Virus record (IMG/VR): IMGVR_UViG_3300027749_000044 | Length of the DNA stretch: 64,000 nt | From: a virus | Direction: 5' to 3' (one strand) | Part shown: in pieces, positions 1 to 64,000 of the stretch | How the letters are laid out: every line of letters begins with the position of its first letter | Numbering within the stretch: the first letter of the stretch is position 1 | Position numbers and translations under genes: made by a program | Notes under the pieces: generated by a model | Seen by the model: the letters and a program-made list of their open reading frames with translations, nothing else | What the model was told of the DNA's origin: nothing | The model's database searches: none

Positions 1-72
1 TCTTCCCTACTTTGGGGAATTATTTTTGTTATTGTTGTGGTCGTACATACAGTTTTTTGGAAAGGACATTAA

Positions 73-399
73 ATGTTCAAGTCTATTGGATCTGCTATTA
101 TTGTAATTTTTGCATCTCTACTTATCGTTTTTGGACTATCTTTCGTTAGTTATGAATTATATTCTTTTTTCGCTCCAAAATATAATGAAGTAGATGCGCG
201 AGTATTCAAGCAGTCTGTTCAATACAACGAAGGAATGATTCGTGATCTTGAAAATCTCAAGATCGAATACGCAAATTCAGATGCAGAAGGTAAGAGAGCA
301 CTTAAGCCTATTATTCTACATCGTTTTTCTGTGTATGATCGCAATCGTCTTCCTGCCGATCTTCAACTATTTTACAATCAAGTTGAAGGAATGAACTGA
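73..399 (+). CDS. membrane-anchored hypothetical phage protein
   Basis: N-terminal hydrophobic helix; AAGGA SD upstream. Confidence 0.6.
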   Translation: MFKSIGSAIIVIFASLLIVFGLSFVSYELYSFFAPKYNEVDARVFKQSVQYNEGMIRDLENLKIEYANSDAEGKRALKPIILHRFSVYDRNRLPADLQLFYNQVEGMN

Positions 400-400
400 A

Positions 401-787
401 ATGATGAAGGCATTTAAAGCACTCGGCGATATTATTTCTAATGAAAAGAAGCGTCGCGATGTAGAACATCAAGAATTTTTGGCGTTTCTTCGTGAACTAA
501 TCGAAACACTTCCTGCGGAAGCCTGTAGTAGATTTGGAAATTTATCTGTTGTTCTTATTGAAAAAGAACTAAAGAAAAATTTTGGAATTCAATTAACTGT
601 TGCTGATTATCTCTTTTGGAAAGATAAGTTCGAAAATACCGATCTTCGGTTTGAAGAAACAACAGGCCAAATTAAAAGCAGAATGCTAGAAAAATTGACC
701 AATGTCGCAGAAGTTAATAATCTAGGACCTAAAGAACGCAAAGAACTACTTGCAATTCTAATTGAAGCAAAAAAAGAAACAAAGTAA
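401..787 (+). CDS. hypothetical protein
   Basis: tightly packed between neighbours. Confidence 0.55.
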   Translation: MMKAFKALGDIISNEKKRRDVEHQEFLAFLRELIETLPAEACSRFGNLSVVLIEKELKKNFGIQLTVADYLFWKDKFENTDLRFEETTGQIKSRMLEKLTNVAEVNNLGPKERKELLAILIEAKKETK

Positions 788-1281
788 TGAATACTCGTAT
801 TTTTGCCCTTCTGGGTATTGCTGCACTCACTCTAACTGCCTGTGATTATACTCCTACATCAGATGATCTACAGAACCAAAAGCAAGAGCAAGCAAACAAA
901 CAAGCTGTCCAAACGGTTGGTATGCCTGCTATTGTAAATTTCCAAGAGAAGAGGATTCTCAAGGACATTTATGAATTGCGCGACACTCAGATTCGTACGT
1001 ACACTTATATTACCGACCTGAATGGTCACCTCCACAAGATGTGTGACAGTATTGGTTATGGTATTCCTGGTGGTACTCAATATACTAACCCACAAAAGGT
1101 CGAATACCACACTTCTGGTGGATATGTTACTACACCCCAAGCCGATCCTAATGGCCTGTATTCTCCTGCATCCTCAGAAGGTACCTGGGTTCTTTGTAAT
1201 CAACCAGGAAAGGACAAGACTGTTCCAGTTTATATTGAGCCTAGGGTAATTGTTTCTCCTTTCCCTCTAGGTACAAACTAA
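787..1281 (+). CDS. phage lipoprotein
   Basis: signal peptide with lipobox LTAC. Confidence 0.7.
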   Translation: MNTRIFALLGIAALTLTACDYTPTSDDLQNQKQEQANKQAVQTVGMPAIVNFQEKRILKDIYELRDTQIRTYTYITDLNGHLHKMCDSIGYGIPGGTQYTNPQKVEYHTSGGYVTTPQADPNGLYSPASSEGTWVLCNQPGKDKTVPVYIEPRVIVSPFPLGTN

Positions 1282-1285
1282 TATA

Positions 1286-1651
1286 ATGAAAGTTATTATT
1301 GCCGGATCGCGTGAGTTTACGTGTGATTTAATGACTCACATTGTAGATCATGCGGTCCGAAAAAGTAAATTTGATATTAATGAAGTTGTTTCAGGAACGG
1401 CTAAAGGCGTAGATACGGCCGGCGAAACTTGGGCTTTTTTCAAAAATATTAAAATTACAAAATTTCCTGCTGATTGGAAAAAACATGGCAAAGCTGCTGG
1501 GCCCATTCGTAATGGACTAATGGCCGAATATGCGGATGCTCTAATCGCAATATGGGACGGCCAATCTTCTGGAACAAAGCATATGATAGAATCTATGAAA
1601 AAAATAGGAAAACCTATATACGTCTTAATATTAAAGGAATATTCACTATGA
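1286..1651 (+). CDS. SLOG-fold protein (DUF2493/YspA-like)
   Basis: IIAGSR, VVSGTAKGVD, GKAAGPIRN, WDGQSSGT motifs. Confidence 0.8.
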   Translation: MKVIIAGSREFTCDLMTHIVDHAVRKSKFDINEVVSGTAKGVDTAGETWAFFKNIKITKFPADWKKHGKAAGPIRNGLMAEYADALIAIWDGQSSGTKHMIESMKKIGKPIYVLILKEYSL

Positions 1652-2052
1652 ATACGGATGATTTGTATAATGAAGGCCCAGTCTATAAACTTGGCCAAAA
1701 ATTATATTATCTTAAAGATACCTATGATTACAATCACGAACATCAGTTTGTTGAAATTGTAGAATGTGAAGTAATCGAAGTTGAATTAAAGAGCTATTAT
1801 ATATTTAAACCAGGAAAAAATGAATATCGCGTGGAGCGTTGGTATAAATTGTCTGACCTTAATGGTCACAGACACGTAGGACCACAAGCACGCCAAATAA
1901 CTAAACACGAGTTTCTTACCCTTGAAGAAGCTATTGAAGCACGAACTAAAAAGCTGCTTGCTATTCACGAAGAAGCCAAAAATGAATATGCAAGAACCGA
2001 AGCGGCATTACAATCAATAGAAAGAAAGTTATTTGAATATGGGATCAGTTAA
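1648..2052 (+). CDS. hypothetical protein
   Basis: ATG 1648 after AAGGA, overlapping the previous stop. Confidence 0.55.
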   Translation: MNTDDLYNEGPVYKLGQKLYYLKDTYDYNHEHQFVEIVECEVIEVELKSYYIFKPGKNEYRVERWYKLSDLNGHRHVGPQARQITKHEFLTLEEAIEARTKKLLAIHEEAKNEYARTEAALQSIERKLFEYGIS

Positions 2053-2088
2053 TTGCTAAATACATGGTAGTCTAATGGAGACCAATGT

Positions 2089-2658
2089 ATGCATTATAGA
2101 AAAATATGGGAAAATTATCACGGCAAAAAAATACCAGAAGGATATGAAATACATCATATAGATGGAAATAGAAATAATAATAATATTGATAATTTATTAT
2201 GCGTTTCTATCGAAGGTCATTTACAAATACATTTAGATCAAGAAGATTGGTCTGCTGTGCAATCTATATTTTTAAGAATAAAAAATGATTTAAACTTTAA
2301 AAATGAAAATTTTAAAGAAATTTGTTCTAAAGCACAAAAAAAATTATGGGAAGAAGGAAATCATAATTGGCAAATCAATTCTGAAAAAAGAAAAATTAAT
2401 TTTGATTTGCATATGAAAACAAGAATAGAAAAAACCGGCAATGCTTTTTTGGGTATAAATGATAGAGTTGACAATGGTCGCAAAGCAGGTAAAATAGCCG
2501 CTGAAAAGAATGCTGGATTTTTGAATATAAATTCAAATTTTCATGGAAGTAAAGCCGTAAAAAATACAAAATGGTGGACTAATATTGATGGAACAAGAGT
2601 TAGATCACATGAATGTCCTCCAGGTGATTGGAAACAAGGAATGAAATATGACAAATAG
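2089..2658 (+). CDS. free-standing HNH homing endonuclease
   Basis: EIHHIDGNRNNNNIDNL...H motif; very AT-rich; late promoter upstream; overlaps thyX start. Confidence 0.85.
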   Translation: MHYRKIWENYHGKKIPEGYEIHHIDGNRNNNNIDNLLCVSIEGHLQIHLDQEDWSAVQSIFLRIKNDLNFKNENFKEICSKAQKKLWEEGNHNWQINSEKRKINFDLHMKTRIEKTGNAFLGINDRVDNGRKAGKIAAEKNAGFLNINSNFHGSKAVKNTKWWTNIDGTRVRSHECPPGDWKQGMKYDK

Positions 2659-3313
2659 TGTTAAATTAATTTCGGTTAGTAAACCTACAATAGAAGGTTT
2701 AAATACCTCTTCAGAATTACTTGCGTATTGTGCGAGAGTTAGTAACCCTACAAATCAAATGAACAAAGAAACATCAGGTAAACTACTGTCTTATTGTATT
2801 AAAAATAAACATTGGTCAATTTTCGAAATGGTCCACATGACGATGGAAATCACCACGACGCGAGACATTGCCCGTCAAATCCTTCGTCATAGGTCGTTTT
2901 CTTTCCAAGAATTTAGTCAGCGATATGCTGTTGCCGAAAACTTTGTTACTCGCGAAGCACGAATGCAAGATACAAAAAATCGTCAAAATTCTTTAGAAAC
3001 AGATGACGAAATTTTACAAAGAGCCTGGCAAATCAGACAAGAGCATATTTTGGAAAATGTCCAATCGTCATATGATTGGGCATTGAAGAATGGTATTGCC
3101 AAAGAACAGGCACGTGCTATCCTACCAGAAGGACTGACTGAATCTCGTCTTTATATGGCCGGAAATCTTAGGTCATGGATTCATTATGTCCAACTACGAA
3201 CTTCAAATGGAACTCAAAAAGAACACCGTGAAATTGCAGAACAATGCCAAAAAATTATCGGACTAGAATTTCCAGAAATTTTGGATGCATTGTCTGCCGT
3301 ATCCGAAGGATAA
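2648..3313 (+). CDS. thyX: flavin-dependent thymidylate synthase
   Basis: HWSIFE and RHRSFSFQEFSQRY signature. Confidence 0.95.
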   Translation: MTNSVKLISVSKPTIEGLNTSSELLAYCARVSNPTNQMNKETSGKLLSYCIKNKHWSIFEMVHMTMEITTTRDIARQILRHRSFSFQEFSQRYAVAENFVTREARMQDTKNRQNSLETDDEILQRAWQIRQEHILENVQSSYDWALKNGIAKEQARAILPEGLTESRLYMAGNLRSWIHYVQLRTSNGTQKEHREIAEQCQKIIGLEFPEILDALSAVSEG

Positions 3314-3319
3314 AATCGA

Positions 3320-4614
3320 ATGACTGATAACGGTGTAATTTATGATTATTTTATTTGGGACCATGAAAAACAAACATATAAGTTTCCATTAGATAATAAT
3401 CCAGATTGGGTTGCCATTCGAGGAGATAAAGTTGTATTTCTAAATAAAAATGGATATGATTCCGAAAGAGAACATGCCGCCAGAGTCTTTGAAGAAGGTC
3501 AAATATTAACTGTAGACACCGTGCGTATTGGTATGTCGAAATCTTATTATAAATTCAAAAACCTCCAATATGAATATAATACCGTAATGTTTGAGAAATT
3601 AACATGAACTCTTTACTGAAGGAATTAAAAAAAGATGAGTAATACAAATATTAATCATGTATTTACTCAAGTAGAAAATATTATCAAAAAAAATCCAAAC
3701 TTGTATGATCGAATTAGAAATAACTGGATAGATTATTCAAGTCCACAAAAATATAAAGGATATTGCGCTTGTTGCGGAGCTCCTAGAATGGAAGATGACA
3801 CACAAGAACATGATTTTGAATGTATATGGTTTGAAGAGATTGAATAGAAGATGAAAAAATTAAAATTTTATAATTTGTCATCGATATTACTTTTGGCTAT
3901 GATCGAATATATATTATTGGGATGTATCATTATTACTCCTTATGCCGGCTCAATATTCTGGCCAATGTTTTTGTTGCTTCCTCCTGAATTGGTATTATTT
4001 GTCATTGTTTATTTGACAATTCTTGATTTTATTCATACGGAACTATAAATAGTTATTTTGGAGAAGCGCATGAATGATACTAATACCAAACAAATTTTAG
4101 ATTTATTGGCGTTGATTGAAGCCAAAAATGAAGAAAATCAAAAACAATTAGATTCACTTCAAAGCCAACTATGGTCAATATTAAACAGACTTAATGTTTT
4201 GGAATCAACAAATAATTTATCTTATCCGATTCCATATTACAAATATGCATTGCCTAATGGTCCTCAAGTTCTGCCGGTGGACACAAAGTGGGAACCAAGG
4301 TGGTTAACTATAACCATGCCTCATACCATGAGAAATTATACAATAGGCGAAGGAATTTCAACTACACCATATCTTGATAATTCCGGTCCACATTCAATTT
4401 AATGACTGATTATTCTATAACTTTTGTTTCAAATAATAATCCTGAAGCAAAAATTTCAGGAAAAATTTCTGACAACGGAGAGTTACCTATACAATTGGAT
4501 CAATTAGTTAATTATTTCCGAAATAATGGAATTGCAGTGAAGGCGATTGGCGTTTCGGATTGGACTTCATTGGAAATTTACATCGAAGACGATTCTTATT
4601 ATTATACACGATAG
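3320..4614 (+). other. five small hypothetical CDSs (3320-3607, 3635-3847, 3851-4048, 4058-4402, 4402-4614)
   Basis: co-oriented, tightly packed ORFs; no recognisable motifs. Confidence 0.5.
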
Positions 4615-4678
4615 ATAATCTTCTGGACTCTTATATAAATGTACTAGTACGTATTCAAAAATCAAAAAGGATAAAATA

Positions 4679-6526
4679 ATGGATAAATCACAAGAAATTT
4701 TAAGTTCTATTACCGGGTTCATGAAGTATTCAAAATTCATTCCTGAATTAGGCCGCCGGGAGAACTGGGAAGAACTTGTTACTAGAAATAAAAATATGCA
4801 CATTAAAAAGTTTCCAGAATTACAAAACGAAATTGAAACGGCATATGAATTCGTATATAATAAAAAAATCCTTCCTTCGATGCGGTCTTTGCAGTTTGCC
4901 GGCAAACCAATCGAATTAAACGAAACACGGTTATATAATTGTTGTTTTTTGCCTGTTGATAATTACGTTGCTTTCAGCGAAATTATGTTCCTTTTGCTTT
5001 CAGGAACAGGCGTCGGGTATTCAGTACAAAGTCACCATGTCGAAAAGCTACCTTCTATCACAAAGCCAACCAAAAAGAAAAGGTATCTCGTAGGAGATTC
5101 TATCGAAGGTTGGGCCGATGCAGTCAAGATGTTGATGAAAGCATATCTTGCCGGCAAGCCATTGCCTGTTTTTGATTTTAATGACGTTCGACCAAAAGGA
5201 TCACATTTGATTACTGCCGGCGGAAAAGCACCGGGTCCAGAACCACTTAAGGATTGCCTTCATAATATTCAAAAAATTCTAGACAGAAAAGAAAACGGCG
5301 AACAATTAACTACATTGGATGTTCATGACATTAATTGTTATATTGCCGATTCTGTTTTGTCTGGTGGTATTCGTAGATCCGCAATGATCGCTCTATTCGA
5401 TATCGATGACGAAGAAATGCTTACATGCAAGTTTGGCAATTGGTGGGAACAAAATCCACAGCGAGGTCGAGCGAACAATTCTGCCGTAATCGTTCGTCAT
5501 ATGGTCGACGAAGATGTGTTCTTTGATCTTTGGAAGAAAATCGAATTGTCTGGATCAGGCGAACCTGGATTCTTCTTTACTAATGATGCCGATTGGGGAT
5601 TAAATCCTTGTGCTGAAATTTCTCTTCGTCCATTCCAATTTTGTAATCTTTGTACAATCAATGCAGGCGATGTTGAATCACAAGAAGACTTTAATGCACG
5701 GGCCAAGGCCGCCGCATTTATTGGAACTCTACAGGCTTCATATACCAACTTCCATTATCTTCGTGATATTTGGAAAAGAACTACCGAAAAAGAAGCACTT
5801 ATTGGAATTTCAATGACTGGCATCGCATCTGGAACAGTATTGAATTTGAATATGAAAGAAGCTGCTCATGTTGTTAAAGAAGAAAATGCAAGAATTGCCG
5901 AAATTATCGGAATTAAACCAGCTGCCAGAACTACAACTGTTAAACCAGAAGGCACGGCTTCATGTATTCTCGGTACCTCATCTGGAATTCACGCCTGGCA
6001 CAATGACCATTACATCCGTAGAATTAGAGTCGGTAAAGACGAGTCAATTTATCGTTACCTTGCCGACAACCATCCAGAACTTATCGAAGATGAATACTTC
6101 AAGCCTAATCAACAAGCAGTCATATCGATTCCTCAGAAGTCACCCGCTGGCGCAATCACGCGATCTGAATCTGCAATTGACCTATTGAATCGTGTATCCA
6201 AAGTATACAAAGAATGGATTTCACCTGGACACAGACGTGGTGTAAATAAAAATAACGTCTCGACTACTGTTACTATCAAAGCTAACGAATGGGAAGAAGT
6301 CGGCCAATGGATGTGGAAAAATAGGAATTCATTTACTGCTTTGTCGGTTCTTCCTCATTTTGATCATACGTACGTCCAAGCTCCATTTGAAGATTGTTCC
6401 GAAGAACAATTTAATGCATTCTATGAACAATTGCATGAAATTAATTTGGATAACGTTGTTGAATTTGAAGACAACACCACATTACGTGACGAAGTTGCAT
6501 GTGCCGCAGGGGGATGTGAAATATGA
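4679..6526 (+). CDS. nrdJ: class II (B12-dependent) ribonucleotide reductase
   Basis: PSMRSLQF, YNC, NPCAEI, KPEGT, C-terminal CAAGGCEI; no adjacent beta subunit. Confidence 0.9.
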   Translation: MDKSQEILSSITGFMKYSKFIPELGRRENWEELVTRNKNMHIKKFPELQNEIETAYEFVYNKKILPSMRSLQFAGKPIELNETRLYNCCFLPVDNYVAFSEIMFLLLSGTGVGYSVQSHHVEKLPSITKPTKKKRYLVGDSIEGWADAVKMLMKAYLAGKPLPVFDFNDVRPKGSHLITAGGKAPGPEPLKDCLHNIQKILDRKENGEQLTTLDVHDINCYIADSVLSGGIRRSAMIALFDIDDEEMLTCKFGNWWEQNPQRGRANNSAVIVRHMVDEDVFFDLWKKIELSGSGEPGFFFTNDADWGLNPCAEISLRPFQFCNLCTINAGDVESQEDFNARAKAAAFIGTLQASYTNFHYLRDIWKRTTEKEALIGISMTGIASGTVLNLNMKEAAHVVKEENARIAEIIGIKPAARTTTVKPEGTASCILGTSSGIHAWHNDHYIRRIRVGKDESIYRYLADNHPELIEDEYFKPNQQAVISIPQKSPAGAITRSESAIDLLNRVSKVYKEWISPGHRRGVNKNNVSTTVTIKANEWEEVGQWMWKNRNSFTALSVLPHFDHTYVQAPFEDCSEEQFNAFYEQLHEINLDNVVEFEDNTTLRDEVACAAGGCEI

Positions 6527-6698
6527 AATGGAATGAATTAATTAAAGGTTATTTTTCTTCTTTGGCTTCGAATAATAAAGAAGAGGCAAATAAATTTTGG
6601 AATCTAATTTTACAAAAAAATTTGGATCTAAATAAAAAAGTCAATGCTGGTAAAAAGCATATCAAACCAAAACACACTATTATTGAATAGGTAATTTA

Positions 6699-6860
6699 AT
6701 GTCAAAACACGAAAATCAATCATATTCTTGTGGTTATTGTGAAGCAGAATTCGATATCGTACCTAGTAATCCTCAAGCTTATACGGATGTTTCTTATTGT
6801 CCATTCTGTGGAGGAGATATATCCGAAGAAGTAGAAGATATTACAGACTGGGAAGAATAA
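6699..6860 (+). CDS. 53-aa Zn-ribbon protein (not in ORF track)
   Basis: MSKHENQSYSCGYCEAEF...YCPFCGG, two CxxC pairs. Confidence 0.7.
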   Translation: MSKHENQSYSCGYCEAEFDIVPSNPQAYTDVSYCPFCGGDISEEVEDITDWEE

Positions 6861-6865
6861 CTAAG

Positions 6866-6892
6866 TACCCTCCGAACGGAGGGTATTTTTTT
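6866..6892 (+). terminator. intrinsic terminator or RBS-sequestering hairpin
   Basis: TACCCTCCG-AA-CGGAGGGTA followed by a T run directly before the next ATG. Confidence 0.65.
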
Positions 6893-7312
6893 ATGTGGAT
6901 ATATAAAGGCGAACCATTTACTGAAGATATGATTGGTGAAAATTATGGATATGTTTATGTCATCACTCATATTCCTTCTGGCAAAAAATATATAGGTCGA
7001 AAATTTTTCACTTCTGCTGGATATAAAACGGTCAAAGGCAAACGGAAAAAAATAAGAAAGCCATCTGACTGGCAAACATATTATGGATCATCACCTGCGC
7101 TCGCCAAGGCTATAGCCGAATATGGGCACGATCAATTCACGCGGGAAATTGTTATGCTCTGTCCTAACCGTTCCTCCGCCTCCTATTATGAGGCAAAAAT
7201 GATTTTGTCCGAAGATGCAATTTTATCTGACAATTATTTTAACGATTGGATATCCCTCAAGGTATCATCGATGCACGTCAATGCCATAAAAAAAATGAAA
7301 AAAGAGGGTTGA
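6893..7312 (+). CDS. GIY-YIG family endonuclease (stand-alone catalytic domain)
   Basis: GYVY...YIG motif; likely start MWIYKG at 6893. Confidence 0.75.
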   Translation: MWIYKGEPFTEDMIGENYGYVYVITHIPSGKKYIGRKFFTSAGYKTVKGKRKKIRKPSDWQTYYGSSPALAKAIAEYGHDQFTREIVMLCPNRSSASYYEAKMILSEDAILSDNYFNDWISLKVSSMHVNAIKKMKKEG

Positions 7313-7779
7313 CATTCTTTCCTAAATGATACATAATAGCATATGGTCCGAAAAAGGAGTATGTGCCATGGTAGATTTTGTAATTTTTTCGTTTCCTGAT
7401 CCACTCAAGGACGGGACAAAAAAGGTCGAAGAAACCTATTGCGAATTGCTCTCGCGTCAGCGCCAGGGTGAAATCTTGTACCCAGAAGAAATTGACTATT
7501 TGGATTATGCTAACACAATTTTGTCGGAATCTAAACGATGACCGAAGAAGAATTGTATGAACAGGCAATTAAAAATGATCCGTTGCGTCAGCGCCTACAT
7601 GAATTATTCAATCAATTTAATGGAATGACCCGACAATATATTTTACAAAAATATTCAGGCATTTTTAATTATTATTATGAAATTAATAATGAGCAACTTG
7701 AGGATTTGGTTTCCAAAATGGAAAAAGCTCTCATGAAAGAAGAAGAACGTTTGTTTAATTTGTATAAGGATGAACTATA

Positions 7780-8871
7780 ATGGCTCGACCAGCCAAGAAA
7801 AAAACTATGAGTCGCCGAGGAGCTAAACTTGCCGGCGATAAATTCATGGGTACAGAACCAGAACTTCCTATGATTTATACTCAATGCGATCTTATACAAA
7901 CTCTCAATTGGTATAATTACATGTATGATCATACAGAAGGTATGAATTGGATCGTAGAATGGGCAGAAAATGCAGGATATACTCCAAAATCGATTGAAAT
8001 TTTAAAGAAAGTTGATCCTAGACAATTTTCATTTACAACAATGTCTTTGTCTAGGATTGATATGAATACACCCGCATTGGATGACCGACTGAAGTTAAAA
8101 ATCAAAGCTCAAGTTGATGATTTGATTTCAAAGAGCATGGAACCAAAAGATGTTGTTGTCGTAAAGCTTGCGCCGACCGTACAAGACCGAGTGAAAGAAA
8201 AAACAAATAATATAATTGCAGAATTCGATTTCGCAATTGACAATCGTGATCTGGAAATGGATCCATATTCGTTCATGAAATCACAAGAAATTAAACCTGT
8301 ACATGCAGCAAAAATTATTTCTTATTATTCGCGAATTGTCGATGAATATAAAAATGCGGATACTCTATCCCATATGACTAAGGCGAACGCGAAAAAATTG
8401 GTTGCCTTTCTTGAAAAAATAGTGGAAGCTGGTAAAGCTATCCAATCCACAGGCAAGGTGACTAGGGCTGCACGTAAGCCAAAACCCAAGGCCGCAAGCC
8501 AACTGGTGTCAAAGTTTAATTATGCAAAAGAAAATACGGAATATAAAATTGTATCCATCGATCCAACTGGAATCATTGGTGCATCTACTCTCTGGGTTTT
8601 TAATCCCCGATATAAGCATATCACATATTATGAGTCTGACACTTCCCTTACTGTTAAGGGCACGACCATCATCGGATACAATAATGAAAAGTCTTTTAGA
8701 CTTAGGGTGAGAAAACCTGCCGATGCAACTAAACTCATTTTATCTTCAACTAAAGCTCAATTGACAAAAATGGCCAAAAATAAGAACCTAAATACATTGA
8801 AGGCCACAAACGTCTCTTTGTTTACTGGCAGAACAACCGAAGATGCAATTTTGTTGAGAGTAGATAGATAA
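7780..8871 (+). CDS. basic hypothetical protein of T4-like phages
   Basis: 363-aa ORF upstream of rnh. Confidence 0.55.
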   Translation: MARPAKKKTMSRRGAKLAGDKFMGTEPELPMIYTQCDLIQTLNWYNYMYDHTEGMNWIVEWAENAGYTPKSIEILKKVDPRQFSFTTMSLSRIDMNTPALDDRLKLKIKAQVDDLISKSMEPKDVVVVKLAPTVQDRVKEKTNNIIAEFDFAIDNRDLEMDPYSFMKSQEIKPVHAAKIISYYSRIVDEYKNADTLSHMTKANAKKLVAFLEKIVEAGKAIQSTGKVTRAARKPKPKAASQLVSKFNYAKENTEYKIVSIDPTGIIGASTLWVFNPRYKHITYYESDTSLTVKGTTIIGYNNEKSFRLRVRKPADATKLILSSTKAQLTKMAKNKNLNTLKATNVSLFTGRTTEDAILLRVDR

Positions 8872-9251
8872 TGTCAAACACCGCGGTTAGTAATTCTGAT
8901 AACGTAATTCAATTTCCTAAAACAAATGTATGGGGCGATTTGTCGCACATTACAAATTTAGAAAAAGCCGTCGAAGAAGCTGAGACCGCCCGAGCATATT
9001 ATGCCGAATTAACCGCCGATGAAATTATGGGATTTGTTCTTGCCAAATGCCAAATTGCAGGGTATTCTATGTTAGAAGGCCCCGAAAATGTCCGGGATGC
9101 GGTAATGATCAGTGAAGCAATTAAATCTATGTTATTGCGTAGTCAAGGTATAAATCATCCTATACAAGAATTTGTGGATGATATAATTGACCTAGATAAC
9201 ATACCCGAAGAAAAATTGCCGGTATCAAATTTAGATTATGAAGATGAATGA
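8871..9251 (+). CDS. hypothetical protein
   Basis: translationally coupled; NVIQFP motif. Confidence 0.55.
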   Translation: MSNTAVSNSDNVIQFPKTNVWGDLSHITNLEKAVEEAETARAYYAELTADEIMGFVLAKCQIAGYSMLEGPENVRDAVMISEAIKSMLLRSQGINHPIQEFVDDIIDLDNIPEEKLPVSNLDYEDE

Positions 9252-9270
9252 ATATGTTTCTTAAGAATGG

Positions 9271-10122
9271 ATGGCAATGATTATTCTTGATCTATCTCAA
9301 GTGATGATTTCAACTTTGATGGCCCAAATTGGCAACCATCATAATGCTGAAATCGACGAAAATTTGCTTAGGCATATGGTGCTCAATAGCGTCAGAGCAA
9401 ATAAGCGCAAATTCGCCGACGAATATGGCGAATTCGTAATTGCATGTGACGGCCGTCATAGCTGGCGCAAAGATGTATTTCCATTTTATAAGGCTAATCG
9501 TAAAAAGAATCGTGAAGAGTCTGAACTAAACTGGACCCTTATCTTCGAAAGTCTAGGTAAAATTCGAGACGAATTGAAAGAGTATTTTCCATATAGAGTA
9601 ATTCAACTCGACACCGCTGAAGCCGACGACATTATTGCGACGTTAGTCAAAGAAAATCAAGGCGAACGAATTTTGATTGTTTCTGGCGACAAAGATTTCC
9701 AACAATTACAAAAATATCCTTTCGTCCAACAATACGATCCAACACGAAAAAAGTTCTTGCAATGTAATTCCCCGTCTGCCTTCCTGAAAGAGCATATACT
9801 CAAGGGCGATACCAGTGATGGTGTTCCTAATTTTCTTTCTGAAGATAATTGTCTTGTTGTTGGAGTTAGACAAAAATCCGTCACCACCAAGAAGTTGGCA
9901 TATTGGCTCAATCAAGAACCAGAAACATTTTGTAATTCATATATGCTAAGAAACTATAAACGTAATCAACAATTGATTGATTTTGATTTCATTCCGGAAG
10001 AAATTCAAAAATCCATCGTTTCTATATATAATGAACAAGAAAATAAAGGTCGCGAAAAGTTATTTAACTATTTCGTCCAATTCAAACTCAAACACCTATT
10101 AACTGATATTGGTGATTTTTAA
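9271..10122 (+). CDS. rnh: T4-type RNase H (5'-3' exonuclease)
   Basis: YKANR, EADD, SGDKDF, GDTSDGVPN motifs. Confidence 0.93.
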   Translation: MAMIILDLSQVMISTLMAQIGNHHNAEIDENLLRHMVLNSVRANKRKFADEYGEFVIACDGRHSWRKDVFPFYKANRKKNREESELNWTLIFESLGKIRDELKEYFPYRVIQLDTAEADDIIATLVKENQGERILIVSGDKDFQQLQKYPFVQQYDPTRKKFLQCNSPSAFLKEHILKGDTSDGVPNFLSEDNCLVVGVRQKSVTTKKLAYWLNQEPETFCNSYMLRNYKRNQQLIDFDFIPEEIQKSIVSIYNEQENKGREKLFNYFVQFKLKHLLTDIGDF

Positions 10123-10132
10123 GGATTAAAAA

Positions 10133-10717
10133 ATGGCAAAACTACCCGGCGTAGCCGAGATTCTAAAGGGTGTCAACGAAAAGACAACTGAACAAGAACG
10201 ACAAGATGTATTGGCAGGGCATTGGCCAAATACGACAATGCTTAAGATTCTTCGCGGCTTCTGGGCCGAAGATCAAATTTTAGACCTTCCTGCTGGAACA
10301 CCACCTTACACCCCAGCAAAAAAGAGCCAAGATTTGCAAGGTTCTCTGTATAGAGAAATCAAGAAGATGTATATTTTTCTTCCTGAAACAAAAGCCCAAC
10401 GTGTACGTAAAGAACAACTTTTCATTGAAATGTTAGAAGTACTGGATCCTGATGATGCGGCATTGATTGTTGCTATGAAGGATAGAAAGATGCCATACGA
10501 AAACATTACAGAGGATCTGGTTCGAAAGACTTTTCCAGACTTGCTACCTCCTCGTCCGTTTCAAGCTGAAAGTCCAATTGAGACTACAGAAAATAAAAAG
10601 GTGGCTACTATTTCCGTTCCACACGGCGCTAAGCCTCCTAAAGCAAATTCTACCAACCAAGCAAAAGTAGCCGCGTGGTACGCCCGCCAGGCTGAAATCG
10701 AAGCAAATAGAAAGTAA
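10133..10717 (+). CDS. conserved T4-like hypothetical protein
   Basis: LPAGTPPY and EQLFIEMLE-type motifs, directly after rnh. Confidence 0.6.
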   Translation: MAKLPGVAEILKGVNEKTTEQERQDVLAGHWPNTTMLKILRGFWAEDQILDLPAGTPPYTPAKKSQDLQGSLYREIKKMYIFLPETKAQRVRKEQLFIEMLEVLDPDDAALIVAMKDRKMPYENITEDLVRKTFPDLLPPRPFQAESPIETTENKKVATISVPHGAKPPKANSTNQAKVAAWYARQAEIEANRK

Positions 10718-10897
10718 GGATATACGTTACCTATGGGAAAGTCTAGACACCGTGATGCTCGGGATTATGTTGAGTATAGAGAATATGATGTTGACCCGGA
10801 AGAACCTCTCCGGCATAGACGAGAAAAACGACTAAAAAACGCCCTAAGAAGTATGGATATCGATGTTCTTTTAGAAGACGACGAGGATGATCAATAA

Positions 10898-11167
10898 ATG
10901 ACTAAAGAATATATTAAATGGAACAAGGAAATTCCAATTGCACTCCAAGAAATCCTTGAAAAAGTAACAGCAGAATTTGCTAAAATTGAGGCTGAACGTC
11001 TAGAGCGGCAAAAAGATTTGGATAAAATTGAAGTTCTCAAGTCAGAAATTAAACGTTTGACTGAACAATTCGAATTGGTTGTCGAAGCAAATAAAGCATT
11101 GGGTAACAAAAATGCCGCATTGAACACTGTTTTGGTAAATGTTAAGAATGTCCTAAGAGATGTCTGA
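10898..11167 (+). CDS. coiled-coil hypothetical protein
   Basis: heptad-rich sequence. Confidence 0.5.
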   Translation: MTKEYIKWNKEIPIALQEILEKVTAEFAKIEAERLERQKDLDKIEVLKSEIKRLTEQFELVVEANKALGNKNAALNTVLVNVKNVLRDV

Positions 11168-11540
11168 TATTGCAGATACACATTATTGGGGGTATCATTT
11201 GCTCCTAGATTGCGCCGAGTGCGACATACAATCAATTACTGACCCGGAAACATTGAAGTCTTTTGCTGAAACTTTGGTTAAAGAAATCGACATGGTGGCA
11301 TATGGTGATCCACAGATCATTCATTTTGGCCATGGAGAAGATCATCTTGCTGGTTGGACCGTTATTCAATTAATCGAAACGTCCAATATTATCGCTCATT
11401 TTTGTGATAATACACAAGAAGGTTATATCGATATTTTTTCATGTAAACCATATGATGAAAAAATTGCAATTGATGTTGTTCGAAGATTTTTTAATCCAAA
11501 AACAATTCGGCGAAATTTTCTTACGAGACAGGCACATTAA
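11160..11540 (+). CDS. speD: S-adenosylmethionine decarboxylase proenzyme
   Basis: GYHLLLD, LIETSNI autocleavage Ser, DIFSCK. Confidence 0.88.
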   Translation: MSDIADTHYWGYHLLLDCAECDIQSITDPETLKSFAETLVKEIDMVAYGDPQIIHFGHGEDHLAGWTVIQLIETSNIIAHFCDNTQEGYIDIFSCKPYDEKIAIDVVRRFFNPKTIRRNFLTRQAH

Positions 11541-11577
11541 TGGTTGCCATCCTACGGCAACCATGTAGGATATAATT

Positions 11578-12147
11578 ATGACAAAGATTCTTTATATTAA
11601 TGGGTTTGGTGGCGGCGGCCGGTCTCCTAAATTGGATGCACTGGAAGCCGCTTTCCCCGGACAAGTGGTCGCCCCGTATATTTCTGCCCGCGCGGATGAT
11701 GCATTTCGGCAAATTTGCTGGGAAGCAGGCAGAATTTATGAAAAAAACAATAGCATAATTTTCGTTGGAACGAGTCTAGGTGGATTTTGGTCTGCATTTT
11801 TCTCCACTTATTTTGGAGAAAAAGCTGTCATGTTGAATCCAAGTCTTGACCCAGGCAAATCTTTGACAAAATATGTTGGGCGAGAAATCGACGGAAAAGA
11901 ATGGATGTTCTGTGACGCACTAGCGTACAATGAATATAAATTAAAGTTAAATGACGGGATTCCAAGAATTGTTCTGTGTGAAATGGGCGACGATATCATT
12001 TCTAGTGATGATGTGATCGAACAACTCGGTATGAATCAAGAGCATCATGCGGAATTTCATTTGCTTCCTGGTGGTTCCCACCGGTTCGAAAACTATCCTG
12101 CTATGATCGATGCCATCAAGCGGCTGATGAATCAAGAACCTCACTGA
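11578..12147 (+). CDS. YqiA/YcfP-like alpha/beta hydrolase
   Basis: GTSLGG nucleophile elbow, LNP, GGSHRF. Confidence 0.85.
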   Translation: MTKILYINGFGGGGRSPKLDALEAAFPGQVVAPYISARADDAFRQICWEAGRIYEKNNSIIFVGTSLGGFWSAFFSTYFGEKAVMLNPSLDPGKSLTKYVGREIDGKEWMFCDALAYNEYKLKLNDGIPRIVLCEMGDDIISSDDVIEQLGMNQEHHAEFHLLPGGSHRFENYPAMIDAIKRLMNQEPH

Positions 12148-12174
12148 AAGCATAAATACTCTCCAGAATAGGAG

Positions 12175-12777
12175 ATGTTATTGATGCTTTCATACAGTAA
12201 TTATATCACTGAACATTGGCTAAATTTTGTCGGAAATCATCCCGACAAAGAAAAACATAAGCATGAAGTCTTTAAGTTACTTCAAGATGCATATAAACCA
12301 ATTGGCGGCATTCATGGATCAGGATTCAAAGATGCTGATGACATGGTTAAAAATGTTCCCATGTGGAAACTCAAGAAACATAAAGGCAAGATCGTCTCGG
12401 CCGCGTTATACAAAGATAAAGGCGGCCGTAAAAGAGTTGCGGTGGCTACCGATGGATCAGACGAAGGCAAAAAACATCTTGCCACAATTATGTCAGATGA
12501 CGTAAAACGCAATCGTGCGTATGCAGAACAATCAGGTCCTTCCCTTAAATTTTTGAAGCGGCATTTGCCTGATGGTCACCTAGAAAAAGCTGCTATTCAT
12601 CCAGAAGCCGTCAAGAAATTGATGCCAGATGATGAAATTGATACTCATGTTCCTGATGATGATCCAGAAGTCAAGGCACATCCAGAACTAAAACATAAAT
12701 TTTATAGACGTAAAATTGGCGGGGAATGGCACACAAAGTTGTCGTTAGGAACACCCGGGAATGAGATTAAGGATTAA
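12175..12777 (+). CDS. His/Lys-rich protein, candidate internal head protein
   Basis: late promoter ATAAATA at 12152; MLSYSNYITE N-terminal motif. Confidence 0.55.
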   Translation: MLLMLSYSNYITEHWLNFVGNHPDKEKHKHEVFKLLQDAYKPIGGIHGSGFKDADDMVKNVPMWKLKKHKGKIVSAALYKDKGGRKRVAVATDGSDEGKKHLATIMSDDVKRNRAYAEQSGPSLKFLKRHLPDGHLEKAAIHPEAVKKLMPDDEIDTHVPDDDPEVKAHPELKHKFYRRKIGGEWHTKLSLGTPGNEIKD

Positions 12778-12778
12778 T

Positions 12779-13069
12779 ATGCCCTATTATAAATTTTTTA
12801 ATCATGAAACAAATGAAGAATATATCCAATTTATGGGTATTTCTGAAGCAGATACTTTTTTGGAAAATAATCCCCACATCGAACGCAAAGTAAACGGTGC
12901 ACCTGGTCTCCACAGCGGCATTGGTCTTGGCGGCGGACTTAAAGTGGATTCAGGATTTAATGATCTACTCGGACGAATTAAAGGTAAACACTCAGAAAGT
13001 TCAACTCTCGGCGGCGCTAAGCTTACCGAGAAATACGGATTAGCCAGGAGTACAATCCAGACAAAGTAA
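12779..13069 (+). CDS. FmdB-like small protein lacking the Cys ligands
   Basis: MPYYKF...FLENNPH; position before phoH. Confidence 0.5.
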   Translation: MPYYKFFNHETNEEYIQFMGISEADTFLENNPHIERKVNGAPGLHSGIGLGGGLKVDSGFNDLLGRIKGKHSESSTLGGAKLTEKYGLARSTIQTK

Positions 13070-13134
13070 CCTGGCTATTGATTATGTGCGCCGTGACTAT
13101 ATCACGTAAAAACAAGGCACACGGAGAAAATCAA

Positions 13135-13911
13135 ATGGCCTTAGATTCATATACAGACGAAGACCAAGCTTTCCTATCTAGAAGACAAAGAAAGGCTGCC
13201 AGAAAAAATCCTAATAGACAACACATTCAAACCCAACATAAGCCAGAACCAAAAGGGTTACATTTAAAGTCTATTGTACCAATTACCGAAAATCAAAGAG
13301 ACGTATTTTATCAATATGCTTCCGACAAGCATCTTTTATTGCTTGGATCGGCCGGCACAGGTAAAACTTTCTTAAGCTTCTTTCTTGCATTGTCTGACGT
13401 TGCTAAAGAAGAAGAATACGAAAGAGTTGTTGTTATTAGATCGGCAGTCCAAAGCCGAGACCAAGGATTTTTGCCAGGTAGTGTTGCTGAAAAATCTAAA
13501 GTATATGAATTGCCATATCAAGCTATTTGCACTGAACTCTATAATCGCGGAGATGCATATTCAATCCTAAAAGGAAAAGGGCAAATTGAATTCATTACAA
13601 CTTCATTCGTCCGCGGTATTACTTTAAAAAATTGCATTGTAATTGTGGATGAAATCCAGAATCTTTCTGGTCCTGAGCTGAATGCCGTTATGACGAGAGT
13701 CGGTGAAAATTGCAAAATTATTTTTTGTGGTGATTTCAAACAGTCCGATTTGACAAAAGAACAAGAAAGAATGGGACTAAAATCATTCGTAAAAGTCATT
13801 GACAAATTGGACCAATTTGCTACAATCAACTTTACTCGAAATGATATCGTAAGGTCGAAACTCGTTAAAGACTTCATTATCGCATGTGAGGATCTAAACA
13901 TCGTATTATAG
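13135..13911 (+). CDS. phoH: PhoH family ATPase
   Basis: GSAGTGKT, GFLPG, RGIT, DEIQN, GDFKQSD. Confidence 0.95.
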   Translation: MALDSYTDEDQAFLSRRQRKAARKNPNRQHIQTQHKPEPKGLHLKSIVPITENQRDVFYQYASDKHLLLLGSAGTGKTFLSFFLALSDVAKEEEYERVVVIRSAVQSRDQGFLPGSVAEKSKVYELPYQAICTELYNRGDAYSILKGKGQIEFITTSFVRGITLKNCIVIVDEIQNLSGPELNAVMTRVGENCKIIFCGDFKQSDLTKEQERMGLKSFVKVIDKLDQFATINFTRNDIVRSKLVKDFIIACEDLNIVL

Positions 13912-13918
13912 GAATGTA

Positions 13919-14596
13919 ATGTATACACTGAAATTAATAAAAACGCCGGAGTTAGAAGTAAAAACGACTGATTCCGGCCGTTTTTATACCACGCCAGAAG
14001 GCAATGTTTACCCATCGGTTACCACCGTACTTGGTTCTTTTGAAAAAGAATATCTACAAAAGTGGATTAAACGGGTAGGACAAGAAGAAGCAAACAAAAT
14101 CCGCGACCAAGCCGGACGAAAAGGTACTGCGGTCCACCGAATGATTGAGCGTATGCTCCTCGGTGAAGATAATATTTTCAAAGGCGAAATGCCAGTTAAT
14201 ATAGCACACTTCAAAACCATAAGAAAAGGTCTCGAAAAAAGATTAACGACGGTATATGCCATGGAAAATGCTCTATGGTCAAATAAATTAAAAGTTGCCG
14301 GTAGAGTTGATTGCATCGGTGATTATGATGGCAAATTATCTATTATTGATTTCAAGACATCCAATAAACTAAAAGACATCACTCAAATCGGTGATTACTT
14401 TATCCAAACCACAATGTACTCAATGATGTGGCAGGAAATCACAGGAATGAAGGTCGAACAATTGGTTATTGTCATGGTTGTTAACGACGAACCGGAACCT
14501 TTTATTTTTATCCAAAACAGGTCGGATTGGTTGGAATTGACCGCCAGAAAAATGTTCGATTATCAAAAAAAGATGGTTGCCTCTTCCTCCATATAG
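13919..14596 (+). CDS. PD-(D/E)XK exonuclease
   Basis: YPSVTTVL, GTAVH, AGRVD, IIDFKTS, Q...Y. Confidence 0.85.
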   Translation: MYTLKLIKTPELEVKTTDSGRFYTTPEGNVYPSVTTVLGSFEKEYLQKWIKRVGQEEANKIRDQAGRKGTAVHRMIERMLLGEDNIFKGEMPVNIAHFKTIRKGLEKRLTTVYAMENALWSNKLKVAGRVDCIGDYDGKLSIIDFKTSNKLKDITQIGDYFIQTTMYSMMWQEITGMKVEQLVIVMVVNDEPEPFIFIQNRSDWLELTARKMFDYQKKMVASSSI

Positions 14597-14636
14597 GCTA
14601 TTATGGAAAATGTAGAGAGCAACAGAGAGACACGAA

Positions 14637-15374
14637 ATGACTGCCGACCTTTCTTCGATCAAGGCACAAATCCGAGCCATGTCGAATAAGACCGTTGCAA
14701 ATGGTTGCACGGAAGCCGAAGCAATGACCGCCATCGCTATGGTTGGTAAGTTGCTCCAAAAGTATAACCTCTCCATGGATGAAGTCCAACTGAGAGACGA
14801 AAAGTGCGATACTCTCCAAATTCATACAGGAAGCAAGCATAAGGACGGCCTCTATTATGCCGTCTCTGCTATTGCTGATTTCTGTGACTGTAAGGTTTGG
14901 ACCGTTCGCAGTAAGAACGGACTTTCTTATTCGTTTTTTGGACAAGAATCCGACCGTTTGATGGTCAGGTATTTGTTCGATGTCATCACATCCGCCCTTA
15001 ATACCGAACTGGCGGCGTATAAAACCACACCGGAATATAATCGCTGCCATGTGCGTGGTGTATCCAAGCGCGGAGCAAGCTCCTCCTTTGGTATCGGCAT
15101 GGGCCGACGTATCAGCCAGCGCCTGTATGATATCATTCGGTCCAATCGTAAGGAAAACGAAACCACGGGTAACAATGCGCTTGTGGTTCTTAAGAGCCAA
15201 TTGGTGTCCGACGCATATGCTAATCTCCAGCTTCGCCTTAAGAAGGCTTATTCCAACACCACTGTTACGGATGGCCAATCTTATTATAAGGGCGCCGAGG
15301 CTGCCAACCGAGTAAACCTCAACCGTCCTGTTAACGGCCCGACCAATTCGGTTTTGGCCATCGGCAATCGATAA
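14637..15374 (+). CDS. DUF2786-domain protein
   Basis: EAEA...KLLQKYNL; SFGIG; own promoter. Confidence 0.7.
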   Translation: MTADLSSIKAQIRAMSNKTVANGCTEAEAMTAIAMVGKLLQKYNLSMDEVQLRDEKCDTLQIHTGSKHKDGLYYAVSAIADFCDCKVWTVRSKNGLSYSFFGQESDRLMVRYLFDVITSALNTELAAYKTTPEYNRCHVRGVSKRGASSSFGIGMGRRISQRLYDIIRSNRKENETTGNNALVVLKSQLVSDAYANLQLRLKKAYSNTTVTDGQSYYKGAEAANRVNLNRPVNGPTNSVLAIGNR

Positions 15375-15458
15375 AAAAGTGAAATAGGTGGTTGCCTTAT
15401 CGGCCATCTGTGTTATTATCATAATGTAAGTTGAAACCTCGAAAGAAAGAAATAGATT

Positions 15459-16406
15459 ATGTCTCATGAAATTGAAATTATCAACGGCCAAGCCCAACAT
15501 GTTTATGTTGGCGAAACGCCATGGCACGGGCTCGGAACGAAGGTTCCTAATGATCTAACGCCAGTCCAAATGCTCGGTGCTGCCGGGCTTGATTGGTCTG
15601 TAGAAAAGTATCCGGCTACAGTCGAAATTGCCGGCAAGCGAATCGAAACGGGCCATTCTGCCCTTGTTCGTTCGAGTGATAATAAGATTCTTGATGTGAT
15701 TACCGACGATTGGAATCCTTGTCAGAATCTCGAAGCCTTTGAATTTTTCAATGACTTCATTGGCGCCGGTGATATGGAAATGCACACTGCCGGCTCCCTC
15801 AAGGGCGGCAAGGTCGTTTGGGCACTTGCGAAGGTCCATGATTCCTTTGACCTGTTCGACGGAGATCGTGTAGAATCTTATCTACTCTTCACGAATCCAC
15901 ACCAATACGGACAGTCTATTGATATCCGGTTCACCCCTATTCGGGTTGTTTGTAACAACACTCTTACCCTGTCTTTGAATACAAAGTCTTCAAAGATGGC
16001 CAAGGTTTCTCATGCTCGCGTGTTCAATGCGGATGAAGTGAAGGAAACACTTGGTGTAGCCAAGGAAAAGCTCCAAACGTATAAGGAAATGGCTGCCTTT
16101 CTTGGATCGAAGCGATATACCGAAGAAACTGTGGTTGACTATTTCAAGCGCATTTTCCCTGGTACGTCGACCAAGAAGGAACTGTCTAAGAATGCTCGGG
16201 TTGGTCTTGCCCTACTCGAAACCCAACCTGGTGCCGAATATGCTCCAGGAACGTGGTGGACCGCCCTCAATGCGGTGACACACATGACTGACCATATTAT
16301 TGGTCGCTCGGTGGATGCTCGCCTGACCAGCGCCTGGTTTGGCGCCAATAAGGGCCTTAAGGGCAAGGCTATCGACCTTGCCGTCGAAATGGCAGAGGCA
16401 TCTTAA
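15459..16406 (+). CDS. DUF932 family protein
   Basis: PWHGLG, AGSLKGG, TPIRVVCNNTL, GTWW. Confidence 0.88.
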   Translation: MSHEIEIINGQAQHVYVGETPWHGLGTKVPNDLTPVQMLGAAGLDWSVEKYPATVEIAGKRIETGHSALVRSSDNKILDVITDDWNPCQNLEAFEFFNDFIGAGDMEMHTAGSLKGGKVVWALAKVHDSFDLFDGDRVESYLLFTNPHQYGQSIDIRFTPIRVVCNNTLTLSLNTKSSKMAKVSHARVFNADEVKETLGVAKEKLQTYKEMAAFLGSKRYTEETVVDYFKRIFPGTSTKKELSKNARVGLALLETQPGAEYAPGTWWTALNAVTHMTDHIIGRSVDARLTSAWFGANKGLKGKAIDLAVEMAEAS

Positions 16407-16558
16407 TGGACCTAAAAGAGGTAGAAAAGGTTGCACTAGAGGAACTGGCCCGGGAGCAATTCCGGGCCAGGGTCGAAGAGGCAAAAGACAGACTCCGTAA
16501 TCGGAAGTCTCTAATCCAAAAGATTTTCCCATTTAAAATCAGAATTGAAAGGATCTAA
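16406..16558 (+). CDS. 50-aa basic protein (not in ORF track)
   Basis: MDLKEVEKVALEELARE..., overlaps DUF932 stop. Confidence 0.6.
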   Translation: MDLKEVEKVALEELAREQFRARVEEAKDRLRNRKSLIQKIFPFKIRIERI

Positions 16559-16559
16559 T

Positions 16560-16733
16560 ATGTTCGATATCAAGCAAGTTGAAGAAGAGGCCCGCAAGGA
16601 ACTCGCAGACGAAAAGTCCACTGCTGCCAAGTCCAAGATCAAGGCTCACCTGGCTAAGATTGCGGCTGCCAAAAAGGTCGTTGCTAATCTTGAAGAAGAG
16701 TATCAAGTACTTCTACGGGATATCGGCGCGTAA
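16560..16733 (+). CDS. small helical protein
   Basis: MFDIKQVEEEARKELADE; AAGGA SD. Confidence 0.65.
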   Translation: MFDIKQVEEEARKELADEKSTAAKSKIKAHLAKIAAAKKVVANLEEEYQVLLRDIGA

Positions 16734-17341
16734 TGGCGGTCGACCGTTACTTTGAATTGTCGGTAGACCCCATACTTTCCCGGCCGATTGAAGTACATTT
16801 TGGTTCATTCCGTAGTGATACATTTGCCCTGCAAAATGCAGGATGGAAATTATCATATGACAGAATGATGGATGCAATGCACTATCGGCCTCGGCATTTG
16901 TTGGCCATGGAACACAGGGGCTATAATCTAAAAGGATTAGCCGAGGCTCATGGTGAAAATACGGACGTGTATGGTTCATTGCGGGGCCAAAGATTGACCC
17001 AACCGATACAGTTTAATGTTATATCGATGGGCCGAGATGTTGTTTACGTCCAGCATCCTGCCCCGTTACATTTTAAAGATTTTAAATCCATCGACGCAGA
17101 GCCCGTGATTAGAGGTCCTATTCAACAGAAGATGTCGGACTTTGATATTTTTGCCTATGTTGAAAAGCCACCGGAACTAATCATTCCGGAAGAAAATGTT
17201 GACCAACTACTTCAAAGGATTCTAGACCTCCAGCAACCCGACCGAGAAAAAAGAATCATTGAAGCCGTACGTAATCAACATGGGGATAATATTTCTCCTG
17301 CTAAAAAGTCTTACGGTAACATCATTAGTTTGGTGGCCTAA
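16733..17341 (+). CDS. hypothetical protein
   Basis: translationally coupled 202-aa ORF. Confidence 0.55.
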   Translation: MAVDRYFELSVDPILSRPIEVHFGSFRSDTFALQNAGWKLSYDRMMDAMHYRPRHLLAMEHRGYNLKGLAEAHGENTDVYGSLRGQRLTQPIQFNVISMGRDVVYVQHPAPLHFKDFKSIDAEPVIRGPIQQKMSDFDIFAYVEKPPELIIPEENVDQLLQRILDLQQPDREKRIIEAVRNQHGDNISPAKKSYGNIISLVA

Positions 17342-17351
17342 GTAACAATAT

Positions 17352-17443
17352 GGCAGGATGGTAGAGCCTGGTTTATTGCACCGGTCTTGAAAACCGGAGA
17401 ACCTGAAAGGGTTCCGTGGGTTCGAATCCCACTCCTGCCGCCA
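17352..17443 (+). tRNA. tRNA-Ser(TGA)
   Basis: cloverleaf, CT-TGA-AA loop, long variable arm, G73, encoded CCA. Confidence 0.95.
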
Positions 17444-17509
17444 TTTTTATGGTTGCCATATGGCGGCCATATGTTATTATGAATTATAACGTGAAAAGAG
17501 AGAAACAAA

Positions 17510-17626
17510 ATGCCGTATGAAGTGACGAGTGTTTCGGAAGTGAACGAATTTGCTATCGAAGCCAACGAATCGGCTTTGGCGAAGCGCGAGGTAGGGCGCC
17601 GGGCCGAAGCCGCGCGGTATGACTAA
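17510..17626 (+). CDS. 38-aa ORF behind its own promoter
   Basis: promoter copy 17451-17480, GAGAG SD, MPYEVTSV...ARYD. Confidence 0.45.
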   Translation: MPYEVTSVSEVNEFAIEANESALAKREVGRRAEAARYD

Positions 17627-17634
17627 ATAAGATC

Positions 17635-17950
17635 AATGGTTGTAAACTAAACTATTAAAAGCTGGGCAACACGGGAGTGCGAATCTCCCCGCCTCCACCA
17701 AAGGTACACAGCCGCAACAGGTCTTGATGGGGCTATAAGCCAAAGTAGAGTGAAAGCCTCTACCTGTGTATCTTTGTTGGGGGCGAATAGAATCGACTGA
17801 CAGTTAGTAGATAGAATAGCAACTCGGGTAGTTCCGTTAATGACTAAAAACTGTAAATGTCGCAGCTAATGACAACACTGTGGAATTTGCTCTAGCAGCA
17901 TAATCTACACGGGCTTTGCAAGTTGAGCCTCGGAACAGAATCAACTTGCT
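17635..17950 (+). ncRNA. ssrA: circularly permuted two-piece tmRNA
   Basis: acceptor piece ends with T-arm + CGCCTCC-A-CCA at 17700; intervening hairpin 17701-17778; coding piece starts GGGGGCG at 17779 (G3:U70); tag AANDNTVEFALAA-stop at 17862-17903; 3' pseudoknot 17911-17949; 5' end approximate. Confidence 0.93.
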
Positions 17951-18366
17951 TTTTTTCTTGCCCAATATTCTAGTTTTTTCTGTCGAATTTTTTCTTTTGT
18001 TTCGTCAGAATGTGGGCATTTTAATCCTCTATTCCAACACCAGTGATGTGGTATTCCTTTTTTTGATTCAGAAACTTTTTTCTTTGTTTCTTCTGACCGG
18101 ACAATACCCTGTTGACCTTCGCCGCCGTCTGTTCTATTTCTAAGAACTCCAGTTTCAATATCTTTACGTCCATACCACCGAATGTAGAATCGTTCAAGTG
18201 CAAAAGCACCCAATTCACTGAGATTGGATTCCATTATTACAATACGATGTTTGGGAGGTATACCAACAGAATGTCTTTTGTCATATGCTCTTTTACCGGT
18301 TCCTTTACCAATGTAATAAGGTGTGCCATCTTCCCTTAGATAGGCATAGACGTAATAAATAAACAT
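17941..18366 (-). CDS. GIY-YIG homing endonuclease with NUMOD3-type repeats
   Basis: YVYAY...YYIGKG; SEETKKKVS and HSDETKEKI repeats; AAGGAG SD before ATG 18366. Confidence 0.9.
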   Translation of the reverse strand: MFIYYVYAYLREDGTPYYIGKGTGKRAYDKRHSVGIPPKHRIVIMESNLSELGAFALERFYIRWYGRKDIETGVLRNRTDGGEGQQGIVRSEETKKKVSESKKGIPHHWCWNRGLKCPHSDETKEKIRQKKLEYWARKKAS

Positions 18367-18433
18367 GTGCTGGGCTCCTTGTATGAGGACTAGAGTAGGT
18401 GGGACCGCTATCCGTGACCTACACATATTTATA
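18355..18433. ncRNA. two-hairpin structured motif, copy 1
   Basis: homologous to 21158-21235 with compensatory changes. Confidence 0.6.
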
Positions 18434-18449
18434 CTAAATAAGGATACAG

Positions 18450-18529
18450 GACGAACATAACGCACCTATGGCACTAGCGGCGTAAGCCGTGCCGGGGTTC
18501 GGGGAGTACCTTGCAACAGAAACTCCCCA
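18450..18529 (+). pseudogene. second (displaced) tmRNA tag end plus 3' pseudoknot
   Basis: reads ...NAPMALAA-stop with stop in a hairpin loop, then GGGGTTCGGGGAGTACCTTGCAACAGAAACTCCCC. Confidence 0.8.
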
Positions 18530-18578
18530 CTTTCACTAAATAGTTTATCCAACCACAGGTAACAAACAGGAGGCAGAC

Positions 18579-18740
18579 ATGGTCTATCTTTTATTGTTCG
18601 TTATTATTATAGGTGGGATATTATATTTTTTTCATGCATTAGAAGCGATCAGAGTGAAAGACGAATTGCTCACTGCAAACGCAAAATTGAAGCTAGCCGA
18701 AGAAAAAATCGTCAAATTAATGGCGAAACATAGACACTAA
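18579..18740 (+). CDS. 53-aa membrane-anchored coiled-coil protein (not in ORF track)
   Basis: AGGAGG SD; N-terminal TM segment. Confidence 0.6.
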   Translation: MVYLLLFVIIIGGILYFFHALEAIRVKDELLTANAKLKLAEEKIVKLMAKHRH

Positions 18741-18889
18741 GGCTTGACAACGTACATACTAAGTATTACAATGAAGTCCAGGTTATAAATCTGGCTTGGA
18801 TTTCATTTTTTCTAAACGACTGCTATACTCCGTGACATAGACATGTGTCTTAACCCTTTATTAAGGAGTATCAAAACAAAGGGAGAAAG

Positions 18890-19450
18890 ATGACCGATTT
18901 ACCTAAGCGAAATCGCTTGGCCATTGGGTTTCTATTCGGATTAACTATTGGTATGACAGCCATTACCGGTGGAGCCCTTCTACTAAAACCTAAACCATTG
19001 GTTATGGTAGTACCACAGACTAAAGTAATTGAGCAGAAAGTAATCGTGAAAGTTCCAGTAAAATTAACCACGGAAGATAAAAAACAAATCGATTGTCTCG
19101 CCACGAATATCACATATGAGGCGGACAATCAACCAACAGAAGGCAAAATTGCCGTGGCTCATGTGGTAATGAATAGGACAAAAGATCCTAGATTTGCCGA
19201 CAATGCATGTTCTGTTGTGAAACAAAAGATAGGTGGAATTTATCAATTTTCTTGGATGCGCGAATCGTCCAAAAGACATAAATTCCATTGTAAGATAGAA
19301 AAAAATAGGAAAATTGCCGAACAAGTTTACATTGGCAATATCCAAGATAACACAGGCGGCGCCAAATTTTACCATGCTACATGGTGTCATCCTCACTGGA
19401 GATTAGCGAAAACAGTAACTATTGGACAACATATTTTTTATACGGGATAA
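18890..19450 (+). CDS. SleB-like cell wall hydrolase (Hydrolase_2)
   Basis: CLATNITYEA, AVAHVVMNR, YQFSW, IGQHIFY; N-terminal TM. Confidence 0.88.
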   Translation: MTDLPKRNRLAIGFLFGLTIGMTAITGGALLLKPKPLVMVVPQTKVIEQKVIVKVPVKLTTEDKKQIDCLATNITYEADNQPTEGKIAVAHVVMNRTKDPRFADNACSVVKQKIGGIYQFSWMRESSKRHKFHCKIEKNRKIAEQVYIGNIQDNTGGAKFYHATWCHPHWRLAKTVTIGQHIFYTG

Positions 19451-19455
19451 TTATA

Positions 19456-19689
19456 ATGGAAATAAAGATCAAGTCGGCTGATACATTCTATGACGACATT
19501 GAGGACTTGGTTTGGCAGCATGACATCAATTATATTGATGCTGTTGTACTATACTGTGAAATTAACAATCTGGAAATCGAAAGTGTAGTATCTCTCGTCC
19601 GAAAAAATGAAAATCTAAAATCAAAAATTTCATTGGATGCAGAAGTACTACACTTTCTTCCTAAGGTTCAACGTCTACCAATTGAATGA
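19456..19689 (+). CDS. 33: late transcription co-activator gp33
   Basis: YIDAVVLYCE...LKSKI...A..LHFL; precedes gp59. Confidence 0.85.
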   Translation: MEIKIKSADTFYDDIEDLVWQHDINYIDAVVLYCEINNLEIESVVSLVRKNENLKSKISLDAEVLHFLPKVQRLPIE

Positions 19690-20279
19690 CCCCCTATGAA
19701 TCTTATGTAATGTATCTTGCGCTCAAACGGCATTTTACGTCGGAATCTTATGATTTTATCAAATATAATGGAAAAATTCCTGTCTCGCCTGCCGCATTTG
19801 ACGCAAGAAAAGACAAATATCAATTTCAAAAGCTTTCTAAAAAAGAAGACGTCAAAAACTTTCTTGTCGCGAATTTTGTGGAGACTGGTCCTAATATTTG
19901 GGTTGGAGACCTTGTATCTAATAGCCGAAGTGATCATATATATAATGTATGGTTGGGCAGACAGCAATCTTTGACCAGAACATTTAAAACCGATCTTGAA
20001 AAATTGAAATCCAATTTTGATGAAAATTTCAAACCAACGGAAACTTCAAGTCATCCTTATTTGTTAAAATTGTTTTTGTCCAAATCTATTTCGATTGAAA
20101 CACTGATTATTTTGAATGAACTGGTTGCCTTTTTCCCTGCATGGTGTAAGATACTAAAAGATGATCCGATATGGGCAAATGTATATTTACTATGTAACAA
20201 ATATAAACCGTTCATTAAATTTGATAAACAAAAATTTAAAGAATTGGCCATAAAAACAATTAATGATAATAAGGAATAA
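19686..20279 (+). CDS. 59: helicase loader gp59
   Basis: YLALKRHF...YDFIKYNGK, ISIETLIIL, KYKPF. Confidence 0.9.
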   Translation: MTPYESYVMYLALKRHFTSESYDFIKYNGKIPVSPAAFDARKDKYQFQKLSKKEDVKNFLVANFVETGPNIWVGDLVSNSRSDHIYNVWLGRQQSLTRTFKTDLEKLKSNFDENFKPTETSSHPYLLKLFLSKSISIETLIILNELVAFFPAWCKILKDDPIWANVYLLCNKYKPFIKFDKQKFKELAIKTINDNKE

Positions 20280-20281
20280 TA

Positions 20282-20866
20282 ATGGTAAAATTGAATATTA
20301 TCCCACCTGGTGGTTCCGCTCTTCCTTCGCATTTAGGTGGGCATGAAAATGAAACACACCTAGACGAAGGTGCTCTAAATTATATTATCGAAAAATTTGG
20401 CATCAAGTCAATGATCGATGTAGGATGTGGACCTGCCGGAATGGTAGAATTGGCAAGGTCAAAAGGCTTGGAAGTCTTGGGCGTCGATGGAGACTTTATT
20501 GTCGATCGGGCCGTGTCAGACATTGTAATCCATGATTATCAGGTGGCTCCATATAAACCAGAAAAGAATTATGACCTTGCTTGGTCCGTTGAATTTGTTG
20601 AGCACATCGAAGCCAGATACATTCAAAATTTCGTTACAACTTTTCAGTCATGTAAATATGTCATTATGACACATGCGCTTCCTGGTCAACCTGGACATCA
20701 TCATGTGAATTGTCAGCCTATTGAATATTGGGTAGCGGTCATGCAGGCATTTGGATTCGAAGTTGATGTAGAATCGACAAATGAAATCCGAGAAGCCTCA
20801 ACAATGAAAGAACGTTATATCCGACAACAGTCATTGTTCTTGAAGAATGTAAATTATACAGAATAA
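20282..20866 (+). CDS. class I SAM-dependent methyltransferase
   Basis: IDVGCG, GVDG, EFVEHI, GHHHVNCQ. Confidence 0.85.
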   Translation: MVKLNIIPPGGSALPSHLGGHENETHLDEGALNYIIEKFGIKSMIDVGCGPAGMVELARSKGLEVLGVDGDFIVDRAVSDIVIHDYQVAPYKPEKNYDLAWSVEFVEHIEARYIQNFVTTFQSCKYVIMTHALPGQPGHHHVNCQPIEYWVAVMQAFGFEVDVESTNEIREASTMKERYIRQQSLFLKNVNYTE

Positions 20867-20909
20867 TTCGACTAAATAAAACAGTCAACATAACATAAGG
20901 ATAGTGACT

Positions 20910-21137
20910 ATGAAACTCTTTAAAACTTTGGCTTTGGTTGCTGGACTATTTACTGCCACCTTTGCAATGAATGCTACTACAGTTAATGCCGCTACTGTTT
21001 ATAATTATAACAATGGCCTGTATTACGGTAATATTTGTCAAACGCCTGCCGGATGGCAAGTCGTTCCATGGCAACTCGTCGGTGGATCGTGTTGGTCGCC
21101 TGCTTGGGGCATGTGGGGATATATCGCAAACTATTAA
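20910..21137 (+). CDS. small secreted Cys/Trp/Gly-rich protein
   Basis: signal peptide ending VNA; two Cys; late promoter at about 20872. Confidence 0.6.
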   Translation: MKLFKTLALVAGLFTATFAMNATTVNAATVYNYNNGLYYGNICQTPAGWQVVPWQLVGGSCWSPAWGMWGYIANY

Positions 21138-21157
21138 CTTGATTTTTTAAATGATGG

Positions 21158-21235
21158 TATAAATAAACATGCTGATGCTCCTTGCTAGCTATTAGAGTGA
21201 CTGGGCACCCAACCGCGAGTCACATTATATTTATA
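21158..21235. ncRNA. two-hairpin structured motif, copy 2 (no endonuclease gene)
   Basis: bounded by TATAAATA and TATTTATA; covaries with copy 1. Confidence 0.6.
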
Positions 21236-21328
21236 GTCCTGTAGTTTAGTGGTAAAACACCTGGCTTATACCCAGCATCGTCTCCAGATTAGAGAGCGTC
21301 GTTGGTTCGAATCCAACCGGGACTACCA
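21235..21328 (+). tRNA. tRNA-Ile(TAT) with long variable arm
   Basis: AGTCCTG/CGGGACT acceptor, CT-TAT-AC loop, ~24-nt variable region, canonical T-arm, A73-CCA. Confidence 0.8.
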
Positions 21329-21343
21329 ACATACCAAATATTA

Positions 21344-21418
21344 GGCCCTGTAGCTCAATGTTAGAGCAAACAATTCTAAACTGTTAGGTTGTGGGTTCAA
21401 GTCCCACCGGGGTCGCCA
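21344..21418 (+). tRNA. amber suppressor tRNA (anticodon CUA)
   Basis: cloverleaf; TT-CTA-AA loop with anticodon at 21376-21378; G73-CCA. Confidence 0.8.
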
Positions 21419-21440
21419 ATACTATATAATGGAGAATCAC

Positions 21441-21593
21441 ATGGAACACCCAGAAAATATTTTAGAGCCGAATGAATTGACAGAAGAAGATTTTACCGTT
21501 GTTGATGACTGGACAAAACAATATCTTCTTATGGCATATAATGCTATTCTAGAACAAGATTTAACCCAATTTGAGGATGATTATAATGCATAG
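21441..21593 (+). CDS. 50-aa acidic protein ending in TAG (not in ORF track)
   Basis: GGAG SD; MEHPENILEPNEL... Confidence 0.6.
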   Translation: MEHPENILEPNELTEEDFTVVDDWTKQYLLMAYNAILEQDLTQFEDDYNA

Positions 21594-21666
21594 GTAGATT
21601 TATTATCAAACAGGACCTCCGTAATATTCATTTGAGGTCACAATAGGTGACCACATACACCTCATT
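21586..21666 (+). promoter_or_regulatory. candidate leader peptide MHR*IYYQTGPP* with alternative hairpins
   Basis: GAGG SD; in-frame TAG 21595-21597; TAA 21622-21624; GACCTC/GAGGTC versus GGTCAC/GTGACC. Confidence 0.6.
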
Positions 21667-21694
21667 TAAATTATTACAATTACGGAAAAACACA

Positions 21695-22396
21695 ATGAAA
21701 AATTTTAGAACTGCATTCGCCAAACTTGCCCATGAAAAGAAAAATACTGCATGGGACCACATTTGCCTTTGTGTACTGCGCGCCATGGTGGCCAAAAGTA
21801 ACAAAGACAAATATGAAATTGCGACCGCCCAATTAATGCGGGCATTTAGTTTAAACCGACGGCTACACGAATACGATTACCAAGGCATTTATAATGCTCT
21901 GTTGTATCGACATTTTCATAAAATGACTGAGCCGCAATGGGAAATAATGAAAACAAAGAGTCTTTGGTTTCCATACGATCAATTCGACACGTACGATGAA
22001 TTTGTATTATATCGCGAATTGATGGAGAAAATCAAGGAGTCCGTATGTAATACGGGTACTTTTCCAGACAAGGAATACGCCTTTATTTTTGTCAGAAAGG
22101 ATCTCAGTCCAGAACAAATCATTGTACAATCAAACCATGCATCCATTGAATTGGGGCATCGACTTGGTGAAACTGGGTCTAGCATTAGTAATCTTCATAT
22201 TGCTCTTATTGGTGTGGATAATCTATCTGCCCTTGAAGATGTTGGTGAATTGCTTAGAAAAAATAACTTTGATTACACTTTCTTTTTAGAACCAGATCTA
22301 AACAATGAAATGACCGCGATTGCTTCTTATCCTATTAAAAATAGTCAAAAGAGGTTTCTTCGGAACTACGATAAACTATCATTTGCCAACCTATAA
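21695..22396 (+). CDS. protein with C-terminal peptidyl-tRNA hydrolase 2-like domain
   Basis: IFVRKDLS.EQ..VQSNHA and FLEPDLNNEMTAIA motifs; unknown ~125-aa N-terminal domain. Confidence 0.75.
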   Translation: MKNFRTAFAKLAHEKKNTAWDHICLCVLRAMVAKSNKDKYEIATAQLMRAFSLNRRLHEYDYQGIYNALLYRHFHKMTEPQWEIMKTKSLWFPYDQFDTYDEFVLYRELMEKIKESVCNTGTFPDKEYAFIFVRKDLSPEQIIVQSNHASIELGHRLGETGSSISNLHIALIGVDNLSALEDVGELLRKNNFDYTFFLEPDLNNEMTAIASYPIKNSQKRFLRNYDKLSFANL

Positions 22397-22415
22397 GGCT
22401 TGTGATATACTAAAG

Positions 22416-22494
22416 TTTAGGCAGCCTAGCATCTCGGATAAGATGCACCGTACATGTCGGAGAAACCAGGTTCGACTCCTGGGGCTTGCCTAAA
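22416..22494 (+). ncRNA. tRNA-like RNA
   Basis: perfect T-arm CCAGG-TTCGACT-CCTGG, 6-bp D-like stem, 3-bp anticodon-like stem, long closing stem; TTGCCA-17-TATACT promoter just upstream. Confidence 0.7.
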
Positions 22495-22562
22495 TACCAT
22501 ATATTATGAATACAGTGGATAAATCGCATATAGCAACATACAAACATACAAGGAAATAAAAC

Positions 22563-23495
22563 ATGGTAGATTTTGCCTCACTAAAAAAGAACCGTCAGTC
22601 ATCACTAGAGAAGCTAACGGCAGAATTGAATAAAATGAGTTCGCCGGCGAATGGCGCCGATGATACTCGGTTTTGGCAACCTACAGCCGATAAGGCTGGT
22701 AACGGTTCAGCTACAATCCGATTCCTACCCGCTCCCGGATCAGAAGATGTCCCATTTGTTCGACTATTCGACCATGCATTCAAGGGTCCAACAGGCAAGT
22801 GGTATATTGAAAAGTCATTGACAACTATTGGTCAAAACGATCCGGTCAGTGAATATAATAGTAAGCTCTGGAATATGTCAGATGACGATAAGTCTCCTGA
22901 GCGCGAACAAGTACGCAGACAAAAGCGTCGCTTGTATTATGTTTCCAACATTTATGTCGTAAAAGATTCTGCTCATCCTGAAAATGAAGGCAAGGTCTTC
23001 CTATTCAAGTATGGCAAGAAGATTTTCGACAAGCTAAATGATCTAATGAATCCATCGTTCGAGGATGAAACTCCAGTAAATCCATACGATCTTTGGGAAG
23101 GCGCAAATTTCCGTCTCAAGATTCGTCAAGTTGATAATTATCGTAACTACGATAAGTCAGACTTCGCGGATGTGGCTCCTTTGTTGGATGACGACGAGGA
23201 ACTAGAAAGAATTTGGAAGTCAGAACATTCACTTCAAGCATTTTTGCAACCAAGTGAATTTAAGCCTTATGCGGATCTCAAGAAGAGACTGCACGAAGTC
23301 CTTGCCTTAGAAGAAGAAGATGATCTACCTGCGCGTCGATCTTCAACAAAAGCCAAGAAAGTGGAGGTTGATGACGAGGACGATATCCCTTTTGATGCAA
23401 CTCCAAAGCGTAAGGCCCCAAAAAAGGCCGAAGCCGAGGAGACAGAAGAAGAAGATTTCATGGAATATTTTAAGAATTTAACAAAGGAAGATTAA
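22563..23495 (+). CDS. 32: single-stranded DNA-binding protein gp32
   Basis: DDTRFWQP, IRFLPAP, GKWYIE, GKVFLFKYGKKIF, acidic tail. Confidence 0.95.
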   Translation: MVDFASLKKNRQSSLEKLTAELNKMSSPANGADDTRFWQPTADKAGNGSATIRFLPAPGSEDVPFVRLFDHAFKGPTGKWYIEKSLTTIGQNDPVSEYNSKLWNMSDDDKSPEREQVRRQKRRLYYVSNIYVVKDSAHPENEGKVFLFKYGKKIFDKLNDLMNPSFEDETPVNPYDLWEGANFRLKIRQVDNYRNYDKSDFADVAPLLDDDEELERIWKSEHSLQAFLQPSEFKPYADLKKRLHEVLALEEEDDLPARRSSTKAKKVEVDDEDDIPFDATPKRKAPKKAEAEETEEEDFMEYFKNLTKED

Positions 23496-23496
23496 T

Positions 23497-23676
23497 ATGA
23501 CTTCACATGTAGTACGTAATATTATGATTGCTGGTCTTTCGGTCGCCGCTCTATCTATTTCGGCATGTTCGAAAAAGAATAGTACGCCCGTTCCTGCTCC
23601 TGTAGAAAATACAGTTGTGGCTGACGACAATACAACGTCAGTTGATCATGCAACACCTGGGCATCAAATCCCATAA
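23497..23676 (+). CDS. 59-aa lipoprotein (not in ORF track)
   Basis: signal peptide with ISAC lipobox. Confidence 0.65.
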   Translation: MTSHVVRNIMIAGLSVAALSISACSKKNSTPVPAPVENTVVADDNTTSVDHATPGHQIP

Positions 23677-25542
23677 TTAAGTGTATGTTGCCAACTTCAG
23701 TGAACCTCGGTCTGCTGCGGTTGGCAACATCATACTCATATTCGAGTTATGATTGATAACAGTGGTTTTGCTGCTATTATCAGAAGAAATAATAGGTGAA
23801 CTAAACTTAGAAGACGCGGCCTGATCTTTCATGGCCGCGTTTTTGTTTGTCATGCCTGCTACTGCCGCCGTCTTAGGAACAACAGATGGTTTTAAAGGAA
23901 CATTAGCAGGTTTCTTTTTTGCAAATGGATCACCAAAGAATTCGGCCGCCATACCTGCGCCCGTCAAACCAAACCCAGCAATATCAGCCGCGATACCAAT
24001 TGGGGCTCCGATTCCTGTTAAATCGGCCGCTGCCCCAGTAGCATTCAATGCACCACCGGCAGCATATAATCCACCGGCCAAGTTATTACCTTTTTTATAG
24101 GCTTCCGCTGAAGAGTATGCATCGATCCCGGCGCCGACTCCTGGAATTAAAGCTCCGCCTAATCTACCGGCGCCTTTGGCGACAACTTTACCTCCGGTCC
24201 CCAAAGCTTTACCTGCGCCTTCGGCCAATCCACCGACTGCTTTCATACCACCTTTAACTAATTTGCCGCCTTCTTCGGCAATACCACCAATAGATTTTTT
24301 CGCGCCTTCTAATAATTTCCCGGCGCCTTCTAGTAAATCACCAACAATTTTCTTTGCCTTGTCTGCAATAGCACCAATGAATTCTCCGGCAGAAGCTGCC
24401 ATTTTCTTACCAAATTTGGCAATACCTTCGAAGATATCTCCCAATTTACTTTTGAACGTGGACCAAAGTGCTTCCAACCCTAATAATAATCCTGCGCCAG
24501 TTCCGTTAGGATCTCCTTCAGGTACTTTGGTGGCATCTTGTTTATTATCATTTGCAGCCATAGGTCGACTGTCTTGGGCAATTTCTTCCGGTGTGATAGG
24601 AGGAGGAGTTTCGCCTTTTATTGCTTTAGTAATCGCATCTGCTAATTTAGTAATTACATTTTGACTTATATCCGTAATCTTTACGCCTGATTGGGCAGAA
24701 ATATGATCGCCTGTATTCAGTGCCGGTTTCGCGTCAGGGGCATCGGATCCACTGCCAGGCAATCCAGCGAGTCTTTTTTGTTCATATTCATTCGCTTTGA
24801 TTTGGTCTTTATTGTTTTGGTTAAGGTCATTGAACCGACGCACGATCCCTGTGGGATCCAATCTTTCGCCGACCCCCTGGAAGTATTTTCCAATTCCTGC
24901 CATTGCGGAAGATCCCGCGGCGACCAACCGCCCCGGACGATTGTTGTATTTTTCTTGTTCTTCTTTGTAATCACTCTCGCCATGTTCTTTCCCTGTCAAT
25001 TTATTAATATATTTGCCGGTTGCTGGATCTTTTTCTATTTGAGGAACTGCTCTGAGTTGATTATATGTTTCCATAAATTTGCCGCCAGATCGGCTGCCCT
25101 CACCGATTGCACCTTTGATGGCGGCTTTAAGTAATTCACCTATTGATAATTTAATACTTTTGATTTGGTCCTGTGGCGACATAGGAGATTCATTTGGTCC
25201 TGCTCCTGGCCCACGTTGCAATTTATCACCAAGAGTCGAAACTTCAGACTCAACTCCACCCATGGTTTTATTAAGTTCTTTTACTCTATCAATGAGCGCA
25301 AGTAAAGATTCTTGTTCTTTGCTGTCGCCTTTTTCTACTGAATTTTGTAAGGCCAACAAATCAACTTTTAGGCTTTTATCTTCTACCGGTACAGTTTCTT
25401 TTTGTGATTTTGCTAAACCTTGTTCCAATACATTTTGCATTCCGGGTGGTGCCGGTGCTTTTGATTTTTTGTCGACCCAAGTATCGTCTTGTTTGATATA
25501 CGTGGTATCGCCAATTTTTATTTGGGGTGTTTTATCGGCCAT
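23677..25542 (-). CDS. gp29-like baseplate hub / tape measure protein
   Basis: Gly/Ala-rich ~11-residue amphipathic repeats; downstream of gp26/gp51. Confidence 0.6.
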   Translation of the reverse strand: MADKTPQIKIGDTTYIKQDDTWVDKKSKAPAPPGMQNVLEQGLAKSQKETVPVEDKSLKVDLLALQNSVEKGDSKEQESLLALIDRVKELNKTMGGVESEVSTLGDKLQRGPGAGPNESPMSPQDQIKSIKLSIGELLKAAIKGAIGEGSRSGGKFMETYNQLRAVPQIEKDPATGKYINKLTGKEHGESDYKEEQEKYNNRPGRLVAAGSSAMAGIGKYFQGVGERLDPTGIVRRFNDLNQNNKDQIKANEYEQKRLAGLPGSGSDAPDAKPALNTGDHISAQSGVKITDISQNVITKLADAITKAIKGETPPPITPEEIAQDSRPMAANDNKQDATKVPEGDPNGTGAGLLLGLEALWSTFKSKLGDIFEGIAKFGKKMAASAGEFIGAIADKAKKIVGDLLEGAGKLLEGAKKSIGGIAEEGGKLVKGGMKAVGGLAEGAGKALGTGGKVVAKGAGRLGGALIPGVGAGIDAYSSAEAYKKGNNLAGGLYAAGGALNATGAAADLTGIGAPIGIAADIAGFGLTGAGMAAEFFGDPFAKKKPANVPLKPSVVPKTAAVAGMTNKNAAMKDQAASSKFSSPIISSDNSSKTTVINHNSNMSMMLPTAADRGSLKLATYT

Positions 25543-25820
25543 TAGTGTTTATCTGATTCATTCAATATATTTGTAACTGTATTTGGACCATTTGCACTTT
25601 TTTTGGCAAATTGTTCAAGACCAGTAAATCCTAATCCAGCAATTGTAATATCTTTAATGCCGTCAAAAATAATTCCATCCATCTTGTAGCCCCAAAACAA
25701 ATCAGAAAAAAATGCTATGAGTAATGCTACAAGACAAATGAATGTGATCCATCGTTTTGACGAAGGATGACCATCGATATCTTTAAAAATATTATCGATA
25801 TACTTTAAATTTGCGTTCAT
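25542..25820 (-). CDS. small two-TM membrane protein (holin-like)
   Basis: SSKRW followed by hydrophobic helices. Confidence 0.5.
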   Translation of the reverse strand: MNANLKYIDNIFKDIDGHPSSKRWITFICLVALLIAFFSDLFWGYKMDGIIFDGIKDITIAGLGFTGLEQFAKKSANGPNTVTNILNESDKH

Positions 25821-25995
25821 CCTGCGCTATCCCTTAATCGTTCGTATTCTTCTTCCAAGAATTGATTTAGTAATGAAACATAGATATCGCGTTCGAATGG
25901 TATAAGATTTTCTATTTCTGTCAATGAGTATTTATGGTGTTGCATCAAATTGAAATTTAATATATAGTAATTCGAAAGGCTGTTATGTGCCAGCC
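25817..25995 (-). CDS. 51: gp51-like baseplate hub assembly protein, probably expressed by -1 frameshift from gp26
   Basis: LMQHHKYSLTEIENLIPFERDIYVSLL; frame open upstream of the only ATG (25945). Confidence 0.8.
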
Positions 25996-26700
25996 CTACT
26001 GAAAAAAATCAGAGAGGCCCTCCAATACAATTTTCCTATCATTTCCTAATTTATTTTTATATTCAAAAGTGTGAATTAACTTTGGCATAGATTCAAAGAA
26101 TTCGTAGATTTTACTCATTTGATCAACCCGAAGATTGGAAATGAATTCTTTTAATTCTTCAATTGTACTTTCGGATGCAGGATATACAGTATCAGCATCA
26201 TAAATTTTGTCAATGCAATGTGCAATTATTTCGATAGTATCTTCTGGATTAGAAGAATCATAAGTTGAAAATTTCTTCATTGATTTGAAACTAGGATATT
26301 TCATGACTAATCCAATATTTTCATTTATTTGGATAATATTGTTTTTGGTTAATGTATTGTCTATATCTATTTTATCCAAATCCAATGAAAAATCATAAAC
26401 AGTTTCATCTTCTGTATCTTGATATTTCAATTCTACAATATTGTTGATAGATTTTGCCCTAATTTTAAGGAATAGATATTCAATGGCGAATATCGGAAGT
26501 TCGTCAATATTAACTTCATCGATGATACAATTATTTAATATTTGAGTAATTGCACTCAATTGATCTTCTTTTTCGTCTGATTGTTGGGCAATAAGCAAAA
26601 TTTTCTCTTCTTTTACAAGAAAAGGCCGAAATTGGATTACCCGTTGTGTGCAAGGAATAGTTTCAGAAAATACTGGATACTGAATTTTAGGTAAAGTCAT
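25996..26700 (-). CDS. 26: gp26-like baseplate hub protein
   Basis: MTLPKI, FRPFLVKEEKILL, MKYP, FFESMPKL, LEGLSDFF. Confidence 0.9.
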   Translation of the reverse strand: MTLPKIQYPVFSETIPCTQRVIQFRPFLVKEEKILLIAQQSDEKEDQLSAITQILNNCIIDEVNIDELPIFAIEYLFLKIRAKSINNIVELKYQDTEDETVYDFSLDLDKIDIDNTLTKNNIIQINENIGLVMKYPSFKSMKKFSTYDSSNPEDTIEIIAHCIDKIYDADTVYPASESTIEELKEFISNLRVDQMSKIYEFFESMPKLIHTFEYKNKLGNDRKIVLEGLSDFFQ

Positions 26701-26719
26701 ACTATAAAATCCTTATTGA

Positions 26720-27358
26720 TTAAAAAATTGTACCTGGGGTTCCAGGCAAATTCGTGATAATTTGATTTACATAATTTACTGGAGATTGCGAATTTGTTAT
26801 TGAATTGTCCGCCGAGAAAGTCCAGTTTTTATATAAAAATGCCACATCGATACTGGTAATTTGATCGGTCGCATCCCAACTTACTGAAGTATCAGAGACT
26901 TGATATGGATAAATATCGTGTACATTATATCGCATTGCAATGCCTCCTTGAGGATTGAAATGGTCTATTGTACATCTAGAAATATACGTGTCTCTGTAAT
27001 TAACTCTATATGAATTATCATTACTCGTATCATCTCCGATTGAGATTATTTGATTTGACCAATCTCTGAATAGTCTATAGATTTTACCTTGGTCATCATT
27101 ATAAAATGACATACGAATTGGAGGATACTTGACGCCATATGGAAAATATTCTTCGACTCCGCCGCCGCCGCGTCTGTTTGCGAATGTTTGGAATTCAAGA
27201 CCAGGCAAAGATGCTCTGTGACAACGCAAACGAACAAAATCAGAATCATTATAACCTTTTGATTGAGCCCAAGTAGGCAAAGTGAAAGACACTTCAAAAT
27301 GAGAAGGTTTCGTATAAGTTGTTACTTTATTCGAAAAATCAGAAACTTTAAAGCTCAT
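26720..27358 (-). CDS. tail tube-fold protein (gp54/gp19-like)
   Basis: C.RASLPG, IYPYQVS, V.F.Y..W; synteny. Confidence 0.7.
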   Translation of the reverse strand: MSFKVSDFSNKVTTYTKPSHFEVSFTLPTWAQSKGYNDSDFVRLRCHRASLPGLEFQTFANRRGGGGVEEYFPYGVKYPPIRMSFYNDDQGKIYRLFRDWSNQIISIGDDTSNDNSYRVNYRDTYISRCTIDHFNPQGGIAMRYNVHDIYPYQVSDTSVSWDATDQITSIDVAFLYKNWTFSADNSITNSQSPVNYVNQIITNLPGTPGTIF

Positions 27359-27959
27359 TGGTCATCCTTTGGCTATCTTCCCATACTTTTTGTTTTGTTG
27401 CTCCCGTAAATTGTTCTGTAGGAAGAAACAATGCTATGTCCCATTGTATAGGATTGATGAAAATAAATCTTGATTTGACATGGGTGTTCAAATATCGTTT
27501 AATACAAGGCTTAATCAACCTATGAGTACTGAATTGTTTTAATGTCTGATAGCCTAATCTGATTTTTGTTTTGTCATCAAATCGACTGTCAGAAACAATT
27601 GTATATAGGGAGTCCATCAGTACCGCGCGTAATTTCGGATTCAAATAGTGCATATTAATTCCATAAAATCCGCCGTCGGCATAATCAAATGGAAATATTA
27701 ATGGAAATTTATCCCAATATGGAAGTTTATCTTTTGTTTTTGCATCATAGACGAACATGTACATTTGTCCAGGGATAATACTTGATTGTAAACTGGCATT
27801 TTTTTCTTCAAAAATACCGGCCGGTGTTGCTCCGGTCACTTGTGCTGCCTGATTTCTATACCAATTTCTGGCAGCCTGGGTACGATTAGGAAACTGGCCT
27901 TGGGCCAATCCTTTTTGTAAAATTGTACTGAATACGTATTTGTCTGTAACAGAAGCCAT
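27348..27959 (-). CDS. 2: DNA end protector gp2
   Basis: YDAKTKDKLPYWDKFPLIF, GINMHYL, IKRYL. Confidence 0.92.
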   Translation of the reverse strand: MASVTDKYVFSTILQKGLAQGQFPNRTQAARNWYRNQAAQVTGATPAGIFEEKNASLQSSIIPGQMYMFVYDAKTKDKLPYWDKFPLIFPFDYADGGFYGINMHYLNPKLRAVLMDSLYTIVSDSRFDDKTKIRLGYQTLKQFSTHRLIKPCIKRYLNTHVKSRFIFINPIQWDIALFLPTEQFTGATKQKVWEDSQRMTNEL

Positions 27960-27982
27960 TTGTTTCCCTTATCCTTTGATAT

Positions 27983-28939
27983 TTAGGAAGACCGGCCAAA
28001 CAATTCTTTTTCGGTAATTATTTGCCATCTCCAGCCTCTACTTTCACATAATGATTCCGCGGCTTTCCATTTGGCTTCATTTATTAGCCAAGTTGCAACG
28101 GCATTTACATAAGTTTTTGTTTGTTTTTTTTGTAATTTTGGTGGTGAACATTGGACCGAAGGCTTTACTTCGATTAGTAGAATTTCTTTTTTGCCATCTT
28201 TATTGATTTGTTCAACCCAAAAATCCACGTAATATCTGTGTATTCTGCCATCAATAGGACTTCTATACGGAATTATAACTTCTTCTGAGTTCCATTGCAA
28301 TACATTTGGATTTGCGTCTAAAAATGTCATTAATTTGAATTCATATGAACTTCTATAAATAATATTCGTCGGATCACCTTTGTATTTTTTTGGATTATTT
28401 GGTTTGAATTTACCTTTCATTGCTTTATTGAACCCTGATGTTTGATTTTGTATATTTTTTATACATTGTTCTGCGCCTAATTTATTTAATCTATCGATAG
28501 TTTTGTCATCACACGTATGATATCTACTGTATTTTATAGCTAATTCTTCTTTAGTTAATTTGCTATTATTCGAGGTGGATGTTTTAGAAATTTTGTTTCG
28601 AATTGTTATATTTTCTTCTGTCGTTCTATTTTTCCAAATATTTTTTTGGTTAATTGAAACACATTCTTTAAATTTTTGAAATTTTTCTGCTTCAAATGAA
28701 AGATTTTTTCTGTGTAATTTTCCGCCGCAAATATGCGAACATGTTTTTGCATACCCCTCGACAATACTTAAAAATTTTGTTTCTTGATTACAAACAAAAC
28801 AGTTACCTTCTACTTCTTTTTTGTAAAATAAATCATAATACTCTTTTGATGTTTTTTTATGTGCTTGGCTGACATGTCTTATTTCCGAAAGCTTAGATTT
28901 GAAATTTCTATTACAAATTTGGCAAATATTTGGATTCAT
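27983..28939 (-). CDS. 4: head completion nuclease gp4 with N-terminal Zn-finger extension
   Basis: KGKFKPNNPKKYKGD..IIYRSSYE, HRYYVDF, LIEVKP, NEAKW in the C-terminal half. Confidence 0.88.
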   Translation of the reverse strand: MNPNICQICNRNFKSKLSEIRHVSQAHKKTSKEYYDLFYKKEVEGNCFVCNQETKFLSIVEGYAKTCSHICGGKLHRKNLSFEAEKFQKFKECVSINQKNIWKNRTTEENITIRNKISKTSTSNNSKLTKEELAIKYSRYHTCDDKTIDRLNKLGAEQCIKNIQNQTSGFNKAMKGKFKPNNPKKYKGDPTNIIYRSSYEFKLMTFLDANPNVLQWNSEEVIIPYRSPIDGRIHRYYVDFWVEQINKDGKKEILLIEVKPSVQCSPPKLQKKQTKTYVNAVATWLINEAKWKAAESLCESRGWRWQIITEKELFGRSS

Positions 28940-28990
28940 AAAATTATACACTAAATAAGAGGAAACTCGGTTCAATATTTAGGTAGAAAC

Positions 28991-29896
28991 ATGGCCACCA
29001 GAACAGATCCTGCCACAGTAATGAATAATAGTTCATTAAAAACTAAAGCAGGACTTGTATTTCCTTCCGATTTACAATCAACGTATCAAGACTTTATGGC
29101 TATTAGTGCATTTAAGTATAGCCGAGATGCTGCTGGAGATAAACCGGCTTTGACTCCGGGCGGAGGAAATGGAATAGGTACAGTATTCCTTCCTATGCCA
29201 ACTGGCGGTCTTTCTGATTCTTATAAGATAAACTATAAAACCGATGCATTAGGTGTAATTGGTGGCTTTGCCAAAGATATTTCAGGTAACGATCCTTCTC
29301 AATGGATCAAACAAGTTGGCGCAGCCGGCAATAGAGCAATGAACGGACCTGGAGCCGGGGACCTCGCTTTAATTGGGGCCCAAGAAACCGCCGCGACGGC
29401 ATTAAATGCAGGCGGAAATTATATTTCCAAAGCTTTTGCCGGCAAAGGCGGTCCAAACCTTGGTGGGTTAGCAGATCAAATAACTTCGGTTGGAAGTCAA
29501 GCTCTCGGCAAAAGTCAAAATCCAAATCTATCATTGACGTTCAATGGTATGGATCTAAAGTCACATCAATTTATATGGAAATTGGTTGCCAAAAACAGAC
29601 AAGAAAGTCAAAATATAACTCAAATAATGAATTTTTTCAAGTCACATGCTCTTCCTGCAAAGTCATCCGATTTCGCATTTAATTATCCGGATATTTTCAA
29701 AATATCATTCCACGGGCAACAAAATCCTTCATTGATTTTATTTTCAACACAAGGAATGTTCTTGACATCAGTTGATTTCAAATATGATAACGAAGGACAT
29801 CCAGCTTTTTTTGCTGGTACTGGTGATCCTGTTTCTGTAATCATGAGTTTAAGTTTCCAAGAAAGAATTGTTCTCACCCGAGAGGACATCAAATAA
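28991..29896 (+). CDS. 48: baseplate tail tube cap gp48
   Basis: VFLPMP, NPNLSLTF, YPDIF, LSFQE. Confidence 0.8.
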   Translation: MATRTDPATVMNNSSLKTKAGLVFPSDLQSTYQDFMAISAFKYSRDAAGDKPALTPGGGNGIGTVFLPMPTGGLSDSYKINYKTDALGVIGGFAKDISGNDPSQWIKQVGAAGNRAMNGPGAGDLALIGAQETAATALNAGGNYISKAFAGKGGPNLGGLADQITSVGSQALGKSQNPNLSLTFNGMDLKSHQFIWKLVAKNRQESQNITQIMNFFKSHALPAKSSDFAFNYPDIFKISFHGQQNPSLILFSTQGMFLTSVDFKYDNEGHPAFFAGTGDPVSVIMSLSFQERIVLTREDIK

Positions 29897-30522
29897 TGAA
29901 ATATTTCGAAAACTTTCCTGTAATTGATTATAATAATGTCAACGTACAAAATTTGTTGATGAGAATTCGTTTACTCGAAGGATCAAAAGAACAATCTACG
30001 ATTTATTATCCTTATGTTATCAAAGACGGAGAGAGAGCCGAAAATCTAGCTTTTGATTATTATGACAGTACAGATTATGTGTGGATTATCTATCTTGTTA
30101 ATAATATTATCGATCCTTATTATGATTGGCCTTTGTCTGGAGTACAATTTGATAGATATATTGCAAAGAAATATGAAAGTTCAACTGGGGCGAACGATGG
30201 AATTAACGTGGCCAAAAAAACAATTATCGGATACAAACAAATTCCCGTCACATATTATGTTAATCAAATAACAAACGTAGTATTGACGTCGAATTCTTAT
30301 CTTAGTTCTGGAGTATCGGATCCATATAATTGGTTGCCTGTTGTACAAGATAACAATATTATGATATCAACAAATAGTACATATGATACAACACAATATA
30401 ATTCGGTCGATCTATACACTACAGAATTCGACAAAAACGAAAAGAAAAAGTTCATACGTCTATTGGATAAAACTTATACTTCAGATATTAGCAAGCAACT
30501 TAAAGCATTATTGGTGCAATAA
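29896..30522 (+). CDS. 53: baseplate wedge protein gp53
   Basis: MKYFENFP, DGERAE.LA..YY, NNIIDPYYDWP. Confidence 0.88.
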   Translation: MKYFENFPVIDYNNVNVQNLLMRIRLLEGSKEQSTIYYPYVIKDGERAENLAFDYYDSTDYVWIIYLVNNIIDPYYDWPLSGVQFDRYIAKKYESSTGANDGINVAKKTIIGYKQIPVTYYVNQITNVVLTSNSYLSSGVSDPYNWLPVVQDNNIMISTNSTYDTTQYNSVDLYTTEFDKNEKKKFIRLLDKTYTSDISKQLKALLVQ

Positions 30523-31986
30523 ATGGCAGTCCAAAATAATGAAGCCTACAAAGAATTAGGCTCCCTGAAAAATTTCTCTGTTTTTCTATTGAATACAGAT
30601 AGAACAAAAACCATAGATATCACATTGCAAATGTTGGCAATGACGATCTATGAAGACATTTTTTCGCCTACTTTGTATGGAACGATTACTATTACTGATT
30701 CTATTGGACTCATGAACGGAGTCAAAGGATCGGGCAACGTATATTTTCCAATTGTCGGAGAAGAATTTCTTGCGGTCAATTATGAAGTCGCAGGCAAGCC
30801 AGACGTTACCCTTGGATTCCAAATATATAAAATCGAAGGAATTGAAAATGAGCCAAATTTTAAGAACAGAAAATACCAATTACATTTTGCGAGTGTAGAA
30901 CATTTCAAAGATGCCACAACACTTATTCAAAAATCTTATAAGTCTGCTATCAATGACATTGCGTCTGACATTTTCACCTCATATTTGAAAACAAATAAAA
31001 CACTTGACATACAACCTACGCGAGGCCAACAAAATATTATTATACCTAGACTTACGCCATTTGAAACATTGGAAATGTTAGCCCGTAGATCAGTCGACCA
31101 GGCCGACAACAAAATAGCAGCATTTCTTTGTTTTGAAACAACAGATGGCGTTTTTCATTTCAAAAATTTAGAACAGATTATATTGGATGGGCACAAGAAA
31201 CAAACGTCAAATTCTTCATTGTATACGTATTATATTAAAAATCCTAATATCACAGACAATCAGACTGATGCATTCAAGACAGTAATATCATTCAAAATTA
31301 AAAATAAATTCGATACTATAGAAAAATTGAAAAAGGGATATTTCGAAAATTCAACTATAGTATATGATTTTATCAACCATACATTCACTGAAACCAGATT
31401 TCGGTTCAAAGACGAAAACAAAAACACAGTATCTTTGGCAAATTATCCAGAAAATTCTGTTGCGTTCATAGATAAAGTAACTAGTCCAACAACAAACACC
31501 AGTGGCACTAATACTTCTTCCGCGGCAAATACTGATGTATATGTTAAAAAATTTATGGTTGCCAAAGACTCTACATTACCGGATACTTGGTTCGAAAATG
31601 TATATGGGTCAAAGGCGAGCTATATTACCAGGTTGGCCCAAAATATGACGACAATGGAAGTATACGGTGATCCTGAAATTCGCGCCGGTGATGTAATTAA
31701 CTTACATTATCCAGAAATCATAGGGTTAACTAATCCTCCTGATAAAGATTTATTTTTATCTGGTAATTTTTTGATCGCAACAATTCAGCATAAATTTACG
31801 AAAAATGCTTATGTTGCCACGATGGATCTATATAAAAGTGGATACGAATCCGAAGTAAAAGAAACAGAACAACGTACAAATACAAATATCAATTCACTCA
31901 CATCTGATATAAACAAACTATCGCAAGTACAATTAGCAAAACAAATTGATCTAGCTTTGACCCCATCAATTAAAGTAATAAAATAA
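30523..31986 (+). CDS. baseplate hub protein (gp27-like)
   Basis: IYEDIF, PIVGEE, FET, SGNFLI; between gp53 and gp5. Confidence 0.65.
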   Translation: MAVQNNEAYKELGSLKNFSVFLLNTDRTKTIDITLQMLAMTIYEDIFSPTLYGTITITDSIGLMNGVKGSGNVYFPIVGEEFLAVNYEVAGKPDVTLGFQIYKIEGIENEPNFKNRKYQLHFASVEHFKDATTLIQKSYKSAINDIASDIFTSYLKTNKTLDIQPTRGQQNIIIPRLTPFETLEMLARRSVDQADNKIAAFLCFETTDGVFHFKNLEQIILDGHKKQTSNSSLYTYYIKNPNITDNQTDAFKTVISFKIKNKFDTIEKLKKGYFENSTIVYDFINHTFTETRFRFKDENKNTVSLANYPENSVAFIDKVTSPTTNTSGTNTSSAANTDVYVKKFMVAKDSTLPDTWFENVYGSKASYITRLAQNMTTMEVYGDPEIRAGDVINLHYPEIIGLTNPPDKDLFLSGNFLIATIQHKFTKNAYVATMDLYKSGYESEVKETEQRTNTNINSLTSDINKLSQVQLAKQIDLALTPSIKVIK

Positions 31987-33026
31987 TGGAAAATACAAAT
32001 GACAACCATTTTATGGGAAGAAATGGATTCTATTGGTTCTTTGGGATCGTTGAAGACCGAGACGATCCTCTTTGCCTTGGGCGGATCAAAGTCAGAGTAT
32101 TTGGAACACATCCAACTGATAAAACCCTTGTTCCCACAGAAGACCTTCCGTGGGCCATGTGTTTACAACCAATCTATTCAGCCGCCGCTTTTGGAATTGG
32201 ACACTCTCCAGTCGGACCTGTGCCTGGAACTCATGTCATGGGTTTCTGGCTTGACGGAAGAGATTGTCAAATCCCGTTTATCATTGGAACAATTGCAGGT
32301 GGAACAGGACAACTAAATTATGGTGTACCACAAAATGGACTTATTGATTCACAAATAGTCGCATCAGCATTGGGTCCTTTAGGAATTCCAATCAATTTAC
32401 CAGAAGGAAGTAAATCATTGCCAAATAGAGCCGCAACATTCGCCAAAATCATCCAAGACAGATATGGTATGAAAGATTATCATGCATGTGCTATCGTAGG
32501 TAACATGTGGCTTGAATCCAACGGGTTCAAAGCTATTCGTGAATATGGTACATTACATGGAGTTCCTCAAGATCAACCGCCACCAAGAGGAACCAAGAGA
32601 GTTGGTTATGGTTGGGCCCAATGGACCAACGATAGACTTGATCTTTTTCTAGATTACTGTAAGAATACAGGAAAAACACCACAATCAGATGAAGCTAATC
32701 TTGGTTATCTTATGCAAGAACTTGATGGAGTTTATGGACAACGCCTTATTCCAGGATTAAAAGCTAATGGACCTGTTACAATTAGTAAAGGTGTATGGGC
32801 AGGCACATATGATACTTCTACACTAGAAGGTGCCACCCGATATGTTATGGCCGAATTCGAGCGACCTGCCAAAGGCAAAGACCATGTAGGCGAAAGAATC
32901 CAATATGCAGCACAAACATTGGCTGCATTGAATAAAGTAAATGTTCCACAAAGAGGAGCATCAGTTCCGGATCCAAATGCTCAAATTACGACAAATAATG
33001 ATTCGGGAAATGTAAAAGGTAATTAA
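31986..33026 (+). CDS. 5: gp5 N-terminal OB domain plus phage-tail lysozyme domain
   Basis: WFFGIVEDRDDP..LGRIKVR, LPWA; GNMWLES, GWAQWT, FERP. Confidence 0.85.
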   Translation: MENTNDNHFMGRNGFYWFFGIVEDRDDPLCLGRIKVRVFGTHPTDKTLVPTEDLPWAMCLQPIYSAAAFGIGHSPVGPVPGTHVMGFWLDGRDCQIPFIIGTIAGGTGQLNYGVPQNGLIDSQIVASALGPLGIPINLPEGSKSLPNRAATFAKIIQDRYGMKDYHACAIVGNMWLESNGFKAIREYGTLHGVPQDQPPPRGTKRVGYGWAQWTNDRLDLFLDYCKNTGKTPQSDEANLGYLMQELDGVYGQRLIPGLKANGPVTISKGVWAGTYDTSTLEGATRYVMAEFERPAKGKDHVGERIQYAAQTLAALNKVNVPQRGASVPDPNAQITTNNDSGNVKGN

Positions 33027-35005
33027 TGTCTACAATTGATCCTACCAATCTTATTGGTAATATTACTGGTGCCATTGCTGGAACTATAGCCGACGTTACA
33101 CAATCAGTATTAGGCACAACTTCTACTCTTGTTATAACTATGACTCCGTTGACCGGTAAATTTACGGTAGGAGAAGAAGTTACTTCGGGCACAGCAATTG
33201 GCCAAGTTATTTCTGTTGATTACAATAACAATATTGTAACAATACAAATGCAATTTGGTACCATTGCTGTTCCGTCGGTAATTGTTGGTACATCAGGAGC
33301 AACGGCCGCCGCGGTAGGAATTGGCTCAAGTAATCCATTCGATTTTATTAGTTTATTCCCCGGCGGAACACCTTCGAATTTTGATTTCACGAATTATATT
33401 TCATCCATCAATACAAGCAATTTCACTCTTCCTACTATAGATTCAATATTCAATATTTCAAATACTGTTTCTTCTGGTGGAGAAGTAAGTATTGTTTATA
33501 AAGATGTTGTCGCATCTATTACGAATCCTGCCAATAATTTTGCCAAAACATTCACGTATGGAACAGATCGATATATCCAACAACATGCAATCGAACCTAA
33601 TTTTCCATTCAAAGGTCAATATCCATACGTAAAAACAAATAGAACAGAGTCCGGACATATAATAGAAATCGATGACACTCCAGGTCACGAAAGACTATTA
33701 CAACAGCATAAATCAGGTACGTATGAAGAAATTCATAATACCGGTGACCGAGTGATGAAAATTGTAGGTCGGAACCATCATATTACTTTGCATGATGAAA
33801 ATGTTTACGTTGAAGGCACAGCAACAGTTAGTGTAAAAGGCAACGTTACATTAAGAGTTGGAGGCTCGGTTGTCATCCAAGCCGAAAAAGGAATGAGTTT
33901 TATTTCCGCCGGCGATATTCGAATGAAAGCCAATAATATAGTAATGGAAGCCACCAAAGGGAATGTAGAATTATTAGCTAATGTCGATATCAAAGCTACC
34001 GCCGGCAATAATACACATGTGTCGTCCAAAAATAATCTTCTGACTTCTTCTGCGAACACTTCAATATCAGTAGGATCTCATTTGGATATGATATCGCAAT
34101 CTGCGACCTCATTGCAATCTGCCGTCGATATTAATTTGAAGGCTGCCACTGATTTCAAGGTCGGTGCCGGCGGGACAATGAACCTGGCAGCGGCCGGACA
34201 GTTTAATGGAGACGGAGCTACGGTTCACTTCCAAGAAGGCGCAACAGTCGCCCCAACCGTTCCTGGATCGGTTCCTATAGCTAATGTGAGTTATGGTACG
34301 GGACTAACCTATTCGACTATCGTGGAACATATGTTCCTGGAATCCGACGACGATCCACAACATTTTGCTCAAGCGGCTCAGGCGGCGATCAAGGCAGGAC
34401 TTATCACACAAGCCGATTTAAATGCCACACCTACCGGAACTGGCACCGCAGACACCACATTAGCTCCGTCGAATTCTGGTATCCAATACAAGATAGCCCC
34501 GGTATCCAGCCTGGATTCATTCCCTGTGAATCTCCAATTGTCTCCACATTTCACGTTAGGTCGATTGACCATCGGCACGCCGGCTGGCGCCCATCCATTG
34601 AAAGCTCAATATGGATTAACAGAAGCCCAAATAGCAGGCAATCTTCAATTATTATCTTTAAATATTTTAGAAAAAATTTATACAAAATATCCAGATATGA
34701 GTGTAACAAGTGCATTTAGATCCGATAACACAACAGGTTCTAATCTATCTCAACATTGTAAAGGCCAAGCGGCCGACATTCAATTTGCTTCTGCCCAACA
34801 AAATCCAGAGTTATATTTGACATACGCCCAATGGATCAGAGATAATGTTCCTAATTTTGACCAATTATTACTCGAACATAATAGTTTCGGTAATAAACCT
34901 TATTGGCTACATTTATCATTTAATGTAAACAATCCACGTCGCCAAGTATTGACTCTTTTCAATAATAGGACCTTTGCTCAAGGTCTCCAGTTTATTAAAT
35001 CATAA
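33026..35005 (+). CDS. gp5 C-terminal beta-helix spike plus peptidase M15A domain
   Basis: YPY...TESGHIIEIDDTPG.ER..H.SGT; VxG repeats; LSPHFTL, TSAFR, SQHCKGQAAD, WLH. Confidence 0.85.
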   Translation: MSTIDPTNLIGNITGAIAGTIADVTQSVLGTTSTLVITMTPLTGKFTVGEEVTSGTAIGQVISVDYNNNIVTIQMQFGTIAVPSVIVGTSGATAAAVGIGSSNPFDFISLFPGGTPSNFDFTNYISSINTSNFTLPTIDSIFNISNTVSSGGEVSIVYKDVVASITNPANNFAKTFTYGTDRYIQQHAIEPNFPFKGQYPYVKTNRTESGHIIEIDDTPGHERLLQQHKSGTYEEIHNTGDRVMKIVGRNHHITLHDENVYVEGTATVSVKGNVTLRVGGSVVIQAEKGMSFISAGDIRMKANNIVMEATKGNVELLANVDIKATAGNNTHVSSKNNLLTSSANTSISVGSHLDMISQSATSLQSAVDINLKAATDFKVGAGGTMNLAAAGQFNGDGATVHFQEGATVAPTVPGSVPIANVSYGTGLTYSTIVEHMFLESDDDPQHFAQAAQAAIKAGLITQADLNATPTGTGTADTTLAPSNSGIQYKIAPVSSLDSFPVNLQLSPHFTLGRLTIGTPAGAHPLKAQYGLTEAQIAGNLQLLSLNILEKIYTKYPDMSVTSAFRSDNTTGSNLSQHCKGQAADIQFASAQQNPELYLTYAQWIRDNVPNFDQLLLEHNSFGNKPYWLHLSFNVNNPRRQVLTLFNNRTFAQGLQFIKS

Positions 35006-35280
35006 TGCCCGGAGTAGCCCGAGAAAGTATCGATTACGTAAACGGAAGCGCCGGTATCATTCAAGTTACCGGCGCTCCAACATTTTTTATTGAGGGTAAA
35101 AGTATTGCCCATATAGGATCAAATGTGACTCCACATGGAAGTCATACAGGCACAATAACAATGGTAACAGGATCTTCTACATTCTCAGTATCTGGGAATA
35201 AAGTCTGTCGTATTGGCGACCGAGCATCTTGTTCTGACACAATTTCGGTTGGAAGTAGTAGTTTTTTTATTGGCTCGTAA
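35005..35280 (+). CDS. PAAR spike tip protein (gp5.4-like)
   Basis: IAHIG, TGSSTF, VCRIGD, GSSSFF. Confidence 0.8.
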   Translation: MPGVARESIDYVNGSAGIIQVTGAPTFFIEGKSIAHIGSNVTPHGSHTGTITMVTGSSTFSVSGNKVCRIGDRASCSDTISVGSSSFFIGS

Positions 35281-35512
35281 TTGTCGCTATTGACTTTTCT
35301 CGGTCAATTGTCATGGTACCATAACAAGCAATATTCCAATCATCATGTCCATTAGGCAAAGTAGACACTTCTGTCCAACTAGGAACTAGAATTTGGACGT
35401 TTTTTAACAAATATTCTTTGTCATCTTCGAATACCCGCCAAACGTGATCCATAGTTCCTCTACCAGGAAGGCCGCGAGTTTTATTAAATCTAATAAGATA
35501 TTTGTGTACCAT
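35267..35512 (-). CDS. hypothetical protein
   Basis: coupled to the oxygenase gene. Confidence 0.6.
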   Translation of the reverse strand: MVHKYLIRFNKTRGLPGRGTMDHVWRVFEDDKEYLLKNVQILVPSWTEVSTLPNGHDDWNIACYGTMTIDREKSIATITSQ

Positions 35513-36168
35513 TAAATGATTTCCGCGGCAGGTTCATTCATTTGTTGTGCCGGCATAAGACTCAAGTTAAAATGAACGAATCGAAACGGGTCATCTGATC
35601 CATTTCTAGAAAATGAATGTGGCAACCAAGAATTTGTGAAAATAAACAATCCAGGTTGCGGTACGAATCCAATAGTATGACTCGCATATGTTGCCTGACT
35701 CATATTTTTTTCTGGAAGATTCGCGAATTTCTTAGCTGGCCTTGGATCATGTATCATTGCCCGAGAACAATTTTCTGGGCAATCAAGAAAATAAAATCCA
35801 GAAATTTGATTTCCGAATCCATGAATATGTTCTTCTTGCCCGGAAGACTTATAATGTTCTTGACACCAAAGTTCATGTAGCCTCATATTAAAATGAGACA
35901 TATTAAATCCTTGAGATGCCAAGATTCCGTAAGAAGTCTTTTTAATATAATCAGCAAATTCTTTTGCCCGAGGATCATCTTGGAAACCCAAAGACATATC
36001 AACTGGGTATAATGCGGTACAATTACTTGGTCGATTTAGTTTCTTTAAATATTCTTCGCACAATTCTGAGACAACGGGAATAAATTCCGGTTTCATGCTT
36101 TGATATACAGCAGAGGGAAAATAAAATAATGTTTTTAAATCATCATTCCCTGTAATAATTTCAGTCAT
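35512..36168 (-). CDS. putative 2OG-Fe(II) oxygenase (TIGR02466-like)
   Basis: HIH, ISGFYFL, DPRP, SWLPH, FVHFN. Confidence 0.8.
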   Translation of the reverse strand: MTEIITGNDDLKTLFYFPSAVYQSMKPEFIPVVSELCEEYLKKLNRPSNCTALYPVDMSLGFQDDPRAKEFADYIKKTSYGILASQGFNMSHFNMRLHELWCQEHYKSSGQEEHIHGFGNQISGFYFLDCPENCSRAMIHDPRPAKKFANLPEKNMSQATYASHTIGFVPQPGLFIFTNSWLPHSFSRNGSDDPFRFVHFNLSLMPAQQMNEPAAEII

Positions 36169-36204
36169 ATAATGTCTCCATAAAGTGGTGCATTATATAG
36201 TCTG

Positions 36205-36459
36205 TTAAAACCATGCACTACGTTCAATATACTCGGGTGCACCTGCGTCAACCAACCGATAGGTATAGAAGTCCGGCTTGCGGGCATTAGACCGTTCAAG
36301 TTCCTGCTCCGCGGACTCAAGATCATCGAAAGACCAGATCAGGGACCAAAGGTCATCCGGATCAATACCGCGAAGGCGATACTGGGCCTTGTGTTCAGGC
36401 GGAAGGTCCTCATGACGGAGGATACGATAGCGGCCGACTCTTTCTTGATAGGTTTCCAT
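36205..36459 (-). CDS. early hypothetical protein
   Basis: GAGG SD, directly behind promoter copy 36477-36517. Confidence 0.6.
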   Translation of the reverse strand: METYQERVGRYRILRHEDLPPEHKAQYRLRGIDPDDLWSLIWSFDDLESAEQELERSNARKPDFYTYRLVDAGAPEYIERSAWF

Positions 36460-36524
36460 GAATTCCTCGTTGTTCTCTACATTTACCAATCTAAAGGAGG
36501 CGATGGAGAAGGCAACCATAAAAA

Positions 36525-37073
36525 TTAGTCCCGTTCGAAATGAAATACCTTCGAATGATCCACGATATCCGAATGGTTCCTCTTTTTGGAAACAGCAGTG
36601 ACCTTGTGTCTCCAGCCTTTATCGGCCATTGATTTAATAAAATGTTTATTGGTCATAAGACGTTCGTACATGGAACCAAGTCTAGGATCGGCGCCATGAA
36701 ATTTAAGCTTTTTAATATTATGCTTATCTGCGATATGATGTATGATATGCATAGTTTTACCAAATGCACCAATGGGACTTCCATGGGGCTGGCGAACATC
36801 ACTGTAATGCATGATATGTAATGAATGATCTTTTGAAGTACCCATACCGACTTCATGCTCACCATTAGCATCCGGTGTCTGGATTATCACTGCATGGTGG
36901 TTGCCTTTATGGGTAAAGAAAGTATAATGGTTGCCGAATTCAGATTTGATTTCGCCGTTATTTTTTTCTTTATTGGTACCGAATTCAGTCGGGGTATCGA
37001 CAATTGATTCCGACAAACACCATTGTTCGAATGACAACATCCTATTGTTTTCGTCGAAATAAAAGGTACTCAT
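36525..37073 (-). CDS. His-rich protein, candidate internal head protein
   Basis: MLSFEQWCLSE motif near N-terminus. Confidence 0.5.
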   Translation of the reverse strand: MSTFYFDENNRMLSFEQWCLSESIVDTPTEFGTNKEKNNGEIKSEFGNHYTFFTHKGNHHAVIIQTPDANGEHEVGMGTSKDHSLHIMHYSDVRQPHGSPIGAFGKTMHIIHHIADKHNIKKLKFHGADPRLGSMYERLMTNKHFIKSMADKGWRHKVTAVSKKRNHSDIVDHSKVFHFERD

Positions 37074-37247
37074 TTACCATTTCTTTGAAGTTGTGCCGGC
37101 GCCAGTAGTTGTTCTCACTGTAGTCCGGGTCTTGCCGGTCTTTGTATTACGGGTAACTGTAGTAGTTGTGCCGCCTGATCTAGCCCGCTCAGTAATAGTT
37201 GTGGCTTTTCCGCCGGTACGAACAGTATTCTTGGTGATTTTTGACAT
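37074..37247 (-). CDS. 57-aa Thr/Lys/Arg/Gly-rich basic protein (not in ORF track)
   Basis: GGAG SD, late promoter; MSKITKNTVRTGGKATT...KKW. Confidence 0.65.
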   Translation of the reverse strand: MSKITKNTVRTGGKATTITERARSGGTTTTVTRNTKTGKTRTTVRTTTGAGTTSKKW

Positions 37248-37277
37248 AATATACTCCGTTTTTGGAGTATATATTTA

Positions 37278-37354
37278 TGGCGACCACAGAGGGACTTGAA
37301 CCCCCAACCTACAGCTTAGAAGGCTGTTGCTCTATCCAATTGAGCTATGTGGTC
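37278..37354 (-). tRNA. tRNA-Arg(TCT)
   Basis: cloverleaf, CT-TCT-AA, CCA. Confidence 0.95.
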
Positions 37355-37436
37355 TTTACAATTTTTCCGGTGTCTCTCTCTCTCACAAATTCATCTTATA
37401 ATTCATATTAGACCATCTGGCCTAAAAGGCAACCAC

Positions 37437-37817
37437 TTATTCCAAAAATCCTTGCCCGGTGGCGAATTTTCTCATAATTATGCCGGCGAGCGCATTGGCT
37501 TCGTTTTCATGGTCAGAACCGGTGACGCCAGATTCCGAGTGCAATTCATTGTTAAGATTTTGGCGATGGTGAACGAATTCGTGGGCCAAAGTCCTGAATG
37601 TATCCATAATATGCCGGCCTTTGGTCGAAATAGTAATGGTTTCATCCATAGGAGAATATTGACCGAATGTTGGAATCCGTCCAGGTAAATGCGAATCTGT
37701 TTTAATTATGATTTTAGGTACTGATTCCAAACCAAGTTCTTTTGCCGCAAATTTTGCGAATAAATCGATTTGCTCTTTTACTTTTTCTTCATTGAGATAA
37801 GAAAGATAAGATTTCAT
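37437..37817 (-). CDS. zincin-like metallopeptidase
   Basis: RTLAHEFVH and ENEA. Confidence 0.7.
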   Translation of the reverse strand: MKSYLSYLNEEKVKEQIDLFAKFAAKELGLESVPKIIIKTDSHLPGRIPTFGQYSPMDETITISTKGRHIMDTFRTLAHEFVHHRQNLNNELHSESGVTGSDHENEANALAGIIMRKFATGQGFLE

Positions 37818-38452
37818 TATTTTTGCCTTTGAACTGTTCTGATATGAGTTTCCCCAGTATCGTGGTTGTGATCCACATGATGAGCCACAAAATTTACATG
37901 TGGATGTTCATCTTTTAATGACAAAAACTTTTGAAGATTTTCGTGGGAGTCATCATATAGATGGACTTCCTTATATCCGTGTTTCTTAACTAAATCTGAT
38001 ACAATTTTTTTCTTAGTATCGGAGGGCCGGCCTGGATTATTACCGGCCCTCCGGACGTGGATTTTATTAATGTCTATACCATAACTTTTCATAAAATGAC
38101 CAAACTTTTCTTTCGAATCAAAGTCTGATCTAGCAGTCAATATTTCAGTCTTTCCGCCATTTCTATGTATCGCCTTCATTTTCGCTAACATTTTGCGAAT
38201 AGGACGAGCAGTCTTATGTAATTTTTCGGCGGATTTAAAATCAGAGAAGTCATAAGAATGACCGGGTTCTAATGTATGTGTATTGAATTCTTGATTAGTG
38301 AGCGATTGTACTTTTTTACCAGTTTCGTCTTTTACATGTATCTTTAATTTTTTAGGATCATGTGCAAACAGTGTTTCATCCATATCAAAAGCATGGAGAG
38401 TTTTGTGTTTTTTTTCTTCTTCGGATAGAAATATTGAATAAGAAAACATCAA
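37817..38452 (-). CDS. HAD-superfamily phosphatase
   Basis: FDMDETLF, ILTAR, K, LYDD. Confidence 0.8.
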   Translation of the reverse strand: MMFSYSIFLSEEEKKHKTLHAFDMDETLFAHDPKKLKIHVKDETGKKVQSLTNQEFNTHTLEPGHSYDFSDFKSAEKLHKTARPIRKMLAKMKAIHRNGGKTEILTARSDFDSKEKFGHFMKSYGIDINKIHVRRAGNNPGRPSDTKKKIVSDLVKKHGYKEVHLYDDSHENLQKFLSLKDEHPHVNFVAHHVDHNHDTGETHIRTVQRQK

Positions 38453-38532
38453 TTAAACCTTTTTAAGTTTATTTATATTTTCTTATCCAACTCGGGATTC
38501 ACACCAATAACTTTGGTATTTCTACCTAAACT

Positions 38533-38619
38533 TGGACCCCGCTTGGGATTTTCACCCCAGATTGGTCGACGGCCGCGGGGCCACAGCCGATCTTATTACG
38601 CTCCAGACTTACGGGGTCA
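38533..38619 (-). ncRNA. tRNA-like RNA without an anticodon loop
   Basis: ACCCCG/CGGGGT closing stem then CCA; T-like arm with GTGAAAA loop; long GC hairpin in the anticodon position. Confidence 0.55.
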
Positions 38620-38638
38620 TCGCCCTGCGGGAGATATT

Positions 38639-38714
38639 TGGTCTCCAGCCCTGGCGCTGCCCCAGGTTCACGGCCTTCCAAGGGCCGTAGTAATCTTGCC
38701 CTACTTCGCCAGAG
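38639..38714 (-). tRNA. tRNA-Pro(TGG), atypical T-loop
   Basis: C1:G72, A73, CCA; CGGCC-CT-TGG-AA-GGCCG; T-loop GGCAGCG. Confidence 0.8.
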
Positions 38715-39273
38715 ATGAATTATATTTAGTATATAGGTAATTATCTATAATAGGCTGAATTTCGTTTTTATATCTACTATGTACGTATTGATGGTGTGTT
38801 GGACATAAAGGCACTATATTTTCTGGTCTATTATCAGTATGATCTTCGTTTACATGATGGGCCGCAACAATTTTTGTTTCATCACAGACTAAACATTTTT
38901 TACCATGTTCCGAAAAACATATAGATTGGTAGTTATTTCCATTCCAGTTGCCATTTTTTGCACCCGATCTGAATAGTTTATTGGAACATGCATGTGAACA
39001 AGTTTCTGTATTTTTATAATACACGGTTGCACAAACAACACATTCTTTTCTATTTGCATCTAGAAAGGAAGGATTTAAATTACACGAATTAATATGTTTT
39101 TTAAAATTTCCTTTTGTAAATCCAGAACCACAAAACTCACAAAAAAACTTTGTATTATTGATAAAATCAAATCCACTTGATTGTCTATTTGGATTTAACT
39201 TGCAAAGTCTTTCATGATTTTTTATCGAATTTGTAGTATTACATTCCTTATTGCAATATATACATTTATACAT
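38701..39273 (-). CDS. HNH endonuclease with repeated Zn-finger modules
   Basis: CxxC repeats; AHHVNEDHTDNRPENIVPLCPTHH. Confidence 0.85.
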   Translation of the reverse strand: MYKCIYCNKECNTTNSIKNHERLCKLNPNRQSSGFDFINNTKFFCEFCGSGFTKGNFKKHINSCNLNPSFLDANRKECVVCATVYYKNTETCSHACSNKLFRSGAKNGNWNGNNYQSICFSEHGKKCLVCDETKIVAAHHVNEDHTDNRPENIVPLCPTHHQYVHSRYKNEIQPIIDNYLYTKYNSSLAK

Positions 39274-39462
39274 AGAGTTCTCCTTTTGGGTATTTATGTC
39301 CCGAAAGATTTACCCTACCTTAATTCTACGGCTGGCTGGTCTTTACATACCACCATTCAAATCACTGTCACCTGGCACCATCAGGTTCAAAGCCTGAGCT
39401 ACCGAATGGGGGTTGGCCACTCATTGGTGGGGTCCATTCTTGGTCGTGTTTCACCATTTTGC

Positions 39463-39602
39463 TTTTGGGGTAGGATTTGCACCTACGTTTTTCCAGTCGG
39501 AGTGTCCTGCCTTTTTAGACGACGGATCAATAGATCCGTCCAGTTGGCTACGCTGGCATTTTCTCCCGTCGGAACGTCCTCGGCTTTTTAGACGACCCAA
39601 AA
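39463..39602 (-). ncRNA. two-headed tRNA-like RNA
   Basis: two tandem D-arm/short-stem/T-arm modules with swapped acceptor and anticodon pairings; promoter at about 39625-39653. Confidence 0.7.
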
Positions 39603-39657
39603 TCTCTCGTTCAACTCATATTCTTATCTTACAGGATATATATAGATTGGCAAGTGG

Positions 39658-39990
39658 TTATTTTAGTTTTTCCGGATCAAAATGACCATAAAAAATTTGA
39701 GCGGGTTCTTCCTGGCTTTTGCCATTGTAAAAATAACACACCCAAAGGTCGCCGGTTTCTTCGCCTTCGCCTTTAAGCACAAATACCGTTTCGGGATATT
39801 TAAGGCTAAATGCCTTCATATCCTTGTGCCAATCATACCATTTTGTTTCGCTTTTGGAAGTTCCATCTTCTTCCAGAGCCCAAGTTGCATTTTCACAATC
39901 ACATAGGAGTTGCTCAATTACAGTTTCTGGCTCATAACTGGCCGTATTAGGTACGACCAGATCAAGTGAATATCTAGTATAATAACCCAT
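39658..39990 (-). CDS. conserved phage hypothetical protein
   Basis: MGYYT, KWYDW..DM..FS..YP, GEGEE.GDLW. Confidence 0.65.
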   Translation of the reverse strand: MGYYTRYSLDLVVPNTASYEPETVIEQLLCDCENATWALEEDGTSKSETKWYDWHKDMKAFSLKYPETVFVLKGEGEETGDLWVCYFYNGKSQEEPAQIFYGHFDPEKLK

Positions 39991-40008
39991 TTTATTTCCC
40001 TGTTTTAA

Positions 40009-40093
40009 TGGTGCCCTCTCCCGGACTCGAACCGGGACTCCGTTAGGAAACAGATTTTGAGTCTGTCGCGTCTACCAATTCCGCCAAGAGGGC
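40009..40093 (-). tRNA. tRNA-Leu(CAA)
   Basis: cloverleaf, long variable arm, CCA. Confidence 0.95.
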
Positions 40094-40237
40094 TTAATAT
40101 TCTTCACACTTCCAGGCAGCTTTAGCTTCATTTCGCTTGGCGATTCGAAACTTGAGGCGCCGTTCCTTAGACCCAGGAGCCGGGAAACAACAGTCACAAC
40201 GGACTCCACCAGGACCAACAACCAGATGCTTGTTCAT
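40094..40237 (-). CDS. 47-aa basic protein with GPGG..C.CC motif (not in ORF track)
   Basis: behind promoter copy ending at 40300; stop abuts tRNA-Leu. Confidence 0.6.
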   Translation of the reverse strand: MNKHLVVGPGGVRCDCCFPAPGSKERRLKFRIAKRNEAKAAWKCEEY

Positions 40238-40730
40238 GTGAATTTCTCTTTCGTCTCTGTCTATATCCTTAACTTACAGGTACCCCAGGGAATGGCAACC
40301 TAGTCCTGGATAAAAATGTTTTTATTTTCCGACAAAGGCGCGCCTGCGGTATAAACCAAATTGTCGTCGGCATCGACCACGGTGAAGTCCAGGCCGCGTA
40401 CCTCACCGAACCTAATGGCTTCTTGCACGGTCGGGAGACCAGGCTGGTGGCTCATTGGATAGCGCCACACAAAGCGGCCGGATCGAAATTGTTTCACATA
40501 GTATGTCAAAATTATTCTCCTAAAAATAAAAAATTATTTAGCTTTTGAAGTTCCATCGACTGAAATATTTCCAGAATTCTTCGATCATGTGCTTCAGTAA
40601 CATAAGTGGCCAAAAGAATGCCATAATAGGACTGGGACCAAACAAAAATGGAGACTCAACTAAACATGCAAACAAGATAAAAAATCCAAGAATATAAACC
40701 ATAACGGCAATTGCGGTAAACATTTCCATT

Positions 40731-41387
40731 TTAGTCAGGTCCATTAAAACGAGGTGTGCCGTCTGAATAAAAACTAAGATCATTCTCAGATGGATTATCC
40801 CAATCGATAGTCATTCTGTTAATTGTCTTCGCAAGTTCTAGCAAACCAAAGGGGCAAGGCGTATATCCTCTACCTGAATACTTAGCCATTCTTTCCATTG
40901 ATCTTAGTGGAAAATAAAGTTTGTTAACCACCAATCTCTTCGACGCAATATCTTGCCAAAATCTATCATGACAATAGAATGTAGTGCCGTTATATGCACC
41001 ACACACAATGGTAAAATCAAATGTTTCGAAAATAGCGTTTGGATCTTCGGGTGCATAACGAAGAATAACTTGGACCTTACATCCGTTGATCCAAAAATTA
41101 ACAAAGTGTTCTGTCTCAAACGTACAATAACCAACTTCCTTTTTAAGGATTTCTACTACCTTGTGTGGTTCAGGTGAGAATAGATCATAATCATTGATTT
41201 TGGCTCCTGTTACGGCCGCAGTAATTGCACCGCCAGCAATCCAAAACAAAGGAGGCTTTTTTGTCGTTTCATATGAAGGATCGGTTACATCAACTTCTTC
41301 ATTTGAGTATCCAAGGAGTTCTTTAATTTCGGCAATTGTGGCATTGAGTTTAGCCATTGCCGGAATTTTATCTGTAATAATTTGCAT
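40731..41387 (-). CDS. nucleotidyltransferase-like protein
   Basis: IAGG...DYD, FDFT motifs of the pol-beta/CCA-adding type. Confidence 0.7.
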   Translation of the reverse strand: MQIITDKIPAMAKLNATIAEIKELLGYSNEEVDVTDPSYETTKKPPLFWIAGGAITAAVTGAKINDYDLFSPEPHKVVEILKKEVGYCTFETEHFVNFWINGCKVQVILRYAPEDPNAIFETFDFTIVCGAYNGTTFYCHDRFWQDIASKRLVVNKLYFPLRSMERMAKYSGRGYTPCPFGLLELAKTINRMTIDWDNPSENDLSFYSDGTPRFNGPD

Positions 41388-41842
41388 TAAAAGTTACCCT
41401 TTCCTTGTGCAACATCAAATACAAAGATACCATTTTCCACCCACATGTCAACCACTTTCTTGCGGTCATCAAAAGCCATGATAGGATCAAATCCATCTTT
41501 TCTCATTTGATCTAACATATCTTTCTTAATTTCTGTATCATCTCTGTAATCACCATCTTTGCGGAAGTAATAAGCAGAAAAATGTACATCAGGAAAATGT
41601 CGGTGTAGCCATCGCAAAGTAGCAGGCTTGTATTCTTCTGCCCTGCCTGTGCAAATAACCAAATCATAAATGCCAGTTTCTGACAATGCTTCGATTACCT
41701 TCGATACAGGAAGAATAAGAGGATCGCTTTCGATATCAGCAAAGAAAGCCTTCCAGTTTCTTGGTTTACTGGCTACCCAATGCTTCCTTCCGGAAGCATC
41801 CGCAATAGTTCCGTCAACGTCTACAATAATGGTTCTGTTCAT
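41387..41842 (-). CDS. polynucleotide 3'-phosphatase (PseT HAD domain only)
   Basis: DVDGT, CTGR, RDD..K, FDDR; no kinase domain. Confidence 0.85.
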   Translation of the reverse strand: MNRTIIVDVDGTIADASGRKHWVASKPRNWKAFFADIESDPLILPVSKVIEALSETGIYDLVICTGRAEEYKPATLRWLHRHFPDVHFSAYYFRKDGDYRDDTEIKKDMLDQMRKDGFDPIMAFDDRKKVVDMWVENGIFVFDVAQGKGNF

Positions 41843-42912
41843 ACTAGATAACTCATATAGTCAAATGTTTTGGATTCTTCCTTGGTAAGCACAAGGTGAT
41901 CACCTTCACGATTGCGAAGAGTAAATTTGCCTTCTTTAATGTTGGCGTCTACAATATCTCCAGGAGAAAACTCAAAATACCACTCTTTTTCTTCCATGTC
42001 TACTTCAATGCAGAATCCAATCATCATTGGATTACAATGTACCCGTTGGGTGACGATGCCCATCTTTTTGATTTCGTCAATAGAAGACTCTACATTAATT
42101 CCAGGAGTAAGTACAGCGGTGAAATATTTGCCGTTTCCTCGGCCGGCATCTGGCTTCGTATTAAGAATTTTAATGGCCTCTTCTGGAGATTCGTCATATC
42201 TATTCATATCTTCAATCAGAGCCTTCAGCATATCGAAGTTAAACTCGGAGAACATATTAGAGAACAGACAAATCTTAGAAATATAAGTCTTGTTGACTAG
42301 GTTTTCTTCGCAGTATTCACGGATGAATTTTTCTTCGAGTCCTTTAAAATCGATAGCATAGAAAATACGACCTGGTCGATTTCTCATGTGGTCATTAACT
42401 CTGTACTTGTCATTACAAGTAAGAATGAACAACTTTTTGGTCGGGAATACACCATCGAACAATGTAAGAATCGATTCTTGTTCCTTTTGGTCATATACCT
42501 TTTCAAATTCATCGAATAGGACAACACACGGTTGGACAATATCTTGCATCAGGCGACTAAATCGATCATCACACCATGCATCATTAATAACAATAGTAGG
42601 ATAACCAAGCTTGGCCGCCTCAATCGATACCGTCTTGGACAGAAGTGTCTTACCAGAACCCTTTTCACCTGACAACATTACGCCAGTTGAAGTTGACCTA
42701 TCATTATAGGTATTAAGAATACGGGCAGCATACCGCGTCGTATTACCATAAAGTTTCTTGGGAAGATCAAAAGAATCGATCATTTCCAAATATAAGTTCT
42801 TGAATGGATCTTCCTTGATAATATAATTACCAACAGGAAGTTCGTTGCGGATATCCACAGACTCATTGGGAGCCACACGGAAAGTATTACCAGAAGCAAA
42901 GAAATAAGTCAC
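41839..42912 (-). CDS. AAA+ ATPase
   Basis: GEKGSGKT, LFDEFEK, NRPGRI. Confidence 0.88.
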   Translation of the reverse strand: MTYFFASGNTFRVAPNESVDIRNELPVGNYIIKEDPFKNLYLEMIDSFDLPKKLYGNTTRYAARILNTYNDRSTSTGVMLSGEKGSGKTLLSKTVSIEAAKLGYPTIVINDAWCDDRFSRLMQDIVQPCVVLFDEFEKVYDQKEQESILTLFDGVFPTKKLFILTCNDKYRVNDHMRNRPGRIFYAIDFKGLEEKFIREYCEENLVNKTYISKICLFSNMFSEFNFDMLKALIEDMNRYDESPEEAIKILNTKPDAGRGNGKYFTAVLTPGINVESSIDEIKKMGIVTQRVHCNPMMIGFCIEVDMEEKEWYFEFSPGDIVDANIKEGKFTLRNREGDHLVLTKEESKTFDYMSYLV

Positions 42913-42928
42913 GTAGTTCTCCTAATGA

Positions 42929-43375
42929 TTAAGAATTAATATAGTGTTTGAGAGCAAGTGCATCCCACATTGCATTGTGTTGAATTGCACCGGTTAAATC
43001 TGTTGGATATGCATCTACGCGAACAACATGCATAGAAAACGACGGAAGTCCGATCATTTGACCAGGACCAGTAATAATCGATTGGCAAAAATACTTGATA
43101 TCATCCGGCCAATCAGTGATGATATTGATCTGATAATCATGTTCCATGAATTCGGCAATGGCGGCCGCCCCTCGCGCCGATGCATTACCAATAAACTTAA
43201 TTTTAGGATCTTCCGGTAGATCATAGATAATCGGACATACATTCTTTTGCACCCAGGGATCAATAGCAACCGTATCATAAATTAAATATAACCCCCGGCC
43301 GTCATCGGATGCAATACCCATCGTCAGAAGTTTACCTTCAAATCCATCGAATTCACAGTCTAGATAATATCTCAT
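42929..43375 (-). CDS. DEDDh 3'-5' exonuclease-like protein
   Basis: YLDCEF, HNAMWDA. Confidence 0.75.
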   Translation of the reverse strand: MRYYLDCEFDGFEGKLLTMGIASDDGRGLYLIYDTVAIDPWVQKNVCPIIYDLPEDPKIKFIGNASARGAAAIAEFMEHDYQINIITDWPDDIKYFCQSIITGPGQMIGLPSFSMHVVRVDAYPTDLTGAIQHNAMWDALALKHYINS

Positions 43376-43773
43376 GTGACCAATACATCCCGTCTAGAGT
43401 CAAATTGGACCATACCTTGAGCACATTCAAGTACATGATCATAAAATTCTTTGTTATATTCAAGATTCTGAAGGCAGGTTCGAGTAAACTTTGTTTCGCC
43501 TCGGGCCAGACTTTCTCGAACCTGATCGATATTATAAATGTTACCTTTATAACAACTTGGTCCAATCTGCTTGAATTCACCTTTATATTCTACACCATCA
43601 ACAACCGTATAGGTTTGAGAGTTGATATAATAGCCGAATGCATTCCGGGGCCAATCCGTGGCCGCAGGTTTAAAATCAGGAGAATCCACTTTAAGTGAGC
43701 TGGTCTCAGAAAACATAAAACCTGGCACATAAAATACACACCAATAACGGGTCTTAACTTCGGTCATTTCCAA
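43372..43773 (-). CDS. hypothetical protein
   Basis: coupled ORF. Confidence 0.5.
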   Translation of the reverse strand: MEMTEVKTRYWCVFYVPGFMFSETSSLKVDSPDFKPAATDWPRNAFGYYINSQTYTVVDGVEYKGEFKQIGPSCYKGNIYNIDQVRESLARGETKFTRTCLQNLEYNKEFYDHVLECAQGMVQFDSRRDVLVT

Positions 43774-43903
43774 AACTTTCTAATAAAAATTGGACCAAAT
43801 CTATATGAGGTATAGGGGCGGCCAGAATTGAACCTAGGAGTGATCTCAAATGCCCAATAGTTCCAGACAAACATAAGATCAATCCTAGGAGTATTTCTTA
43901 AAA

Positions 43904-45013
43904 TCATCGATCACCATGCTTCAAAAGATATTCATTACTGATAATCTTGAAAGAGAAAGATGGATCTTCATTGCAGGTGAAAACCAGACCTTCTCTGCTA
44001 TTAGCCATCATACTAGGTCCAGAGGCCATAGCAAGCCAATAATCCAGCCCAAGTGAAGTATCGAACACCATATGGTTATGAACAATCGGAACCCGCTTGA
44101 ACCCATAAAGGTCAGTCACCATGAACCGCTGGTGCGGAGTCACGTAAGTTCCAGACTTGATATCAAAAATATCAAACACCCGGAATTCAAGTTCCTTGAG
44201 GCCTTCATGATTTCCTTGGATTCCAGGTCCGATCAACTCGCCTTGTACTGCCATGGGACCGTAAGAAGCAAAAAGCTTACGCATCTTTTCTTCCAATTGG
44301 TCGCGGCGTACTACATTCCAGAAAGAATTACCTTCTGTTTCGGCAAGATCCAAGTTACGGGAACAAACACCGAAATTTCCATCAGCATCGATATAGATGG
44401 TCATAGAAGAGCCATCAAGCTTAACAGTAACTTCGTAGGTATAGTCATCATATTTGTTGCCAGGCACGTCCTCCAGAATTGGGTTGCCTTCGCTATCATT
44501 GCCCTTATATACCCGCGAGCCAGGCGCTGTTAGCTTGCCCCACAGATTTTGGACACGTTCTTGGTCGGTCTTGGGAATAAAAGATGGAAAATTACCCTTG
44601 ACTTTTCCGGCCAGTTGTGCTGGAATGGTAGGTTCCCACTTCTTCACACCAAGAAGGTCGGCGAAGTCAATATGTTCACCATCTTCGCCGTAAATATCTT
44701 CCGGAATCTCAGGGAATTCTGAAAGAGGCAGACAAAGGCCTTGACTCAATTGACCGCGGAGACGGATTGTCTTGATCCTGGCACCAACAATACCATCATA
44801 AGAAATGGCATTCTTAGCAAGGAACTCAAAACGAGGATCAGACATAGGTAGAAATGAGTCGATTTCAAAATAGACCGCGTAATCGTGGCGCTTGAAGTTG
44901 CCTTTGCCAGATACACACTGCCATCCACCGAGTTGGAGAAGTTCGACCTTGTCGGCTCCTTCAATCGGAAGGACATCATCGATCTTACGGACTGTTACCA
45001 TCTTACGAGACAT
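43904..45013 (-). CDS. RNA ligase, DRB0094 family
   Basis: N-terminal OB domain, KLDGSS, QGELIG, REGLV, SFKIISNEYL. Confidence 0.9.
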   Translation of the reverse strand: MSRKMVTVRKIDDVLPIEGADKVELLQLGGWQCVSGKGNFKRHDYAVYFEIDSFLPMSDPRFEFLAKNAISYDGIVGARIKTIRLRGQLSQGLCLPLSEFPEIPEDIYGEDGEHIDFADLLGVKKWEPTIPAQLAGKVKGNFPSFIPKTDQERVQNLWGKLTAPGSRVYKGNDSEGNPILEDVPGNKYDDYTYEVTVKLDGSSMTIYIDADGNFGVCSRNLDLAETEGNSFWNVVRRDQLEEKMRKLFASYGPMAVQGELIGPGIQGNHEGLKELEFRVFDIFDIKSGTYVTPHQRFMVTDLYGFKRVPIVHNHMVFDTSLGLDYWLAMASGPSMMANSREGLVFTCNEDPSFSFKIISNEYLLKHGDR

Positions 45014-45504
45014 TAGTCGGGTTCCTTTTCTTCGTTTTCAAGGGTATCAAGTAAAGTGTTATATGTTGATGCGCTAGGATTATAATTGTCAAGAATAGCA
45101 TATGCAACATGCAGAATTTCGTCACGGTCGAAAGATAACTCGCCGGCCAGGCTGCCGTCCGAATCAAAAACACTAATCGTAACTCCGTCATATCCGCTGA
45201 TGCACGGACCGATAACAGTTTTACATTGACTGTCATACCTCCGCAACACAATTTCCCGCTCATAAAATCGTGCCGGTCGACTCATTACATGCATTGCCAT
45301 AGTCATTATTTTAAACCTTTATCAATTGGTCAGGTGTTTGCTTTATTTCGTATTCTAATGTGCTATTGCGTGGCTTATATGAAACAATAACATAACATTT
45401 TGTAAATCGGACGATTGTACCTTTTGTAAAATCTCTATATCCGGGGGAGATAAAAATAACTGTATCTCCCTTTTCTAGGGGGTTACCCATGTAATCAATC
45501 ATTT

Positions 45505-46404
45505 TTATCCGTTCTTACAGCAGGTGATCTTGGCCTTCTTGTGGAAGGACGCGGCGTTAGACTTCCGAAGGGCAGCCAACTTGATTGCCATACGAAGCGA
45601 CAGTTCCCGAAGTTGGTCGGCATTCTTATCGATGAATGCAACCACATCGGATTCTTGGTCACTACTGTAACCTTGTTCGCGAAGCATACCAGCCTTGATG
45701 ACCTGCTTGATACGGATGATGTAATCACGCTTGGTCTTCATAGCCAGGTCAATATAGTGGCTACGGCTGATCAGAGCCTGAAAGTGAGGCGCAAGCTTAT
45801 GACCGCGATCAATCATGGAATCCATGTCATGGTTCGTAATGAAGATAATGGTACCATTGAATTGGAAAGACTTGGGGATCACGCCGCCGTCTTCATCTTC
45901 GAAGCGGGACTCAGAGCGCCAAGAAATAACACGACGTTCGGTAGAATCACAAGCTGCCTTGAGAAGATTCAGTGAAGTGTCGTCAAAGAAAATGGTATCG
46001 GCATCATCAAACACGATAATATTGCCATGATGACGGAACTCATAAAGCGAACGGAAAAGACCGGTCGCACGGACATAACCCTTGATAATTTCATGGCGAT
46101 GGCCTTCGGGGTCATATTGTTCCAATGCCTTTTCGACGGTAAAGGACTTACCGAGACCGGCGGGACCCGAAACGATCAGGGACTTGGTGACGCCATTGAC
46201 GGCATCGTCGGTCAGTTCCGACAGGACTTCAAATCGTTCGGCCAGCTTGGCTTCAATTTCGGCATCAGTTTCGTTCGAAACCTTTGCGGCAGCCAGGACT
46301 TCGCGGATCTTTTCGACGCGCATAGAAGCATTCTTGGTGTTACGAAAACCAGCAGCGGGGACACCCTTAGGCATTTGAATCTCTTTCAAAGGTCGGAGAG
46401 ACAA
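45505..46404 (-). CDS. early P-loop AAA-type ATPase
   Basis: GPAGLGKS, VFDDAD, FITN, ALISR; probable start at 46374. Confidence 0.8.
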   Translation of the reverse strand: MSLRPLKEIQMPKGVPAAGFRNTKNASMRVEKIREVLAAAKVSNETDAEIEAKLAERFEVLSELTDDAVNGVTKSLIVSGPAGLGKSFTVEKALEQYDPEGHRHEIIKGYVRATGLFRSLYEFRHHGNIIVFDDADTIFFDDTSLNLLKAACDSTERRVISWRSESRFEDEDGGVIPKSFQFNGTIIFITNHDMDSMIDRGHKLAPHFQALISRSHYIDLAMKTKRDYIIRIKQVIKAGMLREQGYSSDQESDVVAFIDKNADQLRELSLRMAIKLAALRKSNAASFHKKAKITCCKNG

Positions 46405-46473
46405 CCGCGTCTCTCGCTACATTCACCAATCTAACGGAGCTGGCCTAAAAGGCAACAGCTAAAAGCCAAAAAG

Positions 46474-49400
46474 CTAAAAAATTTTGATCAAATTTTCTGT
46501 GGGGAATTGCGATTGCCATCCGATGGATTCCAGATATTCATCGAACAAATACCCATCTTCCATTGCAATTTGCAAAGTATCGCCGTCGCAAATAATACGG
46601 TTTCCATGATTATGTCTCATGATATATTCTGCATATTCATCGGAATATTGAATTTCATATTCGGTCATCATTTACATCCTCCATCATTGTAATAATCGAC
46701 GGCTTTTTTTACTTGATCTGGAAAGTCAAACGTTGCAATCCACTTGAAATTACGATAAATGTCCAATTCTTGACTTGCAGGATGATAATACATCTGCATA
46801 AGATTTCCATCGACAGTAGTCGATCCAACACAATATTTAAGATCGGTTATATAATCAACAATATGATTAGCCGTTAATTGAATTTCTTCGAATTCGTAAA
46901 TTTCTTCCATGTATTAAGACTCCAAAAAAGACTTGAGGAATCCATAAGGAAGACCCCAATGGTAATCGATGTAGTCCAGATCGCCGGCCCGGAATTCATC
47001 CAACAGACCGTCAGCGTCGGCCATCATACGGACGGCATCCGCCTTAGTCGCATTAATGACGATTTTGGCAGTCAATGCTACCCGTTCTTGGAACCGCTGA
47101 ATGGCCATCTTTTCGGAGGCCGCATCCGCAGCGATGGATGCATCCAGTTCCTTCTGGAGGTATTCCCAAGTCTGGTCGAAATCTTCGACCGAGGTGAAGA
47201 GGCAGGCCCGTTCACGGGGGCGGAAACCGAGGGCGTCCTTGTGCAGGTCGCTAAAAACTTGAGCCTGTCCGGCGCGCTCGACGGAGGTGGAAGCGATTTG
47301 CGAAAGGGTCAGGAGCGTGGTCATTTCTGTTTCTCTCTCTTTGCTACATTTTCCATAATAGGCTAAGTGGCCGATAAGGCAACCACTTTTTAAGAGGGAA
47401 GGCGAATTTTTCCAAAACTATCCGCAGGCGCAGCATACAGGGTCTTAAAGCCCCACTCACAATAACCTCCGTTTTCCGTGATAGTCACGGGTTGACGGAC
47501 GAACGTCCAGGCCGACCATCTGGCACCCCAACGGGTGCGCATAACGCTACGGAAGAATTGGACTCCATCCTCTCGGATGGCGACCTCAACCGCGCGCATA
47601 GTGGAATCGTACCCCGTGAAAAAAGCGATTGCCTTAGCCATGTGGATATCTCCGTTGCTGTCTACATTTACCAATCTAGAGGTACCAGCGGATAAGGCAA
47701 CCACTTTTTTTAAAAATTATGGCATAGTTCCCATTTCGGTAAGTTGCTTTCGAAGGGAATAATTTTCTACGGACATTTCGATGATTTTACTTTTTAGTTG
47801 TTTTACCCGAGGATTATTTTCGAGTTCTTCGATCCTTTTCCTTAGTTCCTTGATGGTGCAATACGATTCATATGCTTGACGTTCCCATTCTTGTACTGCC
47901 GAAATAGCATTATAGTTACCAGACAATTCATGCCCGCGAATGGAAATAGTATGTGAATTCTTGGATGTTAGATCATCGATAACAGTAGTTAATTCACAAA
48001 TATCTTCTACAGCTTGTTGGACAGTAACAGGACCCCAAACTTTTTTTGAGACGTCTTTCCATTCAAAATATTGACGATGCATTTTGTTTTCCTTTATTGT
48101 AGAATTAGTGTGAGTGAGTGACACCTAAACAAAGATGTTCTAGAGATGCAGTACCACTCGAAGGACTATCATTGTTAATTATTTGCGCGGCCCTTTCACA
48201 TTCTGCCTTTGATGTAAACTCATGTGGCATTTGTACAGGATTTCTTAGTCCTGTGGCGTAAGGACTAATACTAAAATAATAAATCAAAAGCCAAACCATC
48301 TCAATTCCTTTCATATAGTCGATCAGAAATATCGATTACTTCATATTTGTCGTATGAACCGCCTTTATTTCTTTCATTGACAATATATTCCAAGGCTTCT
48401 TCTCTAGTCATAAAGGAAGCCTTGTAATTATCCACATCGGGATAATAATCATAATATGCCAAAACCCAATACATTTTCATTTTTTTATTCCTATAAAGCT
48501 ACCCGAGGCGCACCGAGCGTATAATATTCTTCGTAATCGTCTTGATCATATTCAGGCATACTAGCCATAATGTCGACCATTGATTTATGTTCATACAGTT
48601 CGGCTGCGGTCATTGGATCAGCCGACCACATATCAGTTCCATCTTGGAAAACATAAACAAGACCCGAAGTATGATAGGCATAATCCGGATGATCGGCGGG
48701 GGCGAGGACGGTAACGATCTCTTGGTTTTCAAGCACGATTTGCATATCGGTTCCCTTTGCTCTCTACATTTTCCATAATAACCCAACCAGCCGAGGTGTC
48801 AAGCCTTTTTTTGCTCGGCCGCCTCATTTAATTGGGCATGGTATTTGCATATGCGAGGATAACCATTCTTCATGGGCTTGGTCCAAAATTCGACCTGGAA
48901 GTCCAGGAGCGTCCCTCGCTTGATATATGTCTTGGCGGTCAAGGTGCCTTGTTTCGCGTCACAGGAAGCGAATCCACGGTTGTTTTGATGGTTGGTCGTG
49001 TTGGACACTCTTTCGTCGGCAGTTTGTCGGTCCATGAGAACCTTAAGAGCGCGGCCGATAACGTGGATTCGGATATCTTCACGGGCGACCAATTGGGCCA
49101 AGGAATCGCGAGTCACAGTGGTCATGTCAGTTCCTTTCGTTTCGCTACATTTTTTATAATGAAGGAATTGGAGAGGATGGCAACCATTAATTTCCAAAAA
49201 TTTTATTTAGCAGGAATTCAAGGTGGGCCCGGGGTTCTGAATCGTTCGCCCCGACCTTTGCATAATTAGCCATCATAATATGCATCATTTCACGTACCCG
49301 GTCTTTTTTCATGCCTTGATTAACATACATTTCAAGGGCCCGATTAAGACCATTTGCAGCAACTTCCGCAAAATGGTCTTCAGTGAACAATTCCCATTGA

Positions 49401-50310
49401 TCGGCAGTATCCGTAACGTCGATATGAAGAATTTGCTTGATATGCAGGGTCATTATGCTTTAATCCTCTTAAAAGAACCTTTACCCTTTTTAGGGGTAAT
49501 CACTTTGGGTCGATTTACCCGACCGCAATACTTTGCAATGAAGTTACCAGACGCCATTACGTTTTCTCCTTGCCTTTGTTGCTCTTTACATTTTCCATAA
49601 TATCGGAACCAACAGGAATGGCAACCAGTTTTTTTAAAAATTATGCGTCAAGATATGAAAGCATGGCGCAAATCAGGAAAAATATCGATAGGGCCATCAT
49701 ACAAAAACAAACGAATGACCATCCCAAACCACCCCAGGACGCGAACATGATGGCCAAACCCATCCAACAGCCGCTCATCCAAATTAGCCCCAGCATTCTC
49801 TGGAGCGTCCTAAAAGGGATAAAAGGCGTCAGCATAAGTTCGGTTTTGTTTTTGTCGGCTGCATATAAAACAGCGTCTGTAACCGAAATGCGCTTGGCTT
49901 CGGCCTTCATTTTTTTCAGTTGTTCATTCTTAACGAATTCGCGTTCATATTCTTCGCGCGCCAATCGTCTTTTGACGTCATTTCGTTTTCTAAACATTTT
50001 TCTTTTGCCAATTAACCATAATTCAATATAAAAGAAAACCCGGTGTTTGGCAACCACCGGGCTCTTTTTATTTTTATTTTGTTGCCGTGGGTGCCGGCGT
50101 GTCGTCTGGTGTAGTTGCATCCACAACAGCGATGGCCGAGGTAGAAATGCCATGTCGAATGGTAGCAATACCAACGGCACCTAGAGCCGCATAGACGTAT
50201 TCAGGCACGGTGTAACCAGAAGCTTGAGCAATAGCCAAAGCAAAAGTAACAAAAGCCGTGATATAAGTCTTTTTGCCTTCTAGGAAGGTAATAAGTTGTG
50301 TTAAATTCAT
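46474..50310 (-). other. run of small early ORFs (46474, 46668, 46914, 47390, 47717, 48105, 48491, 48799, 49187, 49641) and a holin-like ORF 50074-50310
   Basis: co-oriented; many directly behind promoter-motif copies. Confidence 0.55.
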
Positions 50311-50336
50311 AATAAGAATCCTTTTTATTTACTAAA

Positions 50337-50410
50337 TGGCATAAGCAGTAGGAATCGAACCCACATATCCAGATTTGGAGGCTGGCGTTCTACCGTTGAA
50401 CTATACTCAT
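50337..50410 (-). tRNA. tRNA-Trp(CCA)
   Basis: CT-CCA-AA loop, G73, CCA. Confidence 0.9.
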
Positions 50411-50472
50411 GTACTATAATTATTTAGTAAATAATTGGCCACTCATTGCCCAAATGAGTATAATATATCCAA

Positions 50473-50585
50473 TGGATATAGCAGGATTTGAACCTACATT
50501 CTACCAAGTCTCGGCCAGCGAAAAGGAATCGAACCTTTACCTTCCTGATGGCAAATCATATTGCCATATTTCTATAAGATATCCA
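50473..50585 (-). ncRNA. tRNA-like RNA with two T-arms
   Basis: AAAGG-TTCGATT-CCTTT and GTAGG-TTCAAAT-CCTGC; TGGATAT/ATATCCA closing stem. Confidence 0.55.
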
Positions 50586-50728
50586 TTATTAGTAAATGTG
50601 ACTTGGACGTATCCAGCATTCCGAAGTTTATCATTATTAGACACTTCATCCATAGTCTTTTCAAATTCTGAAAATAAGATATGCCGTATGAATAATTTTT
50701 TCATAATACATCCGAGTCAATATAAAAA

Positions 50729-50804
50729 TGGCTGGACAACCAGGGTTCGAACCTGGGACATTCGTGTTAACAGCACGACGCTCTACCGGCTGAGCTATTG
50801 TCCA
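50729..50804 (-). tRNA. tRNA-Asn(GTT)
   Basis: cloverleaf, G73, CCA. Confidence 0.95.
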
Positions 50805-50960
50805 ATAAATCTTGTCTATTATATAGTATTAGGCAGGTGAGGTATCTCCAGGAACACTGGTGCCCATTCTCCTTTTGCGGGTCGCGACTCCGGCTCTTAA
50901 GTTTATCCCCTATTTTTGCGCAATTTCGGGTTCTAGCTTAAGACTTTCCTTACCTAATTC

Positions 50961-51035
50961 TGGTAGCCGCTAATGGATTCGAACCACTGACCAATGCGTT
51001 ATCAACACATTGCTCTACCACTGAGCTAAACGGCC
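50961..51035 (-). tRNA. tRNA-Ile(GAT)
   Basis: cloverleaf, A73, CCA. Confidence 0.95.
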
Positions 51036-51306
51036 GTATGTTACTTAATATTTATATGTGCGCCCAAAATAACGAACAATATACGGAAGGAATCAACCAT
51101 TAGAGTATAACATCCGATTACTGCAATAACATTAAAAACGATGCGAAAGAAATAATTAATTGGAGTCTTTGGTTCATTTTTGAGTGATTCTTGGAATGTT
51201 TCGAGAATTCGGATCAAAGATCCCACCATAGATAAGAAAAATGATACTAGGGCAAAAATAGCAATTAAAACCATGTCCAGTTCTGGGACAGGAAAATTAT
51301 AATTCA

Positions 51307-51759
51307 TTAGACATTTTCCTTTTCGTTAGTCTTGGTTTGCGCGGATTCTACCGCGGCTTCGACATTCTGTGCGGCTTCACCATGGCGGTTGAACACAATC
51401 CATTGACCGTCCATGAATAGATAGTTATAGCTCGACCCGAATTCTTGACCAACCATGGCCAGATATTCGTCGAAACTATCATAAAACTTTGGTTCTTGGC
51501 CAGTTTCGCCACGGTCGCGACCGTAAACAATAGTTTCGCCAGGGACAGGAGACTCGAACGAGTGTCCTTCTTGTCCTTCGCAAGACCGGTCAAGGAAAGA
51601 TAGATTACCGAGAGACACCAACTTTTCTGCCAATTGTTCGCTGGCATAATATTGCGTCAGCATTCTTCCGGTGTGACGGATGTAGCCATCATAATGGACA
51701 TAAGAGGCGAGGATCGTACCGTCTTCGCGTTCAATAGCGATAGAAGCATGGGTACCCAT
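51307..51759 (-). CDS. conserved phage early protein
   Basis: MGTHASI, YVHYDGY, YGRDRGE, YNYLF. Confidence 0.65.
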   Translation of the reverse strand: MGTHASIAIEREDGTILASYVHYDGYIRHTGRMLTQYYASEQLAEKLVSLGNLSFLDRSCEGQEGHSFESPVPGETIVYGRDRGETGQEPKFYDSFDEYLAMVGQEFGSSYNYLFMDGQWIVFNRHGEAAQNVEAAVESAQTKTNEKENV

Positions 51760-51851
51760 AAGAGATTTTCCTTTTTTCTGCGGCGTCATTGCCGCGCTAC
51801 ATTTACCAATCTAGAGGAGTTGCAGGAGAAGGCAACCAGAAAAGTGAAAAA

Positions 51852-52649
51852 TTATGCCGCCATGCGGACGACGAACCCGCTGGTATCGCGCTTGGCCTTG
51901 CCCTTGGCGTAAAGGGCGACCACGGCGCCATGAGGGTCGAGATGGCGAATGTCCGTGTCGTCGCCGTCGACCGTTTGCAGTCCCATGAAGCCTGTCTCCA
52001 TATAATGCTCCACCGTCTTCCTGGAGTCAAAAACAACGGCGATCCGCATACCAGCTTCAACTGCCTTTTGATTGAAGGCGGAAAATCCAGATACTCCTGA
52101 ATACGAGAAGGTCAGGTCATAGTTTGAAGGAATATTCTTACGATTAATAAGCTTGCTGTAATCATAAAAGGTCACATTCGGGAATGCTTGAATGATACCA
52201 TAGTTTTCCCATCGGATATCAGAAGTACCATTCAGACGGACCAGCAGGTCAAAGTCTTCCTTGATAGCCTTAGCTTCATAAGACTTAATTTCTTTTGCCA
52301 GCATGGACATGAATTCTTCCTGATATTGTTGGAAGAAAAGGGTCTTCCAAAGACGCGAAAGCATAACGGTAGACATTGCCCCGCGGCCGGCAGTAAACAA
52401 GCAAGGAGCCTCGCATTGTGCAAGCTTAGCCAGCGGGCAAAGTTGCTCGCCAGAGATATTGGCCGGGGCGAGATAAAGAATGGCAGTCTTAAAGCCTTTC
52501 TTATTGCCCTTAATCGTCTTAGCATCGCCATCCATGCCGAGGAGCTTGGTGGGTTTACGAGTGAACCAGTCACGGTATTTGCCGTTTTCGATTTGATCGC
52601 GGATCACGGGAGCCAGCTTGGTCAGGTCGAAAATGATCGGGTTGGTCAC
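51852..52649 (-). CDS. GP88-like protein (degenerate radical-SAM-like)
   Basis: CP..C...CL..AGRG, RLNGTSD, FYDYSK, YDLTFS, DGD..D.R..D. Confidence 0.7.
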   Translation of the reverse strand: MTNPIIFDLTKLAPVIRDQIENGKYRDWFTRKPTKLLGMDGDAKTIKGNKKGFKTAILYLAPANISGEQLCPLAKLAQCEAPCLFTAGRGAMSTVMLSRLWKTLFFQQYQEEFMSMLAKEIKSYEAKAIKEDFDLLVRLNGTSDIRWENYGIIQAFPNVTFYDYSKLINRKNIPSNYDLTFSYSGVSGFSAFNQKAVEAGMRIAVVFDSRKTVEHYMETGFMGLQTVDGDDTDIRHLDPHGAVVALYAKGKAKRDTSGFVVRMAA

Positions 52650-52716
52650 TTGTTTCTCTCTCTCTTCGCTACATTTTCCATAATAGGCTATCTGGCCGGA
52701 GAGGCAACCACTTTTT

Positions 52717-55700
52717 TTATGCCCGAGTGATTTTATATCGATCCGTCACCTTAGGCGCCGTGGCCACGTCAAAATTAAATTCTGAAAATTTATAACGACC
52801 GTATTCTTGGTCGGCCATGTAATGGGCCATAGATTCACTTTCGGCCATGATAGTAAAAGTATCGCCAGTTTGCTCAAACGTAAATGTTCGGATGGGGGTT
52901 ACTTTATATGCCTTGTTTTTAGACAATACTTTGATGGCAGATTTACTATTCGATCTGGTCAGGACCCGCATCAATTCTTCCTTTTTCATGCCAGCAAGAG
53001 GACCCCAAGATTTACTATTGCTGTTATCAAAATCTTTAAACATTTTGGGCAAGTCCAATGAGAATTAGAGCGGCCGCTGAAACAACAGCAATAGAAATCA
53101 GTGACAGTACTTCAACAAAAATCTTAGTCATGCTTCTGAAAAACTTTCGGTAATATGATCCGGTGATAGTGCAATGAAGTCTTGGACCCGGCCACAGCTT
53201 GTACATACTTCAAATTCGATGTAATCACCGCCGCCGTAATAAGCACGATAAACCAAATACATTTAAATTCTCCTATTGGAAATATTGTACGCGGGTCGAA
53301 TCGGTGTTAGTATATCGGGCATCGATATTTTCGATCATTTCGCCATTTGCATCCGTATTCATTCCGGGGCGAGCAACCCACATATCAAACCCGATATCAT
53401 CGACAGTCAAATACCGGAATCCTTTGTATGCGCCAGCTTCCATCAGTAGATTTTCGGTCATGGTCATGATTGCCGAACGATAAAGAACGGCCGTATTGTA
53501 AGTAGGAAAATCCTTGTCATTCGAGCACTTCAACACCGTATTGGCGAAAGAGACGATAGATGCAACGTCAACGGTCTTACGGGCCTTAGCCATCTTTGGA
53601 ATCTCCAAGGCGGTGACACCTCGTCACTCGCTACATTTACCAATCTAGAGGAGGTGGCCGGAAAGGCAACCATTATTTTCTAAATTTCGTCATCATTTTC
53701 GAAATCTGGGTCATATTTTCCTTGGTCATATCCTTTTTGCCAACCTGCATTCCAGGCCTCTCTTAAAAGACCTTTAAGCACAAGTTGCCTGCCGTCTCTG
53801 TCAAGGCCTACGCCAGCGAATTTTTCGTCATACCATATGTCGAACCCAGACATAATCAGCACCCAGTCCAACGGGTCTTGGCAAAATCGCGGTCGATTAC
53901 ATTGCCTCGCGCGAAATTTTTAGCAGGAGCGGCCCAGGATGCTGCCTTCAGGATATCACCATACTTAAAAGAACCAAAAGGAACAATAACGATAAAAGAA
54001 TGGACTCGGCTGCCTTCAACAACCTTGATAAACTTTTGACCCTTTTGGAAGCTAATCTTGGCACCCCAAGCTTCGGCACGGCCTTCCTTGGAATAAGGAG
54101 ACTTACGATCCCATGCCGCATAGTCCTCGGTCAGGTGCGCCTTGTAAGCATCAAGGGCGGCGGCCATTTCGGCTTGAAGGGTTTCGAAAGTGGTCATTGC
54201 TCTGTCTCTCTGTTGCTCTCTACATTTTCCATAATAGGCTAACTGGAGGTGGTGTCAACCCACTTTCATGAAATAATTTTGGAAAAAATATCCTTCGAGA
54301 TACCGACCCCTGGAGTCGCGAGGGTATGCGATAGCATAATTGGCTAGCCGCCTGACTTCACCGCGCTCCAGACAGCGCCGGTCACGCTCGGACAGAAACG
54401 GAGCAAGGGTGCTAATGGCACCATATTCGTTGACCTGAGCCACAGGGACGCAAGCCACAAGCTTGCCGTTACGAGTAATGTCATAGACTTCTATTTCCGT
54501 CATGTTGGTTTCCTTATGAATGTTACTTGATGGTCGATCAAGTTTGCTTTTGTTACGCCCCATTCAATAAATGGGATTAACATTTTTTCGAGTTCTTTTA
54601 CTCTGGCCGACTTGATATCAAGTTCGGCTTTGAATTCGTTTGCCCTGTTTTCTTGCCGGCGCGCATCGGTTTCGAGCATAGCAACTGTAATCTTAAGATT
54701 TTGCTTTTCTTGTTTGAGAATTACGATGGCGTCTAACAGTTCTTCTTTGGTTTGATCAGTCATACAATCCATTCCTTTTCAAAACTTGAGATTCTGTGAT
54801 AACCGTCCGGACGCGGCGAGGATGATTGCCGAACCAGCCCTTGATGAAATGTTCGGATTGTTCCGACACATCCGCGCCCTTAAATTTCATGAGCGTCTTA
54901 CCGCGGCTCGAAAGGGTAATTGACCCGTCGATGTTCCAGCGGCGCAAAATAGCTGACGGACATTTCTCAGACATTCGGTTTTTTCCTTGGCTTCATTTTC
55001 CATAATAAGGTAACCACCAGGAATGGCAACCAATTTTTTAAAAAACTTTTAGAGTTGGAAGTGGTCCCATTGGGCATCATAAAAGCCCTTTTCCCATTCC
55101 TGCCATTCTTCGGTATCTGGTTCAAATGGATTTACTGCCACAAAACCACCAATTTCAGCAAGAAAACAGTCTTCGCGGCCCATTCTATATGCAACTTCAA
55201 GATCCATTACATTGGTTCCTTGTCAGGCAATGGAGGATAAAAGTACTTTGTCACAAATGAACGCTTGGCTTTCTTGTATTCTTCTTTTTTGCGCCGGGTC
55301 CGCTCTTCTTCTCTTATTTTTTCTTCTATATATTCTTTGGCTTTGCGATATTGATCGAATGAAGCGTACTTATCATAATATCCACCAATAAAGAAAAAAG
55401 GTTCTTTTGCTCGCATCCAAAAGAACAAAAACTTCTTCTGTACAATATAGTGAAAATTCAAATCTGTCTTGATGCGATACTTAGTCAATGAAACCTCCAA
55501 ATCCAAATCCATGCTTAAACTGCGCATATTTGTAGGTATGCCCGTTATGCTGCATGTACATAAGCATTTCAATAGTTGTCATATCGGACTTGATTACATT
55601 CGGACGTCGATACACATCGATCATCAATGTCCAAAGACCATCAGACGCCTGTAATGCATAAACACATCCAGATTCCGATAGATCATCAGTGTTGATATCC

Positions 55701-57590
55701 AAATATTTCTTGCCATGACTAATTTCTTGTGCCGGATCGTCGATGGGCTTAACATGTTCCATCAGTGTATCAAGCATAAGTGCCACTTGGACAAGTACAA
55801 GATGATTCCAGTTGGCGTTAATTTGCAAATTCAGGCACCTTTGCTTTGTGCTAGGAATCATACCTGACATCATTTGAAACGGACCAAGTTTGAAAAAATC
55901 TTTCTGCATTTGATAAGTACAGAGAGAACCTAAAGCAAAAAAATCTTCAATACCAAAATAACTAAGAGATTCTACTTTAGTCCGAAGCTTATCAACTCTG
56001 TTGAAACTCCGGGTCCGCTTCTTATCAAGAGCCTCGGCGAGGATCCTAAGCTTTTCAGATTCAACACGAGCCCGATCAAGTTCTTGTTGAAGTACTTCAC
56101 GTTGTTGTGTCATTAGTTGGGAATGCATTACAAAAGTTCCTCAAAATTTTCGTTGATTACGGTATATCGTGAATTCACCGTTTCGAGTTCGTTGCCTTCT
56201 ACGGCAACTACAGCAGAAATGTTGCCGCGATCATTATAAAAATATGGATGATCGACAAATTCTACCAGACAAAAGTAACCTAATGTTTCCTGACCCCGAA
56301 CAATCGTCGGACATTCGATCTTTTCACGAATATAAATTTTGCCATTGTAAGGTTTAGTTACGTCGAGATTGGTCATTCAACTTTCCTTTTCTTCGTTCAA
56401 AAATTTCTGTTCATTGACATACATCCAACAAGATATAATTTTATGCCATATAGCTGGATGTTTCTTTTGGGTTTCAAAATCTATTGTTTTAATACGGATG
56501 TCTTCTCTAATTACCCAATCGTCGCCAATATATCCAAATATGAATAATGTTGATATAGGTTGATCCGGATACATCAATATGAATTTGAGTTTCATTAGTT
56601 ATTCCGACATAATGGTTTTAAGCAGGCCTTCTTGCATACCAGAAGCCAAAAGCATCTTATACAAAGTCTTAAGCTTCTTGGTTGCGAATTCAACTAGTTC
56701 AGCGTCTGACATTGCTTCTGTAACACCCATGCCATCCAATACGAAAGCAAGACTTTCCATTGGGCATTCCATATGATCGCGGTATTCGTCATTGCTCATG
56801 TTAGTCATCAGATAACTTCCTCTTTCGTTTTGATAATTCATCATATCATGTTTGGTGCCGATGGCAACCAAATTTATGATTCTTTTTCAAATTGTTTATA
56901 GACGCGCCGAAGTTCTTTGATCAGCATGGGAATAGTTTCGGGATGAATAATAATAGTGGATTCGCGGCCAGATGAAACAATAACAGAAGATATGTTCTTA
57001 CTTACTTCAAGATATTCGGTGTATTTGCCATGAGGATACACAGGCATATCTGTATATTCAGTAAGAATATGCCGACGCTCGCACCATGGCGGATTACCCC
57101 ATGTTTTAGCTGGTTCGACAAACAAGGAAACTGTGACTGGCCGAAGATTTTTCATGATCAATAATCCTGCATGTTAAGTTTTTCGACAATTATTTTATAG
57201 ACTTCGTAATTGGATGAAGACCAATCATCTACAACTTCATAGATATCTATAAAATATTCAATATCGAAAGTTTTGGGTTCGCCAAAATCGTCAATAACAT
57301 CATGCATAACAATATGGTAATAGGTCTTGGTTGTCATGTTGATCTCCTTGGTACATTTTCCATAATAACCGATATGGGGCCAATGGCAACCATTATTTTT
57401 TGCAAATTGGGTGATTGCCTGTTGCAATTTTTTCCATGTTATCGACCCCAAGCGGCTTCCATATGTCTAACGGATGACACTGAGCTACGCCGGCAGCTAT
57501 GGAAGCCGCTTGGATATGGTCCATACGGTAACCGGAATCTTTGCAGACCCGTATAAAAACGTCCTGTCTCAATTTTCGGACTTCGGTCAT
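52717..57590 (-). other. run of about 14 small early ORFs
   Basis: co-oriented; several directly behind promoter-motif copies. Confidence 0.55.
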
Positions 57591-57842
57591 TCGTTACCTC
57601 GTTTAATATTTTCCATAATATATGATATGGAGGCAGTGGCAACCACTAAAATGATATTTTGCCATAATTATTTTTATCGGTTACCATCCATTAATTTCAA
57701 AACGACACCTGATTATAACCATCCCCGGCCGCTTTGGCAACCAAAATCCGCCATGAAATTAAATTATTTTTCTGTCGATTTTTGGTTGCCTTCTCCACCG
57801 CCTCCTTTAGATTGGTAAATGTAGCAAAGAGAGAGAAAACGA

Positions 57843-60695
57843 ATGGCCGCTTTCACCAAAGACACCCTTCTGAATGCCGGTGGATATATCATGTATGCAC
57901 CTCTTGGTCATATGACGCCTCACACCGACCGTAAGTTTGTGGCAAGGTTCAAGGACGGCCGATCTGGTGCCGCCTCTTTCGTGACTTTTCTTATCAAGAA
58001 TTTCACGGTTGAAGAATATTTTGCCCAGATTGACGCTGGTGTTCCTCCGTTGAAGATTTTGGAAATCCGTGGATATCTTTTGCCTCACATTAAAAAGTGG
58101 CTTAAGGCTGGTGGATATAGCGTCGATCCCAACGGGTATAATCAATACATCACGGATATTTGCAACAATCAACGTTATAAGGCAGCCTGATCATGAATAC
58201 TCTTTTTACTAGTGATCGAAAACTTACTGAATTTGAAATTGTTGCTCGGGTCCTATGGGCGTCTGAGCATCCGTTTGTTCGATATCATGAGGTAAAACAA
58301 TCGGAACGTGAGCCATATGAATTGAAGGCTAAACGTATCATTCGTCATGTTCTGGAACACGAAAGGGTTTATTGATTATGAAAACTATAATTTTTAACTA
58401 TTCTCGCGAAAGTGGGTTGGAAAACGAAATTGCTGACCTGAAAGCAAAGATTGCCGAACTTGAACAAGCTTGGCTGAATGCTGAAGGTAAGATTGAAGAA
58501 CAAAAAAGCATAATTGCCGACCAAGCTTTTGAAATTGAGGATTATAAGGTTTTGCTAAAAGAGTCCCGGGAAGAAGAACTCCGAGCATATGACCATGGGT
58601 TTCGTGTAGGCTGGGCCCACGCCCTGAAAATCGTTTCCGGTGACCGCGCTTGCTGATAACTGGTTGCCATTGTCACGGATACCTGTAAGGTAGGATTATG
58701 ATGAGCAATCAGACAGGAAAAATGAAAGAATATAATGGGCACTAATTATTATCTTCATGATAGCCATTCGTGTGAGTGCTGCGGTCACGTTACAAAGCCC
58801 AACACTCATATCGGCAAGTCTTCTTTCGGATGGAAGTTCCTTTTCCAAGGTGAAAAATTCAAAACTGCCAAAGAATGGGCCGAACATCTTGTTGGCAAAA
58901 GTATTTTTACAGAAGATGGTACCGTTATAAATGATCATGATTTTTGGGCTTTAGTTTCTAAAAATCAAAAGCCAACCTCTAAGTCGCACAATAAAGAATT
59001 CAGGCAAATAAATTCTTGGATTGATGCTGACGGGTTTGAATTTTATAATGGAGAATTTTTCTAATGGCTAAGATTACTGCAAAAAATATTGTTGTGGCAG
59101 AAGAAGTAAAAGTCATCAAACCAAAGAGGGTAAAAGAATTTACGCTTGTTCTTTCTGAAGAAGAGGCCGTAGTTCTCGAAAACATTCTTGGTAAAATTGG
59201 TGGGTGCTGCGGCGAGGTCGGCGTCCACGATATTTTTAGTCCAAGATATTATGCCTCTGAAATTTACGACGCATTGAAGACGGCAGGAGTGCCACATGTA
59301 CCAATGAAAACACAACAAGGCACACATGCATTTCTTCTGAATAGTATTTTTTATGAAGAAACTGACCATTCTATGTTTAAACAAAAAGTCCATGACGCAA
59401 TTGAAACTGGGAGCGTACCATGACTATTCGCAACAAAACAGCCGATCGGCAACGTGTAATTGATCTTGATGGTCCTGCCGGCAATGCATTTGCTCTAATG
59501 GGTGTTGCTCAATCGACAGCAAGACAGTTGAATTGGTCTAAAGAACAAATTTCTTCCATGCTAGAAGAAATGAAATCAGGTGATTATGAAAACTTGATTG
59601 AAGTGTTCGATAGAAACTTTGGTGACATTTATATTCTAGAACGTAACTCTGATGAGTCATTTGAATTTGAGGAAGAAGAATGGTAAAAAATAACAATAAA
59701 CCTTTCCCCGCTTTATGTATGCATTGTAAGTGGTCAGAACACCCCAACAATAGTATTTGGAGTGATGTTAATGCGTGTACAAATCCTAAAGTTGTTGCTA
59801 CATATCCCTGGTCATTAGCTAATGGTCATGAAGGTAAACCAAATTGGCCAATGTGTAGAGAAGAAAGATCAAAGAAATCATTTTTCGCACCATGTGGATA
59901 TAAAGGCAAACTGTGGCGACTTTCGACGATTTGTCGACCTTCGACAGAAGGCAAAACTTAATGTTGGCCATATTTGGATTTTGTATGGCATGGGCATATC
60001 ATGCTCCTCTCTGGGCCTGGGTCATTGGCTTCCTCTGTATTTTGTTAGATGATAAGGATTAAACATGCGTGGATATAATTATGATTGTTTCGATATGGGT
60101 TCATTGTCCGAACTCATTGGTAAGACACTGACCTCTGTTGTCAATAAGGATAATGATGAAATCATCTTCACACTTGATGATGGCACCAGATATGCGATGT
60201 ATCATGATCAAGATTGTTGTGAACATGTATATGTTGAAGATATCATTGGTGACCTTGAAGACCTCGTCGGTACTCCTATTCTGGAAGCCCGAGAAGACTC
60301 CAATCATGGAGCGACTGACAATCAGGAAACGGCTGACTATGAATCTCAAACCTGGACTTTCTATAATTTTAGGACAATTAAAGGTTCCGTGACTATTCGT
60401 TGGTATGGCTCAAGTAATGGTTATTACAGCGAAAGTGTAGATTTTCACAAGATTAAGGATTAAAAACATGAAGAATAAGTTCACAGTAACCGATCCAGTT
60501 GGATTGTTTGGATTGTTCATTGTTGGTGTATTGCTTTTTATTGCAATGCCAATTTTTGCAATCGCGACAGTCAACTTTCTATTCGGTCTTTCTATTCCAA
60601 TCAATTGGCAAACTTGGTTGGCCGTCGTATTTCTCAAGTGGTATATGAGTCCCGAACAAGGCATCAAGTTTAAGTTTAATGTCGTGGACGACTAA
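57843..60695 (+). other. run of small ORFs (57843, 58193, 58372, 58735, 59064, 59420, 59680, 60065, 60468)
   Basis: co-oriented behind promoters at 57784 and 58662. Confidence 0.55.
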
Positions 60696-60760
60696 TATAT
60701 ACCACAATAATACTTGTCCCGCCATCTGATGGCGCACCCCGACGAATTGCTATAATAACT

Positions 60761-60787
60761 AAGACCTGCTTCGGCAGGTCTTTTTTT
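60761..60787 (+). terminator. intrinsic terminator
   Basis: GACCTGC-TTCG-GCAGGTC followed by a T run. Confidence 0.9.
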
Positions 60788-60832
60788 ATGGCCGCCATAA
60801 ATAGTTTATCAATATATTGATAAGGAAAAACT

Positions 60833-61246
60833 ATGGCTTCCAATTTCACTGAGTTGAATGTTCAACCTGAAATCTATTCGGATTTTTTTGATAATTTGGA
60901 TTTTCACCCAATTCGGGGCGATCTCGTCAGAAAAACAAATGAATCGGCAGTCAGCCAATCTATCCGTAACATTCTGCGGACTTCATATTACGAAAGACTA
61001 TTTGAACCAAGATTCGGGGCAAACTTGCGTAGTCTTTTGTTTGAAAATTTTTCACCATTTCTAGAAATCCAACTTAAAAACCAAATTACAAATGCTATTG
61101 AAAATTATGAGCCTAGGGCCGACTTGATTTCAGTTGATGTGTCTTCAGACGTGGATAATAATCTATATACTGCGACCATTACATTTGCGACAAAAAACCA
61201 ACCGAACCCACAGACAATTACGGTCCAACTAGAAAGAGTAAGATAA
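60833..61246 (+). CDS. 25: baseplate wedge protein gp25
   Basis: YSD, QSIRNIL.T..ER.F.P.FG, IENYEPR. Confidence 0.92.
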   Translation: MASNFTELNVQPEIYSDFFDNLDFHPIRGDLVRKTNESAVSQSIRNILRTSYYERLFEPRFGANLRSLLFENFSPFLEIQLKNQITNAIENYEPRADLISVDVSSDVDNNLYTATITFATKNQPNPQTITVQLERVR

Positions 61247-61247
61247 G

Positions 61248-63017
61248 ATGGCTTCTAATTCAGCATTGTTTGTAAGCGGCCAAGACTTTTCTGATATCAA
61301 GGCCTCATTTATCTCATATTTGAAATCTCAGAGTGTATTCAAAGATTATAATTTCGAAGGATCGAATATCAATGTATTGTTGGATATTTTATCTTATAAT
61401 ACATGGCAAAATAGTTTCTTGACCAACATGGCCATTAGTGAAATGTTTTTGGATTCATGCCAGACATATGACTCTGCGGTTAGTCATGCCAAAGAATTGA
61501 ACTATTTGCCACGTTCGTATAAATCAGCCGAGGCAATTGTTGACATTACTATCGTACCAACAGCCGATGCATTTGGAAATTATCCTTCTCAAATTATATT
61601 GCCTTCGGGTACTTCATTTGTAACTTCGGTTGACAATAAAGTATATAACTTTTCTTTGCCTTCGCCTTTAATTATCACATCAAATGGCACATATACTGCA
61701 ACTGGTGTGTCTTTGTTTGAAGGTAATTTGGTGACTGAAAAGTTTGTGGTAACAGGAAACAATCAAAGCTTTGTTATATCTAACGCTTCTGTGGATACAG
61801 ATAGTATTACGGTAACAGTCCAGGATTCATCCAGTTCGACCACAAATACTCAATATGCTTATGCGTCTTCATTATTGGGTGTCAGTGCAAATTCCAAGGT
61901 ATATTTCTTGCAAGGCGCACAAAATGGTCAATATCAAATTCTATTTGGTGACGGTGTATTTGGTGCAACTCCTATTAATGGAAATATCATCAATGTGACC
62001 TATCGTGCATCTTCTGGCACAGGTCCAAATGGCGCCAACTCATTTAAACCAACAGGCACTTACTTGGGTGGGTATTCGAACTATTATATCAATGTGACTT
62101 CGCCTGCATCTGGTGGGGATGTGGCCGAGACTATCGACAGTATTAAATTTCGAGCACCCAGACATTACCAAACACAAGAGCGGGCGGTCACCGTCGATGA
62201 CTATAAAAATATTCTTATGGAAAATTATTCAGAGATAAGAGCAGTTCACGTATATGGCGGAGAAACTCTGTCCCCTCCCCAATACGGCAAAGTTATTATA
62301 GCAGTTGATTTAAAGAATGTCAATGGTCTGCCTTCTACCAAAGCAAACGAATTCACTTCATTTATCAAAAGTAAAATGTTATTGAGTATTGTGCCTGTGT
62401 TTGTGAGTCCAGATTACACATATGTTGGTGTTAATACATCTATCAAATACAATATCAATGACACTACATCATCAACGTCTGACATTTCATCTTCGGTATA
62501 CAATACAATTGCCAATTTTAATTATACGAATCTTGATGATTTTAATATCACTATGAGATATAGCCAATTAGTGGCAGCAATCGACAATACAGACTCTAGT
62601 ATTGTCGGCACTAATACCCAATTGAAAATGATTAAAAAAATTGTACCTATATTGAATACTAACATCTCATATGCATTGTCTTTCCAAAATTCGGTTGTGC
62701 CAAATACAATCGATAGTACTTCATTCACTTATGGTAGTAATTCCATCACCTGTTATTTGGCGGACGACGGAACTGGTAATCTAGATGTAATTACAATCAC
62801 CAACGGAAGCAAAGTTATCGTCACCAATAATATCGGTACGATTAATTACACAACAGGCGATATCACTATTACCAATTTAAATGTATCCGCGTATGTTGGT
62901 TCTGGTATCAAAATATATGGTACATCAGTTGAGCAAGATTTTACTTGTTATAACAATACCATCATAGAAATACTACCAGAAGATACGACAGTCAATGCAA
63001 CGAGCGTGAGAGTCTAA
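61248..63017 (+). CDS. 6: baseplate wedge protein gp6
   Basis: FKDYNFEGS, LLDILSYNT, QERAVT..DY, YGKV. Confidence 0.93.
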   Translation: MASNSALFVSGQDFSDIKASFISYLKSQSVFKDYNFEGSNINVLLDILSYNTWQNSFLTNMAISEMFLDSCQTYDSAVSHAKELNYLPRSYKSAEAIVDITIVPTADAFGNYPSQIILPSGTSFVTSVDNKVYNFSLPSPLIITSNGTYTATGVSLFEGNLVTEKFVVTGNNQSFVISNASVDTDSITVTVQDSSSSTTNTQYAYASSLLGVSANSKVYFLQGAQNGQYQILFGDGVFGATPINGNIINVTYRASSGTGPNGANSFKPTGTYLGGYSNYYINVTSPASGGDVAETIDSIKFRAPRHYQTQERAVTVDDYKNILMENYSEIRAVHVYGGETLSPPQYGKVIIAVDLKNVNGLPSTKANEFTSFIKSKMLLSIVPVFVSPDYTYVGVNTSIKYNINDTTSSTSDISSSVYNTIANFNYTNLDDFNITMRYSQLVAAIDNTDSSIVGTNTQLKMIKKIVPILNTNISYALSFQNSVVPNTIDSTSFTYGSNSITCYLADDGTGNLDVITITNGSKVIVTNNIGTINYTTGDITITNLNVSAYVGSGIKIYGTSVEQDFTCYNNTIIEILPEDTTVNATSVRV

Positions 63018-63020
63018 TAG

Positions 63021-64000
63021 ATGACTTATAATATTGAACAACGCATTTCTCCATTACTCCTAGAACAATTTCCTGAATTTTACAGACAAGAAGGCACCAA
63101 TTTCATTGCTTTCGTGAAAGCTTATTATGAATGGATGGAACAATCAGGTTACGCCGAAAATGCATCGCGAAATCTATTAAACTATAAAGACGTTGACAAT
63201 ACTATCAATACATTCACGGATAATTTCCGAAAAGAATTCTTGTCTGGTGTTCCTGCATTAGTTTCGGCCAATAATGTTCATCTGTTAAAACATATACAAG
63301 ACCTTTATAAATCTAAAGGTAGTAATCAATCTGTACAATTACTATTTAAATTGTTGTATAATGAAGATATCAAAATATATACACCCAAAGATGACATATT
63401 AAGGGCATCAGATGGCAATTGGGTGATTCCATATTATTTGGAAGTTGATTCAATAGACAGGACCAAAACATTTGTGAATAAACAAATTCGTGGTGTTATT
63501 TCTGGTGCTACTGCTTTCGTCGAATCAGTTACACAAAAGAGAGCCGGCGGAAAGTTCATCAATGTAATATACATCAGCGATATTTCTGGTAACTTTCAAA
63601 CAGGCGAACAAATCACAGACGATAATCTATTGACTAATGCACCTCGTATTACCGGATCATTGACCAACATTAACATCACAAATGGTGGTGCAAATAATAA
63701 AGTCGGTGACATTTTCAATATCTATTCTAATACCATCAATCAATCAAGTGGATTATACGGAACAGCAAAAGTAATCTCTGTAGTTGATGGCACAGGTAAA
63801 GTTTCGTTTACTTTGCAATCAGGTGGGTCAGGTTATACTACATCAGCCAATGTTTATGTTTCAAACACAGTACTGTTTTATTCAGGTTTGACCAATTCAA
63901 ATGCGGCGGTACAAACATTCACGACGCTCGAAACAATCAAACAACCTTTGGCAACATTTCAATATATTTCCGCCTCAGGTCTAACAGGCAATGCATTTGC
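63021..64000 (+). CDS. gp7-like baseplate wedge protein (runs off the window)
   Basis: QFPEFY...FIAFVKAYYEWME, LYKSKGS, SDG.W; follows gp6. Confidence 0.75.
   Translation, partial: MTYNIEQRISPLLLEQFPEFYRQEGTNFIAFVKAYYEWMEQSGYAENASRNLLNYKDVDNTINTFTDNFRKEFLSGVPALVSANNVHLLKHIQDLYKSKGSNQSVQLLFKLLYNEDIKIYTPKDDILRASDGNWVIPYYLEVDSIDRTKTFVNKQIRGVISGATAFVESVTQKRAGGKFINVIYISDISGNFQTGEQITDDNLLTNAPRITGSLTNINITNGGANNKVGDIFNIYSNTINQSSGLYGTAKVISVVDGTGKVSFTLQSGGSGYTTSANVYVSNTVLFYSGLTNSNAAVQTFTTLETIKQPLATFQYISASGLTGNAF

What the first reader, a model, noticed from the sequence alone, without database searches (positions are those of the whole stretch)
21344..22494. Candidate new system: suppressor tRNA plus amber-interrupted GPP-stop leader controlling a Pth2-like gene
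Seen: after the CUA tRNA and an acidic ORF ending in TAG, a GAGG-led leader reads ATG CAT AGG TAG ATT TAT TAT CAA ACA GGA CCT CCG TAA (21586-21624). GACCTC within the GPP codons pairs with GAGGTC (21634-39). That pairing excludes GGTCAC/GTGACC (21636-52) and TGAGG/CCTCA, all just upstream of the Pth2-like gene, which is followed by a tRNA-like RNA. Established: Pro-Pro-stop stalls termination and triggers tmRNA tagging, and minigenes ending in a rare Arg codon cause peptidyl-tRNA drop-off that needs Pth. Inference: only ribosomes that read through UAG reach the stall site and flip the structure. The result would be an attenuator reporting suppressor versus RF1 activity or peptidyl-tRNA load, tuning a rescue enzyme.
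Basis: partly seen in the sequence, partly recalled or inferred. Interest (0 to 1): 0.9.

Follow-up and report, generated by a model that had tools for sequence, protein, structure and literature searches.

The report
Stop-codon-gated leader for phage Pth2-like gene
A lake-water T4-like phage that uses the normal genetic code carries its own UAG-reading tRNA next to a tiny leader whose UAG must be read through before ribosomes reach a Pro-Pro-stop site. That site sits on the hairpin hiding the start signal of a peptidyl-tRNA-hydrolase-like gene, so this is a reduced copy of a widespread, apparently unpublished phage switch that reports whether stop-codon readthrough is working.

Summary

**What comparison shows.** The leader is real. 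About 30 distinct phage loci encode relatives of this two-domain Pth2-fold protein at 25-72% identity.
- Nearly all have a suppressor tRNA beside the gene.
- A short leader lies about 60 nt upstream of the gene, with one or two in-frame stop codons followed by an (R)GPP or PP-stop motif.
- The stop type matches the tRNA: TAG with CUA tRNAs, and TGA in both loci with a UCA tRNA.
- The GPP codons vary synonymously.
- The 24 nt that begin at the first Pro codon pair with the gene's Shine-Dalgarno (SD) region. Arms from the same locus pair at mean -16.5 kcal/mol, arms from different loci at -8.9; 0 of 20,000 permutations did as well.

**The window copy.** It is a reduced form: one in-frame TAG, TGPP without the Arg, an immediate TAA, and the weakest hairpin of the set.

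**Other checks.**
- The phage genome (151 kb, complete) uses the standard code.
- The C-terminal domain has the Pth2 fold (Z 14.3). The N-terminal domain has no clear match.

The AGG minigene idea is not conserved.

**Status.** No paper describing this was found. The scan has already reported the same module on other DNA. Enzyme activity, stalling and suppression are untested.

The parts
21344..21418 (+). Amber-suppressor-type tRNA (anticodon CUA, short variable loop, discriminator G, encoded CCA)
   Evidence: ARAGORN; Rfam RF00005, 62.2 bits. A CUA tRNA lies beside the homologous gene in most related loci.
21441..21593 (+). Acidic 50-aa ORF ending in TAG. In relatives the same ORF runs in frame into the leader's TAG. 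Here a 2-nt deletion shifts it, so it ends 1 nt before that TAG.
   Evidence: alignment A1.
21573..21576 (+). GAGG, the likely Shine-Dalgarno (SD) of the leader mini-ORF, 9 nt before ATG 21586
   Evidence: Sequence. The GAGG is invariant in relatives.
21586..21624 (+). Leader mini-ORF: Met-His-Arg, TAG (21595-97), eight sense codons ending Gly-Pro-Pro (21613-21), TAA (21622-24)
   Evidence: TAG, frame, length (8 codons) and the Pro-Pro-TAA end are kept in L001 and L006. It is homologous to the post-stop part of two-stop RGPP leaders in distant loci.
21618..21625 (+). 5' arm of the SD-sequestering helix; overlaps the Pro codons and the TAA
   Evidence: MFE and centroid folds. Duplex energy -8.5 kcal/mol.
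21636..21652 (+). Local hairpin (6 bp, 5-nt loop), mostly inside a 14-nt insert found only in this window. It sits within the loop of the long-range helix.
21679..21686 (+). 3' arm of the helix. It contains the weak SD (GGA, 21684-86) of the Pth2-like gene.
   Evidence: Pairing probability of the SD nucleotides is 0.75-0.89 in the free RNA and 0.5-0.74 with a ribosome at the TAG. With a ribosome on Pro-Pro/TAA it is 0.08 or less, apart from one nucleotide at 0.41.
21695..22060 (+). N-terminal helical domain (residues 1-122) of the two-domain protein; no known fold matched
   Evidence: AlphaFold2 model, mean pLDDT 90.4. Best Z about 5 for this domain. No usable Atlas hit.
22064..22396 (+). C-terminal Pth2-fold domain (residues 124-233) plus stop codon
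   Evidence: Foldseek: top 11 PDB hits are all archaeal or human Pth2, then Atu0240. VIA-align: Z 14.3, rmsd 2.1 A over 105 residues to 1wn2. Profile against PDB hits a peptidyl-tRNA hydrolase at E 1.6e-4. 7 of 60 relatives hit PF01981.
22420..22490 (+). tRNA-like element: degenerate tRNA-Ile(GAU)-type gene with a 4-nt deletion in the anticodon loop, a bulged U in the acceptor stem and no CCA. A TG-extended -10 promoter-like site precedes it at 22383-22411.
   Evidence: Not called by ARAGORN or Rfam in the window.

Best explanation
The region is a reduced member of a conserved phage module. In this module, translation of a two-domain Pth2-fold gene depends on stop-codon readthrough by the phage's own suppressor tRNA.

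**Proposed steps in the window**
1. Ribosomes start the leader at ATG 21586. In relatives they can also arrive from the acidic ORF.
2. At UAG 21595-97, release factor 1 competes with the CUA tRNA.
3. If the ribosome terminates there, it leaves about 20 nt before the hairpin. The helix 21618-25 : 21679-86 stays closed and hides the SD.
4. If the UAG is read through, the ribosome translates eight more codons and sits on Pro-Pro-UAA, a context known to slow termination.
5. Its footprint then covers the 5' arm, the SD is freed, and the Pth2-like gene is translated.

**In most relatives** the same logic uses two cognate stops and an Arg-Gly-Pro-Pro elongation-arrest core.

**Shown by computation:** the anatomy, its conservation, the stop/anticodon match, the arm co-variation and the Pth2 fold.

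**Inferred:** that suppression, pausing and unmasking happen, and that the protein hydrolyses peptidyl- or aminoacyl-tRNA. It might clear products of readthrough, or it might feed back on the suppressor.
For: **Linkage.** A CUA tRNA lies within 2.5 kb of the homologous gene in most viral and metagenomic loci. A tmRNA gene follows the gene in several.

**Leader.** In-frame stops followed by (R)GPP sit 58-68 nt before the start codon in about 20 distinct loci. The one-stop, PP-stop subtype seen in the window recurs in L033, L041, L052, L059, L064 and L009.

**Match.** TAG goes with CUA tRNAs. TGA/TGA occurs in the two loci with UCA tRNAs, L039 and L056. No mismatched case was seen.

**Coding constraint.** Synonymous variation is seen in the Gly-Pro-Pro codons.

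**Position specificity.** 27 of 29 strict-motif hits lie at the leader site.

**Hairpin.**
- The SD pairs with nucleotides inside the stalled-ribosome footprint at P >= 0.65 in 18 of 20 loci. Controls with a shuffled arm give 0.01-0.49.
- Cognate arm pairs average -16.5 kcal/mol and non-cognate pairs -8.9; 0 of 20,000 permutations did as well.
- The masking test in the window behaves as the model predicts.

**Independent route to the same logic.** Cultured phages Arash, GAP32 and ME3 start the short Pth2-like ORF with Met-x-TAG.

**Standard code.** The own genome is 91.9% coding under table 11, and 24 of 201 ORFs end in TAG.

**Literature.**
- RGPP is a robust arrest core that EF-P does not relieve (PMC12992588).
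- A C-terminal Pro-Pro interferes with termination (PMC3834316).
Against: - The window copy lacks the Arg that is critical for RAPP/RGPP-type arrest, and it has one in-frame TAG rather than two.
- Its helix is the weakest of the set: -10.5 kcal/mol against -9.2 for non-cognate partners.
- Its SD is only GGA.
- The overall fold of the leader region is not significantly more stable than shuffles (z -1.6).
- The window protein itself does not reach any Pfam threshold.
- The Pth2 catalytic residues could not be verified. One aligned Lys position is Gln in this family.
- The amino acid carried by the tRNA is unknown. Discriminator bases differ among the family's suppressor tRNAs.
Confidence: 0.62

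Rival explanations
1. Decayed relic. The window inherited the module, but its leader no longer acts as a switch. The Pth2-like gene is then translated at a low constitutive level, or by simple coupling, whatever the suppressor activity.
For: - The Arg of the arrest core is lost, only one TAG remains in frame, and the acidic ORF is frame-shifted by a 2-nt deletion.
- The cognate helix is barely better than non-cognate ones.
- The SD is weak.
- The neighbouring tRNA-like gene is also degenerate.
Against: - Three diverged lineages (window, L001 type, L006 type) keep the TAG, the 8-codon length, the Pro-Pro-TAA end and the anti-SD decamer unchanged, while the sequence around them diverges.
- The CUA tRNA is intact. 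In L001 it has been replaced by a different CUA tRNA, which argues for selection on the function.
- The same one-stop, PP-stop form recurs in other lineages with the same hairpin.
- The masking test still predicts SD release.
Confidence: 0.2
2. RNA-only element. The TAG is just the stop of the acidic ORF or mini-ORF, and the conserved stretch after it is kept only as the anti-SD arm of a repressing hairpin. Ordinary translational coupling or a trans-acting factor opens the hairpin, and the suppressor tRNA is a bystander.
For: - The invariant decamer overlapping Pro-Pro-TAA is complementary to the SD region.
- CCUCC-type anti-SD sequences coincide with Pro-Pro codons in many loci.
Against: - Loci such as L022 keep Gly-Pro-Pro with codons that are not CCUCC.
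- Residues before GPP are conserved as amino acids across loci.
- The stop type follows the tRNA anticodon.
- Direct Met-x-TAG gating of the gene in cultured phages gives the same dependence without any hairpin.
Confidence: 0.1
3. Genome-wide recoding. The tRNA exists to decode TAG as a sense codon in phage genes (a code-15-like lifestyle), and the leader is incidental.
For: Suppressor tRNAs in phages are usually explained this way (bioRxiv 10.1101/2021.08.26.457843; PMC13037316).
Against: - The complete 151-kb genome is 91.9% coding under the standard code.
- Reading TAG as sense keeps the same 201 ORFs and raises coverage only to 92.8%.
- 24 ORFs end in TAG.
- gp32, gp59 and the Pth2-like gene are intact.
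- The genome has no release-factor gene.
Confidence: 0.04
4. The hexamer in the Gly-Pro-Pro codons pairs with 21634-39, in competition with the 21636-52 hairpin and the 21633-37/21660-64 pair, as a terminator/antiterminator-type flip.
For: The complementarities exist, with duplex energies of -8.3, -8.1 and -5.3 kcal/mol. One terminator-like site was found at 21645-62.
Against: - Their 3' partners lie in or next to a 14-nt insert absent from L001, L006 and L008.
- Only the small hairpin appears in the MFE, as a passenger inside the long-range helix.
- The terminator-like count does not exceed shuffles: 1 found against 1.2 expected.
Confidence: 0.04

Closest known systems
RAPP/RGPP-type regulatory arrest peptides (ApdA, ApdP, ApcA; SecM with RAG-P; Streptomyces RAPP/RGPP leaders; PMC12992588, PMC10951233, PMC7897499)
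   Same: - A short upstream ORF ends in or contains an (R)(A/G)PP core.
- The ribosome is held over one arm of a structure that hides the start site of the next gene.
- Distant relatives of this locus carry exact RGPP or RAPP cores at a fixed distance from the gene.
   Different: - Known examples sense protein export or membrane insertion and need no recoding. Here the arrest site lies behind one or two in-frame stop codons that match a suppressor tRNA encoded alongside.
- The regulated gene is a Pth2-fold protein, and the setting is a phage.
- The window copy has TGPP followed directly by a stop, so it fails the Arg criterion. Any pause would be at termination.
C-terminal Pro-Pro termination stalling (YbeL-PP model; PMC3834316)
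   Same: The window leader ends Pro-Pro-UAA, the context shown to interfere with termination and to hold peptidyl-prolyl-tRNA on the ribosome.
   Different: In the model system the stall leads to A-site mRNA cleavage and ssrA tagging rather than to regulation. Here the stall site sits exactly on an anti-SD arm.
Leader-peptide sensing of translation factors or charged tRNA (trpL/pheL attenuators; prfB in-frame UGA autoregulation; TnaC; engineered UAG-in-leader switches, PMC6412442)
   Same: The progress of a ribosome through a short leader reports the availability of a decoding component and sets expression of the downstream gene. The engineered switches place a UAG in a leader, so output needs an orthogonal suppressor.
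   Different: - Natural attenuators sense sense-codon tRNAs or RF2 by frameshifting.
- The UAG-in-leader design is described in that review only as synthetic.
- Here it appears to be natural, acts on translation through SD unmasking, and is paired with a dedicated phage tRNA.
PTH2 family peptidyl-tRNA hydrolases (PF01981; archaeal Pth2, human PTRH2/Bit1)
   Same: The C-terminal domain has the same fold (Z 14.3; Foldseek E down to 5e-6). It shares a Val-Gln-x-x-His stretch and an acidic residue at the position of the Pth2 Asp motif.
   Different: - Sequence identity is only 9-19%.
- The window protein is below Pfam thresholds.
- An extra 120-residue helical domain of unknown fold precedes it.
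- Conservation of the catalytic residues is unresolved, and activity is untested.
Stop-codon-recoded phages with suppressor tRNAs (code 15/4; bioRxiv 10.1101/2021.08.26.457843, PMC9523058)
   Same: A phage-encoded CUA (or UCA) tRNA.
   Different: This genome is not recoded. The only evident cognate target found here is the leader.

Membership tests
RAPP/RGPP-type arrest peptide | Arg-(Ala/Gly)-Pro-Pro core, with Arg critical for arrest | tested here: not met
   The window leader reads Thr-Gly-Pro-Pro (21610-21). Close relatives read Pro-Val-Pro-Pro. Distant relatives do carry RGPP or RAPP.
RAPP/RGPP-type arrest peptide | Encoded just upstream of the regulated gene, with the stall site positioned to open a structure that masks its ribosome-binding site | tested here: met
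   Helix 21618-25: 21679-86 appears in the MFE. Masking a ribosome footprint on Pro-Pro/TAA frees the SD. The same geometry holds in 18 of 20 loci.
RAPP/RGPP-type arrest peptide | Demonstrated ribosome arrest (toeprint, peptidyl-tRNA accumulation) | not testable with these tools
   Needs in vitro translation or ribosome profiling.
PTH2 peptidyl-tRNA hydrolase (PF01981) | Pth2 alpha/beta fold | tested here: met
   AlphaFold2 model, pLDDT 90.4. Foldseek top 11 hits are all Pth2. Z 14.3, rmsd 2.1 A over 105 residues to 1wn2.
PTH2 peptidyl-tRNA hydrolase (PF01981) | Sequence match above the Pfam gathering score | tested here: not met
   No Pfam hit for the window protein at E <= 0.1. 7 of 60 relatives hit PF01981 at E <= 0.01. 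The family profile hits a PDB peptidyl-tRNA hydrolase at E 1.6e-4.
PTH2 peptidyl-tRNA hydrolase (PF01981) | Catalytic residues and hydrolase activity on peptidyl-tRNA | tested here: inconclusive
   Gln145, His148, Glu199 and Thr207 are invariant, and Asp201 is invariant in the 13-sequence set and nearly invariant in the 60-sequence set. They align near Pth2 motifs, but a Lys position in Pth2 is Gln here. No assay is possible with these tools.
Amber suppressor tRNA | Canonical cloverleaf with anticodon CUA | tested here: met
   ARAGORN; Rfam 62.2 bits.
Amber suppressor tRNA | Is aminoacylated and decodes UAG in vivo | not testable with these tools
   Indirect support only: the frame after the stops is under coding constraint, and the stop type follows the anticodon.
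Stop-gated leader / suppressor tRNA / Pth2-like module (seen by this scan, not found in the literature) | Suppressor tRNA adjacent, and the leader stop cognate to its anticodon | tested here: met
   The tRNA-CUA lies 168 nt upstream of the leader ATG. The leader stop is TAG.
Stop-gated leader / suppressor tRNA / Pth2-like module (seen by this scan, not found in the literature) | Two cognate stops 4-5 codons apart before the arrest motif | tested here: not met
   Only one in-frame TAG. A second TAG (21591-93) is in another frame. One-stop variants exist elsewhere.
Stop-codon-recoded phage (TAG as sense) | Coding density recovers only when TAG is read as sense; core genes carry in-frame TAG | tested here: not met
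   Coverage is 91.9% under table 11 and 92.8% with TAG as sense, with the same ORF count.

The most novel reading that the evidence does not exclude
The module is a natural 'suppression meter' with feedback. The leader measures the ratio of suppressor-tRNA activity to release-factor activity; with two stops, roughly its square. It switches on a Pth2-fold enzyme, whose unknown N-terminal domain would target it to one of two substrates: the suppressor tRNA itself, giving homeostatic deacylation, or peptidyl-tRNAs and ribosomes stranded by readthrough. The second option fits the tmRNA genes that follow the gene in many relatives. This would give the 'orphan' suppressor tRNAs of standard-code phages a defined target and a control circuit.
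Probability: 0.3. Interest if true: 0.9.

Novelty: new variant of a known kind. Interest (0 to 1): 0.8.

Why it matters
- **Orphan suppressor tRNAs.** Phage suppressor tRNAs are normally read as signs of a reassigned genetic code. Here a complete, standard-code T4-like genome keeps one, and the only evident cognate target is a regulatory leader. That offers an explanation for such tRNAs.
- **A new input for arrest peptides.** The input would be stop-codon readthrough, set by a tRNA encoded in the same module.
- **A link to ribosome rescue.** The module ties readthrough to components resembling ribosome-rescue factors: a Pth2-fold protein and, in relatives, tmRNA.
- **A ready-made biological part.** The design is the natural counterpart of engineered UAG-in-leader switches. 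It is compact (about 110 nt plus a tRNA), so it could serve as a sensor of suppression efficiency.
- **What the window adds.** It shows the minimal form: one UAG and Pro-Pro-stop, with no Arg.

Tried and rejected
- **Rfam** at E <= 1 over 20800-22800 found only the two tRNAs. No family matched the leader or the tRNA-like element.
- **DNA search of the phage collection** found only tRNA-level similarity.
A 7-sequence subset gave 9 pairs, 3 with compensatory change.
- **Covariance model.** A model built from that subset recovered only close relatives, so no formal covariation statistic came from it. I used the test of same-locus against different-locus arm pairs instead.
- **N-terminal domain.** No convincing fold match: Z about 5, and Atlas TM 0.5 or less to helical repeats.
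- **Own genome.** No tmRNA above threshold and no RF-1 domain gene.
- **Genome-wide TAG recoding** was rejected.
- **Promoter and terminator scans** did not exceed shuffles.
- **tRNA identity.** Discriminator and acceptor bases vary across the family's suppressor tRNAs, so no amino acid could be assigned.
- **AGG minigene / drop-off idea.** That codon is not conserved.
- **Literature.** Five full-text searches found no description of a natural stop-gated arrest leader or of the link between Pth2-like genes and suppressor tRNAs.
Full report
**Setting**

The window is part of a complete 151,248-bp virus record with direct terminal repeats. It is T4-like:
- gp59 helicase loader at 19686-20279 and gp32 at 22563-23495
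- baseplate genes nearby

Between gp59 and gp32 lie, in order:
- a methyltransferase
- a small secreted-looking ORF
- a 94-nt tRNA with anticodon UAU
- a tRNA with anticodon CUA (21344-21418)
- a 50-aa acidic ORF (21441-21593)
- the leader
- a 233-aa gene (21695-22396)
- a tRNA-like element

**The observation**

- The CUA tRNA scores 62.2 bits against Rfam tRNA.
- The leader reads ATG (21586), two sense codons, TAG (21595-97), eight sense codons ending Gly-Pro-Pro (21613-21), then TAA (21622-24). GAGG lies 9 nt before the ATG.

**The gene**

Pfam gives no hit for the window protein. Other evidence places its C-terminal domain in the Pth2 fold:
- A search of 1.84 billion representatives finds 600 relatives at E <= 0.001, many of them full-length two-domain proteins.
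- A profile of 60 of them hits a PDB peptidyl-tRNA hydrolase at E 1.6e-4 over the C-terminal domain.
- Seven of the 60 hit PF01981 individually.
- The AlphaFold2 model is confident (pLDDT 90.4).
- Foldseek's eleven best PDB matches are all archaeal or human Pth2.
- VIA-align gives Z 14.3 and rmsd 2.1 A over 105 residues to 1wn2.

The N-terminal 120 residues form a helical domain with no convincing match. 'Pth2-like' is therefore right at fold level. Activity and the catalytic residues remain open.

**Comparison with relatives**

*Close relatives.* L001-L006 and L008 (71-72% protein identity) have the same gene order, including a CUA tRNA.
- In them the acidic ORF runs in frame into the TAG, which is followed by eight codons ending Pro-Pro-TAA.
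- The TAG, the eight-codon length and the decamer covering Pro-Pro-TAA do not change, while the sequence between them diverges.
- In the window a 2-nt deletion shifts the acidic ORF, so it ends at its own TAG 1 nt earlier. The leader mini-ORF is unaffected.

*Distant relatives.* These share 25-40% identity and come from viral and metagenome contigs.
- Most carry a suppressor tRNA within 2.5 kb, and several have a tmRNA gene right after the gene.
- About 60 nt before the gene start there is a leader of the form Met, 1-8 residues, stop, four or five residues (often x-Pro-Asp-Thr), the same stop again, then 5-14 residues ending in Arg-Gly-Pro-Pro or a close variant.
- The window peptide after its TAG aligns with the part after the second stop (Ile-Tyr-Tyr ... 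Gly-Pro-Pro).

**Four tests that this is translated and depends on a suppressor**

1. *Stop type follows the tRNA.* All loci with a CUA tRNA and a recognisable leader use TAG. The two loci with a UCA tRNA (L039, L056) use TGA at both positions.
2. *Synonymous variation.* The Gly-Pro-Pro codons vary synonymously between loci. This is expected for a translated frame and not for a pure RNA motif.
3. *Position.* The strict two-stop pattern occurs 29 times in 395 kb read in six frames, and 27 of these lie at the leader site. The looser 'stop ... xPP stop' pattern occurs 21 times, 17 at that site.
4. *Direct gating elsewhere.* In cultured phages Arash, GAP32 and ME3 the short, single-domain Pth2-like ORF itself begins Met-x(1-2)-TAG. 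Arash and ME3 have a CUA tRNA nearby. This gives the same dependence by a different route.

**The RNA switch**

Separate folds of the window, L001 and L006 all place the nucleotides overlapping Pro-Pro-TAA in a long-range helix with the SD region of the gene. In the window this helix is 21618-25 with 21679-86.

| Test | Result |
|---|---|
| SD core paired with nucleotides inside a stalled-ribosome footprint (Gly codon to +18) | P >= 0.65 in 18 of 20 distinct loci; shuffled-arm controls 0.01-0.49 |
| Distance from Gly codon to start codon | 58-73 nt; 82 nt in the window because of a 14-nt insert |
| Duplex energy, 5' arm with SD window of the same locus against other loci | mean -16.5 against -8.9 kcal/mol; 0 of 20,000 permutations as good |
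| Window, RNA free | SD nucleotides paired at 0.75-0.89 |
| Window, ribosome at the TAG | SD nucleotides paired at 0.5-0.74 |
| Window, ribosome on Pro-Pro/TAA | 0.08 or less, one nucleotide at 0.41 |

The arms differ in sequence between loci yet stay complementary.

Only the small 21636-52 hairpin appears in the fold, as a passenger inside the loop.

**What kind of pause**

- RGPP is reported as the most robust arrest core, and EF-P does not relieve it (PMC12992588).
- The window has Thr in place of Arg and a stop directly after Pro-Pro. Any pause here should therefore be the termination stall described for C-terminal Pro-Pro (PMC3834316).
- This one-stop, PP-stop form is not unique to the window. 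L033, the next closest relative, and L041, L052, L059, L064 and L009 have it. The same hairpin was confirmed in L033, L041, L052 and L064.
- The window helix is the weakest of the set: -10.5 kcal/mol against -9.2 for non-cognate partners. Its SD is only GGA. I therefore rate function in the window lower than function of the class.

**Why a suppressor at all**

The genome is not recoded.
- Under the standard code, 201 non-overlapping ORFs cover 91.9% of it, and 24 end in TAG.
- Reading TAG as sense leaves the ORF count unchanged (window-level check).
- There is no release-factor gene and no tmRNA above threshold.

The leader is thus the only evident cognate target found. What the Pth2-fold protein does with the signal is inference. 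It may clear peptidyl-tRNAs or ribosomes stranded by readthrough, which fits the tmRNA neighbours in relatives. Or it may hydrolyse the charged suppressor as feedback.

**Novelty**

Five full-text searches found papers on RAPP/RGPP arrest peptides, recoded phages and engineered UAG-in-leader switches (PMC6412442). None describes a natural stop-gated arrest leader or a link between Pth2-like genes and suppressor tRNAs.

The scan's own notes show that the same module was reported from several other genomes in recent days. I reached my reading before consulting them, and I re-derived the linkage, the stop/anticodon match and the hairpin here.

I class the finding as a new variant of a known kind: a regulatory arrest or stall leader that masks an SD, with a new input, namely cognate suppressor-tRNA readthrough. 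The window holds its minimal form.

**Limits**

- Everything is computational.
- Several loci are near-duplicates. I counted distinct leaders, but their shared ancestry inflates the apparent replication.
- The footprint model (-12 to +15 in the window masking test; Gly codon to +18 in the cross-locus test) is a convention.
- The amino acid carried by the tRNA is unknown.

Noticed in passing
window 21235-21328 (+): A tRNA with anticodon UAU (Ile, AUA-reading) is 94 nt long because of an extra arm of about 20 nt in the variable region. That is unusual for tRNA-Ile. It scores 61.6 bits against Rfam tRNA and lies 15 nt upstream of the CUA tRNA. It is absent from L001 and L006.
   Followed up: partly
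window 22420-22490 (+); L001:4710-4785; L006 about 4710-4785: - The tRNA-like element after the Pth2-like gene corresponds to a gene that ARAGORN calls tRNA-Ile(GAU) in L001.
- The window copy has a 4-nt deletion in the anticodon loop.
- All copies have an 8-on-7 acceptor stem with a bulged U, no CCA, and a stem extended to about 12 bp.
- One stem pair changes A-U to G-C in L001.
- A promoter-like site with a TG-extended -10 (22383-22411) overlaps the end of the Pth2-like gene.
   Followed up: partly
L001:3600-3740: In the L001-L005 lineage the CUA tRNA found in the window and L006 has been replaced by a different, oddly shaped 70-nt CUA tRNA. The 3' half of the old tRNA remains as a remnant just downstream. 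The gene has turned over while the CUA anticodon was kept.
   Followed up: partly
L013 (Salmonella phage Arash, OQ632216.1) 2490-2824 and 3810-3884; L077 (Acinetobacter phage ME3) 1498-1571 and about 2000-2318; L076 (Cronobacter phage GAP32) about 1990-2345: - In these cultured phages the single-domain Pth2-like ORF begins Met-x(1-2)-TAG, so the deposited annotations start it late or split it.
- In Arash the tRNA annotated as tRNA-Phe at 3810-3881 is called CUA by ARAGORN.
- These phages would be tractable systems for testing amber-gated expression.
   Followed up: partly
L016, L017, L021, L036, L038, L039, L045, L053: Phage-encoded tmRNA genes lie next to the Pth2-like gene, usually immediately downstream. 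Their tag peptides end in Leu-Ala-Ala. The window genome has none.
   Followed up: partly
window 20904-21137 (+): A 77-aa ORF with a signal-peptide-like N-terminus and a Trp/Gly/Cys-rich C-terminal part has no Pfam or PHROG hit. It is conserved upstream of the tRNA in L006 and L008.
   Followed up: no
window 21160-21175 (+): A TATAAATA motif, the T4 late-promoter consensus, lies about 60 nt upstream of the tRNA pair. A conserved TATATAAT motif lies just before the acidic ORF (about 21424-31). The transcription units were not resolved.
   Followed up: no

What the first reader, a model, noticed from the sequence alone, without database searches (positions are those of the whole stretch)
39463..39602. 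Two-headed tRNA-like RNA: two elbows fused through their anticodon stems
Seen (minus). Module 1: TTTTGGG TC GTCT-AAAAAGCCGA-GGAC G TTCCG AC GGGAG AAAAT GCCAG-CGTAGCCAA-CTGGA CGGATC. Linker TATT. Module 2: GATCCG TC GTCT-AAAAAGGCA-GGAC A CTCCG AC TGGAA AAAC GTAGG-TGCAAAT-CCTAC CCCAAAA. Acceptor strands pair only across modules (TTTTGGG/CCCAAAA; CGGATC/GATCCG closed by a loop). Anticodon strands also pair better across modules (TTCCG/TGGAA; CTCC/GGAG). The result is a tRNA whose anticodon loop is replaced by a second, circularly permuted YrlA-like tRNA body, with its own promoter and no CCA. I do not recognise this as a described family; it could be a bivalent decoy or scaffold for elbow-binding proteins.
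Basis: partly seen in the sequence, partly recalled or inferred. Interest (0 to 1): 0.85.

Follow-up and report, generated by a model that had tools for sequence, protein, structure and literature searches.

The report
Two-bodied, anticodon-less phage tRNA mimic
A freshwater T4-like phage encodes a conserved 140-base RNA built from two glutamate/glutamine-type tRNA bodies whose ends are swapped, so they can only fold together; it has no anticodon and cannot read codons, so it probably imitates a tRNA.

Summary
On the minus strand, 39602-39463 is a 140-nt RNA made of two tRNA-like modules. Their acceptor strands pair only across modules, 7 bp and 6 bp, all Watson-Crick. The outer body has exact tRNA geometry, there is no anticodon loop, and CCA is not encoded.

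One true homologue turned up, in the same position in a diverged relative (L133; the neighbouring protein is 61% identical). It keeps the fold through three compensatory pair changes, two of them in the swapped outer acceptor stem. The RNA is 79% identical, against 57% at third codon positions of the adjacent gene. Stems are better conserved than loops. It is therefore a selected, structured RNA and not a decayed pair of tRNA genes.

Both D arms are of the tRNA-Glu type, and the outer acceptor starts with the Gln-type U1-A72 pair. The phage has no tRNA-Glu or tRNA-Gln of its own.

Two points are less secure. The cross-module "anticodon" helix is isoenergetic with two local mini-hairpins, and the inner T loop is not canonical.

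There is no Rfam match, no Ro60 gene and no expression data. Function is inferred: a non-decoding tRNA(Glu/Gln) body mimic at the head of a tRNA operon.

Earlier notes of this scan report the same two-headed design on other phage DNA. I did not reproduce those cases. The closest annotated relatives in kind are T5 RNA2/RNA1, T4 species 1 RNA and YrlA.

The parts
39463..39602 (-). The 140-nt two-bodied tRNA-like RNA (RNA position i = window 39603-i)
   Evidence: Sequence; fold; the model built on it scores 180.9 bits on itself and 110.2 bits on homologue L133:1430-1569; consensus fold.
39596..39602 (-). Outer acceptor, 5' strand (UUUUGGG; begins with U1 of the U1-A72-type pair)
   Evidence: Pairs with 39463-39469, 7 Watson-Crick bp. 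Two of the seven pairs change on both sides in L133.
39463..39469 (-). Outer acceptor, 3' strand (CCCAAAA), followed by G-CAA (no CCA)
39576..39593 (-). D arm 1 (GUCU-10 nt-GGAC), tRNA-Glu type with U11-A24 and U13-G22
   Evidence: Its 12-mer UCGUCUAAAAAG plus GGAC is identical to the D arm of a genuine phage tRNA-Glu(CUC), L098:3946-4023. The stem is invariant in L133.
39570..39574 (-). Outer 'anticodon-stem' 5' strand (UUCCG)
   Evidence: Pairs with 39491-39495 (UGGAA), probability 0.70-0.96. One compensatory change and one break in L133. A local alternative is isoenergetic.
39491..39495 (-). Outer 'anticodon-stem' 3' strand (UGGAA), followed by the 4-nt variable region AAAC
39563..39566 (-). 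Inner 'anticodon-stem' 3' strand (GGAG)
   Evidence: Pairs with 39499-39502 (CUCC), probability about 0.9. Invariant in L133.
39499..39502 (-). Inner 'anticodon-stem' 5' strand (CUCC)
39539..39557 (-). Inner T-arm-like hairpin (GCCAG, 9-nt loop, CUGGA); the loop is not canonical
   Evidence: 4 bp here. In L133 the G-A mismatch becomes G-C, giving 5-6 bp. The loop core UA.CCA is conserved. Low pair probability in single-sequence folding.
39523..39538 (-). Inner acceptor stem sealed by a loop (CGGAUC-UAUU-GAUCCG)
   Evidence: Pair probability above 0.99. The stem is identical in L133, while the loop grows from 4 to 8 nt.
39504..39520 (-). D arm 2 (GUCU-AAAAAGGCA-GGAC), tRNA-Glu type with GG in the loop
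   Evidence: The stem is invariant in L133. Predicted only in the consensus fold.
39470..39486 (-). T arm 2 (GUAGG-UGCAAAU-CCUAC)
   Evidence: Pair probability above 0.98. The loop is the canonical UUCAAAU in L133.
39626..39653 (-). Sigma-70-like promoter (TTGCCA, 16 nt, TAAGAT). The sequence from just after the -10 box down to the RNA start at 39603 (about 24 nt) is identical in L133
   Evidence: Scan. L133 has TTGCCA-17-TAGAAT; promoter plus leader are 89% identical, and the last 24 nt are 100% identical.
39330..39462 (-). Next structured element of the same non-coding cluster (carries a CAGG-CUUUGAA-CCUG hairpin)
   Evidence: Collinear with L133:1570-1691. Not part of the two-bodied RNA, which is closed by its own acceptor stem.
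38701..39273 (-). HNH endonuclease gene inserted into the RNA cluster (not part of the RNA)
   Evidence: PHROG HNH families, E = 1.6e-7. The stretch 39330-38721 is absent from L133.

Best explanation
This is a functional, non-decoding RNA derived from tRNA(Glu/Gln)-type genes. It works as two tRNA bodies in a single chain.

Shown: the acceptor strands are swapped between the two modules, so the chain must fold as a whole. The D arm of module 1 is forced next to the T arm of module 2, which gives the outer body. The D arm of module 2 is forced next to the hairpin of module 1, which gives the inner body, sealed by a loop and in permuted order. No anticodon loop exists. The fold and sequence are under purifying selection.

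Inferred, step by step:
1. It is transcribed from its own conserved sigma-70-like promoter as the first unit of a tRNA and tRNA-like operon.
2. RNase P cuts at U1 of the outer acceptor/T-arm stack.
3. The 3' end is trimmed and CCA may be added.
4. The mature RNA acts by mimicry. It presents the GluRS-type 'augmented D helix' (U11-A24, U13-G22, 4-nt variable region) twice, and a Gln-type U1-A72/G73 acceptor end once.
5. It therefore binds a protein that reads the tRNA(Glu/Gln) body rather than the anticodon. Candidates are non-discriminating GluRS, the amidotransferase, or a tRNA-directed host defence nuclease. Because there is no anticodon loop, it would be neither cleaved nor used in decoding.
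For: Structure:
- All stems are present. MFE z = -3.2.
- The homologue L133:1430-1569 scores 110 bits, E = 3e-27, at the same genomic position behind the same promoter.
- 98.7% of pair cells are paired, with 3 compensatory pairs, 2 changes to G-U and 1 break.
- RNAalifold returns all eight helices on the model alignment. On an unbiased MAFFT alignment it returns the outer body plus both cross helices.

Selection:
- 114/144 columns are identical, against 57% identity at third codon positions of the adjacent gene (binomial p = 2e-8).
- Paired columns are 88% identical and unpaired columns 68% (Fisher p = 0.004).
- The same phage in three other samples carries the identical RNA.

Origin and identity:
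- The D arm is identical to that of a genuine phage tRNA-Glu.
- The phage encodes no tRNA-Glu or tRNA-Gln.

Context:
- The element sits among tRNA genes, two PNKP-like HAD proteins and a nucleotidyltransferase-like protein.

Precedents:
- mascRNA has no conserved anticodon loop, carries Glu determinants and binds GlnRS (PMC9976931).
- M. smegmatis YrlA is cut by RNase P and receives CCA (PMC4201824).
Against: - Only two distinct sequences are known, so covariation rests on three pairs.
- The shuffle control is weak: 54 of 500 shuffles reach the observed values.
- The inner D arm 2 and the inner T-like hairpin are not favoured in single-sequence folding (probability below 0.02). An alternative inner helix, UGCC/GGCA, is predicted on the MAFFT alignment.
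- The cross 'anticodon' helix is not clearly better than local mini-hairpins.
- GluRS needs the anticodon as a strong determinant (PMC9976931), so binding may be weak.
- No binding partner has been tested and no such partner is encoded beside the RNA.
Confidence: 0.55

Rival explanations
1. Two-piece RNA. RNase P also cuts inside the loop that seals the inner acceptor stem, 5' of G75. The 3' end of the first half is trimmed and receives CCA. The product is two half-molecules of about 70 nt held together by the swapped acceptor helices, with two free acceptor ends that might be charged. This would work like the two-piece tmRNA that the same phage encodes.
For: - The sealing loop is the only part that is free to change length (UAUU versus an 8-nt loop), while its stem is invariant. 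That is the behaviour expected of an excised or passive linker.
- M. smegmatis YrlA is cleaved by RNase P at its sealed acceptor stem and gets CCA in vivo (PMC4201824).
- The phage carries a permuted, two-piece tmRNA gene.
- A nucleotidyltransferase-like gene lies 1.1 kb upstream.
Against: - The inner acceptor has 6 bp, not 7. Chen et al. attribute RNase P cleavage of YrlA to a 7-bp stem.
- The inner T loop is not canonical.
- There are no aminoacylation identity elements that work without an anticodon, such as G3-U70.
- There are no data on RNA ends.
Confidence: 0.15
2. Processing and stability element. The tRNA-like fold serves only as an RNase P / RNase Z landing site. It separates the upstream mRNA from the tRNA operon and protects the operon's 5' end. 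The excised RNA itself has no function.
For: - It is the first unit behind the promoter of a multi-RNA cluster.
- The 24-nt leader is even better conserved than the RNA.
- tRNA-like punctuation is established in other systems, for example mascRNA processing.
Against: - A single acceptor/T-arm minihelix would be enough for that role.
- Keeping two Glu-type D arms, the inner body and 39 base pairs is more than punctuation requires.
- The element has its own promoter directly upstream, so there is little upstream transcript to separate.
Confidence: 0.15
3. Same sequence, different fold. The two 'anticodon' regions form local 3-4 bp mini-hairpins, giving an eight-way junction. Alternatively the RNA switches between the local and the cross form, and the two-headed dumbbell is not the functional state.
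For: - With all arms forced, the energies are -38.8 (cross) against -38.1 (local) here, and -30.8 against -31.1 in L133.
- The MFE of L133 has the local hairpin, CUCC-GAACG-GGAG, with probability 0.99.
- The U29-to-C change improves the local pair and breaks the cross pair.
Against: - RNAalifold chooses the cross helices on both alignments.
- U30-A111 becomes C-G.
- Only the cross form closes two proper four-way junctions with native tRNA connectivity: 2-nt linker, residue 26, variable region.
- The swapped acceptors already force the D1-T2 and D2-T1 neighbourhoods.
Confidence: 0.2
4. Non-functional relic. Recombination between neighbouring tRNA-Glu/Gln paralogues in a tRNA array visited by homing endonucleases produced reciprocal chimeric pseudogenes that merely happen to cross-pair.
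For: - Tandem tRNA-Gln paralogues with similar acceptor stems give the same descriptor signal (L031:12098-12294).
- An HNH gene has inserted 190 nt downstream.
- The family is confined to a narrow clade.
Against: - The RNA is 79% identical between phages whose adjacent gene is 57% identical at third codon positions (p = 2e-8).
- Changes in stems are compensatory or to G-U.
- Stems are significantly more conserved than loops.
- The promoter is conserved.
Confidence: 0.05

Closest known systems
YrlA (Y RNA-like A, Rfam RF02553; Chen et al. 2014, PMC4201824)
   Same: - It has an anticodon-less tRNA-like domain in permuted order: T arm, acceptor stem sealed by a loop, then D arm. This is the order of the inner module here.
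- It occurs in bacteria and phages.
- The mycobacterial form is cut by RNase P and receives CCA.
   Different: - YrlA's open end is a Ro60-binding helix with a conserved GNCGAA motif, and it lies beside a Ro60/TROVE gene.
- Here the open end runs into a second, complete tRNA body. There is no such motif, no TROVE gene in the complete phage, and no RF02553 match at E up to 10.
Phage T5 RNA2 and RNA1 ('tRNA-like stable RNA with unknown functions', NC_005859)
   Same: - They lie in a phage tRNA cluster among HNH genes.
- They have a full tRNA outer body whose anticodon loop is replaced by an extended stem carrying extra structure. In RNA2 that structure is a second T-arm hairpin.
- Function is unknown.
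- T5 RNA2 aligns end to end to my model at 21 bits, E = 0.005.
   Different: - The T5 inserts are a stem plus one hairpin, not a complete permuted tRNA with a sealed acceptor and its own D arm.
- There are no swapped acceptor strands and no Glu-type D arms.
- There is no detectable sequence homology.
Phage T4 species 1 RNA (rnaC) and species 2 RNA (rnaD), NC_000866
   Same: They are small stable RNAs of 139 and 119 nt at the end of the tRNA cluster of a T4-type phage. They have a tRNA-like acceptor/T arm and no known function.
   Different: The architecture is different, with long hairpins in place of the D and anticodon arms. My models give no match to them.
mascRNA (tRNA-like RNA cut from MALAT1)
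   Same: It is a tRNA-like cloverleaf without a conserved anticodon loop. It carries tRNA-Glu determinants, is not aminoacylated, and binds and stabilises GlnRS (PMC9976931). This is a working precedent for a Glu/Gln-type body mimic.
   Different: It is eukaryotic, has a single body of 58 nt, and is unrelated in sequence and origin.
'Two-headed tRNA mimics' noted earlier in this scan on other phage genomes (e.g. e1-5322502, e1-5643330, e1-5666371, e1-5706712)
   Same: According to those notes, the design is the same: a normal tRNA body with a permuted tRNA body where the anticodon loop should be, conserved by compensatory changes, and absent from Rfam and from the papers searched.
   Different: - Those cases are Val-, Gly-, Leu-, Ala- or Arg-type, and mostly in giant (jumbo) phages. 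This one is Glu/Gln-type, in a 151-kb T4-like freshwater phage.
- I could not see their sequences. My Glu-type model found none in phiKZ, Serratia phage BF, Ochrobactrum phage OC, RHph_TM30 or T5.

Membership tests
tRNA (Rfam RF00005) | Score at or above the 29-bit gathering cut-off; called by a tRNA finder | tested here: not met
   Only module 2 matches, at 17.0 bits, E = 1.1; 24.9 bits in L133. ARAGORN calls nothing at this locus.
tRNA (Rfam RF00005) | Seven-nucleotide anticodon loop closing a 5-bp anticodon stem | tested here: not met
   Neither module has one. The strands UUCCG-AC-GGGAG and CUCCG-AC-UGGAA leave at most a 4-nt loop.
YrlA (Rfam RF02553) | Covariance-model match | tested here: not met
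   There is no RF02553 hit at E up to 10 on 39150-39750, nor at the gathering threshold on the whole window.
YrlA (Rfam RF02553) | Ro60/TROVE gene in the genome, usually adjacent | tested here: not met
   PF05731 finds nothing in the complete 151-kb phage, while the positive controls give hits.
YrlA (Rfam RF02553) | Permuted tRNA-like domain: T arm, loop-sealed acceptor stem, D arm | tested here: met
   The inner module 39557-39504 has this order. The T loop is non-canonical.
YrlA (Rfam RF02553) | Ro-binding helix with the conserved GNCGAA(N)G motif at the open end (PMC4201824) | tested here: not met
   The motif is absent from the 140 nt. The open end is the helix that leads into the outer tRNA body.
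T5 RNA2-type tRNA-like stable RNAs | tRNA outer body in a phage tRNA cluster, with the anticodon loop replaced by a structured insert | tested here: met
   Descriptor hit; fold; T5 RNA2 fold for comparison.
T5 RNA2-type tRNA-like stable RNAs | Sequence or model homology to T5 RNA2 | tested here: inconclusive
   R2 aligns T5 RNA2 full length at only 21.2 bits, E = 0.005. R1 does not find it.
GOLLD RNA (reading of the same stretch in another first-stage note) | Match to the Rfam GOLLD model | tested here: not met
   No GOLLD hit at E up to 10. The 140-nt RNA is closed by its own acceptor stem and is a separate unit.
Two-piece (permuted) tmRNA | Alanine-type acceptor (G3-U70), tag reading frame, pseudoknots | tested here: not met
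   The acceptor pairs are U3-A and U3-A70-type. There is no tag frame. The phage's real permuted tmRNA is at 17638-17903.
Two-headed tRNA mimics (class noted only inside this scan) | Canonical outer tRNA body, permuted inner tRNA body, no anticodon, pairs kept by compensatory change | tested here: met
   That the class exists on other DNA rests on earlier notes that I did not verify.

The most novel reading that the evidence does not exclude
The RNA is one member of a general, undescribed class of phage 'two-headed' tRNA mimics. In this class two tRNA bodies are joined where the anticodons would be. The result is an uncleavable, non-decoding, bivalent ligand for proteins that recognise a particular tRNA by its body. 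Here the body is tRNA-Glu/Gln, so candidate ligands are non-discriminating GluRS, the GatCAB transamidosome, or a tRNA-Glu/Gln-directed defence nuclease. Phages would use such RNAs to blunt tRNA-targeting immunity or to retune charging.
Probability: 0.25. Interest if true: 0.85.

Novelty: new variant of a known kind. Interest (0 to 1): 0.68.

Why it matters
Phage tRNA clusters have long been known to carry stable, anticodon-less tRNA-like RNAs, such as T4 species 1/2 and T5 RNA1/RNA2. Their function has stayed unknown for decades.

This element is a particularly clean case. It has two complete tRNA-type bodies in one chain with swapped acceptor strands. It is demonstrably under selection. It also keeps the body determinants of one specific tRNA identity (Glu/Gln) that the phage does not otherwise encode. 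That gives a concrete hypothesis to test: which Glu/Gln-tRNA-binding protein does it bind?

If the design is as widespread as earlier notes of this scan suggest, it would be a new class of RNA mimicry in the conflict between phages and tRNA-directed host defences. It would also add a new natural topology to the known repertoire of tRNA folds.

Tried and rejected
Searches for further homologues that found nothing:
- Exact-motif scans: viral contigs with 22, 20 and 27 specified bases, and metagenome contigs with 20 specified bases. All gave 0 hits.
- A 16-base D-arm motif in viral contigs gave 20 loci. Only one of them (three identical copies) is a genuine tRNA-Glu; the rest are chance matches.
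- Model R1 on 92 + 20 + 14 loci and on 50 whole related IMG/VR records hit only ordinary tRNAs.
- Relatives of the upstream protein at 66% identity or less (L002-L009, L115-L128, L130-L132, L135-L137, L141-L146) lack the RNA. One has a plain terminator there instead.
- Contigs reached through the 65-aa neighbouring gene were too short.
- Two contigs that probably hold further copies had no DNA on file.

Expression and population variants:
- No RNA run is listed as holding the stretch. Three freshwater DNA runs hold the identical sequence with no variants.

Readings considered and rejected:
- Homology to T4 rnaC/rnaD: different architecture and no model match.
- GOLLD-like reading: no Rfam support.
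- Intron-containing tRNA: removing the insert leaves a 5-nt loop, not an anticodon loop.
- Ro60 partner: none in the genome.
- The same design in five cultured phages (phiKZ, Serratia BF, Ochrobactrum OC, RHph_TM30, T5): model R2 found none. The 115-nt hit in Serratia phage BF is a tRNA-Glu-like gene with a 42-nt insert, not a second body.
- L031:12098-12294 from my relaxed descriptor is simply two tandem tRNA-Gln genes.

Papers:
- The searches, and the papers read, describe no two-bodied tRNA mimic.

Full report
WHAT IS THERE. The window is part of a complete 151,248-bp IMG/VR phage record with terminal repeats. The source is freshwater. The phage carries T4-type genes, ten tRNA genes and a permuted tmRNA. 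Between a 110-aa gene (39658-39990, minus) and an HNH gene (38701-39273, minus) lies 385 nt of non-coding DNA.

- a 7-bp outer acceptor stem, positions 1-7 with 134-140;
- D arm 1, positions 10-27;
- a 5-bp helix, 29-33 with 108-112;
- a 4-bp helix, 37-40 with 101-104;
- a hairpin, 46-64;
- a perfect 6-bp hairpin, 65-80;
- D arm 2, 83-99;
- T arm 2, 117-133.

The outer body has the spacing of a real tRNA: 7 bp, 2 nt, a 4-bp D stem, 1 nt, 5 bp, then a 4-nt variable region, a 5-7-5 T arm and 7 bp. Neither 5' acceptor strand can pair with the 3' strand of its own module.

IS IT MORE THAN CHANCE? Free-energy folding gives -45.8 kcal/mol with z = -3.2. It recovers the outer body, both cross-module helices and the central hairpin with high pair probabilities. 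It does not recover the inner D arm or the inner T-like hairpin. A strict descriptor of my own for a tRNA body with a large insert in the anticodon loop found only this element and one other locus in 1.5 Mb scanned on both strands. Thirteen consecutive Watson-Crick pairs at exactly the acceptor positions are not expected by chance.

HOMOLOGUE AND SELECTION. Direct motif scans and model searches of related phage contigs found nothing. The route that worked went through the neighbouring protein:
- Its 61%-identical relative P0005 lies on two ENA contigs, L133 and L134.
- Directly downstream of that gene, behind the same promoter and leader, sits a 140-nt RNA that scores 110 bits, E = 3e-27.

Compared with the window copy, this homologue shows the following differences:
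- The outer acceptor changes U4-A137 to C-G and G5-C136 to A-U.
- The outer 'anticodon' helix changes U30-A111 to C-G and loses one pair.
- In the inner hairpin a G-A mismatch becomes G-C, and G-C becomes G-U.
- The sealed stem is identical, while its loop grows from 4 to 8 nt.
- A possible D-loop 2 to hairpin-loop contact changes from GGC/GCC to GGU/ACC. I read this directly from the alignment. It is weak evidence.

Overall, 98.7% of pair cells are standard pairs, against 31-63% when partners are slid by 1-3 columns. RNAalifold predicts all eight helices on the model-based alignment. On an unbiased MAFFT alignment it predicts the outer body plus both cross helices.

The two phages are far apart. 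The adjacent gene is 61% identical in protein and 57% identical at third codon positions. The RNA is 79% identical (p = 2e-8). Its paired columns are 88% identical and its unpaired columns 68% (Fisher p = 0.004). For comparison, the bona fide tRNA-Leu next door is 88% identical. Three other samples hold the identical RNA. The element is therefore under purifying selection for its structure, and the pseudogene-relic reading is disfavoured.

WHAT IT IS MADE FROM. When the insert is skipped, the best matches of my model elsewhere are ordinary tRNAs. The top one is a phage tRNA-Glu(CUC), whose D arm carries the same 12-mer and GGAC. A tRNA-Gln comes second.

Both D arms keep U11-A24 and U13-G22, and the variable regions are 4-5 nt long. 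These are the 'augmented D helix' determinants of tRNA-Glu. The outer acceptor begins with U1-A72, the mark of tRNA-Gln used by GluRS2 and the amidotransferases (PMC9976931). It ends with discriminator G followed by CAA. The phage has no tRNA-Glu or tRNA-Gln gene.

WHAT REMAINS UNCERTAIN IN THE FOLD. The swapped acceptors are secure. Through the conserved 2-nt UC linkers they force D arm 1 next to T arm 2 and D arm 2 next to the inner hairpin.

The helix joining the two bodies is less secure. With all arms imposed, cross pairing and two local 3-4 bp mini-hairpins differ by less than 1 kcal/mol in both sequences. The homologue's MFE chooses the local hairpin, and one substitution favours that local pairing. 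Consensus folding, one compensatory pair and the native four-way-junction connectivity favour the cross form. The inner hairpin loop (core UA.CCA) is not a canonical T loop. An alternative inner helix, UGCC/GGCA, is possible.

CONTEXT.
- A sigma-70-like promoter (TTGCCA-16-TAAGAT) lies upstream, and the 24-nt leader is identical in both phages.
- The RNA heads a cluster of tRNA-like elements that is collinear with L133. Here that cluster is split by an inserted HNH gene.
- The flanking genes include two PNKP-type HAD proteins and a nucleotidyltransferase-like protein, a setting typical of tRNA repair.
- There is no Ro60/TROVE gene.

COMPARISON WITH KNOWN FAMILIES. No Rfam family matches.
- YrlA shares the permuted inner topology, but its model, its Ro60 partner and its Ro-binding motif are all absent here.
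- T5 RNA1/RNA2 and T4 species 1/2 are annotated anticodon-less tRNA-like stable RNAs of unknown function. T5 RNA2 carries a second T-arm knob but not a second complete body. It aligns to my model only weakly, at 21 bits.
- The papers I searched describe single-bodied mimics only.
- Earlier notes of this scan report the same two-headed design, with other tRNA identities, in many giant phages. I treat these notes as leads. My Glu-type model found no such RNA in five cultured phages.

MECHANISM. Shown: a conserved, structured RNA with two bodies and no anticodon. Inferred: transcription from its own promoter, RNase P maturation at the outer acceptor, and action as a tRNA(Glu/Gln) body mimic that cannot be decoded or cut in an anticodon loop. 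mascRNA-GlnRS is a working precedent.

The rivals are set out in the fields above:
- a two-piece product after RNase P cleavage of the sealing loop;
- a pure processing element;
- a local-hairpin or switching fold;
- a relic of tRNA-gene recombination.

VERDICT. This is a real and unusual structured RNA. I rate it as a new variant of the known kind 'phage tRNA-like stable RNA'.

Noticed in passing
window 38721-39330 (HNH ORF 38701-39273, minus): The HNH endonuclease gene and its short upstream region are an insertion. L133 runs straight from the equivalent of 39330 to the equivalent of 38721. The last 14 nt of the gene overlap the next tRNA-like gene.
   Followed up: partly
window 38639-38714 (minus): This is a tRNA-Pro(UGG)-like gene with G8, a non-canonical T loop (GGCAGCG) and an encoded CCA. 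It is 100% identical over about 80 nt to L133, although the flanks are about 80% identical. Neither ARAGORN nor Rfam calls it, even at E up to 1.
   Followed up: partly
window 39330-39462 (minus): This is the second element of the cluster. It contains a hairpin with a tRNA-Gln-like anticodon loop, CAGG-CUUUGAA-CCUG. In L133 the pair below the stem changes from U-A to C-G. Here an 18-nt insert sits in an adjacent hairpin loop.
   Followed up: partly
window 39413-39425 and 50435-50447 (minus): The 13-mer AATGAGTGGCCAA occurs exactly twice in the 151-kb genome, each time 25-40 nt downstream of a tRNA-like RNA. In a relative (L142:860-885) the related CCCCAC-CAATGA-GTGGGG plus a T run is an intrinsic terminator.
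   Followed up: partly
window 50473-50585 (minus): This is a 113-nt element closed by UGGAUAU/AUAUCCA, with two canonical T arms and no anticodon arm. It scores 22 bits on the Rfam tRNA model, below threshold. It is a different anticodon-less tRNA-like RNA in the main tRNA array.
   Followed up: partly
window 39603-39626 (minus): The 24-nt leader between the -10 box and the RNA is identical in both phages, so it is better conserved than the RNA itself. It contains a two-codon frame, AUG-AGU-UGA. No explanation so far.
   Followed up: no
L002:240-373: A distantly related phage contig (the relative of the neighbouring protein there is 45% identical) has a 134-nt RNA candidate. It is a perfect tRNA outer body with a 68-nt insert in place of the anticodon loop. 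The insert contains GGGAG...CUCC, a D-like hairpin and a UGCAAAU loop. The fold z-score is not significant, and no homologues were sought.
   Followed up: partly
L153:1501-1615 (Serratia phage BF, NC_041917 294918-295032): This is a tRNA-Glu-like gene with a classical Glu D arm and T arm, but with about 42 extra nt between residue 26 and a UUC-anticodon-like loop. It may be an interrupted or insert-bearing tRNA-Glu in a cultured jumbo phage.
   Followed up: partly
window 40731-41387, 41387-41842 and 37817-38452 (minus): The RNA cluster is flanked by a nucleotidyltransferase-like protein and two PNKP-type HAD phosphatase-like proteins. JGI's stored Pfam hit calls the first protein Gad2; my hmmscan did not reproduce that. 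This is an RNA-repair-like setting.
   Followed up: partly
L150:3138-5895 (Rhizobium phage RHph_TM30): A cultured T4-like rhizobiophage has a TROVE (Ro60) gene beside a tRNA-Leu gene, followed by a 1.2-kb gene-free stretch. This is the classical setting for a phage YrlA, and it is absent from the phage studied here.
   Followed up: no
own genome G000:C1:9457-9528 (outside the window): There is a sub-threshold tRNA-like gene (27.4 bits) with an AAAAAG D loop like that of the two-bodied RNA, and a 9-nt loop containing UUG.
   Followed up: no
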